Shown here: positions 1 to 64,000 of the stretch, piece after piece
Layout: every line of letters begins with the position of its first letter
How positions within the stretch are numbered: the stretch's first letter is position 1
Translations under genes and position numbers: made by a program
Notes under the pieces: model-generated
What the model was told of the DNA's origin: nothing
What the model saw: the letters and a program-made list of their open reading frames with translations, nothing else
The model's database searches: none
NCBI RefSeq assembly: GCF_009931435.1
Contig: NZ_CP043414.1
Direction: 5' to 3' (one strand)
DNA: 64,000 nucleotides
Origin: Escherichia coli
GTDB lineage: Bacteria; Pseudomonadota; Gammaproteobacteria; Enterobacterales; Enterobacteriaceae

Positions 1-298
1 CGGGCAGGAAGGTCAGCATATCGTCCAGCACCGGGCGTTGGCTGGCGAATGAGATACCAAAGTCAAGATGCAGCGCTTTCCACAACCAGGTTCCGTACTG
101 CACGTACAACGGCTGATCCAGCCCCAGCATGGTGCGGGTAGAAGCCAGCATTTCCGGCGTCGGCGGTAGGTTAGACAGACGCAGATAATCGAGCGCCGGG
201 TCGCCGGTGCCGAGGCGCAGCATCAGAAAAATGATCACCGAGGCGGCGAGCACCATCGGGATCAGCAGCAGAAAGCGGCGTAATACATAACGCAACAT
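1..298 (-). CDS. nikB: nickel ABC transporter permease NikB, N-terminal ~99 codons (gene runs off the window start)
   Basis: ATG at 298-296 overlaps nikA stop (TAATG); translation [26 protein letters not shown]... is a DppB/NikB-type permease N-terminus; lies directly downstream of nikA. Confidence 0.85.
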
Positions 299-1872
299 TA
301 AGGTTTCACCGGTTTAATCTGTTCGAACGGGATTTCGGTGGCGATCGGCGCGTAGGGGATGTTACCCAGTTCCGGTTTTGAAACCACCATCATTGAGATA
401 TAGCTGATGGGCAGATAAACCGCCTCGTCATGCAGACGGGTCAGAATGTCGCGATACAGTGCCTGACGTTGGGTTTCGTCGTGTGTCGCCAGCACTTCGC
501 CAATCTCTTTATCAATCAGTGGCTTGTCGGCTAAACCTTGCTGTGCCTGGAAGTCAGCGTGCGACGGTACGCGCATTGAACTCAGGAAGGCGTGTGGATC
601 GTATGGCGCGCCCCAGGTACGGTGGAAAATCATGCCAAAACGACCGTCGCGCTGACGAGCATAGATACTGCTCTCTTCTTCGCCGATCAGCGTGACATCC
701 GCGCCAATCTGGCGCATATCAGCCTGAATGATTTCGGCCATTGATTTGCTTAACGCATCGGTGCCGATGAACGACAGTTCAATGCGCAGCGGCTGACCAT
801 TTTTCTCGCGGATGTCTTTGCCTGCGGGCAGCGTCCAGCCTGCTTGTTCCAGCAACGCTTTCGCTTTCTGCGGATCGTACTGGCGCGGTTTCAGGCCGAG
901 ATTGGCATAGGGCACGGAAGGGGCAAACAGGGTGTCGGCGACCTGCTGGGTGCCATACAACGCGTTATCGATCAGCGATTTTTTGTTTACCGCGTAATTG
1001 AGCGCTTCACGTACGGCCAGCTCGTTGGTGGGGGCTTTGGCAGTATTGAGCGCCAGCATCACGGTTTCGATCGGCTGTGACAGTTGGGTGTGGTAAGCCG
1101 GGTTCTGGCTAAAGCGGGCGAAGGTATCGAGCGGTAATAGCCCTTCATTACCGTATAGTAGATCGATATCGCCGGTTTCAAACGCTACTGCGCGGGTAGT
1201 CGGGTCTGGGATGACGTTAAAAGTGATCTTCTTAATCGCCGGCTTTTCGCCCCAGTAGTTTTCGTTACGGACGAAGACATCGTACTGATTCAGTTTCGAT
1301 TCCTGCAAAACCCACGGCCCGGTGCCAATCGGCGCTTTAATCCCATTCATGGTTTCATGGTTTTTAAACTGCGAAGGGGCGATAAAGCGGAAAGGACGGG
1401 GCAGGGCCAGTTCTTGCAGGAAAGGGTAGTAGGCGCTTTTCAGGGTGATTTGCAGCTCGGTTTTACTGAGAGCTTTGACATCAACAATCTGGTTTGCCAG
1501 CTCCAGCCAGGCGTGACGTTGACGGTTGTCGAGCACAGCGCGGAAGTTTTCTGCCGCGGCCTCTGCATCAAACGGTTCACCGTTAGAGAATTTCACATCA
1601 TCACGCAGGGTGAAGGTCCAGGTTTTGCCATCTTCTGAATGGGTCCAGCTTTTTGCCAGCCACGGGATCACCGAACCGTCTGCCTGATATTTCACCAGTG
1701 GTTCATAAACCATGCTCTGGGCGAACATCTGGTTGGGTGTGTAAAGGTGCGGGTTTAGTGGCCCGACATTCACCGGCCAGGCGGTGGTGATTTCATCTGG
1801 TGCAGCGGCATGGACGATAAAAGACGCACAAGCCAGCAGCGCAAATAGAGTGCGGCGTAGTGTGGAGAGCAT
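298..1872 (-). CDS. nikA: periplasmic nickel-binding protein NikA
   Basis: 524-aa ORF with signal peptide; sequence matches recalled E. coli NikA; NikR operator lies upstream. Confidence 0.95.
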
Positions 1873-1909
1873 TGTAACCCCAATGGATTAAAATAGATGG
1901 CGGAAATAA

Positions 1910-1937
1910 GTATGACGATTTTAAGTATTCGTCATAC
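1910..1937 (-). promoter_or_regulatory. NikR operator in the nikA promoter (GTATGA-N16-TCATAC)
   Basis: Perfect inverted repeat GTATGA(1910-1915)-16 nt-TCATAC(1932-1937), 38-65 bp upstream of the nikA ATG; matches the published NikR operator architecture. Confidence 0.8.
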
Positions 1938-1982
1938 TGATAACCTGTTCTGGATCAATAGATGGGCAGTCGGATGGGCTGA

Positions 1983-2570
1983 TCAGTTAACTGAATCGAT
2001 CCATTGCACACTGTCGGCGGTGAGCGTAAAGGGAGTAGGGGTGCAGATCGCCAGACTTAAATTTTCAAGCTGACAATGGCTGACTGACAGCGAGGACTGA
2101 TAGGTGCTGTCTACGCTGACGATTTGCCAGGCGCTGCCGCCACGTTGTTTAACGATGGCTTCTTTGCGTGTCCAGATGCGCCAGAACATTTCCAGTTGCT
2201 GATCTGGATGCACGGCGTCCATCTCGGCATGTTCTCCGAGGCTGAACACCGCGTTCGCCAGCCAGCGCCAGTTGGCACGCGGGCGAATCACTTCGATATC
2301 GCAGCCGACTTCGCCCTCATCGCTCAACAGTAGGGCAATATCGTCACCGCTATGGCTTAAGTTGAACCATAGCGGCGTTTCCGATGCGAATGCGGGTTTG
2401 CCTTGTTCGCCGTAGATGATCTCAGGTAGCGGGGAAAGCGTGTGTGAAAGCAATGCACGCCCCGCCAGCCAGCGTTCGCGCCGTGGACCTTGCGGTGCTT
2501 TATCGCGTAAAGCCGGTGGCAGTGGAGCTGCGCTTAAGGTCGAAACTTTCCCCAGAACTATCCGATACAT
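1983..2570 (-). CDS. acpT: 4'-phosphopantetheinyl transferase AcpT
   Basis: 195-aa ORF matching recalled AcpT; conserved position next to nikA. Confidence 0.9.
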   Translation of the reverse strand: MYRIVLGKVSTLSAAPLPPALRDKAPQGPRRERWLAGRALLSHTLSPLPEIIYGEQGKPAFASETPLWFNLSHSGDDIALLLSDEGEVGCDIEVIRPRANWRWLANAVFSLGEHAEMDAVHPDQQLEMFWRIWTRKEAIVKQRGGSAWQIVSVDSTYQSSLSVSHCQLENLSLAICTPTPFTLTADSVQWIDSVN

Positions 2571-2624
2571 ATCAGGGCCAACGTTTAATGGAAAATGAAA
2601 GTGCGTATCGTATCACTTGTCGCC

Positions 2625-3674
2625 TCATCCCGGTAACCGACTTTTCGGTCTGCCCGGCCCCAGTAAGATCGCCAGTTTGCTGCCGCCTTTGGTGGTTTCC
2701 ATCCAGATTTTACACACGCTAGTTAATGGCACCGAAAGCAACATACCTACCGGGCCGAGCAGCCATCCCCAAATCAATAATGAAAGAAATACCACCATGG
2801 TGGACATCCCCAGGCGATGGCCCATCATTCGCGGTTCTAAAATATTGCCGATGACCATATGGACAACTAAAAACAATGCGCCGACCAGAATACATTCGTA
2901 AACGCCATTAAACAGCAGCACCTGAATCATTGGCGGTACGGCGGAAATTACCGCGCCGATATTGGGCACGTAGTTGAGCAAAAACGCCAGTACTGCCCAC
3001 ATCAGCGCAAACTGTACGCCCATAAGTTCCAGCCCCAGCCAGACGATAATGCCTGTCCATAAACTTAGCAGTGTCTTCAATGCAAGATAGTGCGAAACAC
3101 CTTTTAAGGCGCGGTGTAGTCCGGCGATGTGAATCTGTGGATTATTCAACGCAAAACGCATTTTGTAAGGGACGTGGCGCACTTCAAACAGCATGAAAAC
3201 TACGGTCATCACCAGCAAAAGCACGCTCGCCATTGCCCCGGAAAGCCCGGTCATTAGCGCCGTGGTGAAGGTAACCACTTTTTCCGAGTCCATCCGCTGC
3301 AGCATTCGCTCCGGCGACATATGCAAATTAAGAAAAGGCAACATCTCCTGCAATTTAAAAAGTTTGCGCGTCAGCTCCTTATTAAACTTCGGCAGCATAG
3401 AGATGAATTCGTTAAACGAAGCTGCCAGTACACCGACCAGCGCGGTTAGTGCGATCAGCATCACCACCACCACAATCGTAATTGCAACGGGGCGTTGTAC
3501 TCCGCGACGAATAAACCAGGTGACGAGCGGGTTGAGGACGATGGCAAAAAACAGCGCCAGTAACAGTTGCACAATGATATCTGCCGCTGCGTGAATTCCC
3601 GCGAGGATCACTACCAGCGAGGCCAGCTTGAGCAGAATGTGCATGCCCGTTTTATCGGGTTGAGGGGTTTCCAT
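2625..3674 (-). CDS. yhhT: AI-2E/PerM-family membrane transporter YhhT
   Basis: Track ORF 2625..3755; start moved to internal ATG (3674-3672) giving the 349-aa YhhT; polytopic membrane protein. Confidence 0.85.
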   Translation of the reverse strand: METPQPDKTGMHILLKLASLVVILAGIHAAADIIVQLLLALFFAIVLNPLVTWFIRRGVQRPVAITIVVVVMLIALTALVGVLAASFNEFISMLPKFNKELTRKLFKLQEMLPFLNLHMSPERMLQRMDSEKVVTFTTALMTGLSGAMASVLLLVMTVVFMLFEVRHVPYKMRFALNNPQIHIAGLHRALKGVSHYLALKTLLSLWTGIIVWLGLELMGVQFALMWAVLAFLLNYVPNIGAVISAVPPMIQVLLFNGVYECILVGALFLVVHMVIGNILEPRMMGHRLGMSTMVVFLSLLIWGWLLGPVGMLLSVPLTSVCKIWMETTKGGSKLAILLGPGRPKSRLPG

Positions 3675-3805
3675 TGGGGCTTCCTTGTGACTTTTTGTAT
3701 TAAGTGTAGCGGGAGTCACGCCAGCAATATTCTGATTCTTCCTGCTGATTTTCACGTCAGCACGTGGTAAAAATGAAACACTGTTGTAAAAATGTGGTGA
3801 TCCTC

Positions 3806-5023
3806 ATGCCCGAACCCGTAGCCGAACCCGCGCTAAACGGATTGCGCCTGAATTTGCGCATTGTCTCCATTGTCATGTTTAACTTCGCCAGCTACCTCAC
3901 CATCGGGTTGCCGCTCGCTGTATTACCGGGCTATGTCCATGATGTGATGGGCTTTAGCGCTTTCTGGGCAGGATTGGTTATCAGCCTGCAATATTTCGCC
4001 ACCTTGCTGAGCCGCCCTCATGCCGGACGTTACGCCGATTTGCTGGGACCCAAAAAGATTGTCGTCTTCGGTTTATGCGGCTGCTTTTTGAGCGGTTTGG
4101 GGTATCTGACGGCAGGGTTAACCGCCAGTCTGCCCGTCATCAGCCTGTTATTACTGTGCCTGGGGCGCGTGATCCTTGGGATTGGGCAAAGTTTTGCCGG
4201 AACGGGATCGACCCTATGGGGCGTTGGCGTGGTTGGTTCGCTGCATATCGGGCGGGTGATTTCGTGGAACGGCATTGTCACTTACGGGGCGATGGCAATG
4301 GGCGCGCCGTTAGGTGTGGTGTTTTATCACTGGGGCGGCTTGCAGGCGTTAGCGTTAATCATTATGGGTGTGGCGCTGGTGGCCATTTTGTTAGCGATCC
4401 CGCGTCCGACGGTAAAAGCCAGCAAAGGCAAACCGCTGCCGTTTCGCGCGGTGCTTGGGCGTGTCTGGTTATACGGCATGGCGCTGGCGTTGGCTTCTGC
4501 CGGATTTGGCGTTATCGCCACCTTTATCACATTGTTTTATGACGCTAAAGGCTGGGACGGTGCGGCTTTTGCGCTGACGCTGTTTAGCTGTGCGTTTGTC
4601 GGTACGCGTTTGTTATTTCCTAACGGCATTAACCGTATCGGCGGCTTAAATGTGGCGATGCTCTGCTTTAGCGTTGAGATTATTGGCCTGCTGTTGGTCG
4701 GCGTGGCGACCATGCCGTGGATGGCGAAAATTGGCGTCTTACTGGCAGGGGCGGGGTTTTCGCTGGTGTTCCCGGCGCTTGGTGTGGTGGCGGTCAAAGC
4801 AGTGCCGCAGCAGAATCAGGGGGCGGCGCTGGCAACTTACACCGTATTTATGGATTTATCGCTTGGCGTGACCGGACCACTGGCTGGGCTGGTGATGAGT
4901 TGGGCGGGCGTCCCGGTGATTTATCTGGCGGCGGCGGGACTGGTCGCAATCGCGTTATTACTGACGTGGCGATTAAAAAAACGGCCTCCGGTGGAAGTAC
5001 CTGAGGCCATCTCATCATCTTAA
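3806..5023 (+). CDS. yhhS: MFS transporter YhhS
   Basis: Track ORF begins at GTG 3764; ATG at 3806 gives MPEPVAEPALNG..., the 405-aa YhhS. Confidence 0.85.
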   Translation: MPEPVAEPALNGLRLNLRIVSIVMFNFASYLTIGLPLAVLPGYVHDVMGFSAFWAGLVISLQYFATLLSRPHAGRYADLLGPKKIVVFGLCGCFLSGLGYLTAGLTASLPVISLLLLCLGRVILGIGQSFAGTGSTLWGVGVVGSLHIGRVISWNGIVTYGAMAMGAPLGVVFYHWGGLQALALIIMGVALVAILLAIPRPTVKASKGKPLPFRAVLGRVWLYGMALALASAGFGVIATFITLFYDAKGWDGAAFALTLFSCAFVGTRLLFPNGINRIGGLNVAMLCFSVEIIGLLLVGVATMPWMAKIGVLLAGAGFSLVFPALGVVAVKAVPQQNQGAALATYTVFMDLSLGVTGPLAGLVMSWAGVPVIYLAAAGLVAIALLLTWRLKKRPPVEVPEAISSS

Positions 5024-5026
5024 AAC

Positions 5027-5584
5027 TTACTGAATAACCAGCGTATTAATGATGTTTTCTGCGGTGGTCTGTGCTTTTTGCTGATCGTCAGCTGGCAGCG
5101 TAATTTGCATGGTCAGCAGTTGATTACCCACGTTACCCAGAATAACGGAAGAGTACGCCGTCTGGCCTTTCGCGGAGATAATGCTGTCTAACTGCTGCAT
5201 TTTGTGACCTTTCAGCTCAATGGCTTTATTGGTTACCACTTGCAGCTGCGGATCGCGGCTACGTTGCTGATCTTCCAGGCGCTTCGCCAGCACCGCCAGA
5301 TCTTCTTTCGGATCATCGCCCATGATGACGATGACTGCTTTTTGCCCGGTGGCGTCGGACCAGACATGCATGTTATTAGCCTGCGTTCCCAGCTTACCGC
5401 TCTGGTCGGTCATATCCGCTGGCAGCGAGAAACTTAACTTGCCATCAAGCAGGTTGACGGGATTCCCGGTAGCGTTACTTTCCGCGACCGAACCCTGCGC
5501 CGTAGCGTTAGTGTTTTTATCATCACAGGCCGCAAGCCCCATAACCAGCAGGCCAATTCCGACATATTTAACCAGATTGCGCAT
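5027..5584 (-). CDS. dcrB: periplasmic lipoprotein DcrB
   Basis: Start [20 protein letters not shown] has a lipobox; 185 aa; matches DcrB. Confidence 0.85.
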
Positions 5585-5656
5585 TGACTTCTTCCTTTCG
5601 ATAAACGGCCATAACGGCTCATTCATCCATCTTATCACAACTCTGATAACGAACCT

Positions 5657-6322
5657 TTAACTCGCCTGCAAAGCGTTGATTTCGGATTTATCTGCCAGTC
5701 TTTTCAACAGCATATTGAGTAATACGCCATACATTGGCAGGAAGAAAACGATACTGATTAACACTTTGAAACAGTAATCGACCAGCGCGATTTCCATCCA
5801 GTGTTCAGCCATAAAGGCATCTGGGCTGCGCCAGAAGGCAATGAAGAAGAAGGCCAGCGTGTCGCTGACGTTCCCAAACAGGGTGGAAGCCGTCGGTGCC
5901 AGCCACCAGCGACGACTCTGACGCAGGCGGTTAAAAACGTGCACGTCGAGGATTTGCCCCAGCGCGTAGGCCATGAAACTGGCGGTGGCGATACGGGCGA
6001 CAAACAGGTTGAAGTGGGCGAGCGCGCCGAACCCCTGCCATGAACCCATATAGAACAGCGACGAGATGACGTAGGAGATCAGCAATGCGGGGATCATCAC
6101 CGCAAAGATGATGCGACGAGCCAGCGGCGCGCCAAAAATACGCACAGTCAGGTCGGTAGCAAGGAAAATAAACGGAAAGCTAAACGCGCCCCAGGTGGTA
6201 TGGAAACCAAAAATGGATACGGGAAGCTGAACCAGATAGTTACTGGAGGTGATCACCAACAGATGAAATAACGATAACCAGAACAACGCCTTATAGCGTT
6301 GAGTTTGCGAGAAAACGTTCAT
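5657..6322 (-). CDS. yhhQ: queuosine-precursor transporter YhhQ
   Basis: 221-aa polytopic membrane ORF matching YhhQ. Confidence 0.9.
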   Translation of the reverse strand: MNVFSQTQRYKALFWLSLFHLLVITSSNYLVQLPVSIFGFHTTWGAFSFPFIFLATDLTVRIFGAPLARRIIFAVMIPALLISYVISSLFYMGSWQGFGALAHFNLFVARIATASFMAYALGQILDVHVFNRLRQSRRWWLAPTASTLFGNVSDTLAFFFIAFWRSPDAFMAEHWMEIALVDYCFKVLISIVFFLPMYGVLLNMLLKRLADKSEINALQAS

Positions 6323-6542
6323 ATTGTACCTTTTTGATTAACCATTGGGGTGAGGGAACCCAATACGTACGACACGTCTGTTACCTTAACATAATAACGT
6401 GCTGACCCTTTTTTCGAGCCGCCGCATGATACTGCTTTACGTTGACAATGCAATGGTTAATTTTCACGCAATCGTTAACCTGGTTTGCTTACGGACTCAC
6501 AGGGCGTAAACTAGCGCCGTTTTTTTATGTGATGAGAAGAAA

Positions 6543-6788
6543 ATGACCGATCTCTTTTCCAGCCCTGACCACACACTCGACGCACTTGGCCTGCGCTGCC
6601 CGGAACCAGTAATGATGGTGCGCAAAACTGTGCGCAATATGCAGCCAGGTGAAACGTTGCTGATTATTGCTGACGATCCGGCGACGACACGCGATATTCC
6701 TGGGTTTTGTACCTTTATGGAACACGAACTGGTTGCGAAAGAGACCGATGGACTGCCTTATCGTTATTTGATTCGCAAATCGGGGTAA
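6543..6788 (+). CDS. tusA: sulfur carrier protein TusA
   Basis: 81-aa ORF with the conserved [11 protein letters not shown] motif; matches TusA. Confidence 0.95.
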
Positions 6789-6843
6789 GGTGGATCAGGC
6801 TAGCGGACCGATCGCGCTCAATTTTGCGGCTTGAAACCGGTTT

Positions 6844-7079
6844 GTAGGACGGATAAGGCGTTCAAGCTGCATCTGGCGATACGGTGCACAATGCCTGATG
6901 CGACGCTGTCGCGTCTTATCATGCCTACGAGTTCTATGCTCTGTGTAGGACGGATAAGGCGTTCACGCCGCATCCGGCGGTTGTGTGTGGATGCCTGATG
7001 CGACGCTGTCGCGTCTTATCATGCCTACGAGTTCAATGCCCTGTGTAGGCCAGATAAGGCGTTTACGCCGCATCCGGCA
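6844..7079. repeat. BIME cluster of five REP units in alternating orientation
   Basis: GTAGGACGGATAAGGCGTTCA..GCATC.GGCG and its inverted partner GCCTGATGCGACGCTGTCGCGTCTTATCATGCCTAC recur with ~100-bp periodicity (units start near 6844, 6893, 6946, 6993, 7045). Confidence 0.8.
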
Positions 7080-7102
7080 CGCAAACGTAATGGAATGCAC
7101 AA

Positions 7103-7411
7103 ATGGATTATTTAATTCCAGTTTGTCTGGCATTGCTGGGATTGCTCGCGATCTTCACCCCCAATTGGCTGATCCCTGTTTTTATCGTCGTGGGGGGATG
7201 GCTGGGGGTACTTGCCTGGGGTTGGCTCTGGCTAATGATTTTTTTACCTTTACTTAACGGTGTCGGGCTTGCTTATGCCCTGTGGTTGATGTTCAAAAGG
7301 CCATCCATAGCATCCCGCCTGGTTGCTGCATGCTGTGTTATCTCCGTCATTCTGATGTTAGCGCTTTATTATGCTTTCCTGACTATGCCGCCGTTCCCGC
7401 CTCAGCACTAA
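7103..7411 (+). CDS. hypothetical small membrane protein (102 aa, about 3 predicted TM segments), unnamed
   Basis: ORF with strongly hydrophobic, Trp/Leu-rich, CTG-biased coding; weak GGAA upstream of ATG; followed by a 10-bp-stem hairpin; no match recalled to a named K-12 gene. Confidence 0.45.
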   Translation: MDYLIPVCLALLGLLAIFTPNWLIPVFIVVGGWLGVLAWGWLWLMIFLPLLNGVGLAYALWLMFKRPSIASRLVAACCVISVILMLALYYAFLTMPPFPPQH

Positions 7412-7436
7412 GCCTGATAGCCAGAGGCTATCAGGC
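7412..7436. terminator. bidirectional hairpin between the 102-aa ORF and convergent zntA
   Basis: GCCTGATAGC-CAGAG-GCTATCAGGC, perfect 10-bp stem, flanked by T-rich sequence on the + strand and lying 8 bp downstream of the zntA stop. Confidence 0.6.
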
Positions 7437-7443
7437 AACACTT

Positions 7444-9642
7444 TTACTTCCTGCGCAACAATCTTAACGCATTCGCTGTTACCAGCACCGTCGCACCCGT
7501 ATCTGCCAGCACCGCCAGCCATAGTCCGGTCATCCCTAACAGCGTTGTGACGAGGAAGATCCCTTTCAGCCCCAGCGCAATGGTGATGTTCTGGCGGATG
7601 TTGGCGTGAGTGGCGCGTGCCAGTTCAATCATCTGCGCCAGGCCGCGCAGGTGGTTATGGGTTAATGCTGCGTCGGCGGTTTCCAGCGCCACATCTGTGC
7701 CACTGCCCATTGCAATTCCTATGGCGGCAGCTTTCATGGCGGGCGCGTCGTTAATACCGTCACCGACCATCGCCAGAGGCGCATGTTGATTCAGCTCGGT
7801 CACCGCTTTGACTTTATCTTCTGGTAATAGGCCCGCTTTAAATTCCAGCCCCAGTTCACCGGCGATTGCCGCCGCTGCGCGTGGATTATCGCCAGTGAGG
7901 ATCACCCCTTTGACACCCAGGGCGCTCAGTTCGCTGATGGCAGTTGCGGCGTCGGCGCGCAGGGTATCCTGCAATGCAATTACGCCAAGCACGTCATCGT
8001 TACGCACCACCAGTACTACCGTTTGCCCGGCGCTTTCCAGTTCGTTAATTAAACCAGCAAATGCAACAGCCGGATGTTTTCCGGCAGCGCATATCAACAC
8101 GCGCTCGCCGTTAATCAGTGCTTCAATACCAGACCCGACCAGCGCCCGCTGTGATTCGGCGGCGGGAATGGCGAGTTCAGCAACCTGTGCTTCGCGTACG
8201 ATGGCTTGCGCCAATGGATGCGTCGCGCCTTGCTCGACCGCCGCTGCCAGTGTCAGCAGTTCAGATTCACTAATACCCGTTGCCGGATGAATCGCGGTAA
8301 CGCGCGGTTTACCGACGGTCAGCGTACCGGTTTTATCAAACGCCACCTGGGTAACACGACCTAGTTGTTCCAGCGCCGCACCGCCTTTAATCAACGCCCC
8401 ACGACGCGCTGCGGCTGCCAGCCCGGAGGTGATCGCCGCAGGTGTTGAGATCACCAGCGCACACGGGCAGCCAATCAGCAGCAGCGTCAGCCCTTTATAA
8501 ATCCACTCCTGCCAGCTTGCGGCAAACAGCAGCGGCGGCACCAGCGTCACCAGCAGGGCGACGGCCATAATCGCTGGCGTGTAAATACGGCTGAAACGGT
8601 CGATAAACCGCTCAATCGGTGCGCGGCGCTCTTCAGCTTCTTCGATCAGTTTCAGAATCCGGTCAATGGCGCTGGCACCCGGTTCTGACAGCACTTCCAG
8701 CGTTACCAGACGGTCTACGCTGGTGGCGCCTGCAGGAACTTTATCACCCGTCGCGCGTTCCACCGGAATGGATTCGCCGGTCAGGGCGCTTTCATCAAAA
8801 CTGGCAAAGGGCGAGAGCAGTTTACCGTCGGCAGGTAAACGCCCACCTGCCGCAACTTCGATAACATCGCCCGGACGCAGGCTGTTAATTGCTACCTCTT
8901 CACGCTTGCCATTACGCAGGCGCGTGGCGGTTTCCGGTTTCAGCGCCATTAACGCGCTGACCCCTTGACGCGCGCGGCTGGCGGCCCAGCCTTCCAGTCG
9001 TTCACCAATCAAAAACAGCAGCAACACCATCGCAGCTTCAGCCGTTGCGCCAATAAACAGCGCACCAATAGCGGCTACGCTCATTAAGGTTTCAATAGCG
9101 AAGTAGCTGCCGGATTTGATCAGCCGTAATGCCTGACGAGCAATCGGGTACAGCCCAACCAGCGTGGTCGCGATAAACGCCAGTTGACCGAACGGATGAT
9201 TAAACTGCTCCAGACCCCAGCTGATTGCCATCAACACGATTAGCGTAATCAGCGGCAGATTCTCTTTCAGGCGTGATTCTTGTTGTTCGTCGGCGGACTG
9301 TTCATCGCGCAGGGAATAGCCCGCTTTTTGCACCGCAGATTCAACTTGTGCACGGATGTCATTGTCGGCATCAACCACCAGTTTTTCGGTGGCGAACAGC
9401 ACCTGCACCTGATTCACGCCTGCAAGCTGGCGCACGGCATTTTCTACCTTGCGCGCGCAGGCGGCGCAGTCCATGCCGCTGACTTTCCAGCTATAGCGGG
9501 TGCCGGAGACGTTTTCAGAGAGCGTTGGCGTGCTGGAACATGCGCCGTCGCAGCAACAGTCGTTGACGTTCTGTACCGTGGTTAGCGGTTTGAACGCAGA
9601 AAATTGAGGGGCTTTCTTGCCGTGATTGTCAGGAGTCGACAT
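7444..9642 (-). CDS. zntA: Zn/Cd/Pb-exporting P-type ATPase ZntA
   Basis: 732-aa ORF with N-terminal metal-binding GMDCAAC, CPC motif and DKTGTLT phosphorylation motif. Confidence 0.95.
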   Translation of the reverse strand: MSTPDNHGKKAPQFSAFKPLTTVQNVNDCCCDGACSSTPTLSENVSGTRYSWKVSGMDCAACARKVENAVRQLAGVNQVQVLFATEKLVVDADNDIRAQVESAVQKAGYSLRDEQSADEQQESRLKENLPLITLIVLMAISWGLEQFNHPFGQLAFIATTLVGLYPIARQALRLIKSGSYFAIETLMSVAAIGALFIGATAEAAMVLLLFLIGERLEGWAASRARQGVSALMALKPETATRLRNGKREEVAINSLRPGDVIEVAAGGRLPADGKLLSPFASFDESALTGESIPVERATGDKVPAGATSVDRLVTLEVLSEPGASAIDRILKLIEEAEERRAPIERFIDRFSRIYTPAIMAVALLVTLVPPLLFAASWQEWIYKGLTLLLIGCPCALVISTPAAITSGLAAAARRGALIKGGAALEQLGRVTQVAFDKTGTLTVGKPRVTAIHPATGISESELLTLAAAVEQGATHPLAQAIVREAQVAELAIPAAESQRALVGSGIEALINGERVLICAAGKHPAVAFAGLINELESAGQTVVLVVRNDDVLGVIALQDTLRADAATAISELSALGVKGVILTGDNPRAAAAIAGELGLEFKAGLLPEDKVKAVTELNQHAPLAMVGDGINDAPAMKAAAIGIAMGSGTDVALETADAALTHNHLRGLAQMIELARATHANIRQNITIALGLKGIFLVTTLLGMTGLWLAVLADTGATVLVTANALRLLRRK

Positions 9643-9677
9643 GGCATCCTCCGGTTAAGTTTTTTCTCATTAACCGA

Positions 9678-9709
9678 AGGATACACTCTGGAGTCGACTC
9701 CAGAGTCAA
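9678..9709 (-). promoter_or_regulatory. zntA promoter with ZntR (MerR-type) operator
   Basis: On the minus strand: -35 TTGACT, 20-bp spacer containing the perfect dyad ACTCTGGAGTC-GACTCCAGAGT (9685-9706), -10 TATCCT; the long spacer is the MerR-family hallmark. Confidence 0.85.
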
Positions 9710-9715
9710 GTTTTA

Positions 9716-10342
9716 TCAGAGATACAGCGAGCGGACGATGAGGAAATGTCCGGCAAAATAACAAGCGGCGGCAATCGCGTTATCCGCACGGAAGCGTCGG
9801 CGATAGTGGCTACCCAGCCAGACAAAGTTACTGATAAACAGCAACGAAGCGCCGACAAATGCAGAAAGTGCCGGAGCGGTTGGACGGAAGAACCACAGTT
9901 CACCTGCCAGCCATACCATCACCAGCGTCATGCCGATAAACGTGCAGATAGGCCAACGATACTCTTCCAGACGCGTCCAGATAATCGCCAGTAACAGCGC
10001 GCCCAGAACCAGCAATACCAGTGGCAGAGGCCAGAAGAAAGAGAGCGTCATCTGACTGGCGAAATAGATGGTGTAAAGCAGGTGCGAGAGGAAAAACGCG
10101 CCGATGGCGTACATCAGACGTTGACGTGGCAACAGGGTTAGCGCATCGCCCAGCAGTGAGGCGCACAGCCCCGCCAGCACCAGATAGCTAATGGCGTCGA
10201 ACATCGGCGCTTGCCATGCCAGTAACAGCAGGAGAAGAAGGGTTAACGGTTTAAACACCCAGCGTTGCCAGGTTGGCCCACGATACGATGCATCCACAGA
10301 TAGCCATGCGGAAAGACAGACTGCGATAAACGACCAAAGCAT
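9716..10342 (-). CDS. yhhN: YhhN-family membrane protein (lysoplasmalogenase-like)
   Basis: 208-aa polytopic membrane ORF matching YhhN; immediately upstream of zntA. Confidence 0.85.
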
Positions 10343-10482
10343 CTTAGTTCCTTGAATTCGTTATTTTTTCGTAAGCGGAATGCCTACGGTCTTGCTTCCA
10401 GTTTAGTGGCGAGGGTGGACGGATGACAACACCATAACTGGCAGGGTATGCTTATTTCCGCATTTTCCGATGAGGGATAAAG

Positions 10483-10842
10483 ATGAGCAAACCACCTCTT
10501 TTCTTTATTGTTATCATTGGCTTAATTATCGTCGCCGCATCGTTTCGTTTTATGCAACAGCGACGGGAAAAAGCTGATAATGATATAGCGCCACTCCAGC
10601 AAAAGTTGGTGGTGGTGAGCAATAAGCGGGAAAAACCGATTAACGATCGCCGTTCGCGCCAGCAGGAAGTAACTCCGGCAGGCACCAGCATGCGCTATGA
10701 GGCGAGCTTCAAACCGCAAAGCGGAGGAATGGAACAGACGTTTCGCCTCGACGCCCAGCAGTACCATGCCCTGACAGTGGGCGATAAAGGTACGCTGAGC
10801 TATAAAGGAACGCGCTTTGTCAGCTTTGTCAGCAAACAATAA
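10483..10842 (+). CDS. yhhM: YhhM (DUF2500) protein
   Basis: 119-aa ORF with N-terminal TM anchor; matches YhhM. Confidence 0.85.
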   Translation: MSKPPLFFIVIIGLIIVAASFRFMQQRREKADNDIAPLQQKLVVVSNKREKPINDRRSRQQEVTPAGTSMRYEASFKPQSGGMEQTFRLDAQQYHALTVGDKGTLSYKGTRFVSFVSKQ

Positions 10843-10844
10843 GG

Positions 10845-11114
10845 TTATTTTTTAACGTTAAATTTCTTCTGCCAGACCAGCAGTTCAAACACGCCGAAAA
10901 GGAAAATGCGCACCTTTTCGGCGGTGGTCATCTGCGGGCCATCTTTCGGTAAAGTGGATTTCAACAGCGCCAGCTGCATACCATGCATCAGCACGGTAAA
11001 AATCAGCGCCACGTTAACGAAAATATTCAGCGGACGCGGGAAGGGATGCACCAGGTTGAGGATTAAAAATCCCCAAACACAGAGCATTAACACACGACCA
11101 ATATTAATCAGCAT
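10845..11114 (-). CDS. yhhL: small membrane protein YhhL (DUF1145)
   Basis: Track ORF extends to 11237; internal ATG at 11114 gives the 89-aa MLINIGRVLMLCVWGF... protein; start overlaps rsmD 3' end by 11 nt. Confidence 0.75.
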   Translation of the reverse strand: MLINIGRVLMLCVWGFLILNLVHPFPRPLNIFVNVALIFTVLMHGMQLALLKSTLPKDGPQMTTAEKVRIFLFGVFELLVWQKKFNVKK

Positions 11115-11700
11115 CACTTTCTCCTTGTGCTTCGCGTTGATACAGGCGGTAAGCCACCTGACCTGCCACTTTTTCCCGATGTAATGACCAGTTCGCCGGA
11201 ACGGTGGGGAGCCCGTTTTCGACTTCGCTTTCGACATAAATCAGGGCTTCGTCAGCCAGCCAGCCGTTATCTTCCAGTAAATTTATCGTCTCTTCTAACA
11301 AGCCACGGCGGAACGGTGGATCGACAAAAACGATATTATGCGGTGTGCCTTTTTGCGCCAGGAATGACATCGCGTTGCTGTTCACCACGCGTGCATTACC
11401 TGCTTTTAGTGTCGCCAGATTCTTAATTAACTGTTGAGAAACCGCGCGATCCATCTCAATCAACGTGGCCCCCGCAGCGTAGCGCGATAACGCTTCCAGC
11501 CCCAGCGCGCCGCTCCCGGCGAAGCAATCCAGACATTGGGCGTCAACAATGACCGGAGCCAGCCAGTTAAACAACGTTTCGCGTACGCGGTCGGTGGTGG
11601 GGCGCAGACCTGGGCTATCAGGAACCGGGAGTTTACGGCCTCGCCACTGCCCGCCAATAATGCGGATTTGGCCGCTGCCGGAATGATTCGGTTTTTTCAT
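11104..11700 (-). CDS. rsmD: 16S rRNA m2G966 methyltransferase RsmD
   Basis: 198-aa ORF with SAM-MTase motifs (LDCFAGSGALGLEALSR, DPPF); divergent from ftsY. Confidence 0.9.
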   Translation of the reverse strand: MKKPNHSGSGQIRIIGGQWRGRKLPVPDSPGLRPTTDRVRETLFNWLAPVIVDAQCLDCFAGSGALGLEALSRYAAGATLIEMDRAVSQQLIKNLATLKAGNARVVNSNAMSFLAQKGTPHNIVFVDPPFRRGLLEETINLLEDNGWLADEALIYVESEVENGLPTVPANWSLHREKVAGQVAYRLYQREAQGESDAD

Positions 11701-11849
11701 GATAAATTGCTCAATCCGCCAGATAACACATACTTGCAGGCGGTGATGTGAATTAAGTTAAGTGATAGACTATTTCATCATTTTTTTAGCTGCTATGTAC
11801 ATAGCGTTAACGCTGTGCCATGAAGCAACAGCGAGGAGTGTAGTCGCAA

Positions 11850-13388
11850 ATGGCGAAAGAAAAAAAACGTGGCTTTTTTTCCTGGCTGGGCTTTGGTCAA
11901 AAAGAGCAGACCCCGGAAAAAGAGACAGAAGTCCAGAACGAACAACCGGTTGTAGAAGAAATCGTTCCGGCGCAAGAGCCTGCGAAGGCTTCTGAACAAG
12001 CCGTTGAAGAGCAGCCGCAGGCGCATACTGAAGCCGAGGCGGAAACTTTTGCTGCCGACGTTGTGGAAGTTACTGAACAGGTTGCTGAAAGTGAAAAAGC
12101 GCAGCCTGAAGCTGTTGCTGAACCGGAAGTTATTACTGAGCCGGAAACGATAGTTGAAGAAACGCCAGCGTCAGTCATTGAACCTGAAGTTACGCCAGAG
12201 CCTGTGGCTATCGAGCGTGAAGAGCTGCCGTTGCCGGAAGACGTCAAAGCCGAAGAGGTTTCGCCAGAAGAGTGGCAGGCCGAAGCGGAAACCGTAGAGA
12301 TTGTCGAAGCGGCGGAAGAAGAAGCGGCTAAAGACGAAATCACCGACGAAGAGCTGGAAGCACAGGCGCTGGCTGCCGAAGCGGCAGAAGAGGCGGTGAT
12401 GGTGGTTCCTCCGGCAGAAGAAGAGCAGCCGGTGGAAGAAATCGCTCAGGAGCAGGAAAAACCGACCAAAGAAGGTTTCTTCGCGCGCCTGAAACGCAGC
12501 CTGTTAAAAACCAAAGAAAACCTCGGTTCCGGATTTATCAGCCTGTTCCGCGGTAAAAAAATCGACGATGATCTGTTTGAAGAATTGGAAGAGCAATTGC
12601 TCATCGCCGATGTGGGCGTGGAAACCACGCGTAAAATTATCACCAATCTAACAGAAGGTGCGACCCGCAAGCAGCTTCGTGATGCCGAGGCGCTCTATGG
12701 CCTATTGAAAGAAGAGATGGGTGAGATTCTGGCGAAAGTCGATGAACCGCTGAACGTTGAAGGTAAAACGCCGTTCGTGATCCTGATGGTGGGCGTCAAC
12801 GGTGTGGGTAAAACCACGACGATCGGTAAGCTGGCGCGTCAGTTTGAGCAGCAGGGTAAATCAGTGATGCTGGCGGCGGGCGATACTTTCCGTGCAGCAG
12901 CGGTTGAACAGCTTCAGGTCTGGGGTCAGCGTAATAATATTCCGGTGATTGCCCAGCATACCGGTGCGGATTCCGCTTCTGTTATCTTCGACGCCATTCA
13001 GGCCGCTAAAGCGCGTAACATCGACGTTCTGATTGCCGATACCGCCGGACGCCTGCAGAACAAATCGCACTTGATGGAAGAGTTGAAGAAAATCGTCCGC
13101 GTGATGAAGAAACTCGACGTTGAAGCTCCGCATGAAGTTATGCTGACTATCGACGCCAGTACCGGGCAGAATGCAGTAAGCCAGGCCAAACTGTTCCACG
13201 AAGCCGTTGGCTTAACCGGCATCACGCTAACGAAACTGGACGGCACGGCGAAAGGCGGGGTAATTTTCTCGGTGGCTGACCAGTTTGGTATCCCTATCCG
13301 CTACATTGGTGTCGGCGAACGTATTGAGGATTTGCGTCCGTTTAAGGCGGACGACTTTATAGAGGCACTTTTTGCCCGAGAGGATTAA
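11850..13388 (+). CDS. ftsY: signal recognition particle receptor FtsY
   Basis: 512-aa ORF: acidic low-complexity A domain followed by NG GTPase domain (GVNGVGKTTTIGKLA, DTAGR, TKLDG). Confidence 0.95.
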   Translation: MAKEKKRGFFSWLGFGQKEQTPEKETEVQNEQPVVEEIVPAQEPAKASEQAVEEQPQAHTEAEAETFAADVVEVTEQVAESEKAQPEAVAEPEVITEPETIVEETPASVIEPEVTPEPVAIEREELPLPEDVKAEEVSPEEWQAEAETVEIVEAAEEEAAKDEITDEELEAQALAAEAAEEAVMVVPPAEEEQPVEEIAQEQEKPTKEGFFARLKRSLLKTKENLGSGFISLFRGKKIDDDLFEELEEQLLIADVGVETTRKIITNLTEGATRKQLRDAEALYGLLKEEMGEILAKVDEPLNVEGKTPFVILMVGVNGVGKTTTIGKLARQFEQQGKSVMLAAGDTFRAAAVEQLQVWGQRNNIPVIAQHTGADSASVIFDAIQAAKARNIDVLIADTAGRLQNKSHLMEELKKIVRVMKKLDVEAPHEVMLTIDASTGQNAVSQAKLFHEAVGLTGITLTKLDGTAKGGVIFSVADQFGIPIRYIGVGERIEDLRPFKADDFIEALFARED

Positions 13389-13390
13389 CA

Positions 13391-14059
13391 ATGATTCGCT
13401 TTGAACATGTCAGCAAGGCTTATCTCGGTGGGAGACAGGCGCTGCAGGGCGTTACGTTCCATATGCAGCCGGGTGAGATGGCGTTTCTGACCGGTCATTC
13501 CGGCGCAGGGAAAAGTACCCTCCTGAAGCTGATCTGTGGGATTGAGCGGCCCAGCGCCGGGAAAATCTGGTTTAGCGGCCATGACATCACGCGTCTGAAA
13601 AACCGTGAAGTTCCGTTTCTGCGCCGCCAGATTGGCATGATTTTCCAGGATCACCATCTACTGATGGACCGTACTGTCTACGATAACGTGGCGATCCCGC
13701 TGATTATCGCCGGTGCCAGCGGTGACGATATTCGTCGTCGTGTATCGGCGGCGCTGGATAAAGTCGGGCTACTGGACAAAGCGAAGAACTTCCCTATTCA
13801 GCTTTCCGGCGGTGAACAACAGCGTGTTGGCATTGCCCGCGCGGTGGTGAACAAGCCCGCGGTACTGCTGGCGGATGAACCGACCGGTAACCTTGACGAC
13901 GCGTTGTCAGAAGGAATTCTACGTCTGTTTGAAGAATTTAACCGCGTTGGGGTAACCGTATTGATGGCAACGCACGACATCAACCTGATTTCGCGGCGTT
14001 CCTATCGCATGCTCACCCTGAGCGATGGTCACTTGCATGGAGGCGTGGGCCATGAATAA
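13391..14059 (+). CDS. ftsE: cell division ABC ATPase FtsE
   Basis: 222-aa ORF with Walker [18 protein letters not shown] signature and Walker B. Confidence 0.95.
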
Positions 14060-15110
14060 GCGCGATGCAATCAATCATATCCGGCAGTTTGGCGGGCGTC
14101 TGGATCGCTTCCGTAAATCGGTCGGCGGCTCTGGCGACGGCGGTCGTAACGCGCCAAAACGGGCGAAATCCTCGCCAAAACCGGTAAATCGCAAAACCAA
14201 CGTTTTCAACGAACAGGTGCGCTATGCCTTCCACGGCGCATTGCAGGATCTGAAAAGTAAACCGTTCGCCACGTTTTTAACGGTGATGGTTATCGCCATC
14301 TCCCTGACGCTGCCCAGCGTCTGTTATATGGTGTACAAAAACGTTAACCAGGCGGCGACGCAGTATTATCCGTCACCGCAAATCACTGTTTATCTGCAAA
14401 AAACGCTGGATGATGACGCCGCTGCGGGTGTGGTGGCACAGTTGCAGGCCGAGCAAGGCGTAGAGAAAGTAAACTATCTTTCTCGTGAAGACGCACTGGG
14501 CGAGTTCCGTAACTGGTCTGGTTTTGGTGGTGCGCTGGATATGCTGGAGGAAAACCCGCTTCCGGCAGTGGCGGTGGTAATCCCGAAACTCGATTTTCAG
14601 GGGACCGAGTCACTGAATACCTTGCGCGATCGTATCACCCAGATCAACGGCATTGACGAAGTGCGAATGGATGACAGCTGGTTTGCCCGTCTGGCGGCGT
14701 TGACCGGGCTGGTCGGGCGCGTTTCGGCAATGATCGGCGTATTGATGGTGGCGGCAGTGTTCCTCGTCATCGGTAACAGTGTGCGTCTGAGCATCTTTGC
14801 TCGCCGTGACTCCATTAACGTACAGAAACTGATTGGTGCGACAGATGGTTTCATCCTGCGCCCGTTCCTGTACGGTGGCGCATTGCTGGGATTTTCTGGC
14901 GCATTGTTGTCATTAATTTTGTCAGAGATTCTGGTACTGCGTTTGTCTTCGGCGGTTGCGGAAGTGGCACAGGTTTTCGGAACGAGGTTTGATATCAATG
15001 GCTTATCTTTCGATGAATGTCTGCTTTTGCTGCTGGTGTGTTCGATGATTGGCTGGGTGGCAGCCTGGCTTGCCACGGTACAACATTTACGCCACTTTAC
15101 GCCTGAATAA
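14052..15110 (+). CDS. ftsX: cell division permease-like protein FtsX
   Basis: ATG at 14052 ([13 protein letters not shown]...) overlaps ftsE 3' end by 8 nt; 352 aa. Confidence 0.9.
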
Positions 15111-15234
15111 TAAAAGCGTGTTATACTCTTTCCCTGCAATGGGTTCCGTAGCAGGGAAAGAGACCCCGTTGTCTCTTCCCGGTATTTCATCTCTATGTCA
15201 CATTTTGTGCGTAATTTATTCACAGCGTTGCATT

Positions 15235-15261
15235 GAACTTGTGGATAAAATCACGGTCTGA
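15235..15261 (+). promoter_or_regulatory. rpoH sigma-E-type promoter (P3-like) with embedded DnaA box
   Basis: GAACTT-16 nt-TCTGA matches the sigma-E consensus; TGTGGATAA (DnaA box) sits in the spacer. Confidence 0.65.
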
Positions 15262-15298
15262 TAAAACAGTGAATGATAACCTCGTTGCTCTTAAGCTC

Positions 15299-15313
15299 TG
15301 GCACAGTTGTTGC
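15299..15313 (+). promoter_or_regulatory. sigma-54 consensus promoter element upstream of rpoH
   Basis: TGGCAC-N5-TTGC with GG and GC exactly 12 bp apart, about 40 bp upstream of the rpoH ATG. Confidence 0.6.
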
Positions 15314-15354
15314 TACCACTGAAGCGCCAGAAGATATCGATTGAGAGGATTTGG

Positions 15355-16209
15355 ATGACTGACAAAATGCAAAGTTTAGCTTTAGCCCCAGTTGGCAACC
15401 TGGATTCCTACATCCGGGCAGCTAACGCGTGGCCGATGTTGTCGGCTGACGAGGAGCGGGCGCTGGCTGAAAAGCTGCATTACCATGGCGATCTGGAAGC
15501 AGCAAAAACGCTGATCCTGTCTCACCTGCGGTTTGTTGTTCATATTGCTCGTAATTATGCGGGCTATGGCCTGCCACAGGCGGATTTGATTCAGGAAGGT
15601 AACATCGGCCTGATGAAAGCAGTGCGCCGTTTTAACCCGGAAGTGGGTGTGCGCCTGGTCTCCTTCGCCGTTCACTGGATCAAAGCAGAGATCCACGAAT
15701 ACGTTCTGCGCAACTGGCGTATCGTCAAAGTTGCGACCACCAAAGCGCAGCGCAAACTGTTCTTCAACCTGCGTAAAACCAAGCAGCGTCTGGGCTGGTT
15801 TAATCAGGATGAAGTCGAAATGGTGGCCCGTGAACTGGGCGTAACCAGCAAAGACGTACGTGAGATGGAATCGCGTATGGCGGCACAGGACATGACCTTT
15901 GACCTGTCTTCCGATGACGATTCCGACAGCCAGCCGATGGCTCCGGTGCTTTATCTGCAGGATAAATCGTCCAACTTTGCCGACGGCATTGAAGATGATA
16001 ACTGGGAAGAGCAGGCGGCAAACCGTCTGACCGACGCGATGCAGGGCCTGGATGAGCGTAGCCAGGACATTATCCGCGCACGCTGGTTGGACGAAGACAA
16101 CAAGTCCACGTTGCAGGAACTGGCTGACCGTTACGGTGTTTCCGCTGAGCGTGTGCGCCAGCTGGAAAAGAACGCGATGAAAAAACTTCGCGCTGCTATT
16201 GAAGCGTAA
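15355..16209 (+). CDS. rpoH: heat-shock sigma factor sigma-32 (RpoH)
   Basis: ATG at 15355 gives the 284-aa [12 protein letters not shown]... protein; sigma-70-family regions 2 and 4. Confidence 0.95.
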
Positions 16210-16230
16210 TTTCCACTATTAATCAGAGAA

Positions 16231-16262
16231 CCCTGGATGAGAGTCCGGGGTTTTTGTTTTTT
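16231..16262 (+). terminator. rho-independent terminator of rpoH
   Basis: 7-bp stem CCCTGGA/TCCGGGG with 6-nt loop, followed by TTTTTGTTTTTT. Confidence 0.75.
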
Positions 16263-16480
16263 GGACCTCTGCAATAATCAATTACCCCCTCCGACAAAAC
16301 GCCAATCCCCACGCAGATTGTTAATAAACTGTCAAAATAGCTATTCCAATATCATAAAAATCGGGTATGTTTTAGCAGAGTATGCTGCTAAAGCACGGGT
16401 AGTCATGCATAAAACGAAATAAAGTGCTGAACAACAACATCACAACACACGTAATAACCAGATGAATGGGGATTCTCAGG

Positions 16481-17584
16481 ATGAATATAAAGGGTAAAGC
16501 GTTACTGGCAGGATGTATCGCGCTGGCATTCAGCAATATGGCTCTGGCAGAAGATATTAAAGTCGCGGTTGTGGGCGCAATGTCCGGTCCGGTGGCCCAG
16601 TACGGCGACCAGGAGTTTACTGGCGCAGAGCAGGCAGTTGCGGATATTAACGCTAAAGGCGGTATCAAAGGCAACAAACTGCAAATCGTAAAATATGACG
16701 ATGCCTGTGACCCGAAACAGGCGGTCGCGGTGGCGAACAAAGTCGTTAACGACGGCATTAAATATGTCATTGGCCACCTCTGTTCTTCATCAACGCAGCC
16801 AGCGTCTGACATCTACGAAGACGAAGGCATTTTAATGATCACCCCAGCAGCAACCGCACCAGAGCTGACCGCCCGTGGCTATCAGCTGATCCTGCGCACC
16901 ACCGGCCTGGATTCCGACCAGGGGCCGACGGCGGCGAAATATATTCTTGAGAAAGTGAAACCGCAGCGTATTGCTATCGTTCACGACAAACAGCAGTACG
17001 GCGAAGGTCTGGCGCGTGCGGTGCAGGACGGCCTGAAGAAAGGCAATGCTAACGTGGTGTTCTTTGACGGCATCACCGCCGGGGAAAAAGATTTCTCAAC
17101 GCTGGTGGCGCGTTTGAAGAAAGAGAATATCGACTTCGTTTACTACGGTGGTTACCACCCGGAAATGGGGCAGATCCTGCGTCAGGCACGCGCGGCAGGG
17201 CTGAAAACTCAGTTTATGGGGCCGGAAGGCGTGGCTAACGTCTCGCTGTCTAACATTGCGGGCGAGTCAGCTGAAGGGTTGCTGGTAACCAAGCCGAAGA
17301 ACTACGATCAGGTTCCGGCGAACAAACCAATTGTTGACGCGATCAAAGCGAAAAAACAGGACCCAAGCGGCGCGTTCGTCTGGACCACCTACGCCGCGCT
17401 GCAATCTTTGCAGGCGGGCCTGAATCAGTCTGACGATCCGGCTGAAATCGCCAAATACCTGAAAGCGAACTCCGTGGATACCGTGATGGGGCCGCTGACC
17501 TGGGATGAGAAAGGTGATCTGAAAGGCTTTGAGTTCGGCGTATTTGACTGGCACGCCAACGGCACGGCGACCGATGCGAAGTAA
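16481..17584 (+). CDS. livJ: Leu/Ile/Val-binding periplasmic protein LivJ
   Basis: ATG at 16481 ([23 protein letters not shown] signal peptide); 367 aa; paralog of LivK. Confidence 0.9.
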
Positions 17585-17644
17585 TCATTAATCGGCAACT
17601 TTGGGTTGCCGCCAAATTGCTAATATCGAGTACGCATGCTTCAT

Positions 17645-17743
<99 letters not shown>

Positions 17744-17784
17744 AATTTCTCGTTGGTCATCACTTTTGAAATCAAACTTGACGA

Positions 17785-18168
17785 TTAACGCTTCTCCCAG
17801 CCGCCCTGTTGTGCCGTAAACCCCAGCGCCTGCATAAACGCCGTCATCACGCCGCGATCTTCCACGCCTGCATCCGCCATCCACCAGCCTGAAACGCCAG
17901 GATTGTTACGCAAAACCTCTTCCAGCAGATATTGCCCCACACCGCGACGTCGGGTGACTTCCCGCACGTGCAGGGAATCCAGTGCCCCCTCGGTGCCGTT
18001 TAAGGTTACCCGCACGGCCGCGAGCAGGCGCTCGTTAAAACGCGCGGCGTAGATGCGGTGGTTATCGTCAACCTGTAAAGAGGAAGGGGAGTACTCCGGC
18101 CAGATCTTTTGCAGGTCAATCCGGTCCTGGTCGCTAAAGTGTTCTAAACGAATGATGGTCAGCTTCAT
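17785..18168 (-). CDS. panM: PanD maturation factor PanM (PanZ/YhhK), GNAT fold
   Basis: 127-aa ORF matching PanM; lies between livJ and livK. Confidence 0.85.
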   Translation of the reverse strand: MKLTIIRLEHFSDQDRIDLQKIWPEYSPSSLQVDDNHRIYAARFNERLLAAVRVTLNGTEGALDSLHVREVTRRRGVGQYLLEEVLRNNPGVSGWWMADAGVEDRGVMTAFMQALGFTAQQGGWEKR

Positions 18169-18591
18169 GGGAAACCCGTGTAAATCACAAAAGTGGAACC
18201 AGTGTAGCGAAATAATTTAATCGGAGGCTTTCTCTTTTTTATTTCTTTTGGCAGGTGATTAATTTTTTAACAGCAATAATTACAAATTAAAAACATTAGA
18301 GAATGAAAAATGTCCAGCATAATCCCCTGAATGGTAGTGAATTATTCCGCCCTTTGTACCGTTATTTTATGCTGACAACGGCGCTTTTTTCTGTTTATCT
18401 ATCAATAAATTCAGAATATTATCTGTTCTTAATCGACTGAAAAATAGGGATTTTAATCGCTATTATCACAAAATACTGCGCTAAACCCTTAATCAGACAG
18501 GCAAAAACAGTGCAGTATAAAAAAAGTACAGTCTGATTTGTTAACACATAAAAACAAAGCAACACAACATCACGAATGGGGATTTTTGACT

Positions 18592-19701
18592 ATGAAACGG
18601 AATGCGAAAACTATCATCGCAGGGATGATTGCACTGACAATTTCACACACCGCTATGGCCGACGATATTAAAGTCGCCGTTGTCGGCGCGATGTCCGGTC
18701 CGATTGCCCAGTGGGGCGATATGGAATTTAACGGCGCGCGTCAGGCGATTAAAGACATTAATGCCAAAGGGGGAATTAAAGGCGATAAGCTGGTGGGCGT
18801 GGAATATGACGACGCCTGCGACCCGAAACAAGCCGTTGCGGTCGCCAACAAAATCGTTAACGACGGCATTAAATACGTTATTGGTCATCTGTGTTCTTCT
18901 TCTACCCAACCTGCATCAGATATCTACGAAGATGAAGGTATTTTGATGATCTCGCCGGGGGCGACCAACCCGGAGCTGACTCAACGCGGTTATCAACACA
19001 TCATGCGGACTGCCGGGCTGGACTCTTCCCAGGGGCCAACAGCGGCAAAATACATTCTTGATACGGTGAAGCCCCAGCGCATCGCCATCATTCACGACAA
19101 ACAACAGTATGGCGAAGGGCTGGCGCGTTCGGTGCAGGACGGATTGAAAGCAGCCAATGCCAACGTCGTCTTCTTCGACGGTATTACCGCTGGTGAGAAA
19201 GATTTCTCCGCGCTGATCGCCCGCCTGAAAAAAGAAAACATCGACTTCGTTTACTACGGCGGTTACTACCCGGAAATGGGGCAGATGCTGCGCCAGGCCC
19301 GTTCCGTTGGCCTGAAAACTCAGTTTATGGGGCCGGAAGGGGTGGGTAATGCGTCGCTGTCGAACATTGCTGGTGATGCCGCCGAAGGTATGTTGGTCAC
19401 TATGCCAAAACGCTATGACCAGGACCCGGCAAACAAAGGCATCGTTGATGCGCTGAAAGCAGACAAGAAAGATCCGTCCGGGCCATATGTCTGGATCACC
19501 TACGCGGCGGTGCAATCTCTGGCGACTGCCCTTGAGCGTACCGGCAGCGATGAGCCGCTGGCGCTGGTGAAAGATTTAAAAGCTAACGGTGCAAACACCG
19601 TGATTGGGCCGCTGAACTGGGATGAAAAAGGCGATCTTAAGGGATTTGATTTTGGTGTCTTCCAGTGGCACGCCGACGGTTCATCGACGGCAGCCAAGTG
19701 A
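18592..19701 (+). CDS. livK: leucine-specific binding protein LivK
   Basis: ATG at 18592 ([23 protein letters not shown] signal peptide); 369 aa; first gene of livKHMGF. Confidence 0.9.
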
Positions 19702-19748
19702 TCATCCCACCGCCCGTGAAATGCGGGCGGTTTTAGAAAGGTTACCTT

Positions 19749-20675
19749 ATGTCTGAGCAGTTTTTGTATTTCTTGCAGCAGATGTTTAACGGCGTCACGC
19801 TGGGCAGTACCTACGCGCTGATAGCCATCGGCTACACCATGGTTTACGGCATTATCGGCATGATCAACTTCGCCCACGGCGAGGTTTATATGATCGGCAG
19901 CTACGTCTCTTTTATGATCATCGCCGCACTGATGATGCTGGGCATTGATACCGGCTGGCTGCTGGTGGCGGCGGGATTCGTCGGCGCAATCGTCATTGCC
20001 AGCGCCTATGGCTGGAGTATCGAACGTGTGGCTTACCGCCCGGTGCGTAACTCTAAGCGCCTGATTGCGCTCATCTCGGCAATCGGCATGTCCATCTTCC
20101 TGCAAAACTACGTCAGCCTGACCGAAGGTTCGCGCGACGTGGCGCTACCCAGCCTGTTTAACGGTCAGTGGGTTGTGGGCCATAGTGAAAACTTCTCTGC
20201 CTCTATTACCACCATGCAGGCGGTGATCTGGATTGTTACCTTCCTTGCCATGCTGGCGCTGACAATTTTCATCCGCTATTCCCGCATGGGGCGCGCCTGT
20301 CGTGCCTGCGCGGAAGACCTGAAAATGGCGAGCCTGCTTGGCATCAACACTGACCGGGTGATTGCGCTGACCTTTGTGATTGGCGCGGCGATGGCGGCGG
20401 TGGCAGGTGTGCTGCTCGGTCAGTTCTATGGCGTAATTAACCCCTACATCGGCTTTATGGCCGGGATGAAAGCCTTTACTGCTGCGGTACTCGGTGGGAT
20501 TGGCAGTATTCCGGGAGCGATGATTGGCGGCCTGATCCTGGGGATTGCGGAAGCGCTCTCTTCTGCCTATCTGAGTACGGAATATAAGGATGTGGTTTCA
20601 TTTGCCCTGCTGATTCTGGTACTGCTGGTGATGCCGACCGGTATTCTGGGTCGCCCGGAGGTAGAGAAAGTATGA
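19749..20675 (+). CDS. livH: branched-chain amino acid ABC permease LivH
   Basis: 308-aa polytopic ORF; operon context. Confidence 0.95.
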
Positions 20676-21949
20676 AACCGATGCATATTGCAATGGCGCT
20701 GCTCTCTGCCGCCATGTTCTTTGTTCTCGCGGGCGTCTTTATGGGTGTGCAACTGGAGCTGGACGGCACCAAACTGGTGGTCGACACGGCTTCAGACATC
20801 CGATGGCAGTGGGTGTTTATTGGCACTGCGGTGGTCTTTTTCTTCCAGCTTGTGCGACCTGCGTTTCAGAAAGGATTGAAAAGCGTTTCCGGGCCGAAGT
20901 TTATTCTGCCCGCGATTGATGGCTCCACGGTGAAGCAAAAGCTGTTCCTCGTCGCACTGTTGGTGCTTGCGGTGGCGTGGCCGTTTATGGTGTCGCGCGG
21001 GACGGTGGATATCGCCACCCTGACCATGATCTACATTATCCTCGGCCTCGGGCTGAACGTGGTGGTGGGGCTGTCTGGCTTACTGGTACTGGGTTACGGT
21101 GGTTTTTACGCCATCGGCGCTTACACCTTTGCCTTGCTCAATCACTATTACGGTCTTGGCTTCTGGACCTGTTTGCCGATTGCCGGGTTGATGGCGGCGG
21201 CGGCGGGCTTCCTGCTCGGCTTCCCGGTGTTGCGTTTACGTGGCGACTATCTGGCGATCGTTACTCTCGGTTTCGGCGAAATTGTGCGCATATTGCTGCT
21301 CAATAACACGGAAATCACCGGCGGTCCGAACGGAATCAGTCAGATCCCGAAACCGACACTCTTCGGACTCGAGTTCAGTCGCACCGCCCGCGAAGGCGGC
21401 TGGGATACGTTCAGCAATTTCTTTGGCCTGAAATACGACCCGTCCGATCGCGTCATCTTCCTCTACCTGGTGGCGTTACTGTTGGTGGTGTTAAGCCTGT
21501 TTGTCATTAACCGCTTACTGCGAATGCCGCTGGGCCGCGCGTGGGAAGCGTTGCGTGAAGATGAAATCGCTTGTCGTTCGCTGGGCTTAAGCCCGCGTCG
21601 TATCAAGCTGACTGCCTTTACCATCAGCGCTGCGTTTGCCGGTTTTGCCGGAACGCTGTTCGCGGCGCGTCAGGGATTTGTCAGCCCGGAATCTTTCACC
21701 TTTGCCGAATCGGCGTTTGTGCTGGCGATAGTGGTGCTCGGTGGTATGGGTTCGCAATTTGCGGTGATTCTGGCGGCAATTTTGCTGGTGGTGTCGCGAG
21801 AGTTGATGCGTGATTTCAACGAATACAGCATGTTAATGCTCGGTGGTTTGATGGTGCTGATGATGATCTGGCGTCCGCAGGGCTTGCTGCCCATGACGCG
21901 CCCGCAACTCAAGCTGAAAAACGGCGCAGCGAAAGGAGAGCAGGCATGA
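20672..21949 (+). CDS. livM: branched-chain amino acid ABC permease LivM
   Basis: 425-aa polytopic ORF; start overlaps livH stop. Confidence 0.95.
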
Positions 21950-22713
21950 GTCAGCCATTATTATCTGTTAACGGCCTGATGATGCGCTTCGGCGGCCTGC
22001 TGGCGGTGAATAACGTCAATCTTGAACTGTACCCGCAGGAGATCGTCTCGTTAATCGGCCCTAACGGTGCCGGAAAAACCACGGTTTTTAACTGCCTGAC
22101 CGGTTTCTACAAACCCACCGGTGGCACTATTTTACTGCGCGATCAGCATCTGGAAGGTTTGCCCGGCCAGCAAATCGCCCGCATGGGCGTGGTGCGCACC
22201 TTCCAGCATGTGCGTCTGTTTCGTGAAATGACGGTGATTGAAAACTTGCTGGTGGCGCAGCATCAGCAACTGAAAACCGGGCTGTTCTCCGGCCTGTTGA
22301 AAACGCCTTCTTTCCGCCGCGCCCAGAGCGAAGCCCTCGACCGTGCCGCAACCTGGCTTGAGCGCATTGGTTTGCTCGAACACGCTAACCGTCAGGCGAG
22401 TAACCTGGCCTACGGTGACCAGCGCCGTCTGGAGATCGCCCGCTGCATGGTAACGCAGCCGGAGATTTTAATGCTCGACGAACCGGCAGCAGGTCTTAAC
22501 CCGAAAGAGACGAAAGAGCTGGATGAGCTGATTGCCGAACTGCGTAACCATCACAACACCACTATCTTGTTGATTGAACACGATATGAAGCTGGTGATGG
22601 GGATTTCAGACAGAATTTACGTGGTCAATCAGGGGACGCCGCTGGCAAACGGTACGCCGGAGCAGATCCGTAATAACCCGGACGTGATCCGTGCCTATTT
22701 AGGTGAGGCATAA
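21946..22713 (+). CDS. livG: branched-chain amino acid ABC ATPase LivG
   Basis: 255 aa; Walker [22 protein letters not shown] signature region. Confidence 0.95.
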
Positions 22714-22714
22714 G

Positions 22715-23428
22715 ATGGAAAAAGTCATATTGTCCTTTGACAAAGTCAGCGCCCACTACGGCAAAATCCAGGCGCTGCATGAGGTGAGCCTGCATATCAA
22801 TCAGGGCGAAATTGTCACGCTGATTGGCGCGAACGGGGCGGGGAAAACCACCTTGCTCGGCACGTTATGCGGCGACCCACGCGCCACCAGCGGGCGAATT
22901 GTGTTTGATGATAAAGACATTACCGACTGGCAGACGGCGAAAATCATGCGCGAAGCGGTGGCGATTGTCCCGGAAGGACGTCGCGTCTTCTCACGCATGA
23001 CGGTGGAAGAGAATCTGGCGATGGGCGGCTTTTTTGCTGAACGCGACCAGTTCCAGGAGCGCATAAAGTGGGTGTATGAACTGTTTCCACGTCTGCATGA
23101 GCGCCGTGTTCAGCGGGCGGGCACCATGTCCGGCGGTGAGCAGCAGATGCTGGCGATTGGTCGCGCGCTGATGAGTAACCCACGTTTGCTATTGCTTGAT
23201 GAACCCTCGCTCGGACTGGCACCGATTATCATCCAGCAAATTTTCGACACCATCGAGCAACTGCGCGAGCAGGGGATGACCATCTTCCTCGTCGAGCAGA
23301 ACGCCAACCAGGCGCTAAAGCTGGCGGATCGCGGCTATGTGCTGGAAAACGGTCATGTCGTGCTTTCCGATACCGGCGACGCGCTACTGGCGAATGAAGC
23401 GGTGAGAAGTGCGTATTTAGGCGGGTAA
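22715..23428 (+). CDS. livF: branched-chain amino acid ABC ATPase LivF
   Basis: ATG at 22715 (MEKVILSFDKV...); 237 aa; Walker A GANGAGKTT. Confidence 0.9.
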   Translation: MEKVILSFDKVSAHYGKIQALHEVSLHINQGEIVTLIGANGAGKTTLLGTLCGDPRATSGRIVFDDKDITDWQTAKIMREAVAIVPEGRRVFSRMTVEENLAMGGFFAERDQFQERIKWVYELFPRLHERRVQRAGTMSGGEQQMLAIGRALMSNPRLLLLDEPSLGLAPIIIQQIFDTIEQLREQGMTIFLVEQNANQALKLADRGYVLENGHVVLSDTGDALLANEAVRSAYLGG

Positions 23429-23489
23429 TAACACGTTGATTGATAAGGAGTCAAAAGACTCCTTTGAGACAGGTTACAAATGTAAAATT

Positions 23490-23589
<100 letters not shown>

Positions 23590-23688
23590 TGAAACGATGA
23601 GCAATCTGTAGAGTTTGATTAAGACCTTCTATTTTTCCCGCTTATCCGTGCCCCATCTCCCATTTTCCCTCACCCGCGCCGTCACCGC

Positions 23689-23766
23689 CTTGTCATCTTT
23701 CTGACACCTTACTATCTTAAAAATGTAACAAAAAAGTTATTTTTCTGTAATTCGAGCATGTCATGT
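23689..23766 (+). promoter_or_regulatory. ugp promoter region with Pho-box-like direct repeats
   Basis: CTTGTCAT-CTTT-CTGACAC (23689-23707) and CTGTAAT-N4-GCATGTCAT (23745-23766) resemble PhoB boxes (7-bp repeats spaced 11 bp), 60-135 bp upstream of ugpB. Confidence 0.55.
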
Positions 23767-23825
23767 TACCCCGCGAGCATAAAACGCGTGAATTCGCGCA
23801 TTCGGTACAACAAGAGAGATAAACG

Positions 23826-25142
23826 ATGAAACCGTTACATTATACAGCTTCAGCACTGGCGCTCGGACTGGCGTTAATGGGGAATGCACAGGCAGTGACG
23901 ACCATTCCGTTCTGGCATTCTATGGAAGGGGAATTGGGTAAAGAGGTGGATTCTCTGGCCCAACGTTTTAACGCCGAAAACCCGGATTACAAAATTGTAC
24001 CGACCTATAAAGGCAACTACGAACAGAATTTAAGTGCGGGAATTGCCGCATTTCGTACCGGCAACGCGCCGGCTATTTTGCAGGTTTATGAAGTTGGCAC
24101 CGCCACCATGATGGCGTCGAAAGCCATTAAACCGGTGTATGACGTGTTTAAAGAAGCGGGGATTCAATTCGATGAGTCGCAGTTTGTGCCGACGGTTTCA
24201 GGCTACTACTCCGACAGCAAAACCGGACATTTACTCTCCCAGCCGTTCAACAGCTCGACTCCTGTTCTCTATTACAACAAAGATGCTTTCAAGAAAGCGG
24301 GATTAGACCCGGAACAGCCGCCGAAAACCTGGCAGGATCTGGCAGACTATGCCGCGAAACTGAAAGCCTCCGGTATGAAGTGCGGCTACGCCAGCGGCTG
24401 GCAGGGCTGGATCCAACTGGAAAACTTTAGCGCCTGGAACGGTCTGCCGTTTGCCAGCAAAAACAACGGCTTTGACGGCACGGACGCGGTGCTTGAGTTC
24501 AACAAGCCGGAGCAGGTGAAACACATCGCCATGCTCGAAGAGATGAACAAGAAGGGCGACTTCAGCTACGTCGGTCGTAAGGATGAATCCACCGAGAAGT
24601 TCTATAACGGTGATTGCGCGATGACCACCGCCTCTTCTGGTTCTCTTGCCAATATTCGTGAGTACGCCAAATTCAACTACGGCGTAGGTATGATGCCTTA
24701 CGACGCCGATGCGAAAGATGCGCCACAAAACGCCATTATCGGCGGAGCCAGCCTGTGGGTGATGCAGGGCAAAGATAAAGAAACTTACACCGGCGTGGCG
24801 AAGTTCCTCGACTTCCTTGCTAAGCCAGAAAACGCTGCCGAGTGGCATCAGAAAACCGGTTATCTGCCAATCACCAAAGCGGCGTATGACCTGACCCGTG
24901 AGCAGGGCTTTTACGAGAAAAACCCAGGGGCGGATACCGCGACGCGTCAGATGCTGAACAAGCCGCCGTTGCCGTTCACCAAAGGGCTGCGTCTGGGCAA
25001 TATGCCGCAGATCCGCGTGATTGTGGATGAAGAGCTGGAAAGCGTGTGGACCGGTAAGAAGACGCCACAGCAGGCGCTGGATACCGCTGTTGAGCGTGGG
25101 AACCAGTTACTGCGCCGCTTTGAGAAATCTACGAAGTCTTAA
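23826..25142 (+). CDS. ugpB: sn-glycerol-3-phosphate-binding periplasmic protein UgpB
   Basis: 438-aa ORF with signal peptide; first gene of ugpBAECQ. Confidence 0.95.
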
Positions 25143-25152
25143 CCAGTGAAAT

Positions 25153-25219
25153 GTCGGATGCGTTTCGCTTATCTGACCTGGCATCGCGTGTAGGCCGGAT
25201 AAGCGAAGCGCATCCGGCA
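25153..25219. repeat. REP element(s) between ugpB and ugpA
   Basis: GTAGGCCGGATAAGCGAAGCGCATCCGGCA preceded by a degenerate REP-like palindrome. Confidence 0.65.
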
Positions 25220-25239
25220 CAGTTCAGGAATTAACCGTA

Positions 25240-26127
25240 ATGTCATCATCCCGTCCGGTGTTCCGCTCGCGCTGGCTGCCTTATTTGCTGGTCGCGCCGC
25301 AGCTTATCATCACCGTTATCTTTTTTATCTGGCCTGCGGGCGAAGCGTTGTGGTACTCGCTACAAAGCGTCGATCCGTTTGGCTTTTCCAGCCAGTTTGT
25401 CGGCCTGGATAACTTCGTCACGCTGTTTCATGACAGCTACTATCTCGACTCCTTCTGGACGACGATAAAATTCAGCACCTTTGTCACGGTCAGCGGTTTG
25501 CTGGTGTCGCTGTTCTTCGCGGCGCTGGTGGAGTACATCGTGCGCGGCAGCCGTTTCTATCAAACCTTAATGCTGCTGCCGTATGCCGTGGCTCCCGCCG
25601 TTGCCGCCGTATTGTGGATCTTCCTGTTTAACCCTGGTCGCGGGCTGATCACTCATTTTCTCGCTGAGTTCGGCTACGACTGGAACCATGCGCAAAACAG
25701 CGGTCAGGCAATGTTCCTGGTGGTGTTTGCCTCAGTATGGAAGCAAATCAGCTACAACTTTCTGTTCTTCTATGCCGCGCTGCAATCCATTCCCCGTTCG
25801 TTGATTGAAGCCGCAGCCATCGACGGTGCAGGCCCGATTCGCCGCTTCTTTAAGATTGCGCTGCCGCTGATTGCGCCGGTGAGTTTCTTCCTGCTGGTGG
25901 TGAACCTGGTGTATGCCTTCTTCGACACCTTCCCGGTGATCGACGCCGCCACGTCCGGCGGACCGGTTCAGGCCACCACGACGCTGATTTATAAGATCTA
26001 CCGCGAAGGCTTTACCGGACTGGATCTGGCTTCGTCTGCCGCGCAGTCGGTGGTGTTGATGTTCCTCGTCATCGTGCTGACGGTGGTGCAGTTCCGCTAT
26101 GTTGAAAGCAAGGTGCGTTACCAATGA
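25240..26127 (+). CDS. ugpA: G3P ABC transporter permease UgpA
   Basis: 295-aa polytopic ORF; operon context. Confidence 0.95.
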
Positions 26128-26969
26128 TTGAGAACCGTCCGTGGCTGACGATATTCAGCCATACCATGCTGATCCTCGGGATCGCGGTGATCCTCTTCCC
26201 GCTGTACGTGGCGTTTGTCGCGGCGACGCTGGATAAACAGGCCGTCTACGCCGCGCCGATGACGCTAATCCCCGGCACACATCTGCTGGAAAACATCCAC
26301 AACATCTGGGTAAACGGGGTAGGCACGAATAGCGCGCCGTTCTGGCGGATGTTGCTTAACAGCTTTGTGATGGCGTTCAGCATTACGCTCGGCAAGATTA
26401 CCGTCTCGATGCTCTCGGCATTTGCCATTGTCTGGTTTCGTTTTCCGCTGCGTAACCTCTTCTTCTGGATGATTTTTATCACCCTGATGCTGCCAGTTGA
26501 AGTGCGTATTTTCCCGACGGTGGAAGTCATCGCCAATCTGAAGATGCTCGACAGCTACGCCGGTTTAACGCTGCCGCTGATGGCCTCGGCGACCGCCACG
26601 TTTCTGTTCCGCCAGTTCTTTATGACGCTGCCGGATGAGCTGGTGGAAGCGGCGCGGATCGACGGCGCGTCGCCAATGCGTTTCTTTTGCGACATCGTTT
26701 TTCCGCTGTCGAAAACCAATCTGGCGGCGCTGTTTGTGATCACTTTTATTTACGGCTGGAACCAGTATTTGTGGCCGTTGTTGATTATTACCGACGTTGA
26801 TCTCGGCACCACTGTGGCAGGGATCAAAGGGATGATCGCTACAGGCGAAGGCACCACGGAATGGAATTCGGTGATGGCGGCGATGTTGTTAACGCTTATC
26901 CCTCCGGTGGTGATTGTTTTAGTGATGCAGCGTGCCTTCGTGCGCGGCCTGGTCGATAGTGAGAAATAA
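26124..26969 (+). CDS. ugpE: G3P ABC transporter permease UgpE
   Basis: 281-aa polytopic ORF; start overlaps ugpA stop. Confidence 0.95.
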
Positions 26970-26970
26970 G

Positions 26971-28041
26971 ATGGCAGGACTGAAATTACAGGCAGTAACC
27001 AAAAGCTGGGATGGCAAAACCCAGGTCATTAAACCCCTGACCCTTGATGTGGCGGATGGCGAATTTATCGTGATGGTCGGGCCGTCTGGCTGCGGGAAAT
27101 CCACGCTGCTGCGCATGGTTGCCGGGCTGGAGCGGGTCACCGAAGGCGATATCTGGATTAACGACCAACGCGTGACCGAAATGGAGCCGAAAGATCGCGG
27201 GATTGCGATGGTGTTCCAGAACTACGCGCTTTATCCGCATATGAGTGTCGAAGAAAACATGGCGTGGGGGCTGAAAATTCGCGGCATGGGCAAGCAACAA
27301 ATTGCCGAACGTGTTAAAGAAGCGGCGCGTATTCTGGAGCTGGATGGCCTGCTCAAGCGTCGTCCGCGTGAGCTTTCTGGCGGTCAGCGTCAGCGTGTAG
27401 CGATGGGCCGCGCGATTGTGCGCGATCCGGCGGTGTTCCTGTTTGATGAGCCGCTCTCTAACCTCGACGCCAAGCTGCGCGTGCAGATGCGCCTTGAGCT
27501 GCAACAACTGCACCGTCGCCTGAAAACGACTTCACTCTACGTTACTCACGATCAGGTTGAGGCGATGACGCTCGCTCAGCGGGTAATGGTGATGAACGGC
27601 GGCATTGCTGAACAGATTGGCACACCAGTTGAAGTCTACGAAAAGCCCGCCAGCCTGTTTGTGGCGAGTTTTATCGGTAGTCCGGCGATGAACCTGCTGA
27701 CAGGCCGCGTGAATAACGAAGGCACGCATTTCGAACTGGATGGCGGTATCGCGCTACCGCTAAACGGTGGCTACCGTCAGTATGCCGGGCGTAAAATGAC
27801 TCTTGGCATTCGCCCGGAACATATTGCGTTAAGCTCGCAGGCAGAAGGCGGCATACCGCTGGTGATGGACACGCTGGAGATCCTCGGCGCAGATAACCTG
27901 GCGCACGGACGCTGGGGCGAACAGAAGCTGGTGGTGCGACTGGCGCATCAGGAGCGCCCGACGACAGGCAGCACGCTGTGGCTGCATCTGCCGGAAAATC
28001 AGCTGCATCTTTTTGATGGTGAAACAGGACAACGAGTATGA
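26971..28041 (+). CDS. ugpC: G3P ABC transporter ATPase UgpC
   Basis: ATG at 26971 ([13 protein letters not shown]...); 356 aa; Walker [18 protein letters not shown]. Confidence 0.9.
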
Positions 28042-28781
28042 GTAACTGGCCTTATCCCCGCATCGTCGCCCACCGTGGCGGCGGTAAACTGGCCCCGGAA
28101 AACACCCTGGCGGCAATCGACGTTGGGGCAAAATACGGTCATAAGATGATCGAATTTGACGCGAAGTTATCGAAAGATGGTGAGATCTTCCTGCTGCATG
28201 ACGATAATCTCGAACGCACCAGCAACGGCTGGGGCGTCGCGGGCGATCTGAACTGGCAGGATTTACTGCGCGTGGATGCAGGCAGTTGGTACAGCAAAGC
28301 GTTTAAAGGTGAGCCGCTGCCGTTGCTTTCGCAGGTGGCGGAACGCTGCCGTGAACATGGGATGATGGCAAATATTGAAATCAAACCCACCACTGGCACT
28401 GGTCCATTAACGGGCAAAATGGTATCGCTGGCGGCGCGCGAACTGTGGGCTGGTATGACGCCGCCGCTGCTGTCATCGTTTGAGATTGATGCTTTAGACG
28501 CCGCACACCAGGCTGCACCGGAACTGCCGCGCGGTTTGTTGCTGGATGAGTGGCGCGACGACTGGCGCGAACTGACCACGCGGCTGGGCTGCGTCTCTAT
28601 TCATCTCAATCATAAGTTGCTCGATAAAGCGCGAGTGATGCAGTTGAAAGACGCTGGATTACGGATTCTGGTTTATACCGTCAACAAACCCCAGCGCGCG
28701 GCAGAGTTGCTGCGCTGGGGCGTGGATTGCATCTGTACCGATGCGATTGATGTGATTGGCCCGAACTTTACGGCCCAATAG
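28038..28781 (+). CDS. ugpQ: glycerophosphodiester phosphodiesterase UgpQ
   Basis: 247 aa; GDPD-family motif HRGG at N-terminus. Confidence 0.95.
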
Positions 28782-29208
28782 TTTTCAACGGAATATCAGG
28801 CTGCGGCGTGCTGGGCGGATTCAGCATGTCGCCGTTTCTTCTCTCTGGCAACATATGCTGCTGATTCAACGAACTATCCGGATTACGGTTGCTGTTTAAC
28901 ATCCCGCCGTTGGTGTTGGGCAGCATTTGCTGCCGGGCGGGATTTTGCTCCCCCGGCTGTGACTGCAATACCCGCTGCGAGTTACTGTTTATCTGGTTTT
29001 CTAAATGCTGCTGTTGCAACTGTGTTTGCGTTTTCAGTTGCTGATTCAGCATCCCTTTTTGCTGGATTTGCTGCGTTTGCATTTGAGTTTGCATTCGCTG
29101 CTGGCTGGGGATCTGATACCCCGGCTGGTTAGGGTTGTTCAGAGTGTTAATGGGCTGTGCAAAGCCGACAAAAGGCAGGAGTGCCGTCAAAAGCAGAAGT
29201 CGTTTCAT
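28768..29208 (-). CDS. yhhA: Q/N-rich secreted protein YhhA
   Basis: 146-aa ORF with signal peptide and glutamine-rich low-complexity body; convergent with ugpQ (3' ends overlap). Confidence 0.85.
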
Positions 29209-29327
29209 CGCGTATCCTCCTCTGAAGATATTCTTTAAGTTTACTCCTTTCCTGCAATCATCAGGATTAATTCAGAGTTATATACCAGGCTTAGCTGGGG
29301 TTGCCCCTTAATCTCTGGAGTATAACG

Positions 29328-31073
29328 ATGATAAAACCGACGTTTTTACGCCGGGTGGCTATTGCTGCTCTGCTCACAGGAAGTTGTTTTAGTGCTGTCG
29401 CCGCGCCACCTGCGCCGCCGCCAGTCTCGTATGGCGTGGAGGAGGATGTCTTCCATCCGGTACGCGCGAAGCAGGGGATGGTAGCATCTGTGGACGCCAC
29501 TGCCACTCAGGTGGGGGTAGATATCCTTAAACAGGGCGGGAATGCCGTTGATGCTGCCGTGGCAGTGGGCTACGCGCTGGCGGTAACGCATCCGCAGGCA
29601 GGGAATCTGGGCGGCGGCGGTTTTATGCTGATCCGCACTAAAGATGGCAATACCACCGCCATCGATTTCCGCGAAATGGCACCCGCCAAAGCGACCCGCG
29701 ATATGTTCCTTGATGATCAGGGCAACCCGGACAGCAAAAAATCTCTCACTTCGCATCTTGCTTCTGGCACACCCGGTACGGTAGCGGGCTTCTCGTTGGC
29801 GCTGGAGAAATACGGCACCATGCCGCTGAACAAAGTTGTGCAGCCTGCGTTTAAACTGGCACGCGATGGTTTTATCGTTAACGATGCGCTGGCAGACGAT
29901 CTCAAAACCTACGGCAGTGAAGTGCTACCAAATCACGAAAACAGCAAAGCTATCTTCTGGAAAGAGGGCGAACCGCTGAAAAAGGGCGACAAGCTGGTAC
30001 AGACGAATCTGGCAAAGAGCCTGGAGATGATTGCCGAAAACGGCCCGGATGAATTCTACAAAGGCACGATAGCGGAACAGATCGCCCAGGAGATGCAGAA
30101 AAACGGTGGCTTGATCACTAAAGAAGATTTAGCGGCCTATAAAGCGGTCGAACGTACACCAATAAGTGGCGATTATCGCGGGTATCAGGTTTACTCCATG
30201 CCACCGCCATCTTCCGGCGGGATCCATATCGTGCAGATCCTCAATATTCTGGAAAACTTCGATATGCAGAAATACGGCTTTGGCAGCGCCGACGCGATGC
30301 AAATCATGGCAGAAGCGGAGAAACATGCCTACGCCGATCGCTCGGAATATCTTGGCGACCCGGATTTTGTCAAAGTACCGTGGCAGGCGCTGACCAATAA
30401 AGCCTATGCCAAATCTATTGCCGATCAAATCGATATCAATAAAGCGAAGCCATCCAGCGAAATTCGTCCTGGCAAGCTTGCGCCTTATGAGAGTAATCAA
30501 ACTACCCATTACTCAGTGGTGGATAAAGACGGTAACGCCGTGGCGGTGACTTATACGCTGAACACCACCTTCGGTACGGGCATTGTCGCGGGCGAGAGCG
30601 GTATTTTGCTCAATAACCAGATGGATGATTTCTCCGCCAAACCAGGCGTACCGAACGTTTACGGGCTGGTGGGCGGCGATGCCAACGCCGTCGGGCCGAA
30701 TAAACGTCCGCTGTCATCGATGTCACCAACCATTGTGGTGAAAGACGGAAAAACCTGGCTGGTGACCGGAAGCCCAGGTGGTAGCCGGATTATCACCACT
30801 GTGCTGCAAATGGTGGTGAACAGCATCGATTATGGCATGAATGTCGCCGAAGCGACCAATGCGCCGCGTTTCCACCATCAGTGGCTGCCGGACGAGCTGC
30901 GTGTCGAGAAAGGATTTAGCCCGGATACGCTCAAGCTGCTGGAAGCAAAAGGTCAGAAAGTGGCGCTAAAAGAGGCGATGGGCAGTACGCAAAGTATTAT
31001 GGTTGGGCCGGACGGTGAGTTATACGGCGCATCCGACCCACGTTCGGTAGATGATTTAACGGCGGGGTATTAA
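29328..31073 (+). CDS. ggt: gamma-glutamyltranspeptidase Ggt
   Basis: ATG at 29328 (MIKPTFLRRVAIAALL...); 580 aa; autoprocessing Thr within ...SNQTTHYSV... Confidence 0.9.
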   Translation: MIKPTFLRRVAIAALLTGSCFSAVAAPPAPPPVSYGVEEDVFHPVRAKQGMVASVDATATQVGVDILKQGGNAVDAAVAVGYALAVTHPQAGNLGGGGFMLIRTKDGNTTAIDFREMAPAKATRDMFLDDQGNPDSKKSLTSHLASGTPGTVAGFSLALEKYGTMPLNKVVQPAFKLARDGFIVNDALADDLKTYGSEVLPNHENSKAIFWKEGEPLKKGDKLVQTNLAKSLEMIAENGPDEFYKGTIAEQIAQEMQKNGGLITKEDLAAYKAVERTPISGDYRGYQVYSMPPPSSGGIHIVQILNILENFDMQKYGFGSADAMQIMAEAEKHAYADRSEYLGDPDFVKVPWQALTNKAYAKSIADQIDINKAKPSSEIRPGKLAPYESNQTTHYSVVDKDGNAVAVTYTLNTTFGTGIVAGESGILLNNQMDDFSAKPGVPNVYGLVGGDANAVGPNKRPLSSMSPTIVVKDGKTWLVTGSPGGSRIITTVLQMVVNSIDYGMNVAEATNAPRFHHQWLPDELRVEKGFSPDTLKLLEAKGQKVALKEAMGSTQSIMVGPDGELYGASDPRSVDDLTAGY

Positions 31074-31080
31074 TATCTTA

Positions 31081-31108
31081 AGCCCTCTCCCGGTAGGTGA
31101 GGGCTTTT
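31081..31108. terminator. hairpin terminator in the 49-bp ggt/yhhY convergent gap
   Basis: AGCCCTC-11 nt loop-GAGGGCT followed by TTTTAG; directly after the ggt stop. Confidence 0.65.
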
Positions 31109-31122
31109 AGATTACAAATTCT

Positions 31123-31611
31123 CTATTTCACCCGCGCCATATAATACGCATCGACATATTCGCCATTACGAAAAGCGTAATTTTTGCCGGTACCTTCTAT
31201 GAGAAATCCGAATTTTTTATAGACTGCGATTGCTGGGGCGTTATCCGCAAACACCGTCAACTCAATACGATCTATCCGTAACCAGTTGTCGCACATTTCA
31301 ATCAATTCGCGGATCAGGGCGCTGGCGATGCCACGGTTGTGCCAGCGGGAGTCAACACAGATACCAAAAGTTGCAACATGACTGCGACGTGGGCCTTGAT
31401 AAGCTTCCACGAAAAGATGACCCACCACGATACTATCAATGCAGGCAACCAGTTGTTTAAATCCCTGGCGATCTTTCAATCTTTCTGGCCACCAGCCTTC
31501 CGAAGGATGAGGTAGTTGTAGCGTGTTGTAATACACCTCCGGTTGGGCGTGAATCTGCCTGATGGCCTCGTAATCCCGTGTTTCTGCGTGGCGTATTACT
31601 ATCTCACTCAT
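31123..31611 (-). CDS. yhhY: GNAT-family N-acetyltransferase YhhY
   Basis: Track ORF extends to 31689; ATG at 31611 gives the 162-aa MSEIVIRHAETRDYEAIRQIH... protein. Confidence 0.85.
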   Translation of the reverse strand: MSEIVIRHAETRDYEAIRQIHAQPEVYYNTLQLPHPSEGWWPERLKDRQGFKQLVACIDSIVVGHLFVEAYQGPRRSHVATFGICVDSRWHNRGIASALIRELIEMCDNWLRIDRIELTVFADNAPAIAVYKKFGFLIEGTGKNYAFRNGEYVDAYYMARVK

Positions 31612-31707
31612 TCCTTTGTCCTCTTTGGGGTAAATGTCCCTTTCAACATCATTGACTTTCACATACGAGTCAAATGCATTTTTTTGCAAAAAGTGTTGGA
31701 CAAGTGC

Positions 31708-31730
31708 GAATGAGAATGATTATTATTGTC
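31708..31730 (+). promoter_or_regulatory. Fur box overlapping the ryhB promoter
   Basis: AATGAGAATGATTATTATTGTC, an AT-rich GATAAT-type repeat array ending 3 nt before the RyhB 5' end. Confidence 0.7.
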
Positions 31731-31732
31731 TC

Positions 31733-31822
31733 GCGATCAGGAAGACCCTCGCGGAGAACCTGAAAGCACGACATTGCTCACATTGCTTCCAGTATTACTT
31801 AGCCAGCCGGGTGCTGGCTTTT
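31733..31822 (+). ncRNA. ryhB: iron-responsive small RNA RyhB
   Basis: 90 nt GCGATCAGGAAGACCCTCGCGGAGAACCTGAAAGCACGACATTGCTCACATTGCTTCCAGTATTACTTAGCCAGCCGGGTGCTGGCTTTT matches recalled RyhB; ends in a GCCAGC/GCTGGC hairpin plus T9; sits in the yhhY-yhhX intergenic region. Confidence 0.9.
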
Positions 31823-31945
31823 TTTTTTGACCTTTCGTTCTCAATTTATCCACGGGAAGTGCTTGTGTTTGTTATGCGCACTCCTGTAGGAACCGCGTCC
31901 GCTTTGCGCTAAGGTGTAAATAACCACCTTAAAAAGGACGAAATC

Positions 31946-32983
31946 ATGGTCATCAACTGCGCCTTTATTGGCTTCGGCAAAAGCACCACCCGTTACCATC
32001 TGCCGTATGTACTTAACCGCAAGGATAGCTGGCATGTCGCGCATATTTTTCGCCGCCATGCGAAGCCGGAAGAACAGGCTCCCATTTATTCCCATATTCA
32101 TTTCACCAGCGATCTCGACGAAGTGCTAAACGATCCCGACGTTAAGTTGATTGTCGTCTGCACTCATGCGGACAGCCACTTCGAGTACGCGAAACGCGCG
32201 CTGGAAGCCGGGAAAAATGTGCTGGTCGAAAAACCGTTCACCCCGACACTTGCGCAGGCGAAAGAGCTGTTTGCGCTGGCGAAAAGCAAAGGGCTGACCG
32301 TTACGCCGTATCAGAATCGTCGCTTTGACTCCTGTTTTCTGATGGCGAAAAAAGCGATTGAAAGCGGCAAGCTGGGAGAGATTGTTGAAATGGAAAGCCA
32401 TTTTGACTATTACCGCCCGGTGGCAGAAACCAAACCCGGGCTGCCGCAGGATGGCGCGTTCTATGGCCTTGGTGTGCATACGATGGACCAGATTATCTCG
32501 CTGTTCGGTCGCCCGGATCACGTCGCTTATGACATCCGCAGCCTGCGTAATAAAGCCAATCCTGACGACACCTTTGAAGCGCAGCTATTTTATGGCGATC
32601 TAAAAGCCATCGTCAAAACCAGCCATCTGGTGAAAATCGATTATCCGAAATTTATCGTTCACGGGAAGAAAGGTTCGTTTATTAAATACGGTATCGACCA
32701 GCAGGAAACCAGCCTGAAGGCTAATATTATGCCAGGCGAGCCGGGATTCGCAGCGGATGATTCGGTCGGTGTGCTGGAGTATGTCAATGACGAGGGCGTT
32801 ACGGTCAGAGAAGAGATGAAGCCGGAGATGGGCGATTATGGGCGCGTTTATGATGCGTTGTATCAAACCATCACCAACGGTGCACCAAATTACGTCAAGG
32901 AATCTGAAGTTCTTACCAATCTTGAAATCCTTGAACGCGGATTTGAGCAAGCCTCTCCCTCCACAGTGACTCTCGCGAAGTAA
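31946..32983 (+). CDS. yhhX: Gfo/Idh/MocA-family oxidoreductase YhhX
   Basis: 345-aa ORF with N-terminal Rossmann motif AFIGFGKS; matches YhhX. Confidence 0.9.
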   Translation: MVINCAFIGFGKSTTRYHLPYVLNRKDSWHVAHIFRRHAKPEEQAPIYSHIHFTSDLDEVLNDPDVKLIVVCTHADSHFEYAKRALEAGKNVLVEKPFTPTLAQAKELFALAKSKGLTVTPYQNRRFDSCFLMAKKAIESGKLGEIVEMESHFDYYRPVAETKPGLPQDGAFYGLGVHTMDQIISLFGRPDHVAYDIRSLRNKANPDDTFEAQLFYGDLKAIVKTSHLVKIDYPKFIVHGKKGSFIKYGIDQQETSLKANIMPGEPGFAADDSVGVLEYVNDEGVTVREEMKPEMGDYGRVYDALYQTITNGAPNYVKESEVLTNLEILERGFEQASPSTVTLAK

Positions 32984-33105
32984 GTTTGATGGCCCCTCAA
33001 ATAGTTCAATTTTTTTGAACAGAGGGGTCAATTTTCACCCTCTATCATCCCAGGCGGATCGGGTCCACACTAAGCCCATCGAAATCATTCAGGGGGCGAA
33101 TACAA

Positions 33106-33801
33106 ATGATCTACTTACGCAAAGCAAATGAACGTGGTCATGCAAATCATGGCTGGCTGGACTCCTGACATACTTTCTCTTTTGCCAACTATTACGACCC
33201 GAACTTTATGGGCTTCTCCGCGCTGCGCGTGATTAACGACGACGTGATTGAAGCAGGGCAGGGCTTCGGCACTCACCCGCATAAAGATATGGAAATTTTG
33301 ACCTACGTGCTGGAAGGTACTGTTGAGCACCAGGACAGCATGGGCAATAAAGAGCAGGTTCCGGCGGGCGAGTTCCAGATTATGAGTGCGGGTACGGGTA
33401 TTCGTCACTCAGAGTACAACCCAAGCAGCACTGAGCGTCTGCACCTGTATCAGATCTGGATCATGCCAGAAGAAAACGGTATTACGCCGCGTTATGAACA
33501 GCGTCGCTTTGATGCCGTACAGGGTAAACAGCTGGTGCTCTCGCCGGATGCGCGAGATGGTTCATTGAAAGTGCATCAGGATATGGAGCTATACCGCTGG
33601 GCGCTGCTGAAAGATGAGCAGTCGGTGCATCAGATTGCCGCTGAACGCCGCGTCTGGATCCAGGTGGTGAAAGGCAATGTTACCATTAACGGCGTGAAAG
33701 CCTCGACCAGCGATGGTCTGGCAATCTGGGATGAGCAGGCAATCTCCATCCACGCTGACAGCGACAGCGAAGTGTTACTGTTCGATCTGCCGCCGGTTTA
33801 A
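33106..33801 (+). pseudogene. yhhW: yhhW (pirin-like quercetin 2,3-dioxygenase) interrupted by an in-frame TGA at codon 21
   Basis: From ATG 33106: MIYLRKANERGHANHGWLDS-TGA(33166-33168)-HTFSFANYYDPNFMGFSALRV...; the rest (to 33801) is an intact in-frame YhhW; track ORF restarts at internal ATG 33208. Confidence 0.8.
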
Positions 33802-33850
33802 AACTTAACGGCATTTTTGAAGCCTGCCTTTTTGCGGGCTTCATCGCTCG

Positions 33851-33887
33851 CCCCGGTCGCGTGCTGATGTACGCGACCGGGGTTTTG
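33851..33887 (+). terminator. rho-independent terminator downstream of yhhW
   Basis: CCCCGGTCGCG-10 nt loop-CGCGACCGGGG followed by TTTTG. Confidence 0.75.
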
Positions 33888-34024
33888 TCGCGTCTTTAGC
33901 ACAATGCGATGCAATTGATTTAGTGTATATCTAATTATTGTAAACAAGCACTGTTTTCTCCGGGAAGGTTCTGATGCGTCCGTGTTAAACTAAGAGAATC
34001 TATCTCTTTTGTACCTTCAGGACG

Positions 34025-35020
34025 ATGAAAAAGAAAAGACCCGTACTTCAGGATGTGGCTGACCGTGTTGGCGTGACCAAAATGACGGTCAGCCGTTTTT
34101 TACGCAACCCGGAGCAGGTTTCCGTCGCTCTACGTGGCAAGATTGCCGCCGCTCTTGATGAACTGGGTTATATTCCCAATCGCGCGCCCGATATCCTCTC
34201 TAATGCCACCAGCCGGGCGATTGGCGTCCTGTTACCTTCACTCACCAACCAGGTTTTCGCTGAAGTATTACGCGGTATCGAAAGCGTCACCGACGCACAC
34301 GGTTATCAGACGATGCTGGCGCACTACGGTTATAAACCGGAAATGGAGCAAGAACGCCTCGAATCAATGCTTTCCTGGAATATCGACGGACTTATTCTCA
34401 CCGAACGTACCCACACGCCCCGCACCTTAAAGATGATTGAAGTAGCGGGTATTCCGGTGGTGGAGCTGATGGACAGTAAGTCGCCGTGTCTCGATATCGC
34501 CGTCGGTTTTGATAACTTTGAAGCGGCACGCCAGATGACCACCGCCATTATTGCTCGCGGGCATCGTCACATTGCCTATCTCGGCGCACGCCTCGACGAA
34601 CGTACTATCATCAAACAGAAGGGATATGAGCAGGCGATGCTGGATGCAGGCCTGGTGCCGTATAGCGTGATGGTCGAGCAATCTTCTTCTTACTCTTCCG
34701 GTATTGAACTGATTCGCCAGGCGCGGCGGGAATATCCGCAGTTGGATGGCGTATTTTGTACTAATGATGACCTGGCGGTCGGCGCGGCGTTTGAATGTCA
34801 GCGTCTGGGGCTGAAAGTTCCTGACGATATGGCGATTGCCGGTTTCCACGGTCATGACATTGGTCAGGTGATGGAGCCACGGCTGGCGAGCGTGCTGACG
34901 CCGCGTGAGCGGATGGGCAGCATTGGCGCTGAGCGCCTGCTGGCGCGTATTCGTGGCGAATCTGTGACACCGAAAATGTTAGATTTAGGTTTCACCTTGT
35001 CACCGGGCGGATCTATTTAA
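34025..35020 (+). CDS. gntR: gluconate repressor GntR (LacI family)
   Basis: 331 aa; N-terminal HTH (LQDVADRVGVTKMTVSRFL) and periplasmic-binding-like effector domain. Confidence 0.95.
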   Translation: MKKKRPVLQDVADRVGVTKMTVSRFLRNPEQVSVALRGKIAAALDELGYIPNRAPDILSNATSRAIGVLLPSLTNQVFAEVLRGIESVTDAHGYQTMLAHYGYKPEMEQERLESMLSWNIDGLILTERTHTPRTLKMIEVAGIPVVELMDSKSPCLDIAVGFDNFEAARQMTTAIIARGHRHIAYLGARLDERTIIKQKGYEQAMLDAGLVPYSVMVEQSSSYSSGIELIRQARREYPQLDGVFCTNDDLAVGAAFECQRLGLKVPDDMAIAGFHGHDIGQVMEPRLASVLTPRERMGSIGAERLLARIRGESVTPKMLDLGFTLSPGGSI

Positions 35021-35099
35021 GCTCACAAATTTGAAGTAGCTCACACTTATACACTTAAGGCACGGATGGATATTGCTTCTGTTTTTGTCCGGCTGGACA

Positions 35100-35128
35100 A
35101 TGTTACCGATAACAGTTACCCGTAACAT
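35100..35128 (+). promoter_or_regulatory. GntR operator(s) in the gntKU promoter
   Basis: ATGTTACCGATAACAGTTACCCGTAACAT: two overlapping imperfect palindromes of the ATGTTACCCGTAACAT type, 30-60 bp upstream of gntK. Confidence 0.75.
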
Positions 35129-35159
35129 TTTCTGATTCTTGTATTGTGGGGGCACCACT

Positions 35160-35687
35160 TTGAGCACGACTAACCATGATCACCACATTTACGTCTTGAT
35201 GGGCGTATCGGGCAGCGGCAAATCTGCAGTCGCCAGTGAAGTGGCGCATCAACTTCATGCCGCGTTTCTTGATGGCGATTTCCTCCATCCGCGCTGCAAT
35301 ATCGAAAAAATGGCGTCTGGCGAACCGCTGAATGACGACGATCGCAAACCGTGGTTACAGGCGCTTAACGACGCCGCGTTTGCCATGCAGCGCACCAATA
35401 AAGTGTCGCTGATCGTCTGTTCTGCACTGAAAAAGCACTATCGCGACCTGCTGCGTGAAGGTAATCCGAATCTCTCTTTCATCTACCTGAAAGGCGATTT
35501 TGATGTAATTGAAAGCCGTCTGAAAGCGCGCAAAGGCCATTTCTTTAAAACCCAAATGCTGGTGACGCAGTTTGAAACGCTGCAGGAGCCGGGTGCGGAC
35601 GAAACCGATGTACTGGTGGTGGATATCGATCAACCGCTGGAAGGTGTTGTGGCAAGCACCATTGAGGTTATTAAAAAAGGCAAATAA
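35160..35687 (+). CDS. gntK: gluconokinase GntK (TTG start)
   Basis: TTG at 35160 then STTNHDHHIYVLMGVSGSGKSAV... (P-loop) gives the 175-aa protein; track ORF begins at an upstream TTG (35139). Confidence 0.85.
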   Translation: MSTTNHDHHIYVLMGVSGSGKSAVASEVAHQLHAAFLDGDFLHPRCNIEKMASGEPLNDDDRKPWLQALNDAAFAMQRTNKVSLIVCSALKKHYRDLLREGNPNLSFIYLKGDFDVIESRLKARKGHFFKTQMLVTQFETLQEPGADETDVLVVDIDQPLEGVVASTIEVIKKGK

Positions 35688-35690
35688 GTA

Positions 35691-37031
35691 GTGACTACAT
35701 TAACGCTTGTTTTAACAGCAGTAGGGTCTGTTTTACTGCTGCTGTTTTTAGTCATGAAGGCGCGTATGCACGCTTTCCTGGCTTTGATGGTGGTGTCTAT
35801 GGGGGCTGGCCTTTTTTCCGGTATGCCGCTCGATAAAATCGCAGCGACGATGGAAAAAGGGATGGGAGGCACCCTCGGCTTCCTGGCGGTAGTTGTCGCC
35901 CTGGGAGCCATGTTTGGCAAGATCTTACATGAAACCGGCGCAGTCGATCAGATTGCCGTCAAAATGCTCAAATCCTTCGGTCACAGTCGTGCGCATTATG
36001 CCATTGGCCTTGCGGGCCTGGTTTGTGCGCTACCACTGTTCTTTGAAGTGGCGATTGTTCTGCTGATTAGCGTTGCTTTCTCAATGGCGCGCCACACCGG
36101 TACGAACCTGGTGAAACTGGTAATCCCATTATTCGCAGGCGTGGCGGCAGCGGCGGCGTTCCTGGTGCCGGGGCCTGCGCCAATGCTATTGGCATCGCAG
36201 ATGAATGCTGACTTTGGCTGGATGATCCTGATTGGCCTGTGTGCGGCAATCCCGGGAATGATTATTGCCGGGCCGCTGTGGGGTAATTTCATCAGCCGCT
36301 ATGTGGAGCTGCATATTCCTGACGATATCAGCGAACCGCATCTCGGCGAAGGCAAAATGCCGTCCTTCGGATTCAGCCTGTCGCTGATCCTGCTGCCGCT
36401 GGTGCTGGTGGGGCTGAAAACCATTGCCGCACGTTTTGTGCCGGAAGGCTCTACCGCTTACGAATGGTTCGAGTTTATCGGTCATCCGTTTACCGCAATT
36501 CTGGTCGCTTGCCTGGTAGCAATTTACGGCCTGGCGATGCGTCAGGGTATGCCGAAAGACAAAGTGATGGAGATTTGCGGTCACGCGCTGCAACCGGCGG
36601 GGATTATTCTGCTGGTGATTGGTGCAGGCGGCGTGTTCAAACAGGTGCTGGTTGACTCTGGCGTAGGTCCGGCGCTGGGCGAAGCGTTAACCGGCATGGG
36701 CCTGCCGATTGCCATCACCTGCTTCGTGCTGGCAGCTGCAGTGCGCATCATTCAGGGTTCTGCCACCGTTGCCTGTTTAACGGCGGTGGGACTGGTGATG
36801 CCGGTTATTGAACAGCTGAACTACTCCGGTGCGCAAATGGCGGCGCTGTCAATTTGTATCGCCGGTGGTTCGATTGTTGTCAGCCACGTTAACGACGCCG
36901 GTTTCTGGTTGTTCGGTAAATTTACCGGCGCGACCGAAGCCGAAACGCTGAAAACCTGGACCATGATGGAAACCATCCTCGGCACCGTTGGTGCCATCGT
37001 CGGGATGATTGCGTTCCAGCTGTTGAGTTAA
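35691..37031 (+). CDS. gntU: low-affinity gluconate transporter GntU (GntP family), GTG start
   Basis: 446-aa polytopic ORF starting at GTG, 4 nt after the gntK stop. Confidence 0.85.
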   Translation: MTTLTLVLTAVGSVLLLLFLVMKARMHAFLALMVVSMGAGLFSGMPLDKIAATMEKGMGGTLGFLAVVVALGAMFGKILHETGAVDQIAVKMLKSFGHSRAHYAIGLAGLVCALPLFFEVAIVLLISVAFSMARHTGTNLVKLVIPLFAGVAAAAAFLVPGPAPMLLASQMNADFGWMILIGLCAAIPGMIIAGPLWGNFISRYVELHIPDDISEPHLGEGKMPSFGFSLSLILLPLVLVGLKTIAARFVPEGSTAYEWFEFIGHPFTAILVACLVAIYGLAMRQGMPKDKVMEICGHALQPAGIILLVIGAGGVFKQVLVDSGVGPALGEALTGMGLPIAITCFVLAAAVRIIQGSATVACLTAVGLVMPVIEQLNYSGAQMAALSICIAGGSIVVSHVNDAGFWLFGKFTGATEAETLKTWTMMETILGTVGAIVGMIAFQLLS

Positions 37032-37087
37032 GTTTGTTCGCCCGGTAGTTGTGACGCTACCGGGCTCTTTTCGAAAAACTCTCCTCG

Positions 37088-37681
37088 TTACCCCTTCATC
37101 CACATTCGAATGCCGTCGAGGAACATCTGAGTTGCCATCATCACCAGAATCAATCCCATCAGGCGTTCAAGTGCATTCACCCCTTTCTCGCCCAGCAGAC
37201 GTAAAAATAGCGAAGACTGTAGCAGGATAACAAAGGTGCCGCCCCAGGCCAGTAGCAGAGCAATTACCAGATGTCCCATCTGATTCGGGTACTGATGAGA
37301 CAACAACATCAGCGTGGCGAGAATAGTCGGCCCGGCGACTAACGGAATTGCCAACGGCACGATAAACGGCTCTTCACCTGCCGGAAGCCCGCTGCTATTT
37401 CCTGAAGCACTGGGGAAAATCATCTTAATGGCGATCAGAAACAGAATGATGCCGCCAGAAATGGAGACGGTTTCTGCCCGCAGGCTAAGAAATGCCAGAA
37501 TTTTCTCACCCGCAAACAGGAACACCAGCATCACCAGGAGAGCAATAAGCAACTCTCGCACCATGATTGCCCGCCGTCTTTTCGGTTCAGTATGTTTCAG
37601 TACGGACATGAAAATAGGTAGGTTTCCGAGCGGATCCATAATCAGGATCAATAAAACTGCTGCAGAAATGATTTCATTCAT
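37088..37681 (-). CDS. yhgN: MarC-family membrane protein YhgN
   Basis: 197-aa polytopic ORF matching YhgN. Confidence 0.9.
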   Translation of the reverse strand: MNEIISAAVLLILIMDPLGNLPIFMSVLKHTEPKRRRAIMVRELLIALLVMLVFLFAGEKILAFLSLRAETVSISGGIILFLIAIKMIFPSASGNSSGLPAGEEPFIVPLAIPLVAGPTILATLMLLSHQYPNQMGHLVIALLLAWGGTFVILLQSSLFLRLLGEKGVNALERLMGLILVMMATQMFLDGIRMWMKG

Positions 37682-37873
37682 AACTCAAATTCCCTGATAA
37701 TTGCCGCGGACTTTCTGCGTGCTAACAAAGCAGGATAAGTCGCATTACTGATGGCTTCGCTATCATTGATTAATTTCACTTGCGACTTTGGCTGCTTTTT
37801 GTATGGTGAAAGATGTGCCACGAGGAGACCGGCACATTTATACAGCACACATCTTTGCAGGAAAAAAACGCTT

Positions 37874-38977
37874 ATGAAAAATGTTGGTTTTATCGGCTGG
37901 CGCGGTATGGTCGGCTCCGTTCTCATGCAACGCATGGTTGAAGAGCGCGACTTCGACGCCATTCGCCCTGTCTTCTTTTCTACTTCTCAGCTTGGTCAGG
38001 CTGCGCCGTCTTTTGGCGGAACCACTGACACACTTCAGGATGCCTTTGATCTGGAGGCGCTAAAGGCCCTCGATATCATTGTGACCTGTCAGGGCGGCGA
38101 TTATACCAACGAAATCTATCCAAAGCTTCGTGAAAGCGGATGGCAAGGTTACTGGATTGACGCAGCATCATCTCTGCGCATGAAAGATGACGCCATCATC
38201 ATTCTTGACCCCGTCAATCAGGACGTCATTACCGACGGATTAAATAATGGCATCAGGACTTTTGTTGGCGGTAACTGTACCGTAAGCCTGATGTTGATGT
38301 CGTTGGGTGGTTTATTCGCCAATGATCTTGTTGATTGGGTGTCCGTTGCAACCTACCAGGCCGCTTCCGGCGGTGGTGCGCGACATATGCGTGAGTTATT
38401 AACCCAGATGGGCCATCTGTATGGCCATGTGGCAGATGAACTCGCGACCCCGTCCTCTGCTATTCTCGATATCGAACGCAAAGTCACAACCTTAACCCGT
38501 AGCGGTGAGCTGCCGGTGGATAACTTTGGCGTGCCGCTGGCGGGTAGCCTGATTCCGTGGATCGACAAACAGCTCGATAACGGTCAGAGCCGCGAAGAGT
38601 GGAAAGGGCAGGCGGAAACCAACAAGATCCTCAACACATCTTCCGTAATTCCGGTAGATGGTTTATGTGTGCGTGTCGGGGCATTGCGCTGCCACAGCCA
38701 GGCATTCACTATTAAATTGAAAAAAGATGTGTCTATTCCGACCGTGGAAGAACTGCTGGCTGCGCACAATCCGTGGGCGAAAGTCGTTCCGAACGATCGG
38801 GAAATCACTATGCGTGAGCTAACCCCAGCTGCCGTTACCGGCACGCTGACCACGCCGGTAGGCCGTTTGCGTAAGCTGAATATGGGACCGGAGTTCCTGT
38901 CAGCCTTTACCGTGGGCGACCAGCTGCTGTGGGGGGCCGCGGAGCCGCTGCGTCGGATGCTTCGTCAACTGGCGTAA
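37874..38977 (+). CDS. asd: aspartate-semialdehyde dehydrogenase Asd
   Basis: ATG at 37874 ([17 protein letters not shown]...); 367 aa; track ORF has a 41-codon upstream extension. Confidence 0.95.
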
Positions 38978-39249
38978 TCTTTATTCATTAAATCTGGGGC
39001 GCGTTGCCGCCCCTGTTAGTGCGTAATACAGGAGTAAGCGCAGATGTTTCATGATTTACCGGGAGTTAAATAGAGCATTGGCTATTCTTTAAGGGTGGCT
39101 GAATACATGAGTATTCACAGCCTTACCTGAAGTGAGGACGACGCAGAGAGGATGCACAGAGTGCTGCGCCGTTCAGGTCAAAAAAATGTCACAACCAGAA
39201 GTCAAAAATTCAGTTGGATGGGGTGACACAATAAAACAGGAAGACAAGC

Positions 39250-41436
39250 ATGTCCGATCGTATCGATAGAGACGTGATTAACGCGCTAATTGCAGGCCAT
39301 TTTGCGGATCCTTTTTCCGTACTGGGGATGCATAAAACCACCGCGGGACTGGAAGTCCGTGCCCTTTTACCCGACGCTACCGATGTGTGGGTGATTGAAC
39401 CGAAAACCGGGCGTAAACTCGCAAAACTGGAGTGTCTCGACTCACGTGGATTCTTTAGCGGTGTCATTCCGCGACGTAAGAATTTTTTCCGCTATCAGTT
39501 GGCTGTTGTCTGGCATGGTCAGCAAAACCTGATAGATGATCCTTACCGTTTTGGTCCGCTAATCCAGGAAATGGATGCCTGGCTATTATCTGAAGGTACG
39601 CATCTGCGCCCATATGAAACCTTAGGCGCGCATGCAGATACTATGGATGGCGTCACAGGTACGCGTTTTTCTGTCTGGGCTCCAAACGCCCGTCGGGTCT
39701 CGGTGGTTGGGCAATTCAACTACTGGGACGGTCGCCGTCATCCGATGCGCCTGCGTAAAGAGAGCGGCATCTGGGAACTGTTTATCCCTGGGGCGCATAA
39801 CGGTCAGCTCTATAAATACGAGATGATTGATGCCAATGGCAACTTGCGTCTGAAGTCCGACCCTTATGCCTTCGAAGCGCAAATGCGCCCGGAAACCGCG
39901 TCTCTTATTTGCGGGCTGCCGGAAAAGGTTGTGCAGACTGAAGAGCGCAAAAAAGCGAATCAGTTTGATGCGCCAATCTCTATTTATGAAGTTCACCTGG
40001 GCTCCTGGCGTCGCCACACCGACAACAATTTCTGGTTGAGCTACCGCGAGCTGGCCGATCAACTGGTGCCTTATGCTAAATGGATGGGCTTTACCCACCT
40101 CGAACTGCTGCCCATTAACGAGCATCCGTTCGATGGCAGTTGGGGTTATCAGCCAACCGGCCTGTATGCACCGACCCGCCGTTTTGGTACCCGCGACGAC
40201 TTCCGTTATTTCATTGATGCCGCACACGCAGCTGGTCTGAACGTGATTCTCGACTGGGTACCAGGCCACTTCCCGACCGATGACTTTGCGCTTGCCGAAT
40301 TTGATGGCACGAACTTGTATGAACACAGCGATCCGCGCGAAGGCTACCATCAGGACTGGAATACGCTGATCTACAACTATGGTCGCCGTGAAGTCAGTAA
40401 CTTCCTTGTCGGTAATGCGCTTTACTGGATCGAACGTTTTGGTATTGATGCGCTGCGCGTCGATGCTGTGGCATCAATGATTTATCGCGACTACAGCCGC
40501 AAAGAGGGGGAGTGGATCCCGAACGAATTTGGCGGGCGCGAGAATCTTGAAGCGATTGAATTCTTGCGTAATACCAACCGTATTCTTGGTGAGCAGGTTT
40601 CCGGTGCGGTGACAATGGCGGAAGAGTCTACCGATTTCCCTGGCGTTTCTCGTCCGCAGGACATGGGCGGTCTGGGCTTCTGGTACAAGTGGAACCTAGG
40701 CTGGATGCATGACACCCTGGACTACATGAAGCTCGACCCGGTTTATCGTCAGTATCATCACGATAAACTGACCTTCGGGATGCTCTACAACTACACTGAA
40801 AACTTCGTCCTGCCGTTGTCGCATGATGAAGTGGTCCACGGTAAAAAATCGATTCTCGACCGGATGCCGGGCGACGCATGGCAGAAATTCGCTAACCTGC
40901 GCGCCTACTACGGCTGGATGTGGGCATTCCCGGGCAAGAAACTGCTGTTCATGGGGAACGAATTTGCCCAGGGCCGCGAGTGGAACCATGACGCCAGCCT
41001 CGACTGGCATCTGTTGGAAGGCGGCGATAACTGGCACCACGGTGTCCAGCGTCTGGTGCGCGATCTGAACCTCACCTACCGCCACCATAAAGCGATGCAT
41101 GAACTGGATTTTGACCCGTACGGTTTTGAATGGCTGGTGGTGGATGACAAAGAACGCTCGGTGCTGATCTTTGTGCGTCGCGATAAAGAGGGTAACGAAA
41201 TCATCGTTGCCAGTAACTTTACTCCGGTGCCGCGTCATGATTATCGCTTCGGCATTAACCAGCCGGGTAAATGGCGTGAGATCCTCAATACCGATTCCAT
41301 GCACTATCACGGCAGTAATGCAGGCAATGGCGGCACGGTACACAGCGATGAGATTGCCAGCCATGGTCGTCAGCATTCACTGAGCCTGACGCTACCACCG
41401 CTGGCCACTATCTGGCTGGTTCGGGAGGCAGAATGA
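39250..41436 (+). CDS. glgB: 1,4-alpha-glucan branching enzyme GlgB
   Basis: 728 aa, GH13 family; first gene of glgBX. Confidence 0.95.
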
Positions 41437-43406
41437 CACAACTCGCCATTGGCAAACCCGCACCCCTCGGCGCGCATTACGACGGTCAGGGCGTCAACTT
41501 CACACTTTTCTCCGCTCATGCCGAGCGGGTAGAACTGTGTATCTTTGACGCCAATGGCCAGGAACATCGCTATGACTTGCCAGGGCACAGTGGCGACATT
41601 TGGCACGGTTATCTGCCGGATGCGCGCCCGGGTTTGCGTTATGGTTATCGCGTTCATGGCCCCTGGCGACCCGCCGAGGGACATCGCTTTAACCCGGCGA
41701 AGTTGTTGATTGATCCTTGCGCGCGGCAAATTGACGGGGAGTTTAAAGATAACCCGCTGCTGCACGCAGGTCATAATGAACCTGACTATCGCGACAACGC
41801 CGCCATTGCGCCGAAATGTGTAGTGGTGGTTGATCACTATGACTGGGAGGATGATGCCCCGCCGCGCACGCCGTGGGGCAGCACTATCATTTATGAAGCC
41901 CATGTCAAAGGATTAACGTATCTGCACCCGGAGATCCCCGTCGATATCCGCGGCACTTATAAAGCCCTGGGGCATCCGGTGATGATCAACTATTTGAAAC
42001 AGTTGGGCATTACTGCGCTGGAGTTGCTGCCGGTGGCACAATTTGCCAGCGAACCACGCCTGCAACGTATGGGGTTAAGTAACTACTGGGGCTATAACCC
42101 GGTAGCGATGTTTGCGCTGCATCCGGCGTATGCCTGCTCGCCAGAAACGGCGCTGAATGAGTTTCGCGATGCAATCAAAGCACTGCATAAAGCGGGTATC
42201 GAAGTCATTCTTGATATCGTGCTTAACCATAGTGCGGAACTGGACCTCGACGGTCCGTTATTCTCTCTGCGTGGGATCGACAACCGTAGCTATTATTGGA
42301 TAAGAGAAGACGGTGATTATCACAATTGGACAGGCTGTGGCAACACGCTCAATTTGAGTCATCCGGCGGTGGTGGATTATGCCAGCGCCTGCCTGCGTTA
42401 TTGGGTAGAAACCTGCCACGTCGATGGTTTCCGTTTTGATCTGGCGGCAGTCATGGGCCGTACGCCTGAGTTCCGTCAGGATGCTCCGTTGTTTACCGCA
42501 ATTCAGAACTGCCCGGTGCTCTCGCAGGTGAAGTTAATTGCCGAACCGTGGGATATTGCGCCTGGTGGTTATCAGGTGGGAAATTTCCCGCCACTGTTTG
42601 CTGAGTGGAACGATCATTTCCGCGATGCTGCCCGTCGTTTCTGGCTGCATTATGATTTGCCTCTGGGGGCGTTTGCCGGGCGTTTTGCTGCCTCCAGCGA
42701 TGTTTTTAAACGTAATGGTCGTCTGCCGAGTGCCGCGATTAATCTCGTCACCGCGCATGACGGTTTTACGCTTCGCGACTGCGTTTGCTTCAACCATAAA
42801 CACAATGAAGCAAACGGAGAAGAAAATCGCGACGGGACCAACAACAATTACAGTAACAATCATGGTAAAGAAGGATTAGGCGGTACTCTTGACCTGGTTG
42901 AACGGCGGCGCGACAGCATTCACGCCCTGTTAACAACGTTGTTGCTCTCCCAGGGTACGCCGATGTTACTGGCCGGTGACGAACATGGTCATAGCCAGCA
43001 TGGCAATAACAATGCCTACTGTCAGGATAATCAATTAACCTGGTTGGACTGGTCGCAGGCAAGCAGTGGTTTAACCGCATTTACCGCCGCGTTAATCCAT
43101 CTGCGCAAGCGCATTCCCGCTTTGGTGGAGAATCGCTGGTGGGAAGAAGGCGACGGCAATGTCCGTTGGCTAAATCGATATGCTCAACCTTTAAGCACGG
43201 ATGAGTGGCAAAACGGGCCGAAACAGCTGCAAATTCTGCTCTCGGATCGCTTTTTGATCGCAATTAACGCCACGCTTGAGGTAACAGAGATTGTTTTACC
43301 TGCTGGGGAGTGGCACGCCATTCCCCCATTCGCTGGAGAGGATAACCCAGTGATTACGGCTGTCTGGCAGGGACCTGCACACGGATTGTGTGTGTTCCAG
43401 AGATGA
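41433..43406 (+). CDS. glgX: glycogen debranching enzyme GlgX
   Basis: 657 aa, GH13; start overlaps glgB stop. Confidence 0.95.
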
Positions 43407-43423
43407 TAAAAAAGGAGTTAGTC
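43378..43423 (+). promoter_or_regulatory. glgC leader with CsrA-binding GGA hairpin and SD
   Basis: Hairpin CACAC-GGATT-GTGTG (43378-43392) presents GGA in the loop; second GGA inside the AGGAG SD (43413-43417); this is the known CsrA target architecture, here overlapping the glgX 3' end. Confidence 0.7.
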
Positions 43424-44719
43424 ATGGTTAGTTTAGAGAAGAACGATCACTTAATGTTGGCGCGCCAGCTGCCATTGAAATCTGTTGCCCTGATACTGGC
43501 GGGAGGACGTGGTACCCGCCTGAAGGATTTAACCAATAAGCGAGCAAAACCGGCCGTACACTTCGGCGGTAAGTTCCGCATTATCGACTTTGCACTGTCT
43601 AACTGCATCAACTCCGGGATCCGTCGTATGGGCGTGATCACCCAGTACCAGTCCCATACTCTGGTGCAGCACATTCAGCGCGGCTGGTCATTCTTCAATG
43701 AAGAAATGAACGAGTTTGTCGATCTGTTGCCAGCGCAGCAGAGAATGAAAGGGGAAAACTGGTATCGCGGCACCGCAGATGCGGTCACGCAAAACCTCGA
43801 CATTATTCGCCGTTACAAAGCGGAATATGTGGTGATCCTGGCGGGCGACCATATCTACAAGCAAGACTACTCGCGTATGCTTATCGACCACGTCGAAAAA
43901 GGCGCACGTTGCACCGTCGCTTGTATGCCTGTACCGATTGAAGAAGCCTCCGCATTTGGCGTTATGGCGGTTGATGAGAACGATAAAATTATCGAATTCG
44001 TTGAAAAACCCGCTAACCCGCCGTCAATGCCGAACGATCCGAGCAAATCTCTGGCGAGCATGGGTATCTACGTCTTTGACGCCGACTATCTGTATGAACT
44101 GCTGGAAGAAGACGATCGCGATGAGAACTCCAGCCACGACTTTGGTAAAGATTTGATTCCCAAAATCACCGAAGCCGGTCTGGCCTATGCGCACCCGTTC
44201 CCGCTCTCTTGCGTACAATCCGACCCGGATGCCGAGCCGTACTGGCGCGATGTGGGTACGCTTGAAGCTTACTGGAAAGCGAACCTCGATCTGGCATCAG
44301 TGGTGCCGGAACTGGATATGTACGATCGCAATTGGCCAATTCGCACCTACAATGAATCATTACCGCCAGCGAAATTCGTGCAAGATCGCTCCGGTAGCCA
44401 CGGGATGACCCTTAACTCACTGGTTTCCGGCGGTTGTGTGATCTCCGGTTCGGTGGTGGTGCAGTCCGTTCTGTTCTCGCGCGTTCGCGTGAATTCATTC
44501 TGCAACATTGATTCCGCCGTATTGTTACCGGAAGTATGGGTAGGTCGCTCGTGCCGTCTGCGCCGCTGCGTCATTGATCGTGCTTGTGTTATTCCGGAAG
44601 GCATGGTGATTGGTGAAAACGCAGAGGAAGATGCACGTCGTTTCTATCGTTCAGAAGAAGGCATCGTGCTGGTAACGCGCGAAATGCTACGGAAGTTAGG
44701 GCATAAACAGGAGCGATAA
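43424..44719 (+). CDS. glgC: glucose-1-phosphate adenylyltransferase GlgC
   Basis: ATG at 43424 ([17 protein letters not shown]...); 431 aa. Confidence 0.95.
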
Positions 44720-46152
44720 TGCAGGTTTTACATGTATGTTCAGAGATGTTCCCGCTGCTTAAAACCGGCGGTCTGGCTGATGTTATTGGGGCATTACCCG
44801 CAGCACAAATCGCAGACGGCGTTGACGCTCGCGTACTGTTGCCTGCATTTCCCGATATTCGCCGTGGCGTAACCGATGCGCAGGTGGTATCTCGCCGTGA
44901 TACCTTCGCAGGGCATATCACGCTGTTGTTCGGCCATTACAACGGGGTTGGCATTTACCTGATTGACGCGCCGCATCTCTATGATCGTCCGGGAAGCCCG
45001 TATCACGATACCAACTTATTTGCCTACACTGACAACGTATTGCGTTTTGCGCTTCTTGGGTGGGTTGGGGCAGAAATGGCCAGCGGGCTTGACCCATTCT
45101 GGCGCCCTGATGTGGTGCATGCGCACGACTGGCATGCGGGCCTTGCGCCTGCGTATCTGGCGGCGCGCGGGCGTCCGGCGAAGTCGGTGTTTACTGTGCA
45201 CAACCTGGCCTATCAAGGCATGTTTTATGCACATCACATGAATGACATCCAATTGCCATGGTCATTCTTTAATATTCATGGGCTGGAATTCAACGGACAA
45301 ATCTCTTTCCTGAAGGCTGGTCTGTACTATGCCGATCATATTACGGCGGTCAGCCCGACCTACGCTCGCGAGATCACCGAACCGCAGTTTGCCTACGGTA
45401 TGGAAGGTCTGTTGCAACAGCGTCACCGTGAAGGGCGTCTTTCCGGCGTACTAAACGGCGTGGATGAAAAAATCTGGAGTCCAGAGACGGACTTACTGTT
45501 GGCCTCGCGTTACACCCGCGATACGTTGGAAGATAAAGCGGAGAATAAGCGCCAGTTACAAATCGCAATGGGGCTTAAGGTTGACGATAAAGTGCCGCTT
45601 TTTGCAGTGGTGAGCCGTCTGACCAGCCAGAAAGGTCTCGACCTGGTGCTGGAAGCCTTACCAGGCCTTCTGGAGCAGGGCGGACAGCTGGCGCTACTCG
45701 GCGCGGGTGATCCGGTGTTGCAGGAAGGTTTCCTTGCCGCGGCCGCGGAATATCCCGGACAAGTGGGCGTTCAGATTGGCTATCACGAAGCATTTTCGCA
45801 TCGCATTATGGGCGGCGCGGACGTCATTCTGGTGCCCAGCCGTTTTGAACCGTGCGGCTTAACGCAACTTTATGGATTGAAGTACGGTACGCTGCCGTTA
45901 GTGCGGCGCACCGGTGGGCTTGCTGATACGGTTTCTGACTGTTCTCTTGAGAACCTTGCAGATGGCGTCGCCAGTGGGTTTGTCTTTGAAGATAGTAATG
46001 CCTGGTCGCTGTTACGGGCTATTCGACGTGCTTTTGTACTGTGGTCCCGTCCTTCACTGTGGCGGTTTGTGCAACGTCAGGCTATGGCAATGGATTTTAG
46101 CTGGCAGGTCGCGGCGAAGTCGTACCGTGAGCTTTACTATCGCTTGAAATAG
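44719..46152 (+). CDS. glgA: glycogen synthase GlgA
   Basis: 477 aa; N-terminal KTGGLADV motif; start overlaps glgC stop (TAATG). Confidence 0.95.
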
Positions 46153-48618
<2,466 letters not shown>

Positions 48619-48634
48619 GTTCACTAAAAAATAG

Positions 48635-48663
48635 AACGGGGCCAAATCGGTCCCGTTTTTTTT
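48635..48663 (+). terminator. rho-independent terminator of glgP
   Basis: 9-bp stem AACGGGGCC/GGTCCCGTT (one G-U pair) with loop AAATC, followed by T8. Confidence 0.8.
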
Positions 48664-48712
48664 CGCCTTTATTTCGGAGAAGTGTCCAGAGGGGCAAGGG
48701 GATTCGGGGGAG

Positions 48713-48718
48713 TATAAT
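48713..48718 (+). promoter_or_regulatory. candidate -10 hexamer (TATAAT) for the glgP-glpD cluster
   Basis: Perfect TATAAT 18 bp upstream of the first ATG of cluster gene 1 and downstream of the glgP terminator; no good -35 seen. Confidence 0.35.
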
Positions 48719-48735
48719 TTCGCCATTCAGAAAGA

Positions 48736-50253
48736 ATGGAAAGAATAATGCAAAACAGAAAATGGATTTTGACCTCGCTGATAATGACTTTTTTCGGCAT
48801 CCCCATACTGGCGCAATTTTTGGCAGCGGTTATTGCCATGCTGGGGGCCGGGCTTGCCGCTATTCTTGAGGCTTGCAATTTACTCTTTACGCCAACAATT
48901 TATCTTCTACTCAACATCTTTATGCTGACGCTGGGGGCGATAATCCTATTTTTCTCTGGTCGCGTGTGGGCCGGTGATAGCGCACCAGAAAACAGAGAAA
49001 TAGCCGTCTGGCGGCAATGCTTTTTTCTTTTACCTGCACTGTTAACTCTGGTTGGCTGGATAATCACGCTACATCTGGCAGATTATCAACTTCGCCAGCT
49101 GGGAGCGGGTTGGTTGGCAAATCTTATGCTCCCCTGGCTGGGCGTATTGTTAGTCTCATTAGTCGGTGGTGAGTACTGGTGGATAGTCATTATTCCCGTT
49201 GGCGCGCATATCAGTTTTTCGCTGGGGTACGGCTGGCCAACCAGACATCCTTTAACCGGCACGTACGGGTTACGTTGCCGTAATTCCCTCCTGTTTATCC
49301 TTCTCATGCTGGTTTTTGTCGCTGGTTATCAGGCTTATTTATATAAACAGCTTAATCCTGGTGTTGGTGTACGCGAAAATATTGATACCTGGGCCTGGCG
49401 ACCCGATAAACTCAATAATCAACTGACGCCACTGCGTGGTAAACCGCAAATTCAGTTTACACAAAACTGGCCGCGACTCGATGGTGCTACGGCGGCGTAC
49501 CCAATTTATGCTTCTGCCTTTTATGCGTTGAGCGTTATACCGGAAGATTTCCACACCTGGGAATATCTGGAGAACTCTCGTACCCCCGATGCATATAACA
49601 GGATTGTTAAAGGTGATGCCGATATTATTTTTGTGGCGCAACCTTCCGGTGGGCAGAAAAAACGTGCAGAGGAATCGGGCGTCACTTTGAACTACACTCC
49701 TTTCGCCCGTGAAGCATTCGTTTTCATCGTCAATGCGGATAACCCGGTTAATTCCCTGACTGACCAACAGGTGCGTGACATCTTCAGTGGCGTAATTACC
49801 AACTGGCGTACTGTTGGCGGTAACGATCAGGAGATCCAGACCTGGCAACGCCCGGAAGACTCTGGCAGCCAGACAGTGATGCAATCGCAGGTCATGAAAA
49901 ATGTCCGCATGATCTCGCCGCAGGAAACCGAAGTGGCAAGCATGATGGAGGGAATGATTAAAGTTGTTGCCGAATACCGTAATACAAACAACTCAATAGG
50001 CTACACCTTCCGCTATTACGCAACACAAATGAACGCCGATAAAAATATAAAACTGCTAGCTATTAACGGTATTGCACCGACTGCGGAAAATATTCGTAAC
50101 GGCAAATATCCGTATATCGTCGATGCCTTTATGGTAACGCGGGAAAATACTACGTCAGAAACACAAAAACTGGTCGAATGGTTTTTAATGCCGCAGGGGC
50201 AGAGTCTGGTGGAAGATGTGGGCTATGTGCCGCTGTATCCAACAATGAAATAA
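48736..50253 (+). CDS. fusion protein: N-terminal polytopic membrane module (about 200 aa, 5-6 TM) plus C-terminal PstS-family (phosphate-binding-protein-like) domain
   Basis: 505-aa ORF (alternative ATG at 48748 has better SD spacing); hydrophobic N-terminus; C-terminal half is about 60% identical by eye to the next gene and carries PstS-like motifs (DIFSGVITNWRTVGG; RPEDSGSQTVM; IGYTFRYY). Confidence 0.7.
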   Translation: MERIMQNRKWILTSLIMTFFGIPILAQFLAAVIAMLGAGLAAILEACNLLFTPTIYLLLNIFMLTLGAIILFFSGRVWAGDSAPENREIAVWRQCFFLLPALLTLVGWIITLHLADYQLRQLGAGWLANLMLPWLGVLLVSLVGGEYWWIVIIPVGAHISFSLGYGWPTRHPLTGTYGLRCRNSLLFILLMLVFVAGYQAYLYKQLNPGVGVRENIDTWAWRPDKLNNQLTPLRGKPQIQFTQNWPRLDGATAAYPIYASAFYALSVIPEDFHTWEYLENSRTPDAYNRIVKGDADIIFVAQPSGGQKKRAEESGVTLNYTPFAREAFVFIVNADNPVNSLTDQQVRDIFSGVITNWRTVGGNDQEIQTWQRPEDSGSQTVMQSQVMKNVRMISPQETEVASMMEGMIKVVAEYRNTNNSIGYTFRYYATQMNADKNIKLLAINGIAPTAENIRNGKYPYIVDAFMVTRENTTSETQKLVEWFLMPQGQSLVEDVGYVPLYPTMK

Positions 50254-50278
50254 CGCTCGAGAGAAAGGAATCAGCGCA

Positions 50279-51271
50279 ATGAATAAATTCACCGGTGTTT
50301 TACTATTAGGTACGGCGTTACTGGCGGGATGTGTCGACCGGGAAGGGTACTATAACAGCGTCAGGGAAGAAGAGAGTCATGGACTGACGTCTCTGCGGGG
50401 GCAACCTGAATTACGTTACAGCGATGATTGGTCAAGATGGCCGAGAGTGTACGGCGCTACAGCCTTATACCCGCTGTATGCCTCCGCGTATTATGAATTA
50501 GTACCCGAGCCAAAAGATAAGGATCGAACCTCGCTGGCCTGGCAGGCGTATGGTTTGCAACAAACCCGAACAGCTGAAGCCTACGATAGTCTGATCAAGG
50601 GTACCGCGACGGTTATTTTTGTTGCACAACCGTCGGAAGGACAGAAAAAACGTGCAGAAGAAGCAGGCGTTAAACTGAAATATACCGCGTTTGCCCGCGA
50701 AGCCTTTGTCTTTATCGTTGATATCAAAAACCCGGTTAATTCACTTAGCGAACAGCAGGTCAAAGACATTTTTAGCGGTAAAGTGAGTCGCTGGAATAAA
50801 GTGGGCGGCGGTGACGAAAGTATAAAAGTCTGGCAGCGGCCAGAAGATTCTGGAAGCCAAACGGTTATGAAGGGACTGGTTATGCAAGATACTCCAATGC
50901 TGCCAGCCAAAAAATCCACTGTTATCGATCTTATGGGCGGTTTAATTACCGAAGTCGCCGACTACCAAAACACACCATCTTCCATTGGATACACCTTCCA
51001 CTATTACGTCACACGTATGAATGACAATATGCTCAAAATGCGCAAACAGATCAAACTGCTGGCTATAAATGGCGTTGCACCTACAGAGGAAAATATCCGT
51101 AACGGCACTTATCCGTACATAATTGATGCTTATATGGTGACGCACGAAAACCCTACGCTGGAAACGCAGAAATTCGTCGACTGGTTTTTAAGCCCGCAGG
51201 GACAGCAATTGGTAGAGGATGTGGGGTATGTGCCGATTCATGACGCATCATACGAATCATCAGTGCAATAA
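50279..51271 (+). CDS. PstS-family (phosphate-binding-protein-like) lipoprotein
   Basis: 330 aa; lipobox LLAGC after signal peptide; AAGGAA SD 8 nt upstream; motifs GATALYPLYASAY, DIFSGKVSRWNKVGG, RPEDSGSQTVM, IGYTFHYY align to E. coli PstS motifs (GAGATFPAPVYAKW, IYLGKIKKWDD, RRADGSGTSFVF, IGYVEYAY). Confidence 0.75.
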   Translation: MNKFTGVLLLGTALLAGCVDREGYYNSVREEESHGLTSLRGQPELRYSDDWSRWPRVYGATALYPLYASAYYELVPEPKDKDRTSLAWQAYGLQQTRTAEAYDSLIKGTATVIFVAQPSEGQKKRAEEAGVKLKYTAFAREAFVFIVDIKNPVNSLSEQQVKDIFSGKVSRWNKVGGGDESIKVWQRPEDSGSQTVMKGLVMQDTPMLPAKKSTVIDLMGGLITEVADYQNTPSSIGYTFHYYVTRMNDNMLKMRKQIKLLAINGVAPTEENIRNGTYPYIIDAYMVTHENPTLETQKFVDWFLSPQGQQLVEDVGYVPIHDASYESSVQ

Positions 51272-51873
51272 TGATGAATAAAATCAGACTTTATATTCCT
51301 CCGTTAATTCTTGGTTTTGTTATTGTGCCGTTGTTGGTGTGGCCGACGGTGGTTGCGCTGGCTGCTTCTGTTATCACGCTGAGTTTTCTGGGAGAGATAC
51401 TGTTCTCTATCCCGCTCATGATCAGGCATATTTCGCTTCTGCAATTACAACTATGGTTATCGGCTGAATATGCGCTTTTCTGCTGTGCAATGGTGGGCGT
51501 TGGTTGGCAATTTGCTCGTATAACTCAATCTGAATTGAAAAGCAGACTGCATTGTTGGCTGGTATTTGCACCAGTTTATTTCTGGTTGCTCCTGTGGAAT
51601 ATCATTTTCTATGTCGCGCCAGCGAATATTGCGTTGCTGGAGAATATGCGCAGTTTCTTTCTGACAGTTGTCTGGCTCCCACTAAATTTTTCACCATTTT
51701 GGTCCCAACCGTGGATTGACTTTGTCGGTCCAATAAGCGCACAGCTTGGTTTTGCGTTGGGATATTATTGCCAGTGGCGTAGCAAAAATAGAAGCCAGAT
51801 ACGGAAGTGGAGTGAGTGGGGAACGTGCCTGAGTTTTGTTACGTTGGGTATGATGGCGTGGGCTTTGCGGTAA
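51271..51873 (+). CDS. polytopic membrane protein, paralog of the N-terminal module of cluster gene 1
   Basis: 200 aa; ATG overlaps previous stop (TAATG); segment VGPISAQLGFALGYY resembles VGAHISFSLGYGW in gene 1. Confidence 0.65.
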   Translation: MMNKIRLYIPPLILGFVIVPLLVWPTVVALAASVITLSFLGEILFSIPLMIRHISLLQLQLWLSAEYALFCCAMVGVGWQFARITQSELKSRLHCWLVFAPVYFWLLLWNIIFYVAPANIALLENMRSFFLTVVWLPLNFSPFWSQPWIDFVGPISAQLGFALGYYCQWRSKNRSQIRKWSEWGTCLSFVTLGMMAWALR

Positions 51874-51923
51874 TTCCCTGACTCAAAAAGTAGGTCAGAT
51901 TGTTGACAAAGTGCACTTTGTTC

Positions 51924-52023
51924 ATGCCGGATGCGACATGAACGTCTTATTGGCCTACAAGACCATGCAAATTCAATATATTGCATAAGCCACGTAGGCC
52001 TGATAAGCGTAGCGCATCAGGCA
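51924..52023. repeat. REP pair (BIME) between the cluster and glpD
   Basis: GCCGGATGCGACATGAACGTCTTATTGGCCTAC and inverted GTAGGCCTGATAAGCGTAGCGCATCAGGCA, followed by TTTTTTGTTT. Confidence 0.75.
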
Positions 52024-52085
52024 GTTTTTTGTTTATCATCAGTCTCAGGTCAGATTGAAATCTGACCTGGCCACATTACGTTAAT

Positions 52086-53591
52086 TTACGACGCCAGAGA
52101 CAACCTCTGCTGCGTATACTCCCCCAGCCACTGACTCACACGAGATTGTTGATCCGCATTCAGCCACATGCCTTGTTTTGTGCGACGCCACAGGGCATCG
52201 TCGGCGCGGCGGACCCATTCGTGATCCACAAGGTATTTCAGCTCCGCTTCGTAGAACTCATGACCGAAATCTTCCCCGAGATCGCCTATCGCCCCCGCAT
52301 TGCCGAGCAGCAGTTCGCTGTTGCTGCCGTAAGTGCGCGCGTAGTGACGTGCCAGCGATTCAGTCAGGAACGGGTAACGGCGGCGCAGGCGGGCGGCATA
52401 ATCGTCGCGATCGCCTTCAATGGCACCACCCGGCAGCACGCTCTCTTTCGTCCACGCCGGGCCAATGCCCTGATAATACGGCGTCAGTTTTTCCAGCGCG
52501 TGCTCCGCCAGTTTGCGGTAGGTGGTCAGCTTACCGCCGAATACCGATAACAGCGGAGCTTTGCCGTTTTCATCATGGATATCAAGGGTGTAATCACGGG
52601 TAATGGCCTGCGGCGAATCAGATTCATCATCACACAGCGGACGCACACCGGAGTAGGTCCAGACGATATCGTCCCGGCTTAGCGGCTTTTTAAAGTGCGC
52701 GTTATACACTTTCAGCAGGTAATTGATTTCACTCTCTTCAATCTTCACCGCTTTCGGATCGCCTTTATACTCCACATCGGTGGTGCCGATAATGGAAAAC
52801 TCGTCCATCCACGGGATCACGAAGACAATACGTTTATCTTCGTTTTGCAGAATGTAGGCTTGCTTCTGGGTATGCACACGCGGCACGACAATATGGCTGC
52901 CTTTGATCAGGCGAATGCCATAAGGTGAGGGTAGATGCATCCCGTCGTCGAAGAACTGCTTCACCCACGGGCCGGTGGCGTTCACCAGACCGCGTGCCTG
53001 CCAGCTGTATTTTTTACCGGTATCAATATCTTCTGCTTCTACAATCCACAGGCCGTTTTCGCGGCGAGCAGAAGTGGCACGAGTACGGGTAAGCACTTCA
53101 CCGCCTTTACGCACCACCATCTGGGCGTTGGCGAGTACCAGACGGGCGTCGTCTACCCAACAGTCGGAATATTCGAATCCGCGCTTAATTTCCGGTTTTA
53201 ACACTGAATTTGTGCCAAAACGCAAACCGGTTGATCCCGGCAGGCTGGTGCGTTTACCCAGATGATCGTACATAAACAGACCAATACGGATCATCCACGC
53301 CGGACGCAGATGCGGGCGATGCGGCAGGCGAAAACGCATCGGGAAAGCGATATGGGGGGCCATTTTCAGCAACACTTCACGTTCAGCCAGCGCCTCGCTG
53401 ACCAGACGGAATTCATAGTGCTCAAGGTAGCGCAGGCCACCATGAATGAGTTTTGAACTGGCGGAAGAGGTCGCACAAGCGAGATCCTGCGCCTCCAGCA
53501 TCAGCACGGATAAACCGCGTCCAGCGGCGTCTGCCGCGATACCAGCACCATTGATGCCGCCACCTATCACAATCAGATCTTTGGTTTCCAT
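52086..53591 (-). CDS. glpD: aerobic glycerol-3-phosphate dehydrogenase GlpD
   Basis: ATG at 53591 (METKDLIVIGGGINGAGIA..., FAD motif); 501 aa; track ORF starts at an upstream GTG. Confidence 0.95.
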   Translation of the reverse strand: METKDLIVIGGGINGAGIAADAAGRGLSVLMLEAQDLACATSSASSKLIHGGLRYLEHYEFRLVSEALAEREVLLKMAPHIAFPMRFRLPHRPHLRPAWMIRIGLFMYDHLGKRTSLPGSTGLRFGTNSVLKPEIKRGFEYSDCWVDDARLVLANAQMVVRKGGEVLTRTRATSARRENGLWIVEAEDIDTGKKYSWQARGLVNATGPWVKQFFDDGMHLPSPYGIRLIKGSHIVVPRVHTQKQAYILQNEDKRIVFVIPWMDEFSIIGTTDVEYKGDPKAVKIEESEINYLLKVYNAHFKKPLSRDDIVWTYSGVRPLCDDESDSPQAITRDYTLDIHDENGKAPLLSVFGGKLTTYRKLAEHALEKLTPYYQGIGPAWTKESVLPGGAIEGDRDDYAARLRRRYPFLTESLARHYARTYGSNSELLLGNAGAIGDLGEDFGHEFYEAELKYLVDHEWVRRADDALWRRTKQGMWLNADQQSRVSQWLGEYTQQRLSLAS

Positions 53592-53624
53592 GCTGCCCTC
53601 ATTCACTTTCGTTAAAGCTCATAA

Positions 53625-53642
53625 ATGTTCGTTATCGAACAT
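53625..53642. promoter_or_regulatory. GlpR operator in the glpD/glpE divergent control region
   Basis: Perfect palindrome ATGTTCG-TTAT-CGAACAT, matching the GlpR operator consensus, 34 bp upstream of the glpD ATG. Confidence 0.75.
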
Positions 53643-53702
53643 ATTAGCAAAGAATCGCGCTTTGAGTAACATTGAAAAAACATTTTAGAGTGATATGTAT
53701 AA

Positions 53703-54107
<405 letters not shown>

Positions 54108-54139
54108 CGCTTTATACTGTCCCCTTTTGTGTGGAATAA

Positions 54140-54982
<843 letters not shown>

Positions 54983-54998
54983 TTCCAGGGATTTATAA

Positions 54999-55757
54999 AT
55001 GAAACAAACACAACGTCACAACGGTATTATTGAACTGGTTAAACAGCAGGGTTATGTCAGCACCGAAGAACTGGTGGAACACTTCTCTGTCAGTCCGCAG
55101 ACTATTCGTCGTGACCTCAACGAGCTGGCGGAGCAAAACCTGATCCTGCGTCACCATGGCGGCGCGGCACTGCCTTCCAGTTCGGTTAACACGCCGTGGC
55201 ACGATCGTAAGGCCACCCAGACCGAAGAAAAAGAGCGTATTGCCCGCAAAGTGGCGGAGCAAATTCCTAACGGCTCGACGCTATTTATTGATATCGGCAC
55301 CACGCCGGAAGCGGTGGCGCACGCGCTGCTTAATCACAGCAATTTGCGCATTGTGACCAACAATCTCAACGTCGCTAACACGCTGATGGTAAAAGAAGAT
55401 TTTCGCATCATTCTTGCAGGTGGCGAATTACGCAGCCGCGATGGTGGGATCATTGGCGAAGCGACGCTCGATTTTATCTCCCAGTTCCGCCTTGATTTCG
55501 GGATTCTGGGGATCAGCGGCATCGATAGCGACGGCTCGCTGCTGGAGTTCGATTACCACGAAGTTCGCACCAAACGCGCTATTATTGAGAACTCGCGCCA
55601 CGTTATGCTGGTTGTCGATCACTCGAAATTTGGCCGTAATGCGATGGTCAATATGGGCAGCATCAGCATGGTCGATGCCGTCTACACCGACGCCCCGCCA
55701 CCAGCGAGCGTGATGCAGGTGCTGACAGACCATCATATTCAGCTGGAGCTGTGCTGA
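54999..55757 (+). CDS. glpR: glycerol-3-phosphate regulon repressor GlpR (DeoR family)
   Basis: 252 aa; N-terminal HTH; 3' end overlaps rtcR 3' end. Confidence 0.95.
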   Translation: MKQTQRHNGIIELVKQQGYVSTEELVEHFSVSPQTIRRDLNELAEQNLILRHHGGAALPSSSVNTPWHDRKATQTEEKERIARKVAEQIPNGSTLFIDIGTTPEAVAHALLNHSNLRIVTNNLNVANTLMVKEDFRIILAGGELRSRDGGIIGEATLDFISQFRLDFGILGISGIDSDGSLLEFDYHEVRTKRAIIENSRHVMLVVDHSKFGRNAMVNMGSISMVDAVYTDAPPPASVMQVLTDHHIQLELC

Positions 55758-57337
55758 TCCTGCACGGCTTCCCACGTCAGACCAAAACGCGCCAGGTATT
55801 TGCGTAGCCGATCCGCGTCGTTGACGCTGGCTTTGCCCTGGCGCGAAACATCAAAGAGTTCACGCCCGGCAGCGGAAAGCGATTTTGCCTGACGGCAGAT
55901 AGCGATAACGTGTTCCAGTTGCAGCCGATCAAAGAGGTCGATGTTTTCCGCTTCAGCGCCCAGTAGCTGCTTAAGCGCAGAAGAGCGGCTATCCTGCCAG
56001 TTGTAGCGTAGACGGTTTATCTCATCTTCTACGGTTTCAAGGGTGATACGCCCACTATCGGCAAACGTCGCCATGCGTGTGACGCTGGCAGAAAGCTCGC
56101 GAAAGTTACCGCGCCATGTTGCCTGGGGAGATGTCGCAAAGGCCAGCCAGGCGCGCCTCGCTTCGGTGTTAAAACGCACGCTGTCGCCGGTGAGTGAGGC
56201 GTGGCGCTCCACTTCATAATCCAGGTTCGGTTCAATATCTTCCTGGCGCTGGCGTAGACCCGGCAGGGTGAAGGTCCAGAGATTGATCCGCGCGTACAGG
56301 TCTTCGCGAAATTTGCCTTCGGCAACCAGCTGACGCAAATCGCGCACCGTTCCGGCGATCAGCTGAAAATCACTGCTCACCTGGCGATCGCTACCAAACG
56401 GGTGAAAGGTTTTCTCTTCAATGGCTTTTAGCAACATTGCCTGTTCGTCTGCGCCCAGTTCGCCAATCTCATCAAGAAACAACATGCCGCCGTTGGCGCT
56501 GCGTAATAACCCTTCACGAGATTCCCGCGCCCCGGTAAACGCGCCTTTCACATGACCAAACAGCGCGGACATGGCGGTATCGCCACGCAGAGTGGCGCAG
56601 TTCACTTCCACAAACTCGCCGCAAAACTGATGCCGCGCCTGTTTTAACTCGAAGATGCGTCGTGCCAGAAATGACTTACCCGCACCGGTCGGGCCGTTAA
56701 GCAGGATCGGTGCGCGGGATTTGATCGCCACTTTTTCGATCTGCTCAATCATGCGGTTGAAGTGGGCGTTACGCGTGGCAATGCCGGATTTGAGGAAATC
56801 GAGAGTTTGCTGGCGTTCTTCGGCAAAGCGGCTGGCAATAGCGTTATAACGGCTTAAATCGAGATCGATAATCGTCACCGCACCAGGGCTGTTGGGCTGT
56901 TCTTTTTTACGCGGTGGCGAAGATTGTATTAACCTGGCGGGCAGGTAACGCGCTTCTGCCAGTAGAAACCAGCAAATTTGCGCGACGTGGGTACCGGTGG
57001 TGATGTGAATTAAATAGTCTTCTTTATCAGGTTCGAACGCGTAACCACGGGCGAAATCATGCAGGCAGGCGTAAACCTCCTCGAAATCCCACGGGTTATG
57101 CAGTTCAATCTCAACGCTCACCACTTCTGTTTCTGGCGAAACATTGGCGATATCGCGTTTAAGCGTTTCAAACAGCGAGCGCGAGCGGGCGTCGTGCAAC
57201 AATTCCAGTCGATTGATGACTAACGATTCTTGCTGGCATAGACAGAGTGACGGACGCCATTTCGACCATCGCTGACTGCCGCGCCCGGCATAATCCAGTA
57301 CGGTGCCGACAAAGCCAAAAGCCACTGTTTTACGCAT
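55739..57337 (-). CDS. rtcR: sigma-54-dependent transcriptional activator RtcR
   Basis: 532 aa; AAA+ sigma-54 interaction domain (GPTGAGKS, GAFTGA); divergent from rtcBA. Confidence 0.95.
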   Translation of the reverse strand: MRKTVAFGFVGTVLDYAGRGSQRWSKWRPSLCLCQQESLVINRLELLHDARSRSLFETLKRDIANVSPETEVVSVEIELHNPWDFEEVYACLHDFARGYAFEPDKEDYLIHITTGTHVAQICWFLLAEARYLPARLIQSSPPRKKEQPNSPGAVTIIDLDLSRYNAIASRFAEERQQTLDFLKSGIATRNAHFNRMIEQIEKVAIKSRAPILLNGPTGAGKSFLARRIFELKQARHQFCGEFVEVNCATLRGDTAMSALFGHVKGAFTGARESREGLLRSANGGMLFLDEIGELGADEQAMLLKAIEEKTFHPFGSDRQVSSDFQLIAGTVRDLRQLVAEGKFREDLYARINLWTFTLPGLRQRQEDIEPNLDYEVERHASLTGDSVRFNTEARRAWLAFATSPQATWRGNFRELSASVTRMATFADSGRITLETVEDEINRLRYNWQDSRSSALKQLLGAEAENIDLFDRLQLEHVIAICRQAKSLSAAGRELFDVSRQGKASVNDADRLRKYLARFGLTWEAVQDQHSSS

Positions 57338-57471
57338 CTTAGATATCCTTATAAAAGACGATATTTCATTATCGGCGAATTGGCTTTGCGGGAAATCTCC
57401 GTTTACGGACGTACAGATTTTATCTATTTAAAAACAATGAATTAAAAAATTAATCTGCTTATTTAATTTTC

Positions 57472-57487
57472 TGGCACGGCGGATGCA
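57472..57487 (+). promoter_or_regulatory. sigma-54 promoter of rtcBA
   Basis: TGGCAC-GGCGGA-TGCA: GG (57473-57474) and GC (57485-57486) are 12 bp apart, about 40 bp upstream of the rtcB ATG, opposite the sigma-54 activator gene rtcR. Confidence 0.8.
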
Positions 57488-57525
57488 ATTATCTGGACAG
57501 CAAACAACGAAAAGAGAAAAACAAA

Positions 57526-58752
57526 ATGAATTACGAATTACTGACCACTGAAAATGTCCCGGTAAAAATGTGGACCAAAGGCGTACCGGTAGAAGACGAT
57601 GCGCGTCAGCAACTTATTAATACGGCGAAGATGACGTTTATTTTCAAACATATTGCGGTAATGCCTGATGTACATCTGGGTAAAGGTTCCACCATTGGTA
57701 GCGTTATCCCGACCAAAGGGGCGATTATTCCGGCGGCGGTGGGGGTAGATATCGGTTGTGGAATGAACGCACTGCGAACTGCGTTAACGGCGGCAGATCT
57801 GCCTGAAAACCTGGCGGAGCTGCGTCAGGCGATTGAAACTGCCGTGCCGCACGGACGTTCCAATAATCGTAGCCGTCGTGATAAAGGCGCATGGGAGAAT
57901 CCGCCTGTTAACGTCGATGCGAAATGGGCTGAGCTTGAAGCCGGTTATCAGTGGTTAACGCAAAAATATCCGCGTTTCCTTAATACCAATAACTATAAAC
58001 ACCTGGGAACGCTGGGAACGGGAAACCACTTTATTGAAATCTGCCTTGATGAGTCGGATCAGGTGTGGATTATGCTGCACTCCGGTTCACGCGGAATTGG
58101 TAATGCCATCGGGACTTACTTTATCGATCTGGCACAAAAAGAGATGCAGGAAACGCTTGAAACGTTGCCATCGCGTGACCTGGCGTACTTTATGGAAGGT
58201 ACGGAATACTTTGATGATTACCTGAAAGCGGTGGCCTGGGCGCAGCTTTTTGCCAGCCTTAACCGCGATGCGATGATGGAAAATGTGGTAACGGCGTTGC
58301 AGAGCGTTACGCAGAAAACGGTAAGACAGCCACAAACGCTGGCGATGGAAGAGATCAACTGTCACCACAACTATGTGCAAAAAGAACAGCACTTTGGCGA
58401 AGAGATCTATGTGACGCGTAAAGGCGCGGTGTCTGCGCGTGCTGGTCAATATGGAATTATTCCCGGTTCGATGGGGGCGAAAAGCTTTATTGTCCGTGGG
58501 CTGGGAAATGAAGAGTCGTTCTGTTCGTGCAGCCACGGTGCCGGGCGGGTAATGAGCCGTACTAAAGCGAAAAAACTGTTCAGCGTGGAAGATCAAATTC
58601 GTGCCACCGCGCATGTGGAATGCCGTAAAGATGCCGAAGTGATCGACGAAATCCCGATGGCGTATAAAGATATCGACGCGGTGATGGCGGCACAAAGCGA
58701 TCTGGTGGAAGTTATCTACACCCTGCGTCAGGTGGTGTGTGTAAAAGGATAA
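57526..58752 (+). CDS. rtcB: RNA-splicing ligase RtcB
   Basis: 408-aa ORF matching RtcB. Confidence 0.95.
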   Translation: MNYELLTTENVPVKMWTKGVPVEDDARQQLINTAKMTFIFKHIAVMPDVHLGKGSTIGSVIPTKGAIIPAAVGVDIGCGMNALRTALTAADLPENLAELRQAIETAVPHGRSNNRSRRDKGAWENPPVNVDAKWAELEAGYQWLTQKYPRFLNTNNYKHLGTLGTGNHFIEICLDESDQVWIMLHSGSRGIGNAIGTYFIDLAQKEMQETLETLPSRDLAYFMEGTEYFDDYLKAVAWAQLFASLNRDAMMENVVTALQSVTQKTVRQPQTLAMEEINCHHNYVQKEQHFGEEIYVTRKGAVSARAGQYGIIPGSMGAKSFIVRGLGNEESFCSCSHGAGRVMSRTKAKKLFSVEDQIRATAHVECRKDAEVIDEIPMAYKDIDAVMAAQSDLVEVIYTLRQVVCVKG

Positions 58753-59772
<1,020 letters not shown>

Positions 59773-59784
59773 TATAAAGATGTA

Positions 59785-59810
59785 AGCCGGATCCGACGTA
59801 TTATCCGGCT
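59785..59810. terminator. hairpin between convergent rtcA and malT
   Basis: AGCCGGAT-10 nt loop-ATCCGGCT, 8-bp stem, in the 42-bp gap. Confidence 0.6.
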
Positions 59811-59814
59811 AAAC

Positions 59815-62526
<2,712 letters not shown>

Positions 62527-62642
62527 TCACTTCACTGTGGAAAATGAGGAAATATTATTTTTTTTGCGCTTCGTAATTAATGGTTATAAGGTCGGCCAGA
62601 AACCCTTCTAATGCAAGCGATGACGTTTTTTTATGTGTCTGA

Positions 62643-62662
62643 ATTTGCACTGTGTCACAATT
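62643..62662 (-). promoter_or_regulatory. possible CRP site upstream of malT
   Basis: ATTTGCACTGTGTCACAATT contains a good TCACA half-site and a degenerate partner, about 125 bp upstream of the malT ATG. Confidence 0.4.
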
Positions 62663-63030
62663 CCAAATGTTTATTAACAACTCACCTAATAACGACGCTG
62701 ATGCAGCGTGAATACTGGGTTTTACGGTATTTTCCTCATGTTCATCAGTTTCATTTAAGCAAGGGAGTCTTCTCAATTCCTGATGAAAGAGCCATCTAAA
62801 AAGAGGATCTTAATAAACCTATTAAGAATGAGATGGAGCAAACTGAATGTTTTACTTATGAAACTGTTTCACTCCTTTACTTAATTTATAGAGTTACCTT
62901 CCGCCTTTTGAAAATACACAACGGCCATTTTTTGCACTTAGATACAGATTTTCTGCGCTGTATGGCATTGATTTGCTGCTAATCCTGTGGATTGCACTAG
63001 GTTTAAGTGGTCGAGATCACATTTCCTTGC

Positions 63031-63072
63031 TCATCCCCGCAACTCCTCCCTGCCTAATCCCCCGCAGGATGA
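63031..63072 (+). promoter_or_regulatory. MalT boxes of the malPQ promoter
   Basis: Three GGA(T/G)GA hexamers: TCATCC (63031-63036, inverted), TCCTCC (63044-63049, inverted) and GGATGA (63067-63072), 70-115 bp upstream of malP. Confidence 0.7.
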
Positions 63073-63119
63073 GGAAGGTCAACATCGAGCCTGGCAAACT
63101 AGCGATAACGTTGTGTTGA

Positions 63120-64000
<881 letters not shown>

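Follow-up and report, generated by a model that had tools for sequence, protein, structure and literature searches.

The window, that is, the whole 64-kb stretch of DNA that was analysed, carries tusA on its + strand (6543-6788) as an ORF of 81 aa, which bears the tusA annotation in every matching E. coli record. The 3′ flank of this gene holds an array of REP units, which starts 55 nt past the tusA stop codon and is extragenic, lying between that stop (6788) and the start (7103) of a second ORF on the + strand. The second ORF (7103-7411) encodes a very hydrophobic product of 102 aa, is annotated as a hypothetical protein in RefSeq relatives, and co-varies with the array at the locus. Both tusA and this ORF are convergent with zntA (7444-9642, − strand), which forms the right boundary of the segment that varies among strains.

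An edit-distance scan against the Y, Z1 and Z2 consensus sequences resolves 6844-7078 into five REP units whose orientation alternates, Y(−) Z2(+) Y(−) Z2(+) Y(−). Zero-error matches at other loci and the Rfam naRNA4 consensus both validate the consensus strings used. Unit 1 (Y1; 6844-6877, − strand) is the most degenerate, with 4 errors against the Y consensus. The head-to-head linker S1 (GATACGGTGCACAAT; 6878-6892), which resembles the consensus linker of naRNA4/REP325, separates it from unit 2, which is of the Z2 type (6893-6928, + strand) and has 2 mismatches to the Z2 consensus. Beyond the tail-to-tail linker l1 (GAGTTCTATGCTCTGT; 6929-6944) lies unit 3 (Y2; 6945-6978, − strand) with 1 mismatch to the Y consensus, followed by the second head-to-head linker, S2 (GGTTGTGTGTGGAT; 6979-6992), which is unlike S1 (7/15). 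Unit 4 (6993-7028, + strand), again of the Z2 type and with 2 errors against that consensus, is identical to unit 2 at 36/36 positions, and the tail-to-tail linker l2 (GAGTTCAATGCCCTGT; 7029-7044) joins it to unit 5 (Y3; 7045-7078, − strand), which has 2 mismatches to the Y consensus. At no more than 3 mismatches the Y consensus has 4 matches and the Z2 consensus 2 in the 64-kb window, where 100 shuffles give an expectation of 0, and the two Z2 units of the tusA array are the sole ones in the whole 64 kb. The five alternating REP units downstream of tusA that an earlier note on this DNA had described are therefore borne out by the consensus scan. The tandem periodicity that it had also claimed is found as well: Tandem Repeats Finder reports 6843-7078 as 2.3 copies of a period of 100 (88% matches, 0 indels, score 360), and repeat finding independent of that program gives an 88-nt direct repeat of 94% identity (6891-6978 against 6991-7078). 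A 36-nt sequence also occurs in three copies within the array, at spacings of 101 and 100 nt.

The tetranucleotide GTAG leads the Y units on the + strand (6844, 6945 and 7045) and the Z2 units on the − strand. In predicted folding, each REP unit forms a bulged hairpin that contains an internal mismatch. The fold of Y1 is the least stable (−9.6 kcal/mol), those of the other units lying near −14.5 kcal/mol (unit 2, −14.8 kcal/mol with a z of −4.7; unit 3, −14.4 kcal/mol; unit 5, −14.7 kcal/mol). The 320-nt 3′ flank of tusA as a whole has a minimum free energy of −138 kcal/mol and a z of −3.96. In a simple scan for terminators, the array showed none of the canonical intrinsic kind and one weak terminator-like match inside Y2, and a promoter scan found no sigma-70-like site in 6300-7600.

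These features place the array among BIME-2 elements, which by definition repeat y and z2 units in tandem, have REP and iREP joined by a short S linker, and carry flanks of the s, l or r type, and whose copy number and linker sequence at a given locus differ among strains (PMC3333891). BIME-1, in turn, is a single y-L-z1 pair, the L linker of which often carries an IHF site (PMC3333891; PMC1187871). According to the summaries in PMC3333891 and PMC1187871, these classes come from Gilson, Bachellier and Hofnung, and the passage of PMC1187871 that cites Bachellier 1997 attributes marked length polymorphism among isolates to BIME-2 loci. Of the units of the tusA array, three are of the Y type (1-4 errors) and two of the Z2 type (2 errors each), on strands − + − + −, and its S linkers measure 15 and 14 nt, as against 35-36 nt for the L linkers of the BIME-1 copies in the window. 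It holds 2.3 tandem modules, with alleles of 0, 1, 3 and 5 REPs at the locus among 5,426 genomes, and its location is extragenic, as is that of the family. Its tail-to-tail linkers, GAGTTC(T/A)ATGC(T/C)CTGT, are 16 nt long; those of the BIME-2 beside rayT are 16-17 nt long and of different sequence. The requirements of the transposase TnpA_REP (RayT) for its substrates, namely a 5′ GTAG and an imperfect palindrome with a stem mismatch, have been described (PMC3333891); the array has the GTAG in its sequence, and its predicted hairpins contain internal mismatches. In short, the array has in common with the family the alternation of Y and Z2, the short S linker, the intergenic site and tandem modules of ~100 bp, and there is no difference in kind.

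It is thus very probable that 6844-7078 is a BIME-2 element, and specifically a rare five-unit allele of an old array that has been reshuffled by recombination. The region is best annotated as a BIME-2 repeat of ~2.5 Y-S-Z2 modules, not as a gene or a regulatory novelty. Y-S-Z2 is a highly repeated family: for an 84-nt query of this kind, the median number of matching places in an E. coli genome is at least 36. Indeed, the array is a textbook member of a repeat family that has long been known, as has its length polymorphism between strains. REP and BIME-2 arrays, their association with gyrase, their strain length polymorphism and their link to RayT have been in the literature since the 1980s-1990s. 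Because the locus is empty in K-12, the tusA array is missing from BIME catalogues based on that strain. The import of the locus beyond annotation is small, and what is mildly interesting is a non-local S2 in a rare five-unit allele, the allelic series, and the orphan ORF.

The allelic series was established by reading the length of the gap from the span, in each genome record, between REP-free concatenated anchors (tusA with the end of zntA, or tusA with the ORF). REP-free anchors were used because queries with full-length alleles give three-REP genomes 100% coverage through joined overlapping pieces. With the anchors tusA and zntA end, 5,425 complete E. coli genomes matched, from which 60 were sampled at even spacing. 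The span is 704-705 bp, K-12-like and with neither REP nor ORF, in 49 of them (~82%); five (~8%) span 871 bp, with a palindrome and three REPs and with no ORF; and four bear the ORF, three at 1158 bp and one at 1088 bp. The corresponding span of the window itself is 1258 bp. The K-12 genome has no annotated feature in the tusA-zntA gap. By the anchors tusA and ORF, 316 of the 5,426 complete E. coli genomes carry the ORF. Among the 60 of these 316 that are most like the window, the span is 801 bp (three REPs) in 59 and 902 bp in the remaining one. With anchors from a phylogroup-D-like allele, all 60 rows span 801 bp (three REPs), and with those from strain A30, ~52 genomes span 730-740 bp (one REP). 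Direct reading of sequences gave one REP in A30 and three in 2017-02-2CC, SMS-3-5, 2021CK-01784 and ESM2.2, the last of which lacks the ORF. Five REPs were found in two genomes, R32_14_1F and 2020CK-00188, within an array-length survey that took in ~170 of the 316 ORF-bearing genomes, and more alleles of five units or longer may exist. The comparison of REP copy number across strains, which had been proposed as a check, thus returned 0, 1, 3 and 5 REPs. The tusA-zntA gap is therefore a compact hypervariable locus, with 0, 1, 3 or 5 REPs and with or without a palindromic insert and the 102-aa ORF, and might be of use for typing, as a marker, or for the study of BIME-2 expansion and contraction, as a small natural test bed.

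The array of R32_14_1F is identical to that of the window and is preceded by a palindrome-bearing segment that is absent from the window. The two genomes are 98.6-98.9% identical over 40 kb of flank, and both the array and the ORF are identical between them; identity here despite such flanks indicates that the allele has moved between backgrounds by recombination. In the comparison of 6800-7443, R32_14_1F is identical to the window from ~6830 through the ORF, and the 3′ end of its tusA is A30-like. The tusA region of R32_14_1F is accordingly read as a recombination mosaic with its breakpoint just upstream of the array. The segment that the window lacks, of ~50 bp, lies just past the tusA stop (6789-6810; 890-960 in the R32_14_1F record) and bears the G+C-rich palindrome CCCCTCACCCTAACCCTCTCCCCAGAGGGTTAGGGTGAGGGG. 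R32_14_1F, A30, K-12-like strains and E. marmotae all possess this segment, which may resemble boxC-type intergenic repeats. The final codons of tusA read KSG* in the window and KGG* elsewhere.

Outside E. coli, E. marmotae has a homologous three-REP array with the same locus-specific variants, namely a decayed Y1, the S1 linker, and a Z2 with TGTCGCG; three units with the locus-specific base variants are also what most E. coli that retain the ORF possess. In other clades, one Y occupies this position and a Z2 lies just past the tusA stop. A REP at the site is thus old, and the three-unit array is older than the divergence of E. coli and E. marmotae. On these sequence comparisons, the K-12-like state is interpreted as a deletion of the array together with the ORF, the ESM2.2-like state as a deletion of the ORF alone, and the five-unit state as a rare derived expansion of an ancestral array of three units. 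The 102-aa ORF itself matched no family in a Pfam scan. Its homologues are confined to Escherichia, where they occur in E. coli, in E. marmotae, in further clades of the genus and, as a fragment, in E. albertii. The ORF is conserved in length, and its context is invariably yhhQ-tusA-ORF-zntA; it is absent from K-12. With a pN/pS of 0.11-0.44, the ORF appears to be under purifying selection; probably it encodes a genuine small membrane protein, an orphan, and has been lost at least twice.

How the fourth and fifth units were gained can be approached by comparing the two complete modules. Module A (6844-6944) and module B (6945-7044) are identical at 88/101 positions, and the identity is unevenly distributed, with 36/36 in Z2, 31/34 in Y, 14/16 in the tail linkers and merely 7/15 in the head linkers, so that 8 of the 13 differences are packed into the 15-nt head linker. 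The description of the linkers in the earlier note as nearly identical therefore suits the tail-to-tail linkers but not the head-to-head ones. Likewise, a module of ~100 bp does recur, but the claim that it is repeated almost exactly goes too far, because with head linkers of 7/15 the segments 6844-6928 and 6945-7028 are ~87% identical. The closest three-REP relatives correspond to the window minus exactly one 100-bp module, consisting of Z2, a tail linker, Y and an S linker. A recent simple tandem duplication of a local 100-bp segment, by replication slippage or unequal sister exchange and with no other sequence involved, would account for this length difference of exactly 100 bp, for a period of exactly 100 without indels, and for the likeness of the Z2 units and of the tail linkers. 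Such an event is nevertheless rather unlikely. The concentration of 8 of 13 differences in one linker indicates that the array is no fresh simple duplication, and doubling of the three-REP allele of the relatives would place S1 twice and l2 twice, which is not observed. Moreover, S2 is nearer to the S linker of the BIME-2 on the side of rayT (12/14) than to S1. The term duplication thus fits the structure of the array, and not necessarily its origin.

In the preferred reading, that of an old array reshuffled by recombination, the extra module would derive from recombination between repeated units, either through unequal crossing-over or through strand exchange catalysed by RayT; that its S linker is a different S variant argues against a recent plain duplication. 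The independent five-unit array of 2020CK-00188, which reads Y1-S1-Z2-l2′-(hybrid Y)-S1-Z2-l1-Y2, would illustrate the first of these routes. Its hybrid Y corresponds to the terminal Y in the 5′ part and to the first Y in the 3′ part, a signature expected of unequal crossing-over in which the terminal Y of one copy recombines with the first Y of a second copy. The order in the window, Y1-S1-Z2-l1-Y2-S2-Z2-l2-Y3, is unlike this construction. Recombination between the two identical Z2 units of the window would remove 100 bp and produce the three-REP allele of the relatives, save for one base of S1. The element may on the whole be regarded as semi-selfish repeat DNA, maintained and reshuffled by recombination.

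No local source of S2 was found. Among 5,426 complete E. coli genomes, a single one, R32_14_1F, has the exact Y2-S2-Z2 junction, at the same locus, and an exact donor was found at no other locus in these genomes. A search with the 22-nt S2 junction in one genome per species gave two unrelated chance matches, in metagenome-assembled genomes and without REP context. Outside the locus, Y-S2-Z2 is best matched (95.2% over 84 nt) by the BIME-2 that immediately follows rayT in other E. coli (454-634 and 449-635 in two extracts from such strains). There, the S linker, GGTTGTGCGCGGAT, is identical to S2 at 12/14 positions, that is, it differs at two linker bases. This BIME-2 flanking rayT (yafM) belongs to the ‘REPtron’ substrates of TnpA_REP (PMC3333891). 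Like it, the tusA array has kept the tetranucleotide GTAG, a mismatch in the stem and iREP sites that contain CT, whereas the tail linkers of the two differ and the 64-kb window contains no rayT gene. The annotation of O55:H7 CB9615 lists rayT as a pseudogene, interrupted by an internal stop. TnpA_REP cleaves at CT sites in the iREP and the linker and assembles multi-REP products in vitro, and this work on cutting and joining was motivated by the variation among strains in the linkers and copy number of BIME-2 (PMC3333891). The extra 100-bp module might therefore be the footprint of a recombination by RayT at a linker site, with the hybrid-Y allele of 2020CK-00188 representing the homologous route; we consider this reading unlikely, and the likeness between S2 and the rayT-side linker may reflect the family consensus alone and not a relation of donor and recipient. 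If it were true, BIME-2 arrays would grow in vivo by transposase strand transfer too, beyond homologous unequal crossing-over, and the tusA-zntA allelic series (0, 1, 3, 5a and 5b) would separate the two mechanisms of growth. An exact occurrence of CCGGCGGTTGTGTGTGGATGCC at an ectopic locus would favour gene conversion or transfer by RayT.

As to what the array might do, REP hairpins protect the mRNA upstream of them from 3′ exonucleases, and they can also attenuate read-through. A read-through transcript of tusA would carry five stable hairpins, which would be expected to block 3′ exonucleases and to attenuate read-through into the ORF. At the level of DNA, gyrase cleavage sites are enriched in BIME-2, with Y favoured over Z2, and this cleavage is independent of transcription, persisting or rising under a block of transcription (PMC6379681). 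A description of BIME-2 elements as topological barriers, or barriers to supercoil diffusion, has also been published (PMC10592627). By its family, the tusA array would be a candidate gyrase site, and its position between convergent units (tusA and the ORF against zntA) would be a sensible place for such a site or barrier. Since ~82% of E. coli in the 60-genome sample are without the array, any local role is dispensable.

The Y-S-Z2 units also match the Rfam model naRNA4 (RF02564), with 67.5 bits at 6948-7025 (+ strand) against a gathering score of 59.5, and with 58.4 bits, just under that score, for a second unit at 6847-6925 (+ strand). Scores on the − strand are far lower, and the + strand is the sense strand of tusA; read-through tusA transcripts would accordingly contain naRNA4-like Y-S-Z2 units in sense orientation. 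Transcription of the Y-l-Z2 units of REP325 yields HU-binding naRNAs, and naRNA4 is one of its six such units (PMC4550694). The array could thus be primarily a small-RNA locus, the source of nucleoid-associated RNAs like naRNA4 that condense DNA with HU, as has been reported for REP325. Both matches indeed lie on the strand transcribed from tusA, and REP325 has the same Y-linker-Z2 design, its transcripts being thought to be driven by the promoter belonging to the upstream gene (PMC4550694). REP325, or naRNA1-6, located between yjdM and yjdN, also resembles the tusA array in that repeated Y-linker-Z2 units lie downstream of a gene in sense orientation. However, REP325 has six units with a constant linker and the tusA array two and a half units with two differing head linkers, the likeness being one of sequence. 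Furthermore, the Rfam model in effect fits any Y-S-Z2 pair (median of at least 36 places per genome), the nucleoid phenotype is known for REP325 alone, and most E. coli are without the array. A primary role as a small-RNA locus is therefore quite improbable.

The earlier note had further suggested that such arrays can bind gyrase and IHF and that similar REP pairs bound livJ/panM, livF/ugpB, ugpB/ugpA and the glgP-glpD cluster. All of these REPs exist, but the livJ/panM, livF/ugpB and glpD pairs belong to a different subfamily, BIME-1 (Y-L-Z1). The REP scan located them at 17645-17743 (Y-L-Z1), between livJ (16466-17584) and panM (17785-18168, − strand); at 23490-23588 (Z1-L-Y), between livF (which ends at 23428) and ugpB (23826-25142); and at 51926-52022 (Y-L-Z1), between a 200-aa ORF (51271-51873) and glpD (52086-53606, − strand). 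The gap between ugpB and ugpA (~25150-25218) holds one good REP (25190-25218) and one degenerate REP. The linker motif AATTCAATATATTG, said to be common to positions near 23530 and 51966, does occur at 23530-23543 (− strand) and 51970-51983 (+ strand), where 0.02 occurrences are expected in the 64-kb window. That the tusA array is itself an IHF-binding BIME of the RIP or RIB type might be suggested by these L-motif copies of BIME-1 (23490-23588 and 51926-52022) and by the related L linker at 17645-17743. The array shares with BIME-1/RIP the REP superfamily, three copies of BIME-1 being present in the same window, but BIME-1 has Z1, a 35-36 nt L linker with an IHF motif, and a single copy, and the array, with Z2 and 14-15 nt S linkers, has none of these. 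A motif scan found neither the IHF consensus WATCAANNNNTTR nor the L motif in 6844-7079, and the IHF site is assigned to the L linker of BIME-1 (PMC3333891). IHF binding by the tusA array was thus rejected as highly improbable, and IHF is to be attributed instead to the BIME-1 copies at the other sites in the window.

Finally, although short tandem repeats misassemble easily and three units are by far the commonest length, it is scarcely credible that the five-unit length is an assembly artefact of a truly three-unit repeat, and this was rejected because the independently assembled complete genome R32_14_1F has a base-for-base identical five-unit array in a different flanking context and because the inner module has unique sequence (S2, l1 and Y2) that collapse or expansion of identical copies cannot yield.

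Some further observations concern the surroundings of the BIME-1 copies and the rest of the window. The gap between livF and ugpB (23429-23641), which contains BIME-1, measures 213 bp in the window; in R32_14_1F it measures 913 bp and encodes a tetratricopeptide-repeat protein, and this is interpreted from the sequences as a presence/absence replacement at the site of the BIME-1. From glgP to glpD, three ORFs of 505, 330 and 200 aa occupy 48736-51873 on the + strand, and they are annotated in R32_14_1F as two PstS-family phosphate-binding proteins and a hypothetical protein. These three ORFs look like an accessory insert, bounded by BIME-1 on the glpD side. The small RNA RyhB is found at 31762-31826 (+ strand) with 83.1 bits, above the Rfam gathering score.

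Follow-up and report, generated by a model that had tools for sequence, protein, structure and literature searches.

Between tusA and the convergently transcribed zntA, the window (the whole 64,000-nucleotide stretch of Escherichia coli DNA that was analysed, from contig NZ_CP043414.1) contains a small open reading frame (ORF) that had been predicted, from the sequence alone, to encode a 102-aa membrane protein between a BIME array and zntA. This arrangement was confirmed, with an ATG start codon, a TAA stop codon and three REP units upstream (Table 1). The gene order yhhS-dcrB-yhhQ-tusA-ORF-(zntA) was found in every locus inspected.

Table 1. Features of the tusA-zntA region; coordinates are positions in the window unless another locus (L number) is named.
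Feature	Position	Strand	Description and basis
tusA	6543..6788	+	Sulfurtransferase TusA, upstream gene; ORF list and RefSeq annotation of identical loci
BIME array	6843..7079	.	Three REP-pair units, period ~100 bp; direct-repeat families D1 and D2
SD-like GGAA	7092..7095	+	Weak, 7 nt upstream of ATG, within TGGAAT; alignment
ORF	7103-7411, stop codon included	+	ATG start, 102 aa, TAA stop; ORF list and sequence
Tandem duplication	7106..7219	+	19 codons; residues 2-20 (DYLIPVCLALLGLLAIFTP) and 21-39 (NWLIPVFIVVGGWLGVLAW)
G6 homopolymer	7192..7197	+	Site of 1-nt deletion in the E. marmotae lineage and other database variants
Hairpin	7412..7436	.	Perfect 11-bp stem, 3-nt loop; RNA fold -20.9 kcal/mol, z = -3.5
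zntA	7444..9642	-	Zn/Cd/Pb P-type ATPase, convergent neighbour, unusually divergent allele
Convergent gene, 162-188 aa	L003 2878-3372; L009; L010; L025 3001-3567; L026 1501-1995; L012 688-1176		Lies between the small ORF, or tusA, and zntA in a few Escherichia genomes and in contig L012; "DUF2004 domain-containing protein" in RefSeq

REP/BIME elements are imperfect palindromes of about 35 bp that occur in alternating orientation and in many copies per genome. The array upstream of the ORF consists of such repeated imperfect palindromes, and it matched the Rfam family RF02564 (naRNA4, a REP325-derived nucleoid-associated RNA) at 6847-6925, 6948-7025 and 7048-7082, with 67.5 bits for the second match (above the gathering score of 59.5) and 58.4 bits for the first (just below it). 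The BIME part of the query had a median of 21 matching places per E. coli genome. The number of BIME units varies among strains, with gap lengths of 517, 587 or 655 bp, and the last REP in the window ends 23 nt before the start codon of the ORF.

The Shine-Dalgarno (SD) sequence had been called weak, and indeed consists of a GGAA conserved in all relatives. The surrounding TGGAAT is invariant in 12 aligned loci, and AAGGAATGC is found at equal distance from the ATG of a remote relative in contig L012. In some Escherichia lineages (L008, L010 and L013) an extra 24 nt are inserted in the stretch from the last REP to the SD-like motif, roughly 40 nt ahead of the ORF start; this insertion contains the near-palindrome GGCAAT(A/G)ATTGCC (alignment A4, columns 43-66), a possible small hairpin or binding site. 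A scan of 6300-7600 for sigma-70-like promoters found none, even for tusA, and is uninformative.

The predicted perfect hairpin shared by the ORF and zntA is real and stable, with a stem of 11 bp rather than 10 bp. It begins 1 nt past the TAA of the ORF, the zntA stop codon lies 7 nt beyond it, and it is thus contained in the 32-nt gap that separates the two convergent stop codons. A pattern scan for simple intrinsic terminators did not match this hairpin on either strand. The hairpin is present in all loci that carry the ORF only and is missing where a convergent gene of 164 aa parts the ORF from zntA. Two loci with the 164-aa gene, L003 and L009, carry a different hairpin, GCCGCCGGGGCACTCTGGCGGC. 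In these loci the ORF stop codon is followed by a sequence (GCCTGGTATAC at L003 2819-2835 and GCCCTGTATAC at L009 4310-4325) similar to the 5' arm of the window hairpin (GCCTGATAGCC, 7412-7422), and because of this likeness the window hairpin may be a junction product of deletion of the 164-aa gene.

The zntA allele of the window was compared with 5425 complete E. coli genomes; the best identity was 98.6%, in one genome (NZ_CP027579.1), and identity was only 90-95% in 5094 of them. In locus L001 the small ORF is 100% identical to that of the window, yet zntA is 88-97% identical in 200-bp bins, which indicates that the locus is strongly mosaic and recombinant.

The ORF protein had been described as strongly hydrophobic and Trp-rich, and its composition agrees with this description (GRAVY 1.45; 6 Trp among 102 residues, together with 9 Pro). 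Its only ionisable residues are D2, K65, R66, R72 and H102. About three transmembrane segments had been expected, but AlphaFold, with an alignment of 15 sequences, predicted four helices (residues 4-18, 24-39, 41-65 and 69-94; mean pLDDT 73), of which helices 1 and 2, at 15-16 residues, are short for membrane spans. According to the positive-inside rule, basic loops of membrane proteins are cytoplasmic. Since the ORF protein has its sole basic cluster in the loop that joins helices 3 and 4, the predicted topology would place the K65-R66...R72 loop in the cytoplasm and both termini in the periplasm (N-out/C-out). The protein has no catalytic-looking residues, and its most likely role, as far as can be predicted from its sequence, is therefore that of a modulatory or accessory subunit in the membrane, dispensable and without enzymatic activity. 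Inspection of the sequence against the established consensus led to rejection of a lipoprotein or signal-peptide reading, as there is no basic n-region and IPVC is unlike a lipobox.

The statement that codon usage is CTG-rich and E. coli-like proved to be overstated. CTG accounts for 8 of the 22 Leu codons in the ORF versus 62 of 92 in zntA. The ORF also has a lower codon-adaptation score (0.52) than any of the four neighbouring genes (0.67-0.73). Because out-of-frame ORFs of about 100 aa also exist inside zntA, the length of the ORF alone is not beyond chance; it is the comparative evidence, not length, that sets the ORF above chance.

The ORF had been suggested to be either an unannotated small membrane protein or strain-specific sequence, because it could not be matched to any K-12 gene. 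The comparison with K-12 agreed: in MG1655 the tusA-zntA gap is 101 bp and the whole ORF segment is missing. The sequence is also strain-specific, as megablast found the ORF in 317 of 5426 complete E. coli genomes (5.8%), in each of them as a single full-length chromosomal copy, and all 40 megablast rows that were sampled placed it at the zntA locus; it is missing from the other 5109 genomes (about 94%). The suggestion of a small membrane-protein gene is likewise favoured by the analyses below, but the gene is not unannotated, since RefSeq already lists its product as "hypothetical protein" (WP_000385055.1, 100% identical, for example in NZ_CP033635.1). Other alleles in RefSeq are WP_000385056.1, WP_000385059.1 and WP_171460688.1, and the same PGAP/RefSeq label was found in every carrier genome inspected. 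The ORF is thus already catalogued, as an ordinary accessory gene of an orphan family. No paper mentioning the protein, its accession numbers or its sequence was found in the literature.

Relatives of the ORF in a large protein collection were all from Escherichia (E. coli, E. marmotae, E. albertii and unclassified Escherichia), unnamed and lacking Pfam domains. When one genome per GTDB species was scanned, five other Escherichia species proved to carry the ORF in their representative genomes, the E. albertii type strain and E. whittamii among them; an intact syntenic ORF is also present in E. marmotae and in cryptic Escherichia clades. Downstream of tusA, the ORF is missing in Salmonella, Klebsiella, Enterobacter and E. 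fergusonii, and tblastn detected no remnant of it in K-12, E. fergusonii, E. coli strain 6EVA, Klebsiella, Enterobacter or Salmonella. A tblastn search of 50,697 phage records found no phage copies, and the sole "plasmid" match was to a chromosome-sized record of 4.9 Mb; an origin in a mobile element was therefore rejected. Two PLSDB records are in fact of chromosome size, CP125156.1 (5.37 Mb, Klebsiella) and NZ_CP141089.1 (4.94 Mb, E. coli), so "plasmid" matches of chromosomal genes to these records are artefacts.

Selection on the ORF was analysed with 13 distinct DNA alleles, taken from the window and 19 loci of several Escherichia species and diverging by up to about 10% at the DNA level. 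The original prediction had proposed to look for loss of the reading frame in related genomes, and the outcome favours a gene. Frame +0 alone is open in all 13 alleles, the other five frames having stops in most or all of them, and no indels were found among the alleles. The 89 variable sites are distributed over codon positions 1, 2 and 3 as 27, 19 and 43 (P=0.0065). Substitutions were counted by parsimony on a neighbour-joining tree, which is approximate because the locus is mosaic through recombination, and compared with random mutation of the inferred root under the observed transition bias. The 145 substitutions comprised 63 synonymous changes, 82 nonsynonymous changes and no stops, versus 42, 97 and 6.4 expected; no run out of 5000 simulations gave as many as 63 synonymous changes, and the probability of observing no stop was 0.0014. 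The pN/pS ratio (Nei-Gojobori) was 0.39 for the whole ORF and was higher in residues 1-44 (0.59) than in residues 45-102 (0.28). The N-terminal nine residues, MDYLIPVCL, are invariant among full-length proteins. The open frame, the absence of indels, the synonymous excess, the low pN/pS and the conserved start region together support the view that the ORF is translated and that the constraint on it is weak to moderate. The ORF thus resembles a genuine gene in that its frame is open in diverged orthologues and synonymous changes are in excess (omega < 1), and these comparisons support weak to moderate purifying selection where the ORF is kept (omega about 0.4-0.6), strongest in the C-terminal two helices.

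An exhaustive profile search of 1.84 billion representative proteins returned only Escherichia sequences and one remote homologue, P0039 (83 aa, E=1.3e-5), which is 37% identical to the ORF protein over its whole 83 aa and shares the C-terminal motif FPAQH; a repeat search starting from P0039 returned P0039 itself only. P0039 is encoded in L012, a metagenomic contig of enterobacterial type, by an ORF that begins 36 nt past the tusA stop codon; next to this ORF, in convergent orientation, comes a homologue of the 164-aa gene. The tusA gene of L012 has about 80% DNA identity to those of Enterobacter, Klebsiella and E. coli. In a blastn search of the contig against the plasmid collection the tusA part alone was matched, and P0039 is conserved at the protein level only. 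A 42-codon gene fragment located two genes past the homologous ORF in L012 ends in ...QRGKPTCRGKA, versus ...LRLLRRK in the ZntA of the window.

The difference in length between the two proteins, 102 - 83, is exactly 19 residues, which equals the length of the tandem duplication in the N-terminal part of the ORF. The two copies have a BLOSUM62 score of 26 (shuffle P=1.5e-4) and are identical at 31 of 57 nucleotides, a value that none of 20000 codon shuffles reached. Judged from these alignments, the 19-codon duplication gave the Escherichia protein one extra helix relative to the 83-aa homologue, and on the structural model the added helix would flip the N-terminus across the membrane.

Searches of Pfam-A, NCBIfam, PADLOC and PHROGs with the ORF protein and P0039 gave nothing significant. 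Pfam had no match to the ORF protein even at E<=10, PHROGs yielded one entry for the ORF (E=0.18) and PADLOC no family; an anti-phage defence function or a phage-derived origin is unsupported by PADLOC, PHROGs or phage genomes and was rejected. Foldseek comparison of the AlphaFold model with AFDB50 found generic helical bundles only (best E 0.6), and in the PDB a profile search found nothing beyond a noise-level match to MnhF (6u8y chain B, E=0.85).

Several known systems of similar size were considered. Proteins of the small multidrug resistance (SMR) family, such as EmrE and SugE (PF00893), resemble the ORF protein in having about 105 aa and four transmembrane helices. They contain an essential glutamate in TM1. 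In contrast, the ORF protein has no membrane-embedded acidic residue; it contains no Glu, its only acidic residue is D2, and it did not match the profile, and membership in this family was rejected. MnhF/PhaF, a small hydrophobic three-helix subunit of Mrp-type cation/H+ antiporters (NF009243), was the sole database entry that scored at all. The score was 17.1 bits versus a curated cut-off of 95, and the neighbours of the ORF are tusA and zntA with no mrp or mnh genes, so this assignment was also rejected and the match is most likely compositional. Type I toxin-like peptides are single helices of less than about 60 aa with an overlapping antisense RNA. The ORF protein has 102 aa and four predicted helices and no Rfam small RNA overlaps the ORF, and this candidate was rejected as well. 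Members of the y-gene class such as YhhL (DUF1145), which is annotated four genes away in K-12, are like the ORF protein in being of about 100 aa, with hydrophobic helices and no catalytic motifs, chromosomally encoded, dispensable and hypothetical; unlike them, the ORF family is without Pfam or NCBIfam kin, is known from Escherichia and one contig only, and is accessory rather than core.

Disrupted forms of the ORF were found in several lineages. In the E. marmotae lineage, L022-L024 have GTGGGGGATGG versus GTGGGGGGATGG in the window, a 1-nt deletion in the G6 run that puts the ORF out of frame, and the database variants P0026 and P0038 are listed for the same site. P0033 and P0034 have a deletion in the CCTTTAC that directly follows a T7 run, P0027 and P0030 regain the frame near residue 47, and P0016 and P0021 contain in-frame indels of three residues. 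The T7 run (7239-7245) and the G6 run thus lie at or beside sites of independent frameshift variants in the database, which may reflect mutational decay, slippage-prone variation or errors of assembly. Most disruptions leave the C-terminal two helices untouched. Based on the frameshifts in several lineages, at G6, in CCTTTAC and near T7, the ORF is clearly dispensable and may be decaying.

In E. coli GF4-3, E. albertii and Escherichia sp. MOD1-EC7003 the ORF is separated from zntA by the convergent 164-aa gene, and the pair is also found downstream of tusA in L012. E. fergusonii and E. coli 6EVA have the 164-aa gene without the ORF. The gene is present in just 2 of 5426 complete E. coli genomes, and its homologues were found only in Escherichia and L012. 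Its RefSeq name, DUF2004, is unsupported, as none of five members matched any Pfam-A family at E<=0.1, and the AlphaFold model of its product is poor (pLDDT 50.6). Four states of the tusA-zntA gap were therefore seen in E. coli: empty, ORF only, both genes and 164-aa gene only. Independent loss of the two genes argues against an obligate pair.

The content of this region differs further in other genera. In Salmonella (L029) a citrate chemoreceptor gene occupies the tusA-zntA slot, and in an Enterobacter asburiae record (L028) yhgN-asd lies downstream of tusA. The 101-bp gap of K-12 (L006) contains a different GC-rich palindromic element, CCCTCTCCCCAGAGGGGCGAGGGG, and has a hairpin, ACCGATCGC...GCGATCGGT, directly against the zntA stop codon, a degenerate copy of which is found just after tusA in the window (6806-6843). 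These hairpin copies in K-12 and the window place the indel at roughly 6844-7441.

Because the ORF occupies one site, both across the genus and in a more distant relative, its ancestral presence followed by repeated deletion, that is loss rather than gain, is the simplest reading, which we infer from the comparison of these loci. E. coli alleles of the ORF interleave with alleles of other species in the tree and identity in the flanking regions is mosaic, so introgression between Escherichia lineages has probably contributed too.

Taken together, these results suggest, with a probability of roughly 0.75, that the ORF is a genuine accessory gene for an orphan four-helix family of inner-membrane proteins, ancestral at this site and deleted from most E. 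coli. The parts of this explanation that we infer are that the gene is translated, that it is co-transcribed with tusA, how its product is oriented in the membrane, and that it was lost rather than gained. The ancestral order would have been tusA, the small membrane-protein gene, the convergent 164-aa gene and zntA. A three-helix ancestor of 83 aa would have acquired its fourth helix in Escherichia through the 19-codon tandem duplication, BIME elements would later have been inserted between tusA and the ORF, and the segment comprising the BIMEs, the ORF and the hairpin would then have been deleted in most E. coli lineages, K-12 included.

With regard to expression, the short distance from the last REP to the ATG leaves no space for a dedicated promoter. 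This lack of promoter room, together with the ORF of L012 abutting tusA, suggests that the ORF is a distal cistron of the tusA transcript. Translation at a low level by read-through would fit the weak SD, the poor codon adaptation, the upstream BIMEs and the missing promoter space. BIMEs within operons stabilise the upstream RNA and lower distal expression, and the inserted BIMEs may likewise reduce expression of the ORF. The hairpin downstream probably ends or stabilises the ORF transcript, and possibly the convergent zntA transcript too.

It is possible, but unlikely, that the ORF is a relic, a gene of the Escherichia ancestor that is now functionless in E. coli, open only for want of time and heading to deletion. 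The absence of the ORF from 5109 of 5426 E. coli genomes, E. fergusonii and strain 6EVA, the recurrence of independent frameshift variants, the weak SD with low codon adaptation, and the pN/pS of 0.59 in the N-terminal half would all be consistent with decay. However, about six stops would be expected among 145 substitutions and none was seen (P=0.0014), the synonymous excess is significant, no indels occur across the 13 alleles of several species, and a homologue with 37% identity has retained the frame, the hydrophobic pattern and FPAQH. Appreciably less probable than such a relic is that the functional product comprises the C-terminal 58 residues only, two helices starting from M45 (7235), with the N-terminal half a dispensable leader. 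From F47 on almost every column is at least 90% conserved, pN/pS is lower in the C-terminal part (0.28 versus 0.59), most frameshifts are N-terminal with the frame rejoined before residue 47 (P0023, P0026, P0027 and P0030), and the E. albertii record P0031 annotates a 58-aa protein that begins with MIFLPLL. On the other hand, none of the 13 alleles has a stop or an indel in the N-terminal half, full-length proteins do not vary at residues 1-9, the remote homologue retains an N-terminal helix and the SD-to-ATG arrangement, and reading of the sequence before M45 revealed no SD-like motif.

Conservation of this region could alternatively reflect a function of the RNA or DNA, as a zntA 3' region, an antisense element or a structured tusA 3' UTR, an explanation that we consider barely credible. 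The ORF is sandwiched by BIMEs and by a stable hairpin at the zntA stop codon, and the antisense frame -1 has a pN/pS of 0.37, which is expected where third codon positions coincide. Variation is nevertheless concentrated at third codon positions of the + frame, all antisense frames contain 4-11 stops, no Rfam family other than the BIMEs was found, and the remote homologue is conserved at the protein level only. The evidence for constraint on the protein thus favours the genuine accessory gene described above.

A specific role for such an accessory protein would be that of a lineage-specific modulator, which binds ZntA and tunes Zn/Cd/Pb export or links the TusA sulfur relay to the membrane. 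This role, suggested by analogy, is highly doubtful. KdpF and MgtS are modulators of their own pumps, and both KdpF/KdpB and MgtR/MgtS-MgtA are similar to the ORF in that the gene for a small hydrophobic protein lies beside that for a P-type ATPase, here zntA. KdpF and MgtR/MgtS are single-helix peptides of about 30-50 aa that are co-regulated with their pump. Unlike KdpF and MgtS, the ORF is convergent to its neighbouring pump gene, encodes four predicted helices and is missing in most strains that keep zntA. The segment is rich in recombination and the zntA allele next to the ORF is unusually divergent, a setting that would be compatible with a modulator.

In conclusion, a K-12-centred view misses what appears to be a conserved small membrane-protein gene of the Escherichia ancestor, which matters little beyond annotation. 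For the gene itself, the analysis provides a defined start, a topology model, a family boundary and a probable history of helix duplication, BIME insertion and repeated loss. With its four states in E. coli and different content in Salmonella, the tusA-zntA gap appears to be a compact variable slot in the chromosome. If the ORF protein were indeed a modulator, its presence or absence would create differences among strains in metal handling.

Follow-up and report, generated by a model that had tools for sequence, protein, structure and literature searches.

RNA polymerase crosses from yhhN into zntA in Escherichia coli, passing over the ZntR-controlled promoter PzntA, which is set against the end of yhhN. 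In the RNA made by this read-through, the promoter sequence is predicted to pair with the zntA ribosome-binding site (RBS) and bury it. We propose that read-through at this junction is tolerated at transcription, silenced at translation by the hairpin and ended by Rho, with ZntA being made from ZntR-licensed transcripts only; we put the probability of this reading at roughly 0.55. In a wider proposition, a MerR-type promoter would use its -10 hexamer and discriminator a second time, as an anti-Shine-Dalgarno sequence, a promoter-embedded insulator that Enterobacteriaceae, Pantoea and Erwinia keep with different sequences, while read-through RNA would go untranslated and be cleared by Rho. We consider this to have about an even chance of being correct.

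ZntA is the main exporter of zinc, cadmium and lead, and ZntR, a sensor of very low free zinc, is regarded as the only control on its synthesis. Any ZntA translated from stray transcripts of the upstream gene would loosen this control. A hairpin that functions in the predicted way would explain how a promoter placed against the preceding gene, with no terminator between them, is yet tightly controlled.

The yhhN–zntA junction and its promoter

The genes and promoter elements are numbered here within the window, i.e., the whole 64,000-nucleotide stretch of DNA that was analysed.

9716–10342, minus strand: yhhN coding sequence including the stop codon (208 amino acids, PF07947 family, annotated as lysoplasmalogenase; from the ORF list)
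9718–9716, minus strand: yhhN stop codon TGA (sequence)
9710–9715, minus strand: TAAAAC, the 6 nt from the end of yhhN to the -35 hexamer (sequence)
9704–9709, minus strand: PzntA -35 hexamer TTGACT (sequence; architecture cited in PMC3431237)
9685–9706, no strand assigned: ZntR operator, a perfect 11+11 palindrome ACTCTGGAGTC/GACTCCAGAGT with zero spacer (repeat search)
9678–9683, minus strand: PzntA -10 hexamer TATCCT, which also makes up the outer portion of the hairpin 2 5' arm (sequence)
9669–9674, minus strand: inferred zntA +1, placed by sigma-70 promoter geometry at about 9671, which is 7 nt past the -10 hexamer
9642–9640, minus strand: zntA start codon (sequence)
7444–9642, minus strand: zntA coding sequence (732 amino acids, Zn/Cd/Pb P-type ATPase; ORF list and RefSeq annotation)

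Both genes run in the same direction on the minus strand (ORFs 10342..9716 and 9642..7444), as an earlier reading made from the sequence alone had claimed, and its naming of them as yhhN and zntA agrees with the annotation and with identity to MG1655. The YhhN protein is 100% identical to MG1655 YhhN, and homologous zntA loci carry the Pfam HMA, E1-E2 ATPase and hydrolase domains. The intergenic region measures 73 bp (9643-9715) and, together with ~30 bp on either side, is identical to that of E. coli K-12 MG1655. By annotation the yhhN–zntA junction is found in 5425 of 5426 complete E. coli genomes; in 5351 complete genomes it is at least 99% identical over 111 nt. The flanking coding DNA is 95–96% identical to that of most strains, the best match (98.8%) being to a goat isolate.

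The sequence-only reading had placed the -35 hexamer 7 bp past the yhhN stop, and the hexamer does begin at the seventh base, with 6 nt between; the interval that it singled out (9678-9718) runs exactly from the -10 hexamer to the stop codon. The two hexamers are separated by a 20-bp spacer. The palindrome starts 9 bp past the yhhN stop codon and lies in the 3' half of the -35 hexamer and the spacer; no other perfect palindrome in the 64-kb window is as long (~0.015 expected by chance). A standard sigma-70 scan, which uses spacers of 16–18 bp, misses PzntA, as expected. The element has the marks of a MerR-family promoter, namely a spacer of the over-long 19–20 bp class, a dyad operator within it, and K-12 identity with an efflux ATPase gene downstream.

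PMC3431237 and PMC7911910 describe PzntA with a -35 hexamer TTGACT, an unusual 20-bp spacer and a ZntR dyad, and credit Brocklehurst 1999 and Outten 1999 for it. ZntR binding and Zn(II)-dependent activation are taken from the literature on the identical K-12 sequence. Identity with the characterised K-12 promoter makes this the known ZntR-dependent PzntA. The promoter itself is already known, and nothing in it differs from K-12. The searchable literature yielded no paper that discusses its placement 6 nt past the end of yhhN or what becomes of read-through RNA.

Transcription across the junction

A consensus scan found no terminator-like site on the gene (minus) strand in 9643-9715, and a U tract is absent after both of the hairpins predicted for the junction RNA (sequence, RNA fold). 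A terminator-like match on the plus strand, formed by the operator palindrome and then CAAGTTTTAT, faces antisense; because its T-run comes from the bases around the yhhN stop and lacks conservation in Citrobacter, Enterobacter and Kluyvera, we take the match as chance. The supplement of Adams et al. 2021 (PMC7815308), in the part available, lists no Term-seq 3' end within 3606300-3606599, nor one that it assigns to the yhhN end or the leader of zntA. Together with the scan, these lists bear out the earlier claim that no terminator lies between yhhN and the zntA promoter; clear transcript termination ahead of the promoter was looked for in the available published data and was not seen.

The same supplement places a Rho termination region at 3606645, equivalent to zntA +195 and window position 9448 (Rho score 3.48, p 8e-11). 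Untreated, the tabulated reads number 142 upstream and 43 downstream of this position; with bicyclomycin they number 201 and 212. The score is taken in 800-nt windows and therefore does not distinguish the terminated transcripts, their promoter or the exact site. The upstream window is mostly yhhN, which means that polymerases do cross the yhhN–zntA junction. Bicyclomycin evens out the coverage, so the drop from yhhN and the junction into zntA is due to Rho-dependent rather than intrinsic termination. At this coarse resolution, the bicyclomycin data (PMC7815308) also uphold the claim that yhhN read-through traverses the operator; in that paper the zntA Rho site is tabulated only, without analysis.

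The RNA leading up to the Rho position has a composition of the kind on which a Rho-loading (rut-like) region would putatively lie.

9448–9662, minus strand: C-rich, G-poor start of zntA, ending near the published Rho position 3606645 (composition)

The bias is moderate, with a C/G ratio of 1.3–1.6 from -20 to ~+180 and below 1 beyond. The sequence-only reading is thus supported but overlooked the fate of the read-through RNA, for which the evidence supports an early Rho stop and, by prediction, burial of the RBS.

Predicted hairpins in read-through RNA

Gene-strand RNA of the junction is predicted to fold into two adjacent hairpins, with a minimum free energy of -37.8 kcal/mol (z = -4.4 against shuffles). 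Hairpin 1 is the operator palindrome as it appears in read-through RNA, with a 9-bp stem and the loop UCGA (RNA fold). Hairpin 2 is predicted to be a 15-bp stem in which 9684-9670 pairs with 9658-9644.

9670–9684, minus strand: 5' arm of hairpin 2, GUAUCCUUCGGUUAA, comprising the -10 hexamer and discriminator (repeat search, RNA fold)
9644–9658, minus strand: 3' arm of hairpin 2, UUAACCGGAGGAUGC, which holds the zntA Shine-Dalgarno (SD) sequence (RNA fold)
9652–9648, minus strand: zntA SD sequence GGAGG, inside the hairpin 2 stem and 5 nt ahead of the AUG

PzntA transcripts cannot include the -10 hexamer, which forms part of the 5' arm; the full stem could therefore form only in RNA started upstream, meaning yhhN read-through. 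The structures are thermodynamic predictions, with co-transcriptional folding and RNA-binding proteins outside the model. As a measure of occlusion we used the energy needed to open the RBS (-15..+6) in place of the mean unpaired probability of the SD, which is a noisy measure. For 5' ends from 9674 to 9668, i.e., 4–10 nt past the -10 hexamer, predicted opening costs 5.9–6.5 kcal/mol, compared with 19–24 kcal/mol for 5' ends at or upstream of 9684, including a 700-nt yhhN leader. The +1 is an inferred position, hence the scan of 5' ends, and the outcome is the same for any 5' end within 9674-9668. When the 48 non-overlapping ORFs of at least 150 amino acids in the window were ranked with the same geometry, zntA came first both for RBS occlusion in long context (21.4 kcal/mol; median 6.7, 95th percentile 12.7) and for the difference between long and short contexts (14.9 kcal/mol; median 1.1).

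In silico, the junction resembles fold-back inhibition in three elements: the 5' arm lies upstream of the inferred +1, the SD lies in the 3' arm, and RNA from the gene's own promoter is predicted to be open. Rfam 15 gave no family match, the sole match being a chance miRNA (19.7 bits against a gathering threshold of 90, E = 0.42), and we found no paper in the searchable literature that describes such a structure for zntA.

Beyond E. coli, yhhN lies directly upstream of zntA in Citrobacter, Enterobacter, Kluyvera, Pluralibacter, Cronobacter, Pantoea, Erwinia, Photorhabdus and Arsenophonus. The generic P-type ATPase motif dominated a ZntA-based contig scan, which yielded only 4 useful enteric loci; the comparative sample was built instead from YhhN homologues, contig look-ups and a metagenome scan for the operator pattern. 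That scan, from which the E. coli-type -10 was deliberately excluded, added 120 loci, some 85 of them with the yhhN-operator-zntA arrangement; the metagenome sample is conditioned on a conserved operator and takes its taxon labels from YhhN similarity only. The combined sample contains 55 unique junctions. The distance from the yhhN stop to the -35 hexamer is 3–8 nt at Enterobacteriaceae-type loci and 12–20 nt at Erwiniaceae-type loci. In a few lineages a G+C-rich hairpin is inserted before the promoter (40 nt in L081, 39 nt in Cronobacter and 186 nt in Photorhabdus), and the yhhN-promoter spacer of Arsenophonus measures 64 nt. The hairpins in the L081 and Photorhabdus spacers fall below the terminator criterion.

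The RBS is predicted to be harder to open in read-through RNA than in RNA starting at +1 at all 55 junctions (Enterobacteriaceae, Pantoea, Erwinia), with a median cost of 15.9 versus 6.5 kcal/mol. The leaders comprise ~15 sequence classes, several of them mutually unalignable, and in each class the hairpin has its base in or just past the -10 hexamer (discriminator) and its partner at or inside the SD. In Pantoea, GGAUAAUGGGAUG pairs with CAUCCCUUUAUCC followed by GGAGG, the helix being GGAUAA.GGGAUG with CAUCCC.UUAUCC before the GGAGG; in a Pantoea subtype (L126) the right half of the operator and the -10 (CUCCAGAGUGUA-GGAU) pair with AUCCUUACACUCUGGAG. Erwinia pairs GAUAGGCG with UGCCUAUC followed by AGGAGG and, further, AGAUAA with UUAUCU followed by GGAGG, and between the Erwinia sequences L086 and L150 the discriminator and its pairing partner change together. 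The 3' arm in Pantoea and Erwinia often stops immediately 5' of the SD, and the predicted occlusion is weaker there, at 8–20 kcal/mol. Photorhabdus (186 nt) and Arsenophonus (64 nt), which have the longest spacers between yhhN and the promoter, show no read-through-specific occlusion.

A longer RNA trivially pairs more, and three controls were therefore applied: chimeras, duplex shuffles and the gain in ensemble energy. The native upstream segment beat the mean cross-class chimera in 13 of 15 classes, the exceptions being Photorhabdus and, roughly, Arsenophonus; this control is partly confounded by the nearly identical 5' arm of the Enterobacteriaceae classes, and the shuffle tests were added. 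In duplex shuffles, in which positions -14..-1 were paired with their own leader (1000 shuffles), E. coli gave z = -5.2, and the combined p was 3e-8. The gain in ensemble energy from the native -14..-1, compared with 300 shuffles, was significant in 14 of 15 classes, and the nine non-Enterobacteriaceae classes taken by themselves gave a combined p of about 2e-9. Because the classes were defined by eye and share ancestry, these combined p-values err on the optimistic side.

In an alignment of 23 Enterobacteriaceae-type sequences, 86% of cells pair in register, versus 31–55% when the arms are slid. Four pairs in the same alignment change on both sides (1/500 shuffles). At pair 4-46, U.G, C-G and U-A are exchanged as expected of an RNA helix on the sense strand. 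RNAalifold, unprompted, returned the same register with a small covariation term (-0.27).

We propose the following course of events. (i) Polymerase that has transcribed yhhN carries on across the operator and promoter, as the published coverage shows. (ii) Within the read-through RNA, the promoter sequence would form the operator hairpin and the stem between -10/discriminator and SD, and this pairing would leave ribosomes unable to start on zntA; ZntR-started mRNA, without the 5' arm, would have an open RBS. Judging from known footprint sizes, a ribosome at the yhhN stop would reach no further than the foot of hairpin 1 and would leave hairpin 2 free. (iii) The untranslated, C-rich start of zntA would let Rho load and terminate within the first ~200 nt; dependence on Rho is seen in the published coverage, coarsely, and SD occlusion would be its presumed cause. 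The net effect would be ZntA protein from ZntR-initiated mRNA alone. PzntA fragments are widely used in metal biosensors, where inclusion or omission of the upstream or leader sequence could alter the background signal.

Competing readings and known systems

The complementarity between -10 and SD might instead be a by-product of tight packing, in which constrained motifs (a -10 ending in CCT or GCT, the SD GGAG and a CCGG palindrome) happen to pair, yhhN is weak, and its read-through is harmless and unselected. Several observations fit this. Covariation is low inside the Enterobacteriaceae, where the hairpin 2 helix is mostly conserved; some invariant pairs join "..CT" of the -10 to "AG.." of the SD, motifs that are constrained for other reasons, and pairs 8-42 and 10-41 connect invariant promoter and SD bases. 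Many 'KLEB'-type sequences carry 2–3 internal mismatches, with p only 0.02–0.2, and the reads listed for yhhN in PMC7815308 are few (142 per 800 nt). However, the unrelated leaders of Pantoea and Erwinia retain a helix based in the -10/discriminator, with p about 2e-9 when the Enterobacteriaceae are left out; the co-change in the two Erwinia sequences and the extreme rank of zntA among the 48 ORFs also speak for a structure that is maintained. Soil loci that have the same operator and no upstream yhhN show short leaders and no such hairpin, although their different gene arrangement and very short leaders make them weakly informative as a control for the presence of yhhN. On this evidence we regard mere packing as unlikely.

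The hairpins could also serve yhhN, if Rho-terminated RNA were trimmed back by 3' exonucleases to the stems, leaving a protected mRNA 3' end. Such trimming of Rho-terminated RNAs back to stem-loops is said to be an established idea, ascribed to Dar and Sorek 2018. Two very stable neighbouring stems directly after the stop codon would suit this role, as would the Rho dependence of termination downstream (PMC7815308); however, the Term-seq ends listed in the available part of that supplement include none at the junction, and protection of yhhN gives no reason for the 3' arm to fall at or within the SD across all lineages, which makes the idea quite doubtful. A working yhhN-zntA operon, with read-through supplying basal, ZntR-independent ZntA, would be in keeping with the adjacency of the genes across Enterobacterales and with a Yersinia pestis microarray study that groups them as a co-regulated unit (PMC2231364). 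We find it very improbable in view of the predicted SD occlusion specific to read-through RNA and the Rho-dependent loss of coverage upon entry into zntA (PMC7815308). The 73 nt and two hairpins between the yhhN stop and the zntA AUG are, in addition, ill-suited to translational coupling. Unbroken RNA-seq coverage over co-directional neighbours need not mean that they function as an operon. Under repression, MerR-type regulators keep polymerase bound to the promoter; with an operator 9 bp past the yhhN stop, apo-ZntR and RNA polymerase might thus stand as a protein roadblock at the junction and stop transcription of yhhN there. We give this scarcely any credence: the available part of PMC7815308 reports no 3' end at or just upstream of the operator, bicyclomycin alone evens out coverage across the junction, and the conserved hairpin would be left unexplained. 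Silencing of read-through at translation, followed by clearance through Rho, is the reading that we retain.

The nearest parallels to this proposed silencing come from insertion sequences. In the transposase genes of IS10 and IS50, sequence upstream of the promoter start pairs with the RBS and protects the gene against outside transcription. Fold-back inhibition of externally initiated transcripts was reportedly described for these elements by Davis, Simons and Kleckner in 1985 and by Schulz and Reznikoff in 1991. The left end of IS200 has a terminator and an SD-sequestering stem that act against "impinging transcription" (PMC4513863). As in these three elements, sequence upstream of the zntA +1 is predicted to pair with the RBS, so that outside transcripts would be silent and transcripts from the gene's own promoter would lack the 5' arm.

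The differences are several. Unlike IS10 and IS50, zntA is a chromosomal housekeeping and stress gene rather than a transposase gene, the 5' arm is supplied by the -10 and discriminator of its MerR-type promoter, it has no antisense RNA partner, and its hairpin is known from prediction alone. IS200 possesses a true bidirectional terminator, whereas the yhhN–zntA junction is without one. Rho polarity in untranslated 5' regions, as treated in PMC7815308, offers a further likeness, in that zntA has a bicyclomycin-sensitive drop with C-rich, G-poor RNA upstream of it; unlike that account, we infer a link between the Rho site and an SD-occluding structure in read-through RNA. Autoregulated merR-type operons from soil (L088-L200) share with PzntA the same TTGACT-CTGGAGTnnACTCCAGAGTG-TAnnnT promoter and operator. 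In those operons the gene under the promoter is that of the merR-like regulator, and its leader is only 6–39 nt long; unlike zntA, these loci have neither an abutting yhhN nor a hairpin from -10 to SD.

The read-through hairpin is, in these respects, new here and, as modelled, a probable further case of the known fold-back mechanism. If it is real, a device of insertion sequences would also be at work in core metal homeostasis, and the yhhN–zntA junction would be a chromosomal counterpart of fold-back inhibition in transposons.

Sequence comparison of the yhhN-zntA junction and its surroundings

The coding DNA flanking the junction (compared over 9560-9800) diverges by ~4-5% from most E. coli strains, and its closest match, at 98.8%, is a goat isolate. 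Despite these diverged coding flanks, the 73-bp intergenic region (9643-9715) is identical to that of K-12, and the YhhN protein is likewise 100% identical to its K-12 counterpart. Identity of both the intergenic region and the protein amid such flank divergence suggests, as judged by sequence comparison, that the junction is under strong purifying selection.

At locus L081 (GCA_022846635.1, AP025685.1), the junction is of a different type, its spacer measuring 40 nt, and YhhN has just 73% identity to the E. coli protein. The assembly, with a chromosome of 4.26 Mb, is labelled Salmonella enterica serovar Choleraesuis, a designation that looks doubtful. The zntA-tusA gap (6789-7443) spans 655 bp in the window versus 101 bp in MG1655 and contains REP-type repeats as well as the following ORF:

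7103-7411: hydrophobic ORF of 102 aa in the zntA-tusA gap

Of 5426 E. coli genomes, only 264 carry the full gap segment, which is annotated 'hypothetical protein'; the median copy number of its repeat part is 21 per genome.

Operator core repeat and leader pairing

A repeat search of the window identified a direct repeat of the operator core, GTCGACTCC, on the minus strand, with one copy within the ZntR operator (9690-9698) and the other at the beginning of zntA:

9632-9640, minus strand: second copy of GTCGACTCC, reaching from the third base of the zntA start codon across codons 2-4 (ATG TCG ACT CC)

Because the core recurs here, the start of the coding region could pair with the left half of the operator. 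In Kluyvera, the repeat shared by the operator and the zntA start extends to 13 nt (GTCGACTCCAGAG), and in the fold predicted for read-through RNA it encloses hairpin 2, the putative stem that pairs the -10/discriminator with the zntA Shine-Dalgarno (SD). The repeat could have arisen by chance from the conserved MSTP N-terminus; alternatively, in the modeled RNA, it could provide a second layer of occlusion of the ribosome-binding site.

Pantoea has two distinct zntA leader types (L085, L121 and L144 versus L106, L126 and L148). The short leader terminates in ...UUAUCC followed by GGAGG, and the long one contains ...CUUACACUCYGGAGG, in which the operator left half is copied beside the SD. Pairing to the -10 region is predicted to be retained in both types, by different routes.

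RNA ends and antisense signals

Published Term-seq data (Adams et al. 2021, PMC7815308) place an RNA 3' end at 10322 (MG1655 3605771), just 20 nt into the yhhN ORF. With a Rho score of 0.89 and an intrinsic-terminator score of 2.48, this end was assigned to neither class; it may reflect RNA processing, or else attenuation that limits yhhN expression. The same source gives an antisense Rho region within zntA at 3607955. In a terminator scan of the plus strand, the operator palindrome followed by CAAGTTTTAT (9685-9716) scored as terminator-like in the antisense direction, which is probably due to chance since the T-run is not conserved in the other genera compared.

The operator in soil metagenomes

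The exact enterobacterial ZntR promoter/operator (TTGACT CTGGAGTnnACTCCAGAGTG TAnnnT) is present in ~35 soil metagenome contigs (L088-L200), all lacking both yhhN and zntA. There it precedes merR-family regulator genes, whose products have N-termini resembling ...QIGQVA..TGLSVDAIRFYEK, and the leaders are only 6-39 nt long. The ZntR operator appears to be conserved well beyond Enterobacterales, in an arrangement for autoregulation.

Follow-up and report, generated by a model that had tools for sequence, protein, structure and literature searches.

FtsY, the bacterial SRP receptor, is an essential membrane-targeting protein. The acidic A-domain that precedes its N and G domains is, according to the literature, "of variable size and sequence" (PMC2572998). 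In the Escherichia coli K-12 protein it is disordered by NMR, with a proposed role as a flexible tether; its most dynamic part runs from Ile38 to Ala140, and the central region comprising residues 38-161 showed no lipid binding and bound SecYEG transiently and non-specifically via charge (PMC5094494). [quoted passage not shown] A cross-link to SecY maps to FtsY residues 143-176, in a study that refers to the A-domain as "nonessential" (PMC4602035), and FtsY-NG+1, a variant in which Phe196 is all that remains of the A-domain, can replace FtsY in depleted cells, with in vitro targeting being only 26% less efficient (PMC2928010). Our literature search returned no experiment on the long form of the domain described here and nothing specific on natural length polymorphism of the FtsY A-domain.

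We analyzed a stretch of 64,000 nucleotides from an E. coli contig (NZ_CP043414.1), referred to as the window, in which the open reading frame of 512 codons plus stop at 11850..13388 on the plus strand is ftsY. The whole protein scored 385.9 bits against the TIGR00064 ftsY equivalog model, which has a cut-off of 260.7, and the Ffh and SRP54 models scored under their own cut-offs. Pfam placed PF02881 (SRP54_N) at residues 225-290 (56.1 bits) and PF00448 (SRP54 GTPase) at residues 308-508 (268.2 bits), that is, in N-then-G order. The gene lies in the synteny rsmD-ftsY-ftsE-ftsX-rpoH, an order annotated identically in K-12, 2020CK-00188 and MFDS1022581, and its DNA is 99.6% identical to the annotated E. 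coli ftsY of 2020CK-00188. A proteobacterial A-domain with both end motifs is present; residues 1-33 and 205-271 show no difference from K-12, and window Phe211 corresponds to K-12 Phe196 at the end of the A-domain. By all sequence criteria tested, the protein is a member of the FtsY family, and its gene is ordinary and intact. Based on the 99.3% identity of its NG domain to that of the characterized K-12 protein, it is predicted to dock SRP-ribosome complexes at SecYEG in a GTP-dependent manner. The gene and its antisense strand comprise the following features.

11850..12482 (+): A-domain coding region, residues 1-211, acidic and of low complexity, with Glu at 58 of the first 207 positions
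11850..11891 (+): N-terminal basic lipid-binding motif MAKEKKRGFFSWLG, residues 1-14, unchanged in every aligned sequence from Escherichia and other enterobacteria
11897..12343 (-): antisense open reading frame of 148 aa, in an open run of 182 codons (11897-12446)
~12112-12123 (+): 12-nt segment, approximately residues 89-92 (VAEP), which common E. coli alleles lack; its exact position could shift by a few nt
12124..12161 (+): stretch rich in substitutions that separates the first two indels, with ~9-10 of its 36-38 nt differing from K-12
12162-12191 (+): 30-nt segment, residues 105-114 (TPASVIEPEV), missing in common E. coli alleles
~12360-12365 (+): 3-nt indel at Gln172, EAQAL in the window and ET-AL in K-12, which splits the 498-aa from the 497-aa forms
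12477..12515 (+): amphipathic helix for membrane targeting, located where the A and N domains meet, residues 210-222 (K-12 195-207), columns invariant
12522..13373 (+): N (helical bundle) and G (GTPase) domains, protein 99-100% identical across Escherichia, zero indels

The annotated ftsY of K-12 strain BW25113 has 1494 nt encoding 497 aa, and its ATG is identical in position to that of the window gene. The original prediction had put the window protein at 512 aa, about 15 residues longer than a 497-aa K-12 protein, and both lengths are thereby confirmed. Protein and DNA alignments of the window with seven E. coli alleles resolved the 45-nt excess into three in-frame indels of 4, 10 and 1 codons. 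All of them fall inside the A-domain, as was anticipated when the extra length was placed in the low-complexity N-terminal domain, and from residue 205 to the C terminus the E. coli alleles align without gaps. The Gln172 codon is missing only from the 497-aa alleles of the K-12 type and is kept by the commoner 498-aa form. Between the first two indels, the density of substitutions is about that of the synonymous divergence of the gene from K-12 (dS 0.15-0.22), which is expected of weakly constrained codons. The long segment contributes 14 residues and four Glu, and the net charge of the A-domain is approximately -50 in the window versus -46 in K-12. To convert K-12 numbering to that of long alleles, 4 has to be added after residue 88, 14 after residue 100 and 15 after residue ~157.

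Alignment with FtsY of several E. coli strains, which had been suggested as a check, confirmed the length difference and revealed at least six length classes of ftsY in complete E. coli genomes (1539, 1521, 1497, 1494, 1488 and 1377 nt). The difference is thus a strain polymorphism, as had been supposed. The implied expectation that a reference FtsY would differ in length from the window protein holds for K-12 but not for RefSeq E. coli SMS-3-5, whose FtsY also has 512 aa. The 1521-nt allele represents a perfect 24-nt tandem duplication, the 1488-nt allele a 9-nt deletion and the 1377-nt allele (strain PSJ-07) a 120-nt deletion. In an evenly spaced sample of 30 out of 5,425 matches, 17 genes had 1497 nt and 10 had 1494 nt. 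Of 5,426 complete E. coli genomes, 49 (~0.9%) contain the long-type 131-nt segment of the window at ≥95% identity, and these are the same 49 that hold the top-ranked 1539-nt matches. Eighteen complete E. coli genomes carry the window allele itself at ≥99% identity, and 381 public contigs encode the exact protein under the name FtsY [Escherichia coli]; among the RefSeq complete E. coli genomes, none has an ftsY that is 100% identical in DNA to that of the window.

Length variation is considerably wider in the Enterobacteriaceae. Among 46 intact enterobacterial FtsY proteins, the A-domain, counted up to GFFARLK, comprises 154-272 aa, and its net charge ranges from -32 to -69 across the set. In contrast, the part from GFFARLK to the C terminus is exactly 304 aa long in 46 of the 47 complete proteins, the exception being a truncated ORF in one assembly, which implies that FtsY changes its length in the A-domain only. 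The set derives from a pattern scan of genome contigs, in which several loci (those of S. arizonae and C. youngae among them) ended too soon on the downstream side. The scan did not return the representatives of E. coli, E. fergusonii, E. marmotae or E. ruysiae; for these species, FtsY proteins were taken from the cluster formed by the window protein at 90% identity. Compared with this natural range of the A-domain, a difference of 14-15 residues is small.

The two longer segments are found in other lineages of the genus. E. whittamii (512 aa), SCPM-O-B-8794 (512 aa; a GTDB representative named E. coli) and E. sp. E1V33 (509 aa) carry both of them in homologous but diverged form, and both are likewise present in the 512-aa FtsY proteins of E. 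marmotae, E. ruysiae and E. sp. E10V10, which belong to the 90%-identity cluster. E. albertii (504 aa) and E. sp. MOD1-EC7003 (486 aa) have the first segment and, at the second site, a different deletion of 24 nt; the 12-nt segment is present in all Escherichia outgroups. With a DNA divergence from the window of 4-13% at the ftsY locus, these lineages can be regarded as independent witnesses. By parsimony over a small number of outgroup genomes, the long architecture is ancestral for Escherichia. The 497/498-aa form, which K-12 shares with ~99% of E. coli, is accordingly the derived one, and the seemingly extra residues are ones that K-12 has lost. An expansion in the window strain, as the original prediction had implied, is thus replaced by a contraction in the K-12-type lineage, given that other Escherichia species carry the long form. 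We dropped the long form of E. fergusonii as independent outgroup support because the whole ftsY region of this species is only ~1.5% from the window.

The sequences at the junctions suggest how the segments may have been lost. At the 12-nt site, E. whittamii contains the direct repeat GAAGC...(7 nt)...GAAGC, and removal of one repeat together with the spacer yields the exact K-12 junction. The 30-nt site shows the direct repeat ACGCCAG and an extended imperfect repeat, GAAGAAACGCCAG / GAAGTTACGCCAG (repeat search, D11). In the window and in SCPM-O-B-8794 this site reads GAAGAAACGCC...GAAGT(C/T)ACGCC, and removal of one copy plus the spacer again results in the exact K-12 junction. Three different deletions from different lineages overlap one spot of ~80 nt, which can thus be considered a local indel hotspot. 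According to our working model, the long form would have been converted to the 497/498-aa form by two in-frame deletions, one of 12 nt and one of 30 nt. Both are bounded by short direct repeats, a classic hallmark of replication slippage or short-homology deletion, which are the most likely mechanisms. The K-12-type alleles would have undergone one further deletion of 3 nt.

The A-domain had been portrayed as prone to repeat expansion or contraction. This description is correct insofar as all indels seen fall in this domain, but not insofar as it implies changes in the copy number of a tandem array. Tandem Repeats Finder (TRF) detected no array at the indel sites of the A-domain, its sole match being a 15-nt unit in 2.2 copies at 12306-12338 that is common to all alleles, and the indels of 12, 30 and 3 nt have unrelated sequences, so that window and K-12 do not differ by whole repeat units. 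Judged by its sequence, the window A-domain is not a tandem-repeat length-variable region but one shaped by single events between short direct repeats. We nevertheless weighed a recent tandem-repeat expansion in the low-complexity DNA of the window strain, a scenario that could draw on the many short imperfect direct repeats of the region, on a weak resemblance of the 30-nt segment to the following 30 nt (D11, 76% over 21 nt) and on the true 24-nt tandem duplication in the 1521-nt form. However, the two 30-nt units are only ~50% identical overall, the TRF result speaks against an array, and both segments have diverged homologues in six or more further species or lineages of Escherichia, which implies that they are far older than the window strain. 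A recent expansion is therefore very improbable. An artefact of annotation, start codon or assembly, for which we found no support, deserves even less credence and can practically be set aside: the start codon is that of K-12, the two proteins agree in their first 33 residues, all differences lie inside the gene and keep the frame, and the allele recurs in the 18 complete genomes and the exact protein on the 381 contigs mentioned above.

We compared the window with other genomes beyond the gene itself. It diverges from K-12 by 3.4-5.5% over all 64 kb, and over its first 24 kb even the best-matching complete E. coli genome does not exceed 98.4% identity. Distances determined by tile-wise BLAST revealed a block (zntA to livK) that begins near 7.85 kb and reaches at least 19.35 kb, in which window and E. 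fergusonii are 0.2-3.8% apart, amounting to ~1.5% overall over at least 11.5 kb. Left of ~7.4 kb (yhhQ, tusA), the two are 9-11% apart, and the breakpoint is abrupt, whereas E. albertii remains at ~10% on both sides of it. Inside the block E. fergusonii is ~3.7% from K-12, compared with 10-11% outside. This pattern indicates interspecies gene flow over a block that holds ftsY, ftsEX and rpoH; a literature search for introgression between E. coli and E. fergusonii returned nothing specific. Because E. fergusonii is unusually near K-12 in the block while E. albertii is constant, the data favor a transfer from a window-like E. coli lineage to E. fergusonii as the more probable direction. The alternative that the window DNA is itself E. 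fergusonii was rejected, as its exact UgpB, GlgB, GlgX, GlgA and GlgP proteins are named E. coli and its yhhQ/tusA are 9-11% from those of E. fergusonii. Window GlgA and GlgP are identical to the K-12 reference, and the accessory region between tusA and zntA matches E. coli MFDS1022581. As a minority lineage of E. coli can hardly be told from E. fergusonii in the block, ftsY is unsafe as a naive species marker or outgroup.

Selection on the A-domain differs from that on the rest of the protein. In interspecies comparisons, dN/dS was 0.12-0.23 for the A-domain versus 0.003-0.03 for the rest of the gene; purifying selection on the A-domain is about ten-fold weaker than on NG, yet the domain is not neutral. 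The site of the indels corresponds to K-12 residues ~89-100, in the middle of the most dynamic segment, and is remote from the N-terminal lipid motif, the transient helix 152-161, the SecY cross-link at 143-176 and the junction helix 195-207. The indels would persist because they fall in the central disordered acidic part, which presumably acts as a charge-driven SecYEG tether and is dispensable for viability. They leave the lipid-binding N terminus, the membrane-targeting helix and the NG GTPase core untouched. The long form extends the tether by 14-15 residues and ~4 acidic charges, which is expected to be neutral or nearly so. Since the indels lie in the most dynamic part of a domain published as nonessential, a large functional effect is unlikely; a small effect of A-domain length or charge may exist in view of a dN/dS of ~0.15-0.2.

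Taken together, we consider it highly probable that the window contains an ordinary ftsY with the ancestral long A-domain, that the 497/498-aa form arose by the 12-nt and 30-nt repeat-bounded deletions, and that the difference is nearly neutral. It is a tenable alternative, to which we assign slightly less than an even chance, that the long allele was acquired by homologous recombination with a divergent Escherichia lineage, its length being a passenger of the haplotype block. The NG part of the window gene falls outside the mainstream E. coli cluster, at 3.3-5.0% from its alleles, with nearly all differences synonymous, and the mainstream alleles differ among themselves by 0.9-2.6%. Recombination would also account for the block near E. 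fergusonii with its abrupt left edge and for the block pattern seen relative to K-12, with identical flanks at 11550-11849 and 13200-13650. In addition, the SMS-3-5 allele is a mosaic that matches the window type exactly at 12030-12209 but has a mainstream NG part, which implies that at least some E. coli long alleles have spread by recombination and not by vertical retention. On the other hand, the divergence from K-12 spans the whole 64 kb and not ftsY alone, and the closeness of E. fergusonii to K-12 in the block favors transfer from E. coli to E. fergusonii and not the reverse. Acquisition by recombination is compatible with the ancestral long form and its repeat-bounded deletions, as it concerns the arrival of the allele and not the nature of the indel; the long form in E. 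coli may accordingly reflect recombinational re-introduction instead of vertical retention.

An adaptive explanation, in which a longer and more acidic tether alters the affinity for SecYEG or the search radius of NG and both forms are kept by selection, appears improbable. The 14 residues and four Glu of the long segment and the A-domain dN/dS below 1, which points to some constraint, are in line with it. Against it, a protein without nearly the whole A-domain still complements (PMC2928010), a change of 7% is inside the natural tolerance given by the enterobacterial lengths and charges, and the long form is rare in E. coli (~1%), with no ecological pattern in the host and source fields. We likewise see little likelihood in a bolder version, namely that the spot is a recurrent deletion hotspot with functional long and short states (differing in reach and ~4 charges) that has been moved between Escherichia, including E. 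fergusonii, by recombination as a selectively relevant trait.

The antisense open reading frame had been called spurious, and permutation, Pfam and annotation agree with this assessment. Its frame shares wobble positions with ftsY, and stops can arise only at NNT-CAN or NN(T/C)-TAN; as the A-domain is without Tyr and has few Gln and His, such stop-making sites are scarce. Upon synonymous permutation of the A-domain, the antisense open run was 160 ± 27 codons, and 27% of permutations reached at least 182 codons. A Pfam scan of the antisense ORF found no family, the ORF is unannotated in the RefSeq relatives K-12, 2020CK-00188 and MFDS1022581, and the length of the frame shifts with every ftsY indel allele. 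We judge it to be a non-coding by-product of composition that lacks the features of an overlapping gene.

How does the window protein compare with known systems? The exact protein has been deposited and is correctly annotated, and the variability and dispensability of the A-domain are published. It matters little in itself, as it concerns natural length variation in a variable, disordered and nonessential domain. Two corrections arise, in that K-12 has the contracted form and the indels are repeat-bounded deletions, not array expansions. The natural alleles, which span 458-512 aa within E. coli and 486-576 aa across the family, provide a ready tether-length series for tests of the tether model.

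With FtsY of K-12 (WP_001040654.1), the window protein shares the gene, the start, the operon context rsmD / ftsY-ftsE-ftsX-rpoH, the N-terminal motif and the junction helix, and the NG domains are separated by two nonsynonymous and 42 synonymous codon differences. It differs from K-12 FtsY by its 15 additional residues in three central A-domain indels, by ~4 more acidic charges and by an NG region that is 5% diverged in DNA. FtsY of SMS-3-5 (WP_001040624.1) matches the window in its 512 aa, in indel architecture and in the DNA of the variable segment, with the NG part being 3.5% away, while FtsY of 2020CK-00188 (WP_270097640.1), one of the 18 genomes with the window allele at ≥99% identity, equals it in length, indels and variable-segment DNA as well as in 99.6% of the overall DNA. 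The 512-aa FtsY of E. fergusonii ATCC 35469 (CAQ90914.1) has a variable segment 100% identical to that of the window, with 14 mismatches over ~1,500 nt and no gaps; because the surrounding 11.5 kb or more are also ~1.5% diverged, we attribute this likeness to gene flow and not to independent conservation. More generally, the domain resembles the class of disordered acidic linkers, which are of low complexity and rich in Glu, Ala, Val and Pro, tolerate in-frame indels and have conserved end motifs as in the window, and it differs from tandem-repeat proteins in that its indels represent single events between short direct repeats.

The window and E. fergusonii (compared loci L068/L069) diverge by only 0.2-3.8% over approximately 7,400-19,388, while leftward of approximately 7.4 kb, in yhhQ and tusA, their divergence is 9-11%. 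The right end of this block lies beyond the compared stretch, so that the extent to 19,388 is a minimum. The block comprises the following genes:

approximately 7,400-19,388, low-divergence block: zntA, yhhN, yhhM, yhhL, rsmD, ftsY, ftsE, ftsX, rpoH, livJ, panM and livK

K-12 and E. fergusonii are likewise unusually close inside the block (approximately 3.7%, versus 10-11% outside), and E. albertii shows a divergence of approximately 10% both inside and to the left of it. Based on the divergence step at approximately 7.4 kb, the closeness of E. fergusonii to K-12 within the block and the constant value for E. albertii, the sequence comparison points to interspecies recombination as the origin of this block with its essential genes. 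The transfer probably proceeded from E. coli to E. fergusonii.

Across the full window (1-64000), identity to K-12 is 94.5-96.6%; the first 24 kb are 98.4% identical to the best complete E. coli genome. The window's exact protein matches carry the E. coli name, and GlgA and GlgP are the same as in the K-12 reference. The source of the window is an E. coli lineage that is either divergent or strongly mosaic.

Other natural ftsY alleles were found among the compared loci. E. coli PSJ-07 (L006, NZ_AP027619.1, 501-1877) carries a 458-aa allele with a 120-nt in-frame deletion, which spans the equivalent of K-12 FtsY residues ~127-166. In K-12 numbering, landmarks of the A-domain are a transient helix at 152-161 and a SecY cross-link region at 143-176 (PMC5094494, PMC4602035); the deletion removes the former and part of the latter. 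How much the central A-domain matters could be tested directly with this naturally occurring allele. In the 506-aa allele of E. coli 1190 (L003, 501-2021), also present in at least 10 further genomes (H80-H90, among the listed ftsY matches), the A-domain hotspot that holds the window's indels has 24 nt perfectly duplicated in tandem (EVVAQPEA/EVVAQPEL). This allele is a true repeat expansion, whereas the 512-aa allele of the window is not. In Leclercia adecarboxylata NCTC13032 (L064, LR590464.1), the ftsY frame ends after 338 aa, unlike all other complete enterobacterial FtsY compared, in which the part comprising the membrane-targeting helix and GTPase core is 304 aa long; the short frame is probably due to a frameshift or an assembly error in LR590464.1.

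For yhhL (10845-11237, minus strand), the longest open reading frame encodes 130 aa, while relatives annotate only an 89-aa product whose first residues are the internal MLINIGRV. The additional 5' part of the longer frame runs into rsmD and probably remains untranslated.

Between tusA and zntA (6780-7448), the window has approximately 670 nt where K-12 has approximately 115 nt; between yhhY and ggt, a K-12 segment of approximately 3.4 kb is missing at 31074-31123; and between glgP and glpD, approximately 2.8 kb (48970-51813) are absent from K-12, a segment that takes in a PstS-family gene. Features in or near these intervals are:

6948-7025, match to naRNA4, a REP-derived nucleoid-associated RNA, inside the tusA-zntA stretch
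31762-31826, RyhB sRNA, near the yhhY-ggt site
K-12 NZ_CP069133.1 3574986-3578440, segment missing in the window: tssD (Hcp-family), yrhA, IS1A, yrhD and yrhB
48736-50253, plus strand, intact 505-aa PstS-family gene, exact match to WP_105288271.1

E. coli MFDS1022581 matches the tusA-zntA stretch except for a gap of approximately 100 nt near 6853-7002, and its annotation places a hypothetical protein within the interval, whereas E. fergusonii has a different gene there (164 aa). Of the PstS-family gene, which is intact in the window, K-12 retains a 5' remnant alone, annotated as the pseudogene yzgL.

Follow-up and report, generated by a model that had tools for sequence, protein, structure and literature searches.

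The rpoH control region lies in a gene order of ftsY-ftsE-ftsX-rpoH-livJ, read from the ORF list of the window (the whole 64,000-nt stretch of Escherichia coli DNA analysed here), with all of these genes on the + strand. A 311-nt segment, 15090-15400, was found in 5,425 of 5,426 complete E. coli genomes, each time between ftsX and rpoH, and rpoH is annotated at the matching locus in 5,425 E. coli genomes. Compared to K-12 MG1655, the segment differs at four positions (15225-15227 and 15354), and the -35 and -10 elements, their spacer, both DnaA boxes and the sigma-54 element are base-identical. The ftsX-rpoH-livJ synteny and the near-identity to K-12 establish the region as the ortholog of the K-12 rpoH control region. 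The features discussed below are collected in Table 1.

Table 1 Features of the ftsX-rpoH interval, numbered from the first letter of the window
Feature	Position	Strand	Basis and remarks
ftsX CDS	14052..15110	+	ORF list and annotation of K-12 and other E. coli; stop 15108-15110
Extended -10-like element TGTTATACT	15119..15127	+	Sequence reading; surrounding block conserved in 18/27 columns, three genera
Two overlapping inverted repeats	15126..15180	+	Repeat search; 15126-15142/15146-15162 and 15155-15164/15171-15180
Conserved upstream block ending in second DnaA-type box TTATTCACA	15195..15224	+	Box at 15216-15224, matches TTWTNCACA
Sigma-E promoter rpoH P3	15235..15261	+	-35 GAACTT 15235-15240, 16-nt spacer, -10 TCTGA 15257-15261
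Consensus DnaA box TTATCCACA (TGTGGATAA on +)	15240..15248	-	Perfect match; in P3 spacer, one base shared with -35
CRP-like TGTGG-ATAAAA-TCACG	15240..15255	+	8/10 to TGTGA-N6-TCACA; overlaps DnaA box
Sigma-54 promoter rpoH P6, 17-mer CTGGCACAGTTGTTGCT	15298..15314	+	-24 GG 15300-15301, -12 GC 15312-15313
Predicted P6 transcription start	15325	+	C, 30 nt before ATG, K-12 3,600,813; Bonocora rule (motif centre + 19)
Shine-Dalgarno region GAGAGGA	15343..15349	+	Sequence reading; SD-to-ATG block conserved in 17/18 columns, three genera
rpoH CDS	15355..16209	+	ORF list; 284 aa plus stop; ATG 15355

The triplet at 15225-15227 varies among strains: it reads GCG in the window, AAC in strain AREA_487 and, in K-12, AGC, which creates a HindIII site there. 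Two nearly invariant blocks flank it, and the stretch to which it belongs is the one that varies most between genera, with 2/8 columns conserved. Position 15354, the base before the rpoH ATG, is G in the window and A in K-12 and eight other aligned E. coli, and this G is the sole difference from the best-matching complete genomes (99.7%). In the predicted thermosensor fold of the rpoH mRNA, the G would make the structure ~0.4-0.5 kcal/mol less stable and leave the start codon slightly more open, a modelled effect that is marginal. Seven E. coli sequences with identities down to 95.6% all retain the -24/-12 element, the two hexamers of the sigma-E promoter and the pair of DnaA boxes. The most divergent E. 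coli sampled (L083, strain DCE7) carries a 9-bp tandem duplication, TTGCTACCA, beginning at the -12 element (equivalent to 15310-15318 of the window), which leaves the N5 of the -24/-12 spacing intact and moves the predicted P6 start 9 nt farther from the ATG.

An earlier note, made from the letters of the sequence, had described GAACTT-N16-TCTGA as a sigma-E-type promoter; its coordinates are right, and the assignment fits both the literature on P3 and the conservation data given here. The two halves conform to the RpoE-like (ECF02) pattern of GGAACTT at -35 and TCnnA at -10, about 16 nt apart. Within the window the bare pattern occurs once (0.62 expected), and across Escherichia, Citrobacter and Enterobacter 26 of the 29 columns of the P3 block are conserved. 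A wider sample of 80 rpoH loci, from Enterobacterales to Betaproteobacteria, was fetched with the RpoH protein as query and is thereby free of bias toward promoter motifs; 77 of these loci were counted. A sense-strand match of at least 9/10 to GAACTT-N15-17-TCTnA within 300 nt upstream of rpoH was present at 33 of these 77 Gamma- and Betaproteobacterial loci, as compared to 2/77 on the antisense strand and 0/77 in a farther-upstream region. A sigma-E promoter is thus conserved upstream of orthologous rpoH genes, and the link from sigma-E to sigma-32 is ancient.

This recurrence agrees with in vitro work in which rpoHP3 of E. coli is transcribed by Bordetella SigE, as is the promoter of fam, the rpoH homologue of Bordetella (PMC3490749). 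rpoHP3 itself is the promoter routinely used to report sigma-E activity and to serve as a sigma-E-dependent control in vitro (PMC3326320; PMC3490749). The sigma-E/AlgU-type rpoH promoters of other Proteobacteria, such as that of Bordetella bronchiseptica fam (PMC3490749), have the same GGAACTT-N16-TCTnA at 45-160 nt upstream and share the sigma-E to sigma-32 cascade with E. coli. In contrast to E. coli, these other loci are without DnaA boxes or a sigma-54 element, and many have a CIRCE-like palindrome over the -10. No difference was detected between the window and K-12 in P3 or its DnaA boxes (-35, spacer, -10 and both boxes).

The DnaA box that had been placed inside the sigma-E spacer is a perfect 9/9 match at 15240-15248, with the amendment that one of its bases is also the final T of the -35 and that a second box lies nearby. 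Both boxes fit the DnaA patterns (TTATCCACA / TTWTNCACA) and both are conserved in the three genera; two of the seven TTWTNCACA matches in the window are found here, 16 bp apart. The block that ends in the second box is identical in 28 of 30 columns in Escherichia, Citrobacter and Enterobacter and has a mean conservation of 0.96 across 63 metagenomic variants. DnaA is reported to bind and repress rpoH (Wang & Kaguni 1989, as cited in PMC8203912). The CRP-like pattern on its own is not above chance, with 17 matches in the window against 23.8 expected. Titles cited in PMC3661553 and PMC3562002 refer to a catabolite-sensitive promoter of rpoH and to its control by CRP and CytR, and the sequence at 15240-15255 may be the site behind this control.

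The sigma-54 element was also found exactly as first described. Direct reading gives TGGCAC at 15299-15304, N5 and TTGC at 15310-15313, ending 41 nt before the ATG (the note had put it at about 40 bp), with 10/10 consensus positions and the GG and GC ten bases apart. Allowing at most one mismatch, the window contains 8 matches to the sigma-54 pattern, near the 7.2 expected, of which the rpoH site is the only one with no mismatch. By bare consensus at the scale of the window, neither the sigma-E nor the sigma-54 motif is remarkable. In the matrix scan that had been proposed alongside these readings, with weights derived from the other 134 ChIP-seq sites of Bonocora et al. (PMC4591121) and none from rpoH, the rpoH 17-mer came first in the window at 18.24 bits, ~4 bits above the next site, and would be third if this held-out score were ranked among the 135 sites. 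An equal score was found anywhere on either strand in 18 of 300 simulated 64-kb windows (~6%). If only the sense strand of the 250 nt in front of any one gene is considered, we infer a probability on the order of 1e-4 for a site this good. Position and conservation put both the sigma-E and the sigma-54 elements well beyond chance.

The same site has been bound, scored and named in published work. Site OS36 of Bonocora et al. 2015 (PMC4591121), detected by ChIP-seq at rpoH, is the identical 17-mer. Its occupancy, at a FAT of 47, is sixth of 135 sites and its PSSM score of 12.987 is second, behind hypA, which bears out the earlier description of the element as unusually close to consensus; it is flagged as "experimentally confirmed in EcoCyc", and transcription is predicted to begin 30 nt ahead of the ATG (PMC4591121). 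The refuting condition set in the earlier note, mapped starts showing none about 12 bp past the GC, is thus addressed by published work. The 17-mer, its flanks and its distance from the ATG are the same in K-12 and the window, since the K-12 differences at 15225-15227 and 15354 fall outside the element. A gSELEX peak of the RpoN holoenzyme lies in the rpoH-ftsX spacer (Shimada et al., PMC8743547), and EcoCyc names promoters rpoHp1-p6. An rpoH template has also served as the activity control for holoenzymes with various sigma factors, the E-sigma-54 reactions containing deltaHTH-PspF and ATP, in a study by a group working with the materials of the P6 authors. For the E. coli rpoH sigma-54 promoter, Samuels et al. 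cite Janaszak et al. 2007 (Microbiology 153:111), and for conservation of the rpoH region Ramirez-Santos et al. 2001; Schaefer et al. cite Pallen 1999 (Mol Microbiol 31:393) under the title "RpoN-dependent transcription of rpoH". The position of the P6 start rests on such secondary citations.

In Salmonella, the homologous site TGGCACGGTTGTTGCTCG is bound by sigma-54 in ChIP-chip experiments (Samuels et al. 2013). The Salmonella Typhimurium element (STM3568), TGGCACGGTTGTTGC, occupies the same position upstream of rpoH, and its core is also found among the metagenomic variants described below. It differs from the E. coli element by a G for A at the equivalent of spacer position 15305 and in its downstream flank, and its sigma-54-dependent expression fell below threshold.

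Conservation of the sigma-54 element was followed at two scales. In the alignment of Escherichia, Citrobacter and Enterobacter, the proportion of identical columns is 90% in the sigma-E/DnaA/CRP block, 93% in the upstream block with the second DnaA box, 76% in the sigma-54 17-mer and 16% in the 25 nt after it, which also hold many indels; the differences within the 17-mer are confined to positions that sigma-54 tolerates. A metagenome scan, anchored on the 20-mer GAACTTGTGGATAAAATCAC and not on the sigma-54 element, returned 65 distinct enterobacterial sequences, in 63 of which the -24/-12 element is offset from GAACTT, the sigma-E -35, by exactly 63 nt. Across the metagenomic sequences, 40 to 62 nt separate the element from the ATG. 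In the 63 sequences, which are not phylogenetically independent and whose selection by best matrix match slightly favours core conservation, T15299, G15300, G15301, C15302 and T15310-C15313 are invariant, and variation is limited to C/T at 15298, 15304 and 15314 and to the spacer. The sigma-54 core, TGGC and TTGC, is accordingly conserved at the orthologous position. The TGGCAC of E. coli is the minority form (11/63), with TGGCAT in most relatives. In the broad rpoH sample the element was found in Enterobacteriaceae only (Citrobacter, Enterobacter), apart from one match in a Bordetella-labelled MAG.

With high confidence, we read the interval as the canonical rpoH control region of E. coli with its multiple promoters: P3 is read by sigma-E, DnaA acts as a repressor, and P6 is an activator-dependent sigma-54 promoter. 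The expectation in the earlier note that alternative-sigma promoters would be stacked on rpoH holds against both the published P3 and P6 and the conservation data, and published work on the identical sequence is what, together with conservation, supports this interpretation. What the analysis itself shows is that the elements are present and match K-12 exactly, and how strong and how conserved their motifs are. Binding by sigma-54, sigma-E and DnaA, as well as in vitro transcription, is taken from the literature, and we infer that the elements behave alike in the strain of the window and in K-12. Under this interpretation, rpoH, as the gene for sigma-32, would be read from P3 by sigma-E RNA polymerase, which would couple the production of sigma-32 to envelope stress and extreme heat. 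The two DnaA boxes, one of them within the P3 spacer, would allow DnaA to repress the proximal promoters. At P6, the sigma-54 holoenzyme would sit as a stable closed complex and start ~30 nt before the ATG only after remodelling by an ATP-hydrolysing (AAA+) enhancer-binding protein.

For an upstream activating sequence (UAS), five published bEBP and IHF motifs were scanned over 15100-15300. For NtrC, GlrR, PspF and IHF, no match upstream of P6 in this interval was better than random. A 12/16 match to the published FhlA UAS consensus, CATTTTGTGCGTAATT, occurs at 15201-15216, inside the 93%-conserved block and ~110-125 nt upstream of the predicted P6 start; ~1% of random segments reach this score, a figure uncorrected for the five motifs tried. 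The K-12 regions that truly depend on FhlA (hycA-hypA, fdhF and hydN) reach at most 10/16 to the same consensus and so match it worse than rpoH does, which means that the rpoH match cannot be calibrated, and FhlA was dropped as a lead.

The alternative that survives best accepts the sigma-54 site as genuine and assigns it a mainly repressive role, in which an activator-less closed complex on 15298-15314 would gate transcripts from P1 and P3-P5, with P6 firing rare or incidental. The site shows very high occupancy with no detectable transcription, and the authors of the ChIP-seq study consider most bound RNAP:sigma-54 to be inactive (PMC4591121); a general repressive role has been proposed for sigma-54 sites with a consensus -12 C (PMC4551910; PMC8743547). 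The activator of P6, along with its UAS and signal, is entered as "NK" in the table of a Salmonella review. A promiscuous activator raised Salmonella rpoH expression only 1.7-fold, and loss of rpoN did not bring a Salmonella rpoH reporter below its wild-type level (Samuels et al. 2013), a result that the authors nonetheless explain by masking from sigma-70 promoters. The site also lies downstream of every other rpoH promoter element, and all other transcripts must therefore cross it. We take the approximate positions of P1, P4 and P5 to be upstream of the sigma-54 site.

The fixed 63-nt offset to the sigma-E -35, set beside the 40-62 nt drift to the ATG, fits a constraint toward the upstream promoters and not toward the P6 leader. 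The same offset would be equally, and more simply, explained by indel-intolerant P4/P5 and CRP elements in 15262-15297, and EcoCyc lists P6 as an experimentally confirmed promoter. We consider a mainly repressive role unlikely; if true, it would make the site a roadblock at which sigma-54 availability sets the ceiling of rpoH transcription. The more general choice, between a poised roadblock and a true promoter that has a further activator or condition, is put forward just as tentatively; for the latter, the weak and uncalibrated FhlA-like match is the sole lead.

A second alternative places GAACTT-N16-TCTGA within an overlapping sigma-70 promoter, with TTGAAC as its -35 and a weak -10, and denies sigma-E a part. 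TTGAAC at 15233-15238 does resemble a sigma-70 -35, but isolated rpoHP3 is transcribed in vitro by E-sigma-E and by the Bordetella SigE holoenzyme (PMC3490749), and GGAACTT-N16-TCTnA is kept in species without the flanking sigma-70-like bases. A generic scan for sigma-70 promoters found no site at this position, although it also missed published sigma-70 promoters. The two readings are in any case non-exclusive, overlapping promoters being the published picture, and we regard a sigma-70 promoter in place of sigma-E as very improbable. That the motifs are functionless chance matches to consensus, with rpoH driven by sigma-70 promoters only, is scarcely credible. The near-expected pattern counts (8 vs 7.2; 1 vs 0.62) and the ~6% of simulated 64-kb windows with an equally scoring sigma-54 site speak for this view, which is already contradicted by conservation and binding data, namely invariant TGGC/TTGC cores adjoining a poorly conserved flank in 63 sequences, a sigma-E architecture that recurs upstream of rpoH in two proteobacterial classes, and ChIP-seq, gSELEX and in vitro transcription on the identical sequence.

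P3, P6 and the DnaA boxes of rpoH, in our preferred reading as the canonical control region, are already known database entries and textbook features. What is added here is small: an invariant sigma-54 core, its constant 63-nt register, a leader of variable length and the confinement of the element to Enterobacteriaceae. These comparative data slightly sharpen an old question: what enhancer-binding protein, responding to what signal, turns P6 on, or is the holoenzyme bound there a brake? Because real alternative-sigma promoters were recognised here from sequence alone, the locus is useful as a positive control.

Further upstream, the generic sigma-70 and terminator scan of 15050-15400 returned no terminator and a single weak promoter site, at 15341-15368, across the start codon; the sigma-70 output was set aside, as it did not recover the published sigma-70 promoters. 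The extended -10-like element after ftsX probably belongs to the distal promoter P1, from which transcripts would begin some 220 nt ahead of the ATG. Directly after the ftsX stop, the two overlapping inverted repeats are mutually exclusive, with 17-nt arms that are 88% and 10-nt arms that are 90% complementary. The first stem, TTCCCTGC...GCAGGGAA, is kept in Citrobacter and Enterobacter with a variable loop. As no T-run follows, the repeats are not a canonical terminator, and they may lie within the P1 leader.

Many non-enteric Gamma- and Betaproteobacteria have a palindrome, TTAGCACTC-N9-GAGTGCTAA, over a sigma-E-type -10 upstream of rpoH (loci L029, L037, L050, L055, L057, L059, L060, L062, L063, L071 and L076). 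It lies ~20-70 nt upstream of the gene (for example, L076 1437-1463), and none is found in E. coli. We take this to be the operator consensus of HrcA, known as CIRCE, in which case HrcA would control rpoH; CIRCE elements upstream of rpoH have probably been reported before. The match in the Bordetella-labelled MAG falls in one of these palindromes. At L076 1438-1452, 48 nt upstream of rpoH, it is a perfect TGGCAC-N5-TTGC that scores 16.2 bits, and it was rejected as a convergent sigma-54 promoter: it is most likely a coincidence, created by a CIRCE-like left arm with an A to G change and a TTGC in the 9-nt spacer.

Elsewhere in the window, the FtsY ORF at 11850-13388 encodes 512 aa. We take K-12 FtsY to be 497 aa, the difference lying apparently in the acidic, repetitive N-terminal domain. 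Other matches to the sigma-54 matrix occur on the + strand at 45215-45231, 54753-54769 and 21770-21786. Of their sequences, AAGGCATGTTTTATGCA (13.0 bits) is identical to the intragenic glgA site IS43 of Bonocora et al. (FAT 49), and CTGGCGTGGTGTATGCA (14.4 bits) and CTGGCGGCAATTTTGCT (13.8 bits) are absent from the published high-stringency list.

What the first reader, a model, noticed from the sequence alone, without database searches (positions are those of the whole stretch)
31074..31122. ggt and yhhY are separated by only 49 bp: the K-12 yhhZ-yrhA-IS1-yrhB segment is absent
In K-12, as I recall, roughly 3.5 kb carrying yhhZ, yrhA, an IS1 copy and yrhB lies between yhhY and ggt. Here the ggt stop (31071-31073) and the yhhY stop (31123-31125) are convergent across one shared hairpin. 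This marks the window as non-K-12 and shows the empty site of that island. No target-site duplication or IS scar is visible in the 49 bp.
Basis: partly seen in the sequence, partly recalled or inferred. Interest (0 to 1): 0.35.

Follow-up and report, generated by a model that had tools for sequence, protein, structure and literature searches.

The report
Ancestral empty ggt–yhhY junction
The two genes ggt and yhhY sit tail-to-tail 49 bases apart because this strain never received the small toxin–immunity island that K-12 carries there; this is the ancestral arrangement, common and ordinary.

Summary
The ggt stop is at 31071-31073 and the yhhY stop at 31123-31125. The 49 bp between them hold one GC-rich hairpin (31080-31106).

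In K-12 the two stops are 3454 bp apart, with yrhB, yrhD, IS1, yrhA and yhhZ between them.

The "empty site" reading holds, with three refinements.
- **Adjacency is ancestral.** E. albertii, E. whittamii and about 30 other enterobacterial species have the same convergent pair, 34-122 bp apart, always with a hairpin. The low-GC island (33-36% against 51-55% in the flanks) is the derived state.
- **The site is common and takes several forms.** It is empty in 910 of 5426 complete E. coli genomes. At least four other states exist: yrhB only, the intact island, an O157 DUF4225 gene and an IS1 deletion form.
- **The island sits between the hairpin and the yhhY stop.** K-12 keeps a related hairpin next to ggt.

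The window's 49-bp form is a rare variant (about 17 genomes) of the usual 60-bp spacer, shortened by 11 bp. No remnant of the island or of IS1 occurs anywhere in the window.

The window is only about 95% identical to K-12, so it comes from a divergent lineage labelled E. coli.

Side observation: an internal block of yhhY is only about 77% identical to other Escherichia alleles.

Verdict: already known, low interest.

The parts
29328..31073 (+). ggt (gamma-glutamyltransferase), 581 aa, stop TAA 31071-31073
   Evidence: ORF list. It is 98-100% aa identical to annotated ggt of K-12 and RMDEC465.
31074..31122 (.). 49-bp spacer between the convergent stops: the unoccupied, ancestral-type site of the yhhZ-yrhA-yrhD-yrhB island
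   Evidence: It is collinear with the 60-bp spacer of E. coli B2/D strains, Escherichia sp. E1V33 and E. albertii.
31080..31106 (.). GC-rich hairpin AAGCCCTC-TCCCGGTAGGT-GAGGGCTT, readable on both strands; a likely 3'-end or terminator structure for ggt and possibly yhhY
   Evidence: Folds. Conserved with some compensatory changes across Escherichia. The simple terminator scan found nothing.
31106..31109 (.). Position of an 11-bp deletion relative to the usual 60-bp Escherichia spacer (GGGCTT[AAATGACAAAC..]TAGATT)
   Evidence: Alignments. The 49-bp form occurs in about 17 of 5426 genomes.
31123..31611 (-). yhhY (GNAT N-acetyltransferase), 162 aa, stop TAG at 31123-31125
   Evidence: Pfam Acetyltransf_1, E 1.9e-16. 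Annotated yhhY in related genomes.
31173..31517 (-). Internal yhhY block of a deeply divergent allele class (about 77% DNA identity to other Escherichia yhhY); adjacent to the finding but not part of it

Best explanation
The 49 bp are the ancestral intergenic spacer between the convergent core genes ggt and yhhY. They hold one conserved GC-rich stem-loop that most likely marks or stabilises the 3' ends of the two transcripts. It is a plausible but weak intrinsic terminator for ggt and a poorer one for yhhY. In most E. coli, a low-GC cassette was inserted between this hairpin and the yhhY stop. The cassette encodes an orphan Hcp-HNH toxin (yhhZ), its presumed immunity gene (yrhA), yrhD and an Imm35-family protein (yrhB). 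K-12 later acquired an IS1 inside yrhA. The window's lineage, a divergent branch labelled E. coli, never received the cassette. Its only local change is an 11-bp deletion just 3' of the hairpin. Shown here: the coordinates, the K-12 order, the population frequencies, adjacency in outgroups, the low GC content of the island and the absence of remnants. Inferred: the direction of the event (gain rather than loss), the role of the hairpin and the toxin/immunity function of the island genes.
For: - **Coordinates and hairpin:**
- **K-12 order:** the two stops are 3454 bp apart. Homology between window and K-12 stops at 31073 and resumes at 31124.
- **Outgroups:** in 31 of the species loci recovered with YhhY, ggt lies directly downstream of yhhY and convergent with it, 34-122 bp away, each time with a strong hairpin. 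These include E. albertii, E. whittamii, Escherichia sp. E1V33, Citrobacter, Enterobacter, Klebsiella, Lelliottia and Pluralibacter.
- **Population counts among 5426 complete genomes:**
  - empty site with this hairpin: 910;
  - ggt and yhhY within about 1.1 kb: 1241;
  - yhhZ-yrhA present: 3830, almost always a single copy;
  - yrhB present: 4431.
- **Composition:** the island is 33-36% GC and the O157 insert 32%, against 51-55% in the flanks.
- **Hairpin in occupied alleles:** the K-12, O157 and yrhB-only alleles all keep a related hairpin (GCCCTCTTC..GAAGAGGGC) directly after the ggt stop. It aligns with the Escherichia hairpin core.
- **Island genes:** Pfam gives YhhZ as T6SS_HCP plus a sub-threshold HNH match, and YrhB as Imm35. 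The literature describes YhhZ as an 'evolved Hcp' with a degenerate HNH domain (PMC2907695) and as His-Me finger group 32 (PMC5714182). It lists yhhZ-yrhAB as a predicted genomic island (PMC3309015).
- **IS1:** in K-12 it sits inside yrhA with a target duplication. Most carriers of the island have an intact yrhA.
- **Same lineage:** the close relative R32_14_1F also has the empty site, in the 60-bp form.
Against: - Direction is inferred by parsimony from outgroups. A lineage that once carried the island could regain an empty allele by homologous recombination in ggt and yhhY, and this cannot be excluded.
- The terminator role is not shown. The consensus scan found no terminator. The U-run is only UUUU on the ggt side and is absent on the yhhY side.
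- Homology between the 'occupied' and 'empty' hairpins rests on a short palindromic core of a type that is common in enterobacteria.
- E. fergusonii, E. marmotae and Salmonella were not recovered in the outgroup scan.
Confidence: 0.85

Rival explanations
1. Secondary loss. The window's ancestors carried the yhhZ island and lost it, either by precise deletion or by homologous replacement of the ggt-yhhY interval with an empty allele from another strain.
For: The region is recombinogenic. Divergence in ggt and yhhY is high and mosaic. yhhY in the window carries an imported-looking internal block. Phylogroup B2 has both states: ST131 is empty and Nissle 1917 is occupied. An IS1-mediated deletion form also exists.
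Against: The window's hairpin is the AAGCCCTC type found in other Escherichia species, not the GGCCCTCTTC type that every occupied allele has next to ggt. A simple deletion from a K-12-like allele is therefore excluded. No remnants are present. The close relatives R32_14_1F and RMDEC465 are also empty. The divergent yhhY block (31173-31517) does not reach the spacer.
Confidence: 0.1
2. The hairpin has no transcript-related role. It is a copy of a dispersed enterobacterial palindromic repeat that happens to occupy this intergenic space.
For: In other genera the same spacer holds REP-like units (GCCGGGTGGCG...) and CCCTCTCCC/GGGAGAGGG palindromes, sometimes two or three copies. E. albertii carries the hairpin in inverted orientation. 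No consensus terminator was found.
Against: Some hairpin is present at this position in all 31 adjacent-gene loci, whatever its sequence family. Within Escherichia the stem keeps pairing through changes on both sides in 3 of 11 pairs. This fits selection for structure between convergent genes. The two roles are also not mutually exclusive.
Confidence: 0.2
3. Assembly artefact: a collapsed or mis-joined junction created the short spacer.
For: None.
Against: A 109-bp stretch across the junction is 100% identical in the complete genome MFDS1022581 and at least 99% identical in 13 genomes. The 60-bp form occurs in about 895 complete genomes.
Confidence: 0.01

Closest known systems
E. coli K-12 yhhZ-yrhA::IS1-yrhD-yrhB segment (b3442-b3446) between yhhY and ggt
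   Same: The flanking genes and their convergent orientation are the same, and a related GC-rich hairpin follows the ggt stop directly.
   Different: The window lacks all 3454 bp. Its hairpin is the AAGCCCTC type rather than GGCCCTCTTC. The flanks are only about 95% identical to K-12, and yhhY about 80%.
Empty ggt|yhhY junction of E. coli B2/D strains (e.g. AR_0058, ST131, 042) and of E. albertii / Escherichia sp. E1V33
   Same: The spacer has the same architecture: TATCTTAAGCCCTCTCCCGGTAGGTGAGGGCTT ... ATTCT, then the yhhY stop.
   Different: Those spacers are 60-62 bp. The window and about 17 complete genomes have an 11-bp deletion immediately 3' of the hairpin.
Orphan 'evolved Hcp' / Hcp-toxin plus immunity cassettes (YhhZ type; PMC2907695, PMC5714182)
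   Same: This is the class of element that occupies the site in most E. coli: low GC, no integrase, an Hcp domain fused to an HNH-like domain, and Imm35 YrhB alongside.
   Different: The window contains no such cassette. It shows only the site where the cassette would be.

Membership tests
Unoccupied (empty) site of the yhhZ-yrhA-yrhB island | Both flanking genes (ggt, yhhY) are present, orthologous and in the same relative orientation as in the occupied genome | tested here: met
Unoccupied (empty) site of the yhhZ-yrhA-yrhB island | No island gene or fragment lies between the flanks | tested here: met
   The gap is 49 bp. blastn (E<=1) of the island DNA found only chance matches of 13-28 nt, none in the spacer. 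tblastn (E<=1) of YhhZ, YrhA, YrhB, YrhD and the O157 DUF4225 protein found only short weak matches of 26-37 aa, also none in the spacer.
Unoccupied (empty) site of the yhhZ-yrhA-yrhB island | The junction is collinear with that of outgroup species (ancestral rather than scarred) | tested here: met
   The spacer aligns end to end with those of E. coli B2/D, Escherichia sp. E1V33 and E. albertii. Adjacency was found in 31 species loci.
Unoccupied (empty) site of the yhhZ-yrhA-yrhB island | The island is absent from the rest of the genome (not relocated) | not testable with these tools
   Only the 64-kb window is available, and it holds no homologue. Indirect support: yhhZ occurs at 3847 places in 3830 genomes, so it is essentially single-copy at this locus.
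IS1 excision or deletion scar | IS1 terminal repeat remnant, or an 8-9 bp target-site duplication, at the junction | tested here: not met
   There is no IS1 similarity anywhere in the window. The K-12 IS1 lies inside yrhA with its own duplication.
Intrinsic (Rho-independent) terminator, bidirectional | GC-rich stem-loop | tested here: met
   An 8-bp stem plus 2 inner pairs; -18.8 kcal/mol, z -4.7
Intrinsic (Rho-independent) terminator, bidirectional | U-rich tract directly 3' of the stem on each transcribed strand | tested here: inconclusive
   The + strand (ggt) tail is UUUUAGAUU, which is borderline. The - strand (yhhY) tail is AAGAUAUUAA, which is poor. The consensus scan reported 0 sites.
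Intrinsic (Rho-independent) terminator, bidirectional | Transcripts end at the structure | not testable with these tools
   This needs Term-seq or 3' RACE.

The most novel reading that the evidence does not exclude
The short stretch between the ggt hairpin and the yhhY stop may be a dedicated hotspot where E. coli repeatedly swaps low-GC conflict cassettes without any integrase. At least five occupied states are seen: the Hcp-HNH/YrhA/YrhD/Imm35 island, its K-12 form with IS1 in yrhA, Imm35 alone, a DUF4225 gene, and an IS1-deleted form. The neighbouring GNAT gene yhhY, which carries a xenologous internal block in the window, may itself be part of this conflict locus and under diversifying or allele-replacement selection.
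Probability: 0.15. Interest if true: 0.35.

Novelty: already known. Interest (0 to 1): 0.12.

Why it matters
It matters little. The finding correctly identifies a presence/absence polymorphism of a small accessory island that is annotated in K-12 and has been flagged as a genomic island in the literature. The useful points are that the empty state is ancestral and that it occurs in about 17% of complete E. coli genomes. The site also hosts several alternative low-GC cassettes, which makes it a convenient strain-typing marker and a small example of integrase-free cassette turnover between convergent core genes. The divergent yhhY block next to it is the only item that might merit a separate look.

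Tried and rejected
- **'TATCTTA' as a target duplication.** The 7-mer follows the ggt stop in the empty site and abuts the yhhY stop in K-12. I rejected it as a duplication or attachment core. In K-12 it includes the stop codon itself, no similarity extends beyond it, and the O157 and yrhB-only alleles lack it.
- **'AATGACA' near both junctions.** This was judged a chance match.
- **Terminator scan.** It found nothing, so the terminator role stays an inference.
- **Rfam scan of the whole window.** It found no family in the spacer, only RyhB and naRNA4 elsewhere.
- **Does the divergent yhhY allele explain the island's absence through one imported segment?** Rejected. The divergent block (31173-31517) ends about 50 bp before the spacer, and R32_14_1F has the ordinary yhhY allele yet is also empty.
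- **Donor of the yhhY block.** No GTDB species representative exceeds 83% aa identity.
- **YhhY literature search.** It gave nothing relevant to the junction.

Full report
**Observation**

- ggt runs on the + strand from ATG 29328 to TAA 31071-31073.
- yhhY runs on the - strand, with its stop TAG at 31123-31125 and its 162-aa frame starting at 31611.
- The spacer is exactly 49 bp (31074-31122).

The spacer contains a single GC-rich hairpin, with arms at 31080-31087 and 31099-31106. Both strands fold well (-25.6 and -25.0 kcal/mol in a 76-nt context, z -2.75 and -3.1). The spacer alone gives -18.8 kcal/mol, z -4.7.

**The K-12 comparison**

After the ggt stop come yrhB, yrhD, an IS1, yrhA, yhhZ (annotated tssD/Hcp1 family effector) and then the yhhY stop. 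The two stops are 3454 bp apart.

Pairwise BLAST shows that homology between window and K-12 ends at 31073 and resumes at 31124, exactly at the two stop codons. No fragment of the K-12 island, its IS1, the O157 insert or the yrhB-only insert occurs anywhere in the 64-kb window.

**How common the empty site is**

Among 5426 complete E. coli genomes:

| State | Genomes |
|---|---|
| ggt and yhhY in one place, within about 1.1 kb | 1241 |
| Empty junction with this hairpin | 910 |
| — of which the 60-bp spacer (B2 such as ST131, D such as 042) | about 895 |
| — of which the window's 49-bp form | about 17 |
| yhhZ-yrhA present, essentially always once | 3830 |
| yrhB present | 4431 |

Further states of the site were seen:
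- yrhB alone, 431 bp (L004);
- a DUF4225 gene in O157:H7, 1855 bp;
- a yrhB-IS1-yhhY deletion form.

Most island carriers have an intact yrhA. The K-12 IS1 is a secondary insertion with its own target duplication.

**Direction of the event**

A scan of one genome per GTDB species with the window's YhhY returned 40 loci. In 31 of them, ggt lies directly downstream of yhhY and convergent with it. These include E. albertii, E. whittamii, Escherichia sp. E1V33, Citrobacter, Enterobacter, Klebsiella, Lelliottia, Pluralibacter and Huaxiibacter. The spacers are 34-122 bp and always fold into a strong hairpin.

The K-12 island is 33-36% GC (IS1 excluded) and the O157 insert 32%, against 51-55% for ggt, yhhY and yhhX.

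Adjacency is therefore the ancestral state, and the cassettes are horizontally acquired insertions within E. coli. 'Empty site' is right in the sense of never occupied. It is not an excision scar.

**Where the island went in**

All occupied alleles (K-12, yrhB-only, O157, IS1 deletion form) share the sequence GGTTAGCGGCCCTCTTCGTGGGAAGAGGGC directly after the ggt stop. This aligns with the hairpin core of the Escherichia spacers. It most resembles the E. whittamii and SCPM-O-B-8794 versions.

The cassettes thus lie between the ggt-proximal hairpin and the yhhY stop. This corresponds to roughly 31107-31122 in the window. No direct repeats flank them.

The window's hairpin is of the AAGCCCTC type, so it cannot derive from a K-12-like allele by simple deletion.

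**The 49-bp form**

The window's spacer equals the 60-bp Escherichia spacer minus 11 nt immediately 3' of the hairpin. It is shared with RMDEC465, MFDS1022581 and a few other genomes. The deletion leaves GGGCUUUUAGAUU on the ggt strand, a slightly better U-run than in the 60-bp form.

**Role of the hairpin**

A structure is conserved at this position across genera even though its sequence family changes. Within Escherichia, 3 of 11 pairs show changes on both sides that keep pairing.

The most likely role is a 3'-end or terminator structure between convergent genes. This is not proven. The consensus scan found no terminator, and the U-tract is weak on the ggt side and absent on the yhhY side.

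**What the absent island is**

- YhhZ matches Pfam T6SS_HCP (E 1.6e-11) plus a sub-threshold HNH match.
- YrhB is Imm35 (E 4e-23).
- YrhA and YrhD match nothing.

Published work describes YhhZ as an orphan 'evolved Hcp' with a degenerate HNH domain (PMC2907695) and as a His-Me finger group (PMC5714182). It lists yhhZ-yrhAB as a predicted genomic island (PMC3309015). The polymorphism is therefore already known in kind.

**Origin of the window**

Across ugp-ggt and yhhY-gntR the window is about 95% identical to K-12, O157 and 042. It is about 94% identical to a B2 strain and 93-94% to other Escherichia species representatives. It is 98-98.9% identical to RMDEC465 and R32_14_1F.

Over a 24-kb stretch, essentially all 5400 E. 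coli genomes fall at about 95-96.6%. The window therefore comes from a divergent lineage labelled E. coli. A cryptic-clade-I-like lineage is my inference and was not tested. Its relatives are also empty at this site.

**Side observation**

Inside yhhY, about 31173-31517 is only about 77% identical to every other Escherichia yhhY sampled. Those alleles are 91-96% identical to one another. The sequence on both sides of the block is 97-100% identical to R32_14_1F.

The allele class is shared with RMDEC465 (100%) and E. coli 042 (96.5%), and occurs in about 161 complete genomes. No species representative exceeds 83% aa identity, so the donor is unknown.

The block stops about 50 bp short of the spacer, and R32_14_1F lacks it yet is also empty. 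It therefore does not explain the island's absence.

**Verdict**

The feature is the ordinary ancestral junction of a known accessory-island site. Interest is low.

Noticed in passing
window 31173-31517 (inside yhhY, - strand): This internal block is about 77% identical to all other Escherichia yhhY alleles sampled, which are 91-96% identical to each other. It is 100% identical to RMDEC465 and 96.5% to E. coli 042. The flanks of the block are 97-100% identical to R32_14_1F. About 161 of 5426 complete genomes carry this allele class. The donor is unknown: no GTDB species representative exceeds 83% aa identity.
   Followed up: partly
window 31106-31109: There is an 11-bp deletion, relative to the usual 60-bp Escherichia spacer, immediately 3' of the hairpin. 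It is a rare variant (about 17 of 5426 genomes) and lengthens the U-run after the ggt hairpin.
   Followed up: yes
window 31762-31826 (+): The RyhB sRNA gene (Rfam RF00057, 83 bits) lies between yhhY and yhhX. This matches its K-12 position as I recall it, which I did not check here.
   Followed up: no
window 6948-7025 (+): Match to naRNA4 (Rfam RF02564, 67.5 bits), a REP-derived nucleoid-associated RNA.
   Followed up: no
L007 (E. albertii) spacer, locus ~6457-6518: The E. albertii hairpin (AAGCCCTCTCGCCTACCGGGAGAGGGCTT) is essentially the reverse complement of the E. coli one. This is a hairpin inversion in place.
   Followed up: no
L009 (MAG 'uncultured Flavihumibacter sp.') and L035 ('Chryseobacterium sp. 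18061'): Contigs assigned to Bacteroidota carry enterobacterial yhhX-yhhY-yhhZ-yrhA-yrhD (98-100% aa identical to K-12 for YhhZ, YrhA and YrhD) or yhhX-yhhY-ggt. This is probably contamination in public assemblies.
   Followed up: no
window 48736-51873 (+): Three ORFs (505, 330 and 200 aa) lie between glgP and glpD. In R32_14_1F they are annotated as two PstS-family phosphate-binding proteins plus a hypothetical protein. K-12-type genomes cover only about 88% of window 36000-60000, so this segment may be another accessory insertion.
   Followed up: partly
window 29328-29420 (ggt 5' end): ggt length varies between lineages: 581 aa here and in RMDEC465, 580 aa in K-12 and 577 aa in a B2 strain. 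The indel was not located; the Ala/Pro-rich signal-peptide end (AAPPAPPPV) is a guess.
   Followed up: no
window 33802-33963 (yhhW-gntR intergenic): Alignments to B2 and to other Escherichia species break here, while K-12 aligns through. This is a small variable intergenic segment.
   Followed up: no

Follow-up and report, generated by a model that had tools for sequence, protein, structure and literature searches.

The window analysed here, the whole 64,000-nt stretch of Escherichia coli DNA, carries the genes nikA ... zntA ... ftsYEX rpoH liv ugp yhhA ggt yhhY ryhB yhhX yhhW, followed after yhhW by gntRKU asd glgBXCAP glpD ... rtc malT, which is the order of the E. coli chromosome. The locus under study is the small RNA gene ryhB, located between the divergent upstream gene yhhY and the downstream gene yhhX. 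A reading made from the letters alone (the sequence-only reading) had placed a RyhB small RNA in this yhhY–yhhX intergenic region, and the location was borne out by the RefSeq annotation of K-12 and of E. coli RMDEC465, as well as by the Pfam domains of both flanking proteins. The features of the locus are as follows:

31123–31611, minus strand: yhhY, GNAT N-acetyltransferase, divergent upstream gene (RefSeq annotation of matching genomes; Pfam Acetyltransf_1, 1.9e-16)
31697–31702, plus strand: −35 hexamer TGGACA (promoter scan; identical to K-12)
31706–31724, no strand assigned: secondary overlapping Fur-like site, 14/19, offset by 6 bp (relaxed consensus scan)
31712–31730, no strand assigned: main Fur box GAGAATGATTATTATTGTC, 16/19 to the consensus, read on the minus strand
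31721–31726, plus strand: −10 hexamer TATTAT, ending 6 nt before the G at 31733 (promoter scan)
31733–31822, plus strand: RyhB sRNA, identical to K-12 ryhB (b4451); RF00057, 83.1 bits
31770–31778, plus strand: sodB-pairing block, RyhB nt 38–46 (GACAUUGCU), a 9-bp complement to sodB
31771–31788, plus strand: tandem 9-nt units ACATTGCTC ACATTGCTT, read from the sequence, forming the conserved single-stranded core
31793–31800, plus strand: A/U-rich linker UAUUACUU, just 5′ of the terminator, unpaired in the MFE and centroid folds
31801–31828, plus strand: Rho-independent terminator, hairpin 31801–31819 (AGCCAGC-CGGGT-GCTGGCT) plus T-run
31946–32983, plus strand: yhhX, Gfo/Idh/MocA-family oxidoreductase, downstream gene (annotation; Pfam GFO_IDH_MocA and its C-terminal domain)

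The 90-nt form of RyhB, at 31733–31822 on the plus strand, reads GCGATCAGGAAGACCC...GCTGGCTTTT and is an exact string match to the K-12 RNA. Alignment against ryhB of NC_000913.3 revealed zero substitutions over 31666–31818, a stretch that takes in promoter, Fur box and the RNA as far as the terminator stem. The RefSeq feature for ryhB in K-12 is 95 nt long, and its equivalent here occupies 31733–31828 owing to one extra T. In an Rfam 15 scan of the whole window, RF00057 (RyhB) was detected at 31762–31826 with 83.1 bits against a gathering score of 55 (E = 3.6e-14). This match spans positions 1–67 of the 67 in the model and is not truncated, the model itself representing just the 3′ two thirds of the RNA. 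Within it, the conserved core GCACGACAUUGCUCACAUUGCUUCCAGUAUUA agrees with the RF00057 consensus in all of model columns 1–36 and is identical to K-12. The alignment, the string comparison and the family match thus bear out the earlier claim that RyhB is present in full. Two checks had been proposed together with that claim, a covariance-model scan and a search for mismatches in the seed region. Both were run; the Rfam score lies well above the threshold, zero mismatches were found in the conserved core, and the whole RNA is free of substitutions against K-12. No second RyhB-like sequence was found by the Rfam scan in the 64-kb window, even at E values up to 1.

On every feature tested, 31733–31822 is, by its sequence, an intact E. 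coli ryhB orthologue and a member of RF00057. The analysis shows directly its sequence identity to the K-12 gene, the anatomy of promoter, Fur sites and terminator, the family match, the synteny, the extreme conservation and the complementarity to sodB of K-12. We regard it as practically certain that the locus is the functional ryhB gene of an E. coli strain, encoding a Fur-repressed iron-sparing sRNA, with the function carried over from the identical K-12 RNA; the sequence holds no counter-evidence. The gene is already known, RyhB being among the best-studied bacterial sRNAs, and nothing in it is new biologically; the earlier description of a well-characterised RNA of modest novelty was correct, with "modest" if anything generous. 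The discovery papers on RyhB are reportedly those of Argaman et al. 2001, Wassarman et al. 2001, Massé & Gottesman 2002 and Massé et al. 2005.

The ryhB promoter, composed of TGGACA, an 18-nt spacer and TATTAT, matches the consensus at 10 of 12 positions and was the sole sigma-70-like site detected by the promoter scan on either strand of 31300–32200. The G at 31733, where the RNA annotated in K-12 begins, was taken as the transcription start (+1). When the window was scanned with the Fur consensus GATAATGATAATCATTATC, the box at 31712–31730 was the only match with three or fewer mismatches in 64 kb, and 100 shuffles yielded none. This box extends over the −10 hexamer to within 3 bp of the +1 G. 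The Fur sites also display an array of GATAAT-like hexamers (GAGAAT/GATTAT/ATTATT/ATTGTC). An AT-rich Fur-box array overlapping the promoter had been proposed from the letters alone, and it was recovered as the 16/19 site over the −10 hexamer together with the 14/19 site lying 6 bp off. In K-12, the Fur cluster of ryhB has been described with 25.2 bits, four sites in 31 bp, a centre at −15 and a positive gel shift (PMC2189734). The main Fur box, identical in sequence, corresponds to this gel-shift-verified cluster, and the 14/19 site and the hexamer array are consistent with the clustered overlapping Fur sites of that study. The start codon of yhhY is about 100 bp away, with the Fur cluster on its upstream side, and no promoter-like site for yhhY was detected on the minus strand of the 31612–31732 spacer in the promoter scans. 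From its position, Fur could in principle act on yhhY too.

RyhB is predicted to fold into a stem-loop at the 5′ end and the terminator, with a weakly paired region in the centre. The minimum free energy of the whole RNA was no better than that of shuffled sequences (z = −0.67), so that folding energy lends no support; this unremarkable value is expected because the core is meant to be single-stranded. The terminator scan identified a 7-bp hairpin at 31801–31819 with five G–C pairs, followed by a T-run at 31819–31828 that amounts to 10 T when the last stem base is counted and 9 T beyond the stem, in agreement with the hairpin and T-tract reported earlier. The predicted folding energy of the terminator is −11.5 kcal/mol for both the 9-T and the 10-T versions. 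The interval originally given for the gene, 31708–31822, captured ryhB correctly, although the −35 hexamer falls outside its start and the T-run goes on to 31828. In total, the terminator scan found two sites against 1.0 ± 0.9 expected. The second, a terminator-like hairpin at 31851–31867, was rejected, its stem having just three G–C pairs and the structure not being conserved in K-12, where the loop carries an indel and a T of the T-run is replaced by C.

PMC5558911 gives a Rho-independent terminator with a run of at least seven U as a hallmark of Hfq-binding sRNAs, and the RyhB terminator displays it, with its 7-bp hairpin followed by 9 more T. The terminal poly-U is needed for Hfq binding, and 3′-extended read-through RNAs fail to bind Hfq (PMC4509938). 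The concept of an Hfq-binding module comes from the same work, and on that model the linker UAUUACUU would be the internal part of such a module. A length variant of the core was observed in the clinical E. coli genome 23AR0151 (NZ_CP195448.1, about 232–240 of the matched stretch, compare window 31771–31788), which carries three copies of ACATTGCTC/T and not two. This 9-nt expansion in the target-pairing core is either a natural variant or an assembly error, and it would lengthen the seed region.

Target pairing was assessed against the sodB leader of K-12, the strain's own sodB lying outside the window. RyhB nt 38–46 form nine of nine Watson–Crick pairs with positions −4 to +5 of K-12 sodB (AGCAAUGUC), across the AUG. 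A complement of this length is reached by 2.3% of 2,000 shuffles, a modest significance on its own. The same nt 38–46 block was recovered by an energy-based duplex limited to the RyhB core. A full-length RNAduplex prediction between RyhB and the sodB leader was dropped, as its long duplex was artificial, took no account of intramolecular structure and outscored the shuffles only marginally (67 of 1,000); the core-restricted duplex and a longest-perfect-complement test were used in its place.

In K-12, Fe2+-Fur represses ryhB, the repression is lifted on iron starvation, and Hfq is bound to both RNAs; RyhB pairs with about 20 mRNAs of iron-using proteins, including sodB and sdhC, causing a translation block and rapid decay through the RNase E degradosome (PMC8544716). 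As RNA and control region are both identical to their K-12 counterparts, this published mechanism transfers to the window copy. By analogy with that identical RNA, the strain would be expected to show repression by Fur, binding of RyhB by Hfq, repression of the targets and decay through RNase E. Under iron-replete conditions, Fe2+-Fur dimers on the overlapping sites at 31706–31730 would cover the −10 hexamer, nearly reach the start and exclude RNA polymerase. When iron is scarce, Fur would leave the DNA and the sigma-70 promoter would fire from the G at 31733. Transcription would end at the hairpin and T-run (31801–31828), giving an RNA of about 90 nt, which Hfq would stabilise by binding the 3′ poly-U tail and the A/U-rich linker. 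Through its single-stranded core (approximately nt 34–60), RyhB would then pair with mRNAs such as sodB and sdhCDAB, which encode non-essential iron-using proteins, at the regions where their translation is initiated. This pairing would block ribosome binding and, with Hfq, recruit RNase E and the degradosome, so that the mRNA is destroyed and iron is spared.

The ryhB locus, assessed as a 141-bp region containing promoter and RNA, was found in 5,424 of 5,426 complete E. coli genomes, on chromosomes only, with a median copy number of one per genome. Among the 5,424 genomes with a match, 5,413 are at least 99% identical over this region. Relative to K-12, the promoter and Fur box are identical at 37 of 37 positions and the RNA at 95 of 96 (the extra T), and identities are 97.6% in the yhhY-side spacer, 95.7% in the ryhB–yhhX spacer, 96.3% in yhhX and 80.4% in yhhY. 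On these alignments, an invariant sRNA gene amid a variable neighbourhood is the signature of strong purifying selection on ryhB. The ryhB region went unmatched in two of the 5,426 complete genomes and matched at three places in at least one; these absent and multi-copy cases are possible deletions and duplications.

The sole difference from K-12 within the gene is the length of the T-run, with 10 T here and 9 in both K-12 and RMDEC465, the closest genome. The 10-T allele is a minority form, present in about 38 of the 5,424 genomes: 26 match all 141 nt, and about 12 more, mostly O55:H7, match over the full length at 98.6–99.3%. The alignments of the other genomes stop at the ninth T of the run. 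The 10-T allele is scattered among strains that are unrelated, a pattern compatible with either slippage or a sequencing error in the homopolymer.

The genes beyond ryhB were also compared. Right beside the invariant ryhB, yhhY is hypervariable, and the YhhY protein is 82% identical in amino acids to its K-12 counterpart. The yhhY allele of the window (31123–31520, minus strand, the 3′ four fifths of the gene) is at least 95% identical in just 57 of the 5,426 complete E. coli genomes, while 2,251 genomes match at 80–90% and about 3,000 have no megablast match. The divergence from K-12 ends within yhhY, about 90 bp from its 5′ end; recombination may have set this edge, in connection with the variable island beyond the gene. 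Here, ggt directly adjoins yhhY (junction 31073–31123), as in RMDEC465, whereas K-12 has yhhZ at this junction. In K-12, yhhZ presumably starts a yhhZ-yrhA-IS1-yrhB segment, of which yhhZ alone was seen in the annotation; the K-12 segment beyond yhhY, from yhhZ onward, is absent from the window.

Over 16–24 kb of the window, the best genome matches are 98.3–98.8% identical. The region 48000–64000, which contains the end of glgP, two PstS-family genes, glpD ... rtcBA/rtcR and malT, matches 5,368 E. coli records at 90–95%, the best record (a goat isolate) reaching 98.8%; this part has a less common haplotype than the remainder of the window. Furthermore, a REP/BIME-type repeat cluster was identified at 6847–7082 between tusA and zntA, with Rfam naRNA4 (RF02564) scores of 67.5, 58.4 and 34.1 bits, and further sub-threshold naRNA4 matches occur at 17638–17675 and 23558–23595. 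At the tusA–zntA repeat site, RMDEC465 carries an inserted IS621 transposase gene together with a hypothetical ORF. Sub-threshold matches to Rfam ES036 were observed at 51959–52001 (35.4 bits against a gathering score of 37.6) and also at 23511–23553.

The closest known system is ryhB of K-12 MG1655 (b4451, alias sraI; NC_000913.3, 3580922–3581016, minus strand), which has the same promoter, Fur box, RNA, terminator hairpin and yhhY/yhhX flanks. It differs from the window in having 9 T and not 10, a yhhY that is just 80% identical, and the yhhZ-side island beyond yhhY, which is present in K-12 and absent here. Other Fur-controlled iron-sparing sRNAs, such as PrrF1/PrrF2 of Pseudomonas, follow the same logic, being repressed by Fur and lowering iron-using proteins; FsrA, IsrR and BrrF belong to this group too. 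These sRNAs are unrelated in sequence to RyhB and are functional analogues, not family members. Within RF00057, Klebsiella ryhB and ryhB-2 and Salmonella RyhB-1/RfrA and RyhB-2/IsrE share the core, the terminator architecture and Fur control. The Klebsiella and Salmonella genes have a different promoter and 5′ part, whereas the window copy is of the E. coli type throughout. The Klebsiella ryhB orthologue also adjoins yhhY, as here (PMC3415461; PMC3423075); on the other side it is flanked by an ORF with a bactofilin domain, and its promoter shares 72.4% identity with the E. coli one (PMC3423075).

Among the alternative explanations, one is compatible with the main reading. It holds that the Fur-controlled ryhB promoter also makes yhhX mRNA, with ryhB serving at the same time as a leader and its leaky terminator setting the ratio of sRNA to yhhX message, and we place its chances slightly below even. 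The yhhX gene starts 117 bp past the T-run on the same strand, and no sigma-70-like site was detected in this 117-bp ryhB–yhhX spacer (31829–31945) at a threshold of at least 9/12 or at least 8/12, although such consensus scans miss weak or non-sigma-70 promoters. Plasmid assays measured about 20% read-through at the K-12 ryhB terminator, in a study which states that ryhB "seems to be co-transcribed" with yhhX, this not having been shown experimentally (PMC4509938). In a 2022 transcriptome study, yhhX mRNA rose in iron-poor medium, and the rise was lost in a ryhB deletion that also removes the promoter (PMC8896160). On the other side, the ryhB–yhhX spacer is less conserved than ryhB itself. 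In addition, Morita et al. (PMC4509938) reported that stress improves termination, which would leave less read-through exactly when the promoter is on, and the extra T found here should favour termination, if it has any effect.

A comparable arrangement is sgrS–setA, in which, as in ryhB–yhhX, a protein gene on the same strand directly follows an Hfq-dependent sRNA gene whose Rho-independent terminator is leaky (PMC4509938). Co-transcription has been demonstrated for sgrS–setA and suggested for ryhB–yhhX (PMC4509938, PMC8896160). More speculatively, and in our judgement rather unlikely, ryhB–yhhX could be a Fur-controlled sRNA–mRNA operon with the terminator as a regulated gate, in which the length of the T-run (10 T here, against 9 in the majority of strains) would shift the balance between functional, Hfq-binding RyhB and yhhX message made by read-through.

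The two remaining alternatives are both extremely improbable. Paralogous ryhB copies do occur in other enterobacteria (PMC3415461; PMC4211561), and a silent or decaying copy, or a paralogue of the Salmonella RyhB-2/IsrE or Klebsiella ryhB-2 type in place of a working orthologue, was therefore considered; it is excluded here because of the perfect identity to K-12 (zero substitutions in promoter, Fur box and RNA) and the orthologous position between yhhY and yhhX, and this copy is the sole one in the window, as in the median E. coli genome. Protein coding was considered on account of a 92-aa ORF at 31634–31912 (plus strand) that runs through ryhB in the mechanical ORF list, and it was rejected, as the ORF has no Pfam match, contains two single-base indels relative to K-12 (31819 and 31857) that would shift its frame, continues to 31912 although the conserved block stops at the terminator (0 substitutions over 31666–31818, 5 differences over 31831–31895), and covers an RNA without any ATG.

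With this ORF set aside, the preferred reading of the locus as the functional ryhB gene bears mainly on annotation. The sequence-only reading had described RyhB as unrepresented among the open reading frames; in the raw list, the gene is in fact overlapped by the spurious 92-aa ORF. In the PGAP feature tables of the matching RefSeq E. coli genomes examined, ryhB is missing, whereas the curated K-12 record carries it as an ncRNA; the gene is systematically missing from automatic annotation. The value of the finding is therefore mainly one of annotation hygiene: marking ryhB stops the spurious ORF from passing as a gene, and correct marking also pinpoints the Fur-regulated promoter of the region. 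For the biology of the locus, one loose end of some interest is the expression of yhhX by read-through from the ryhB promoter.
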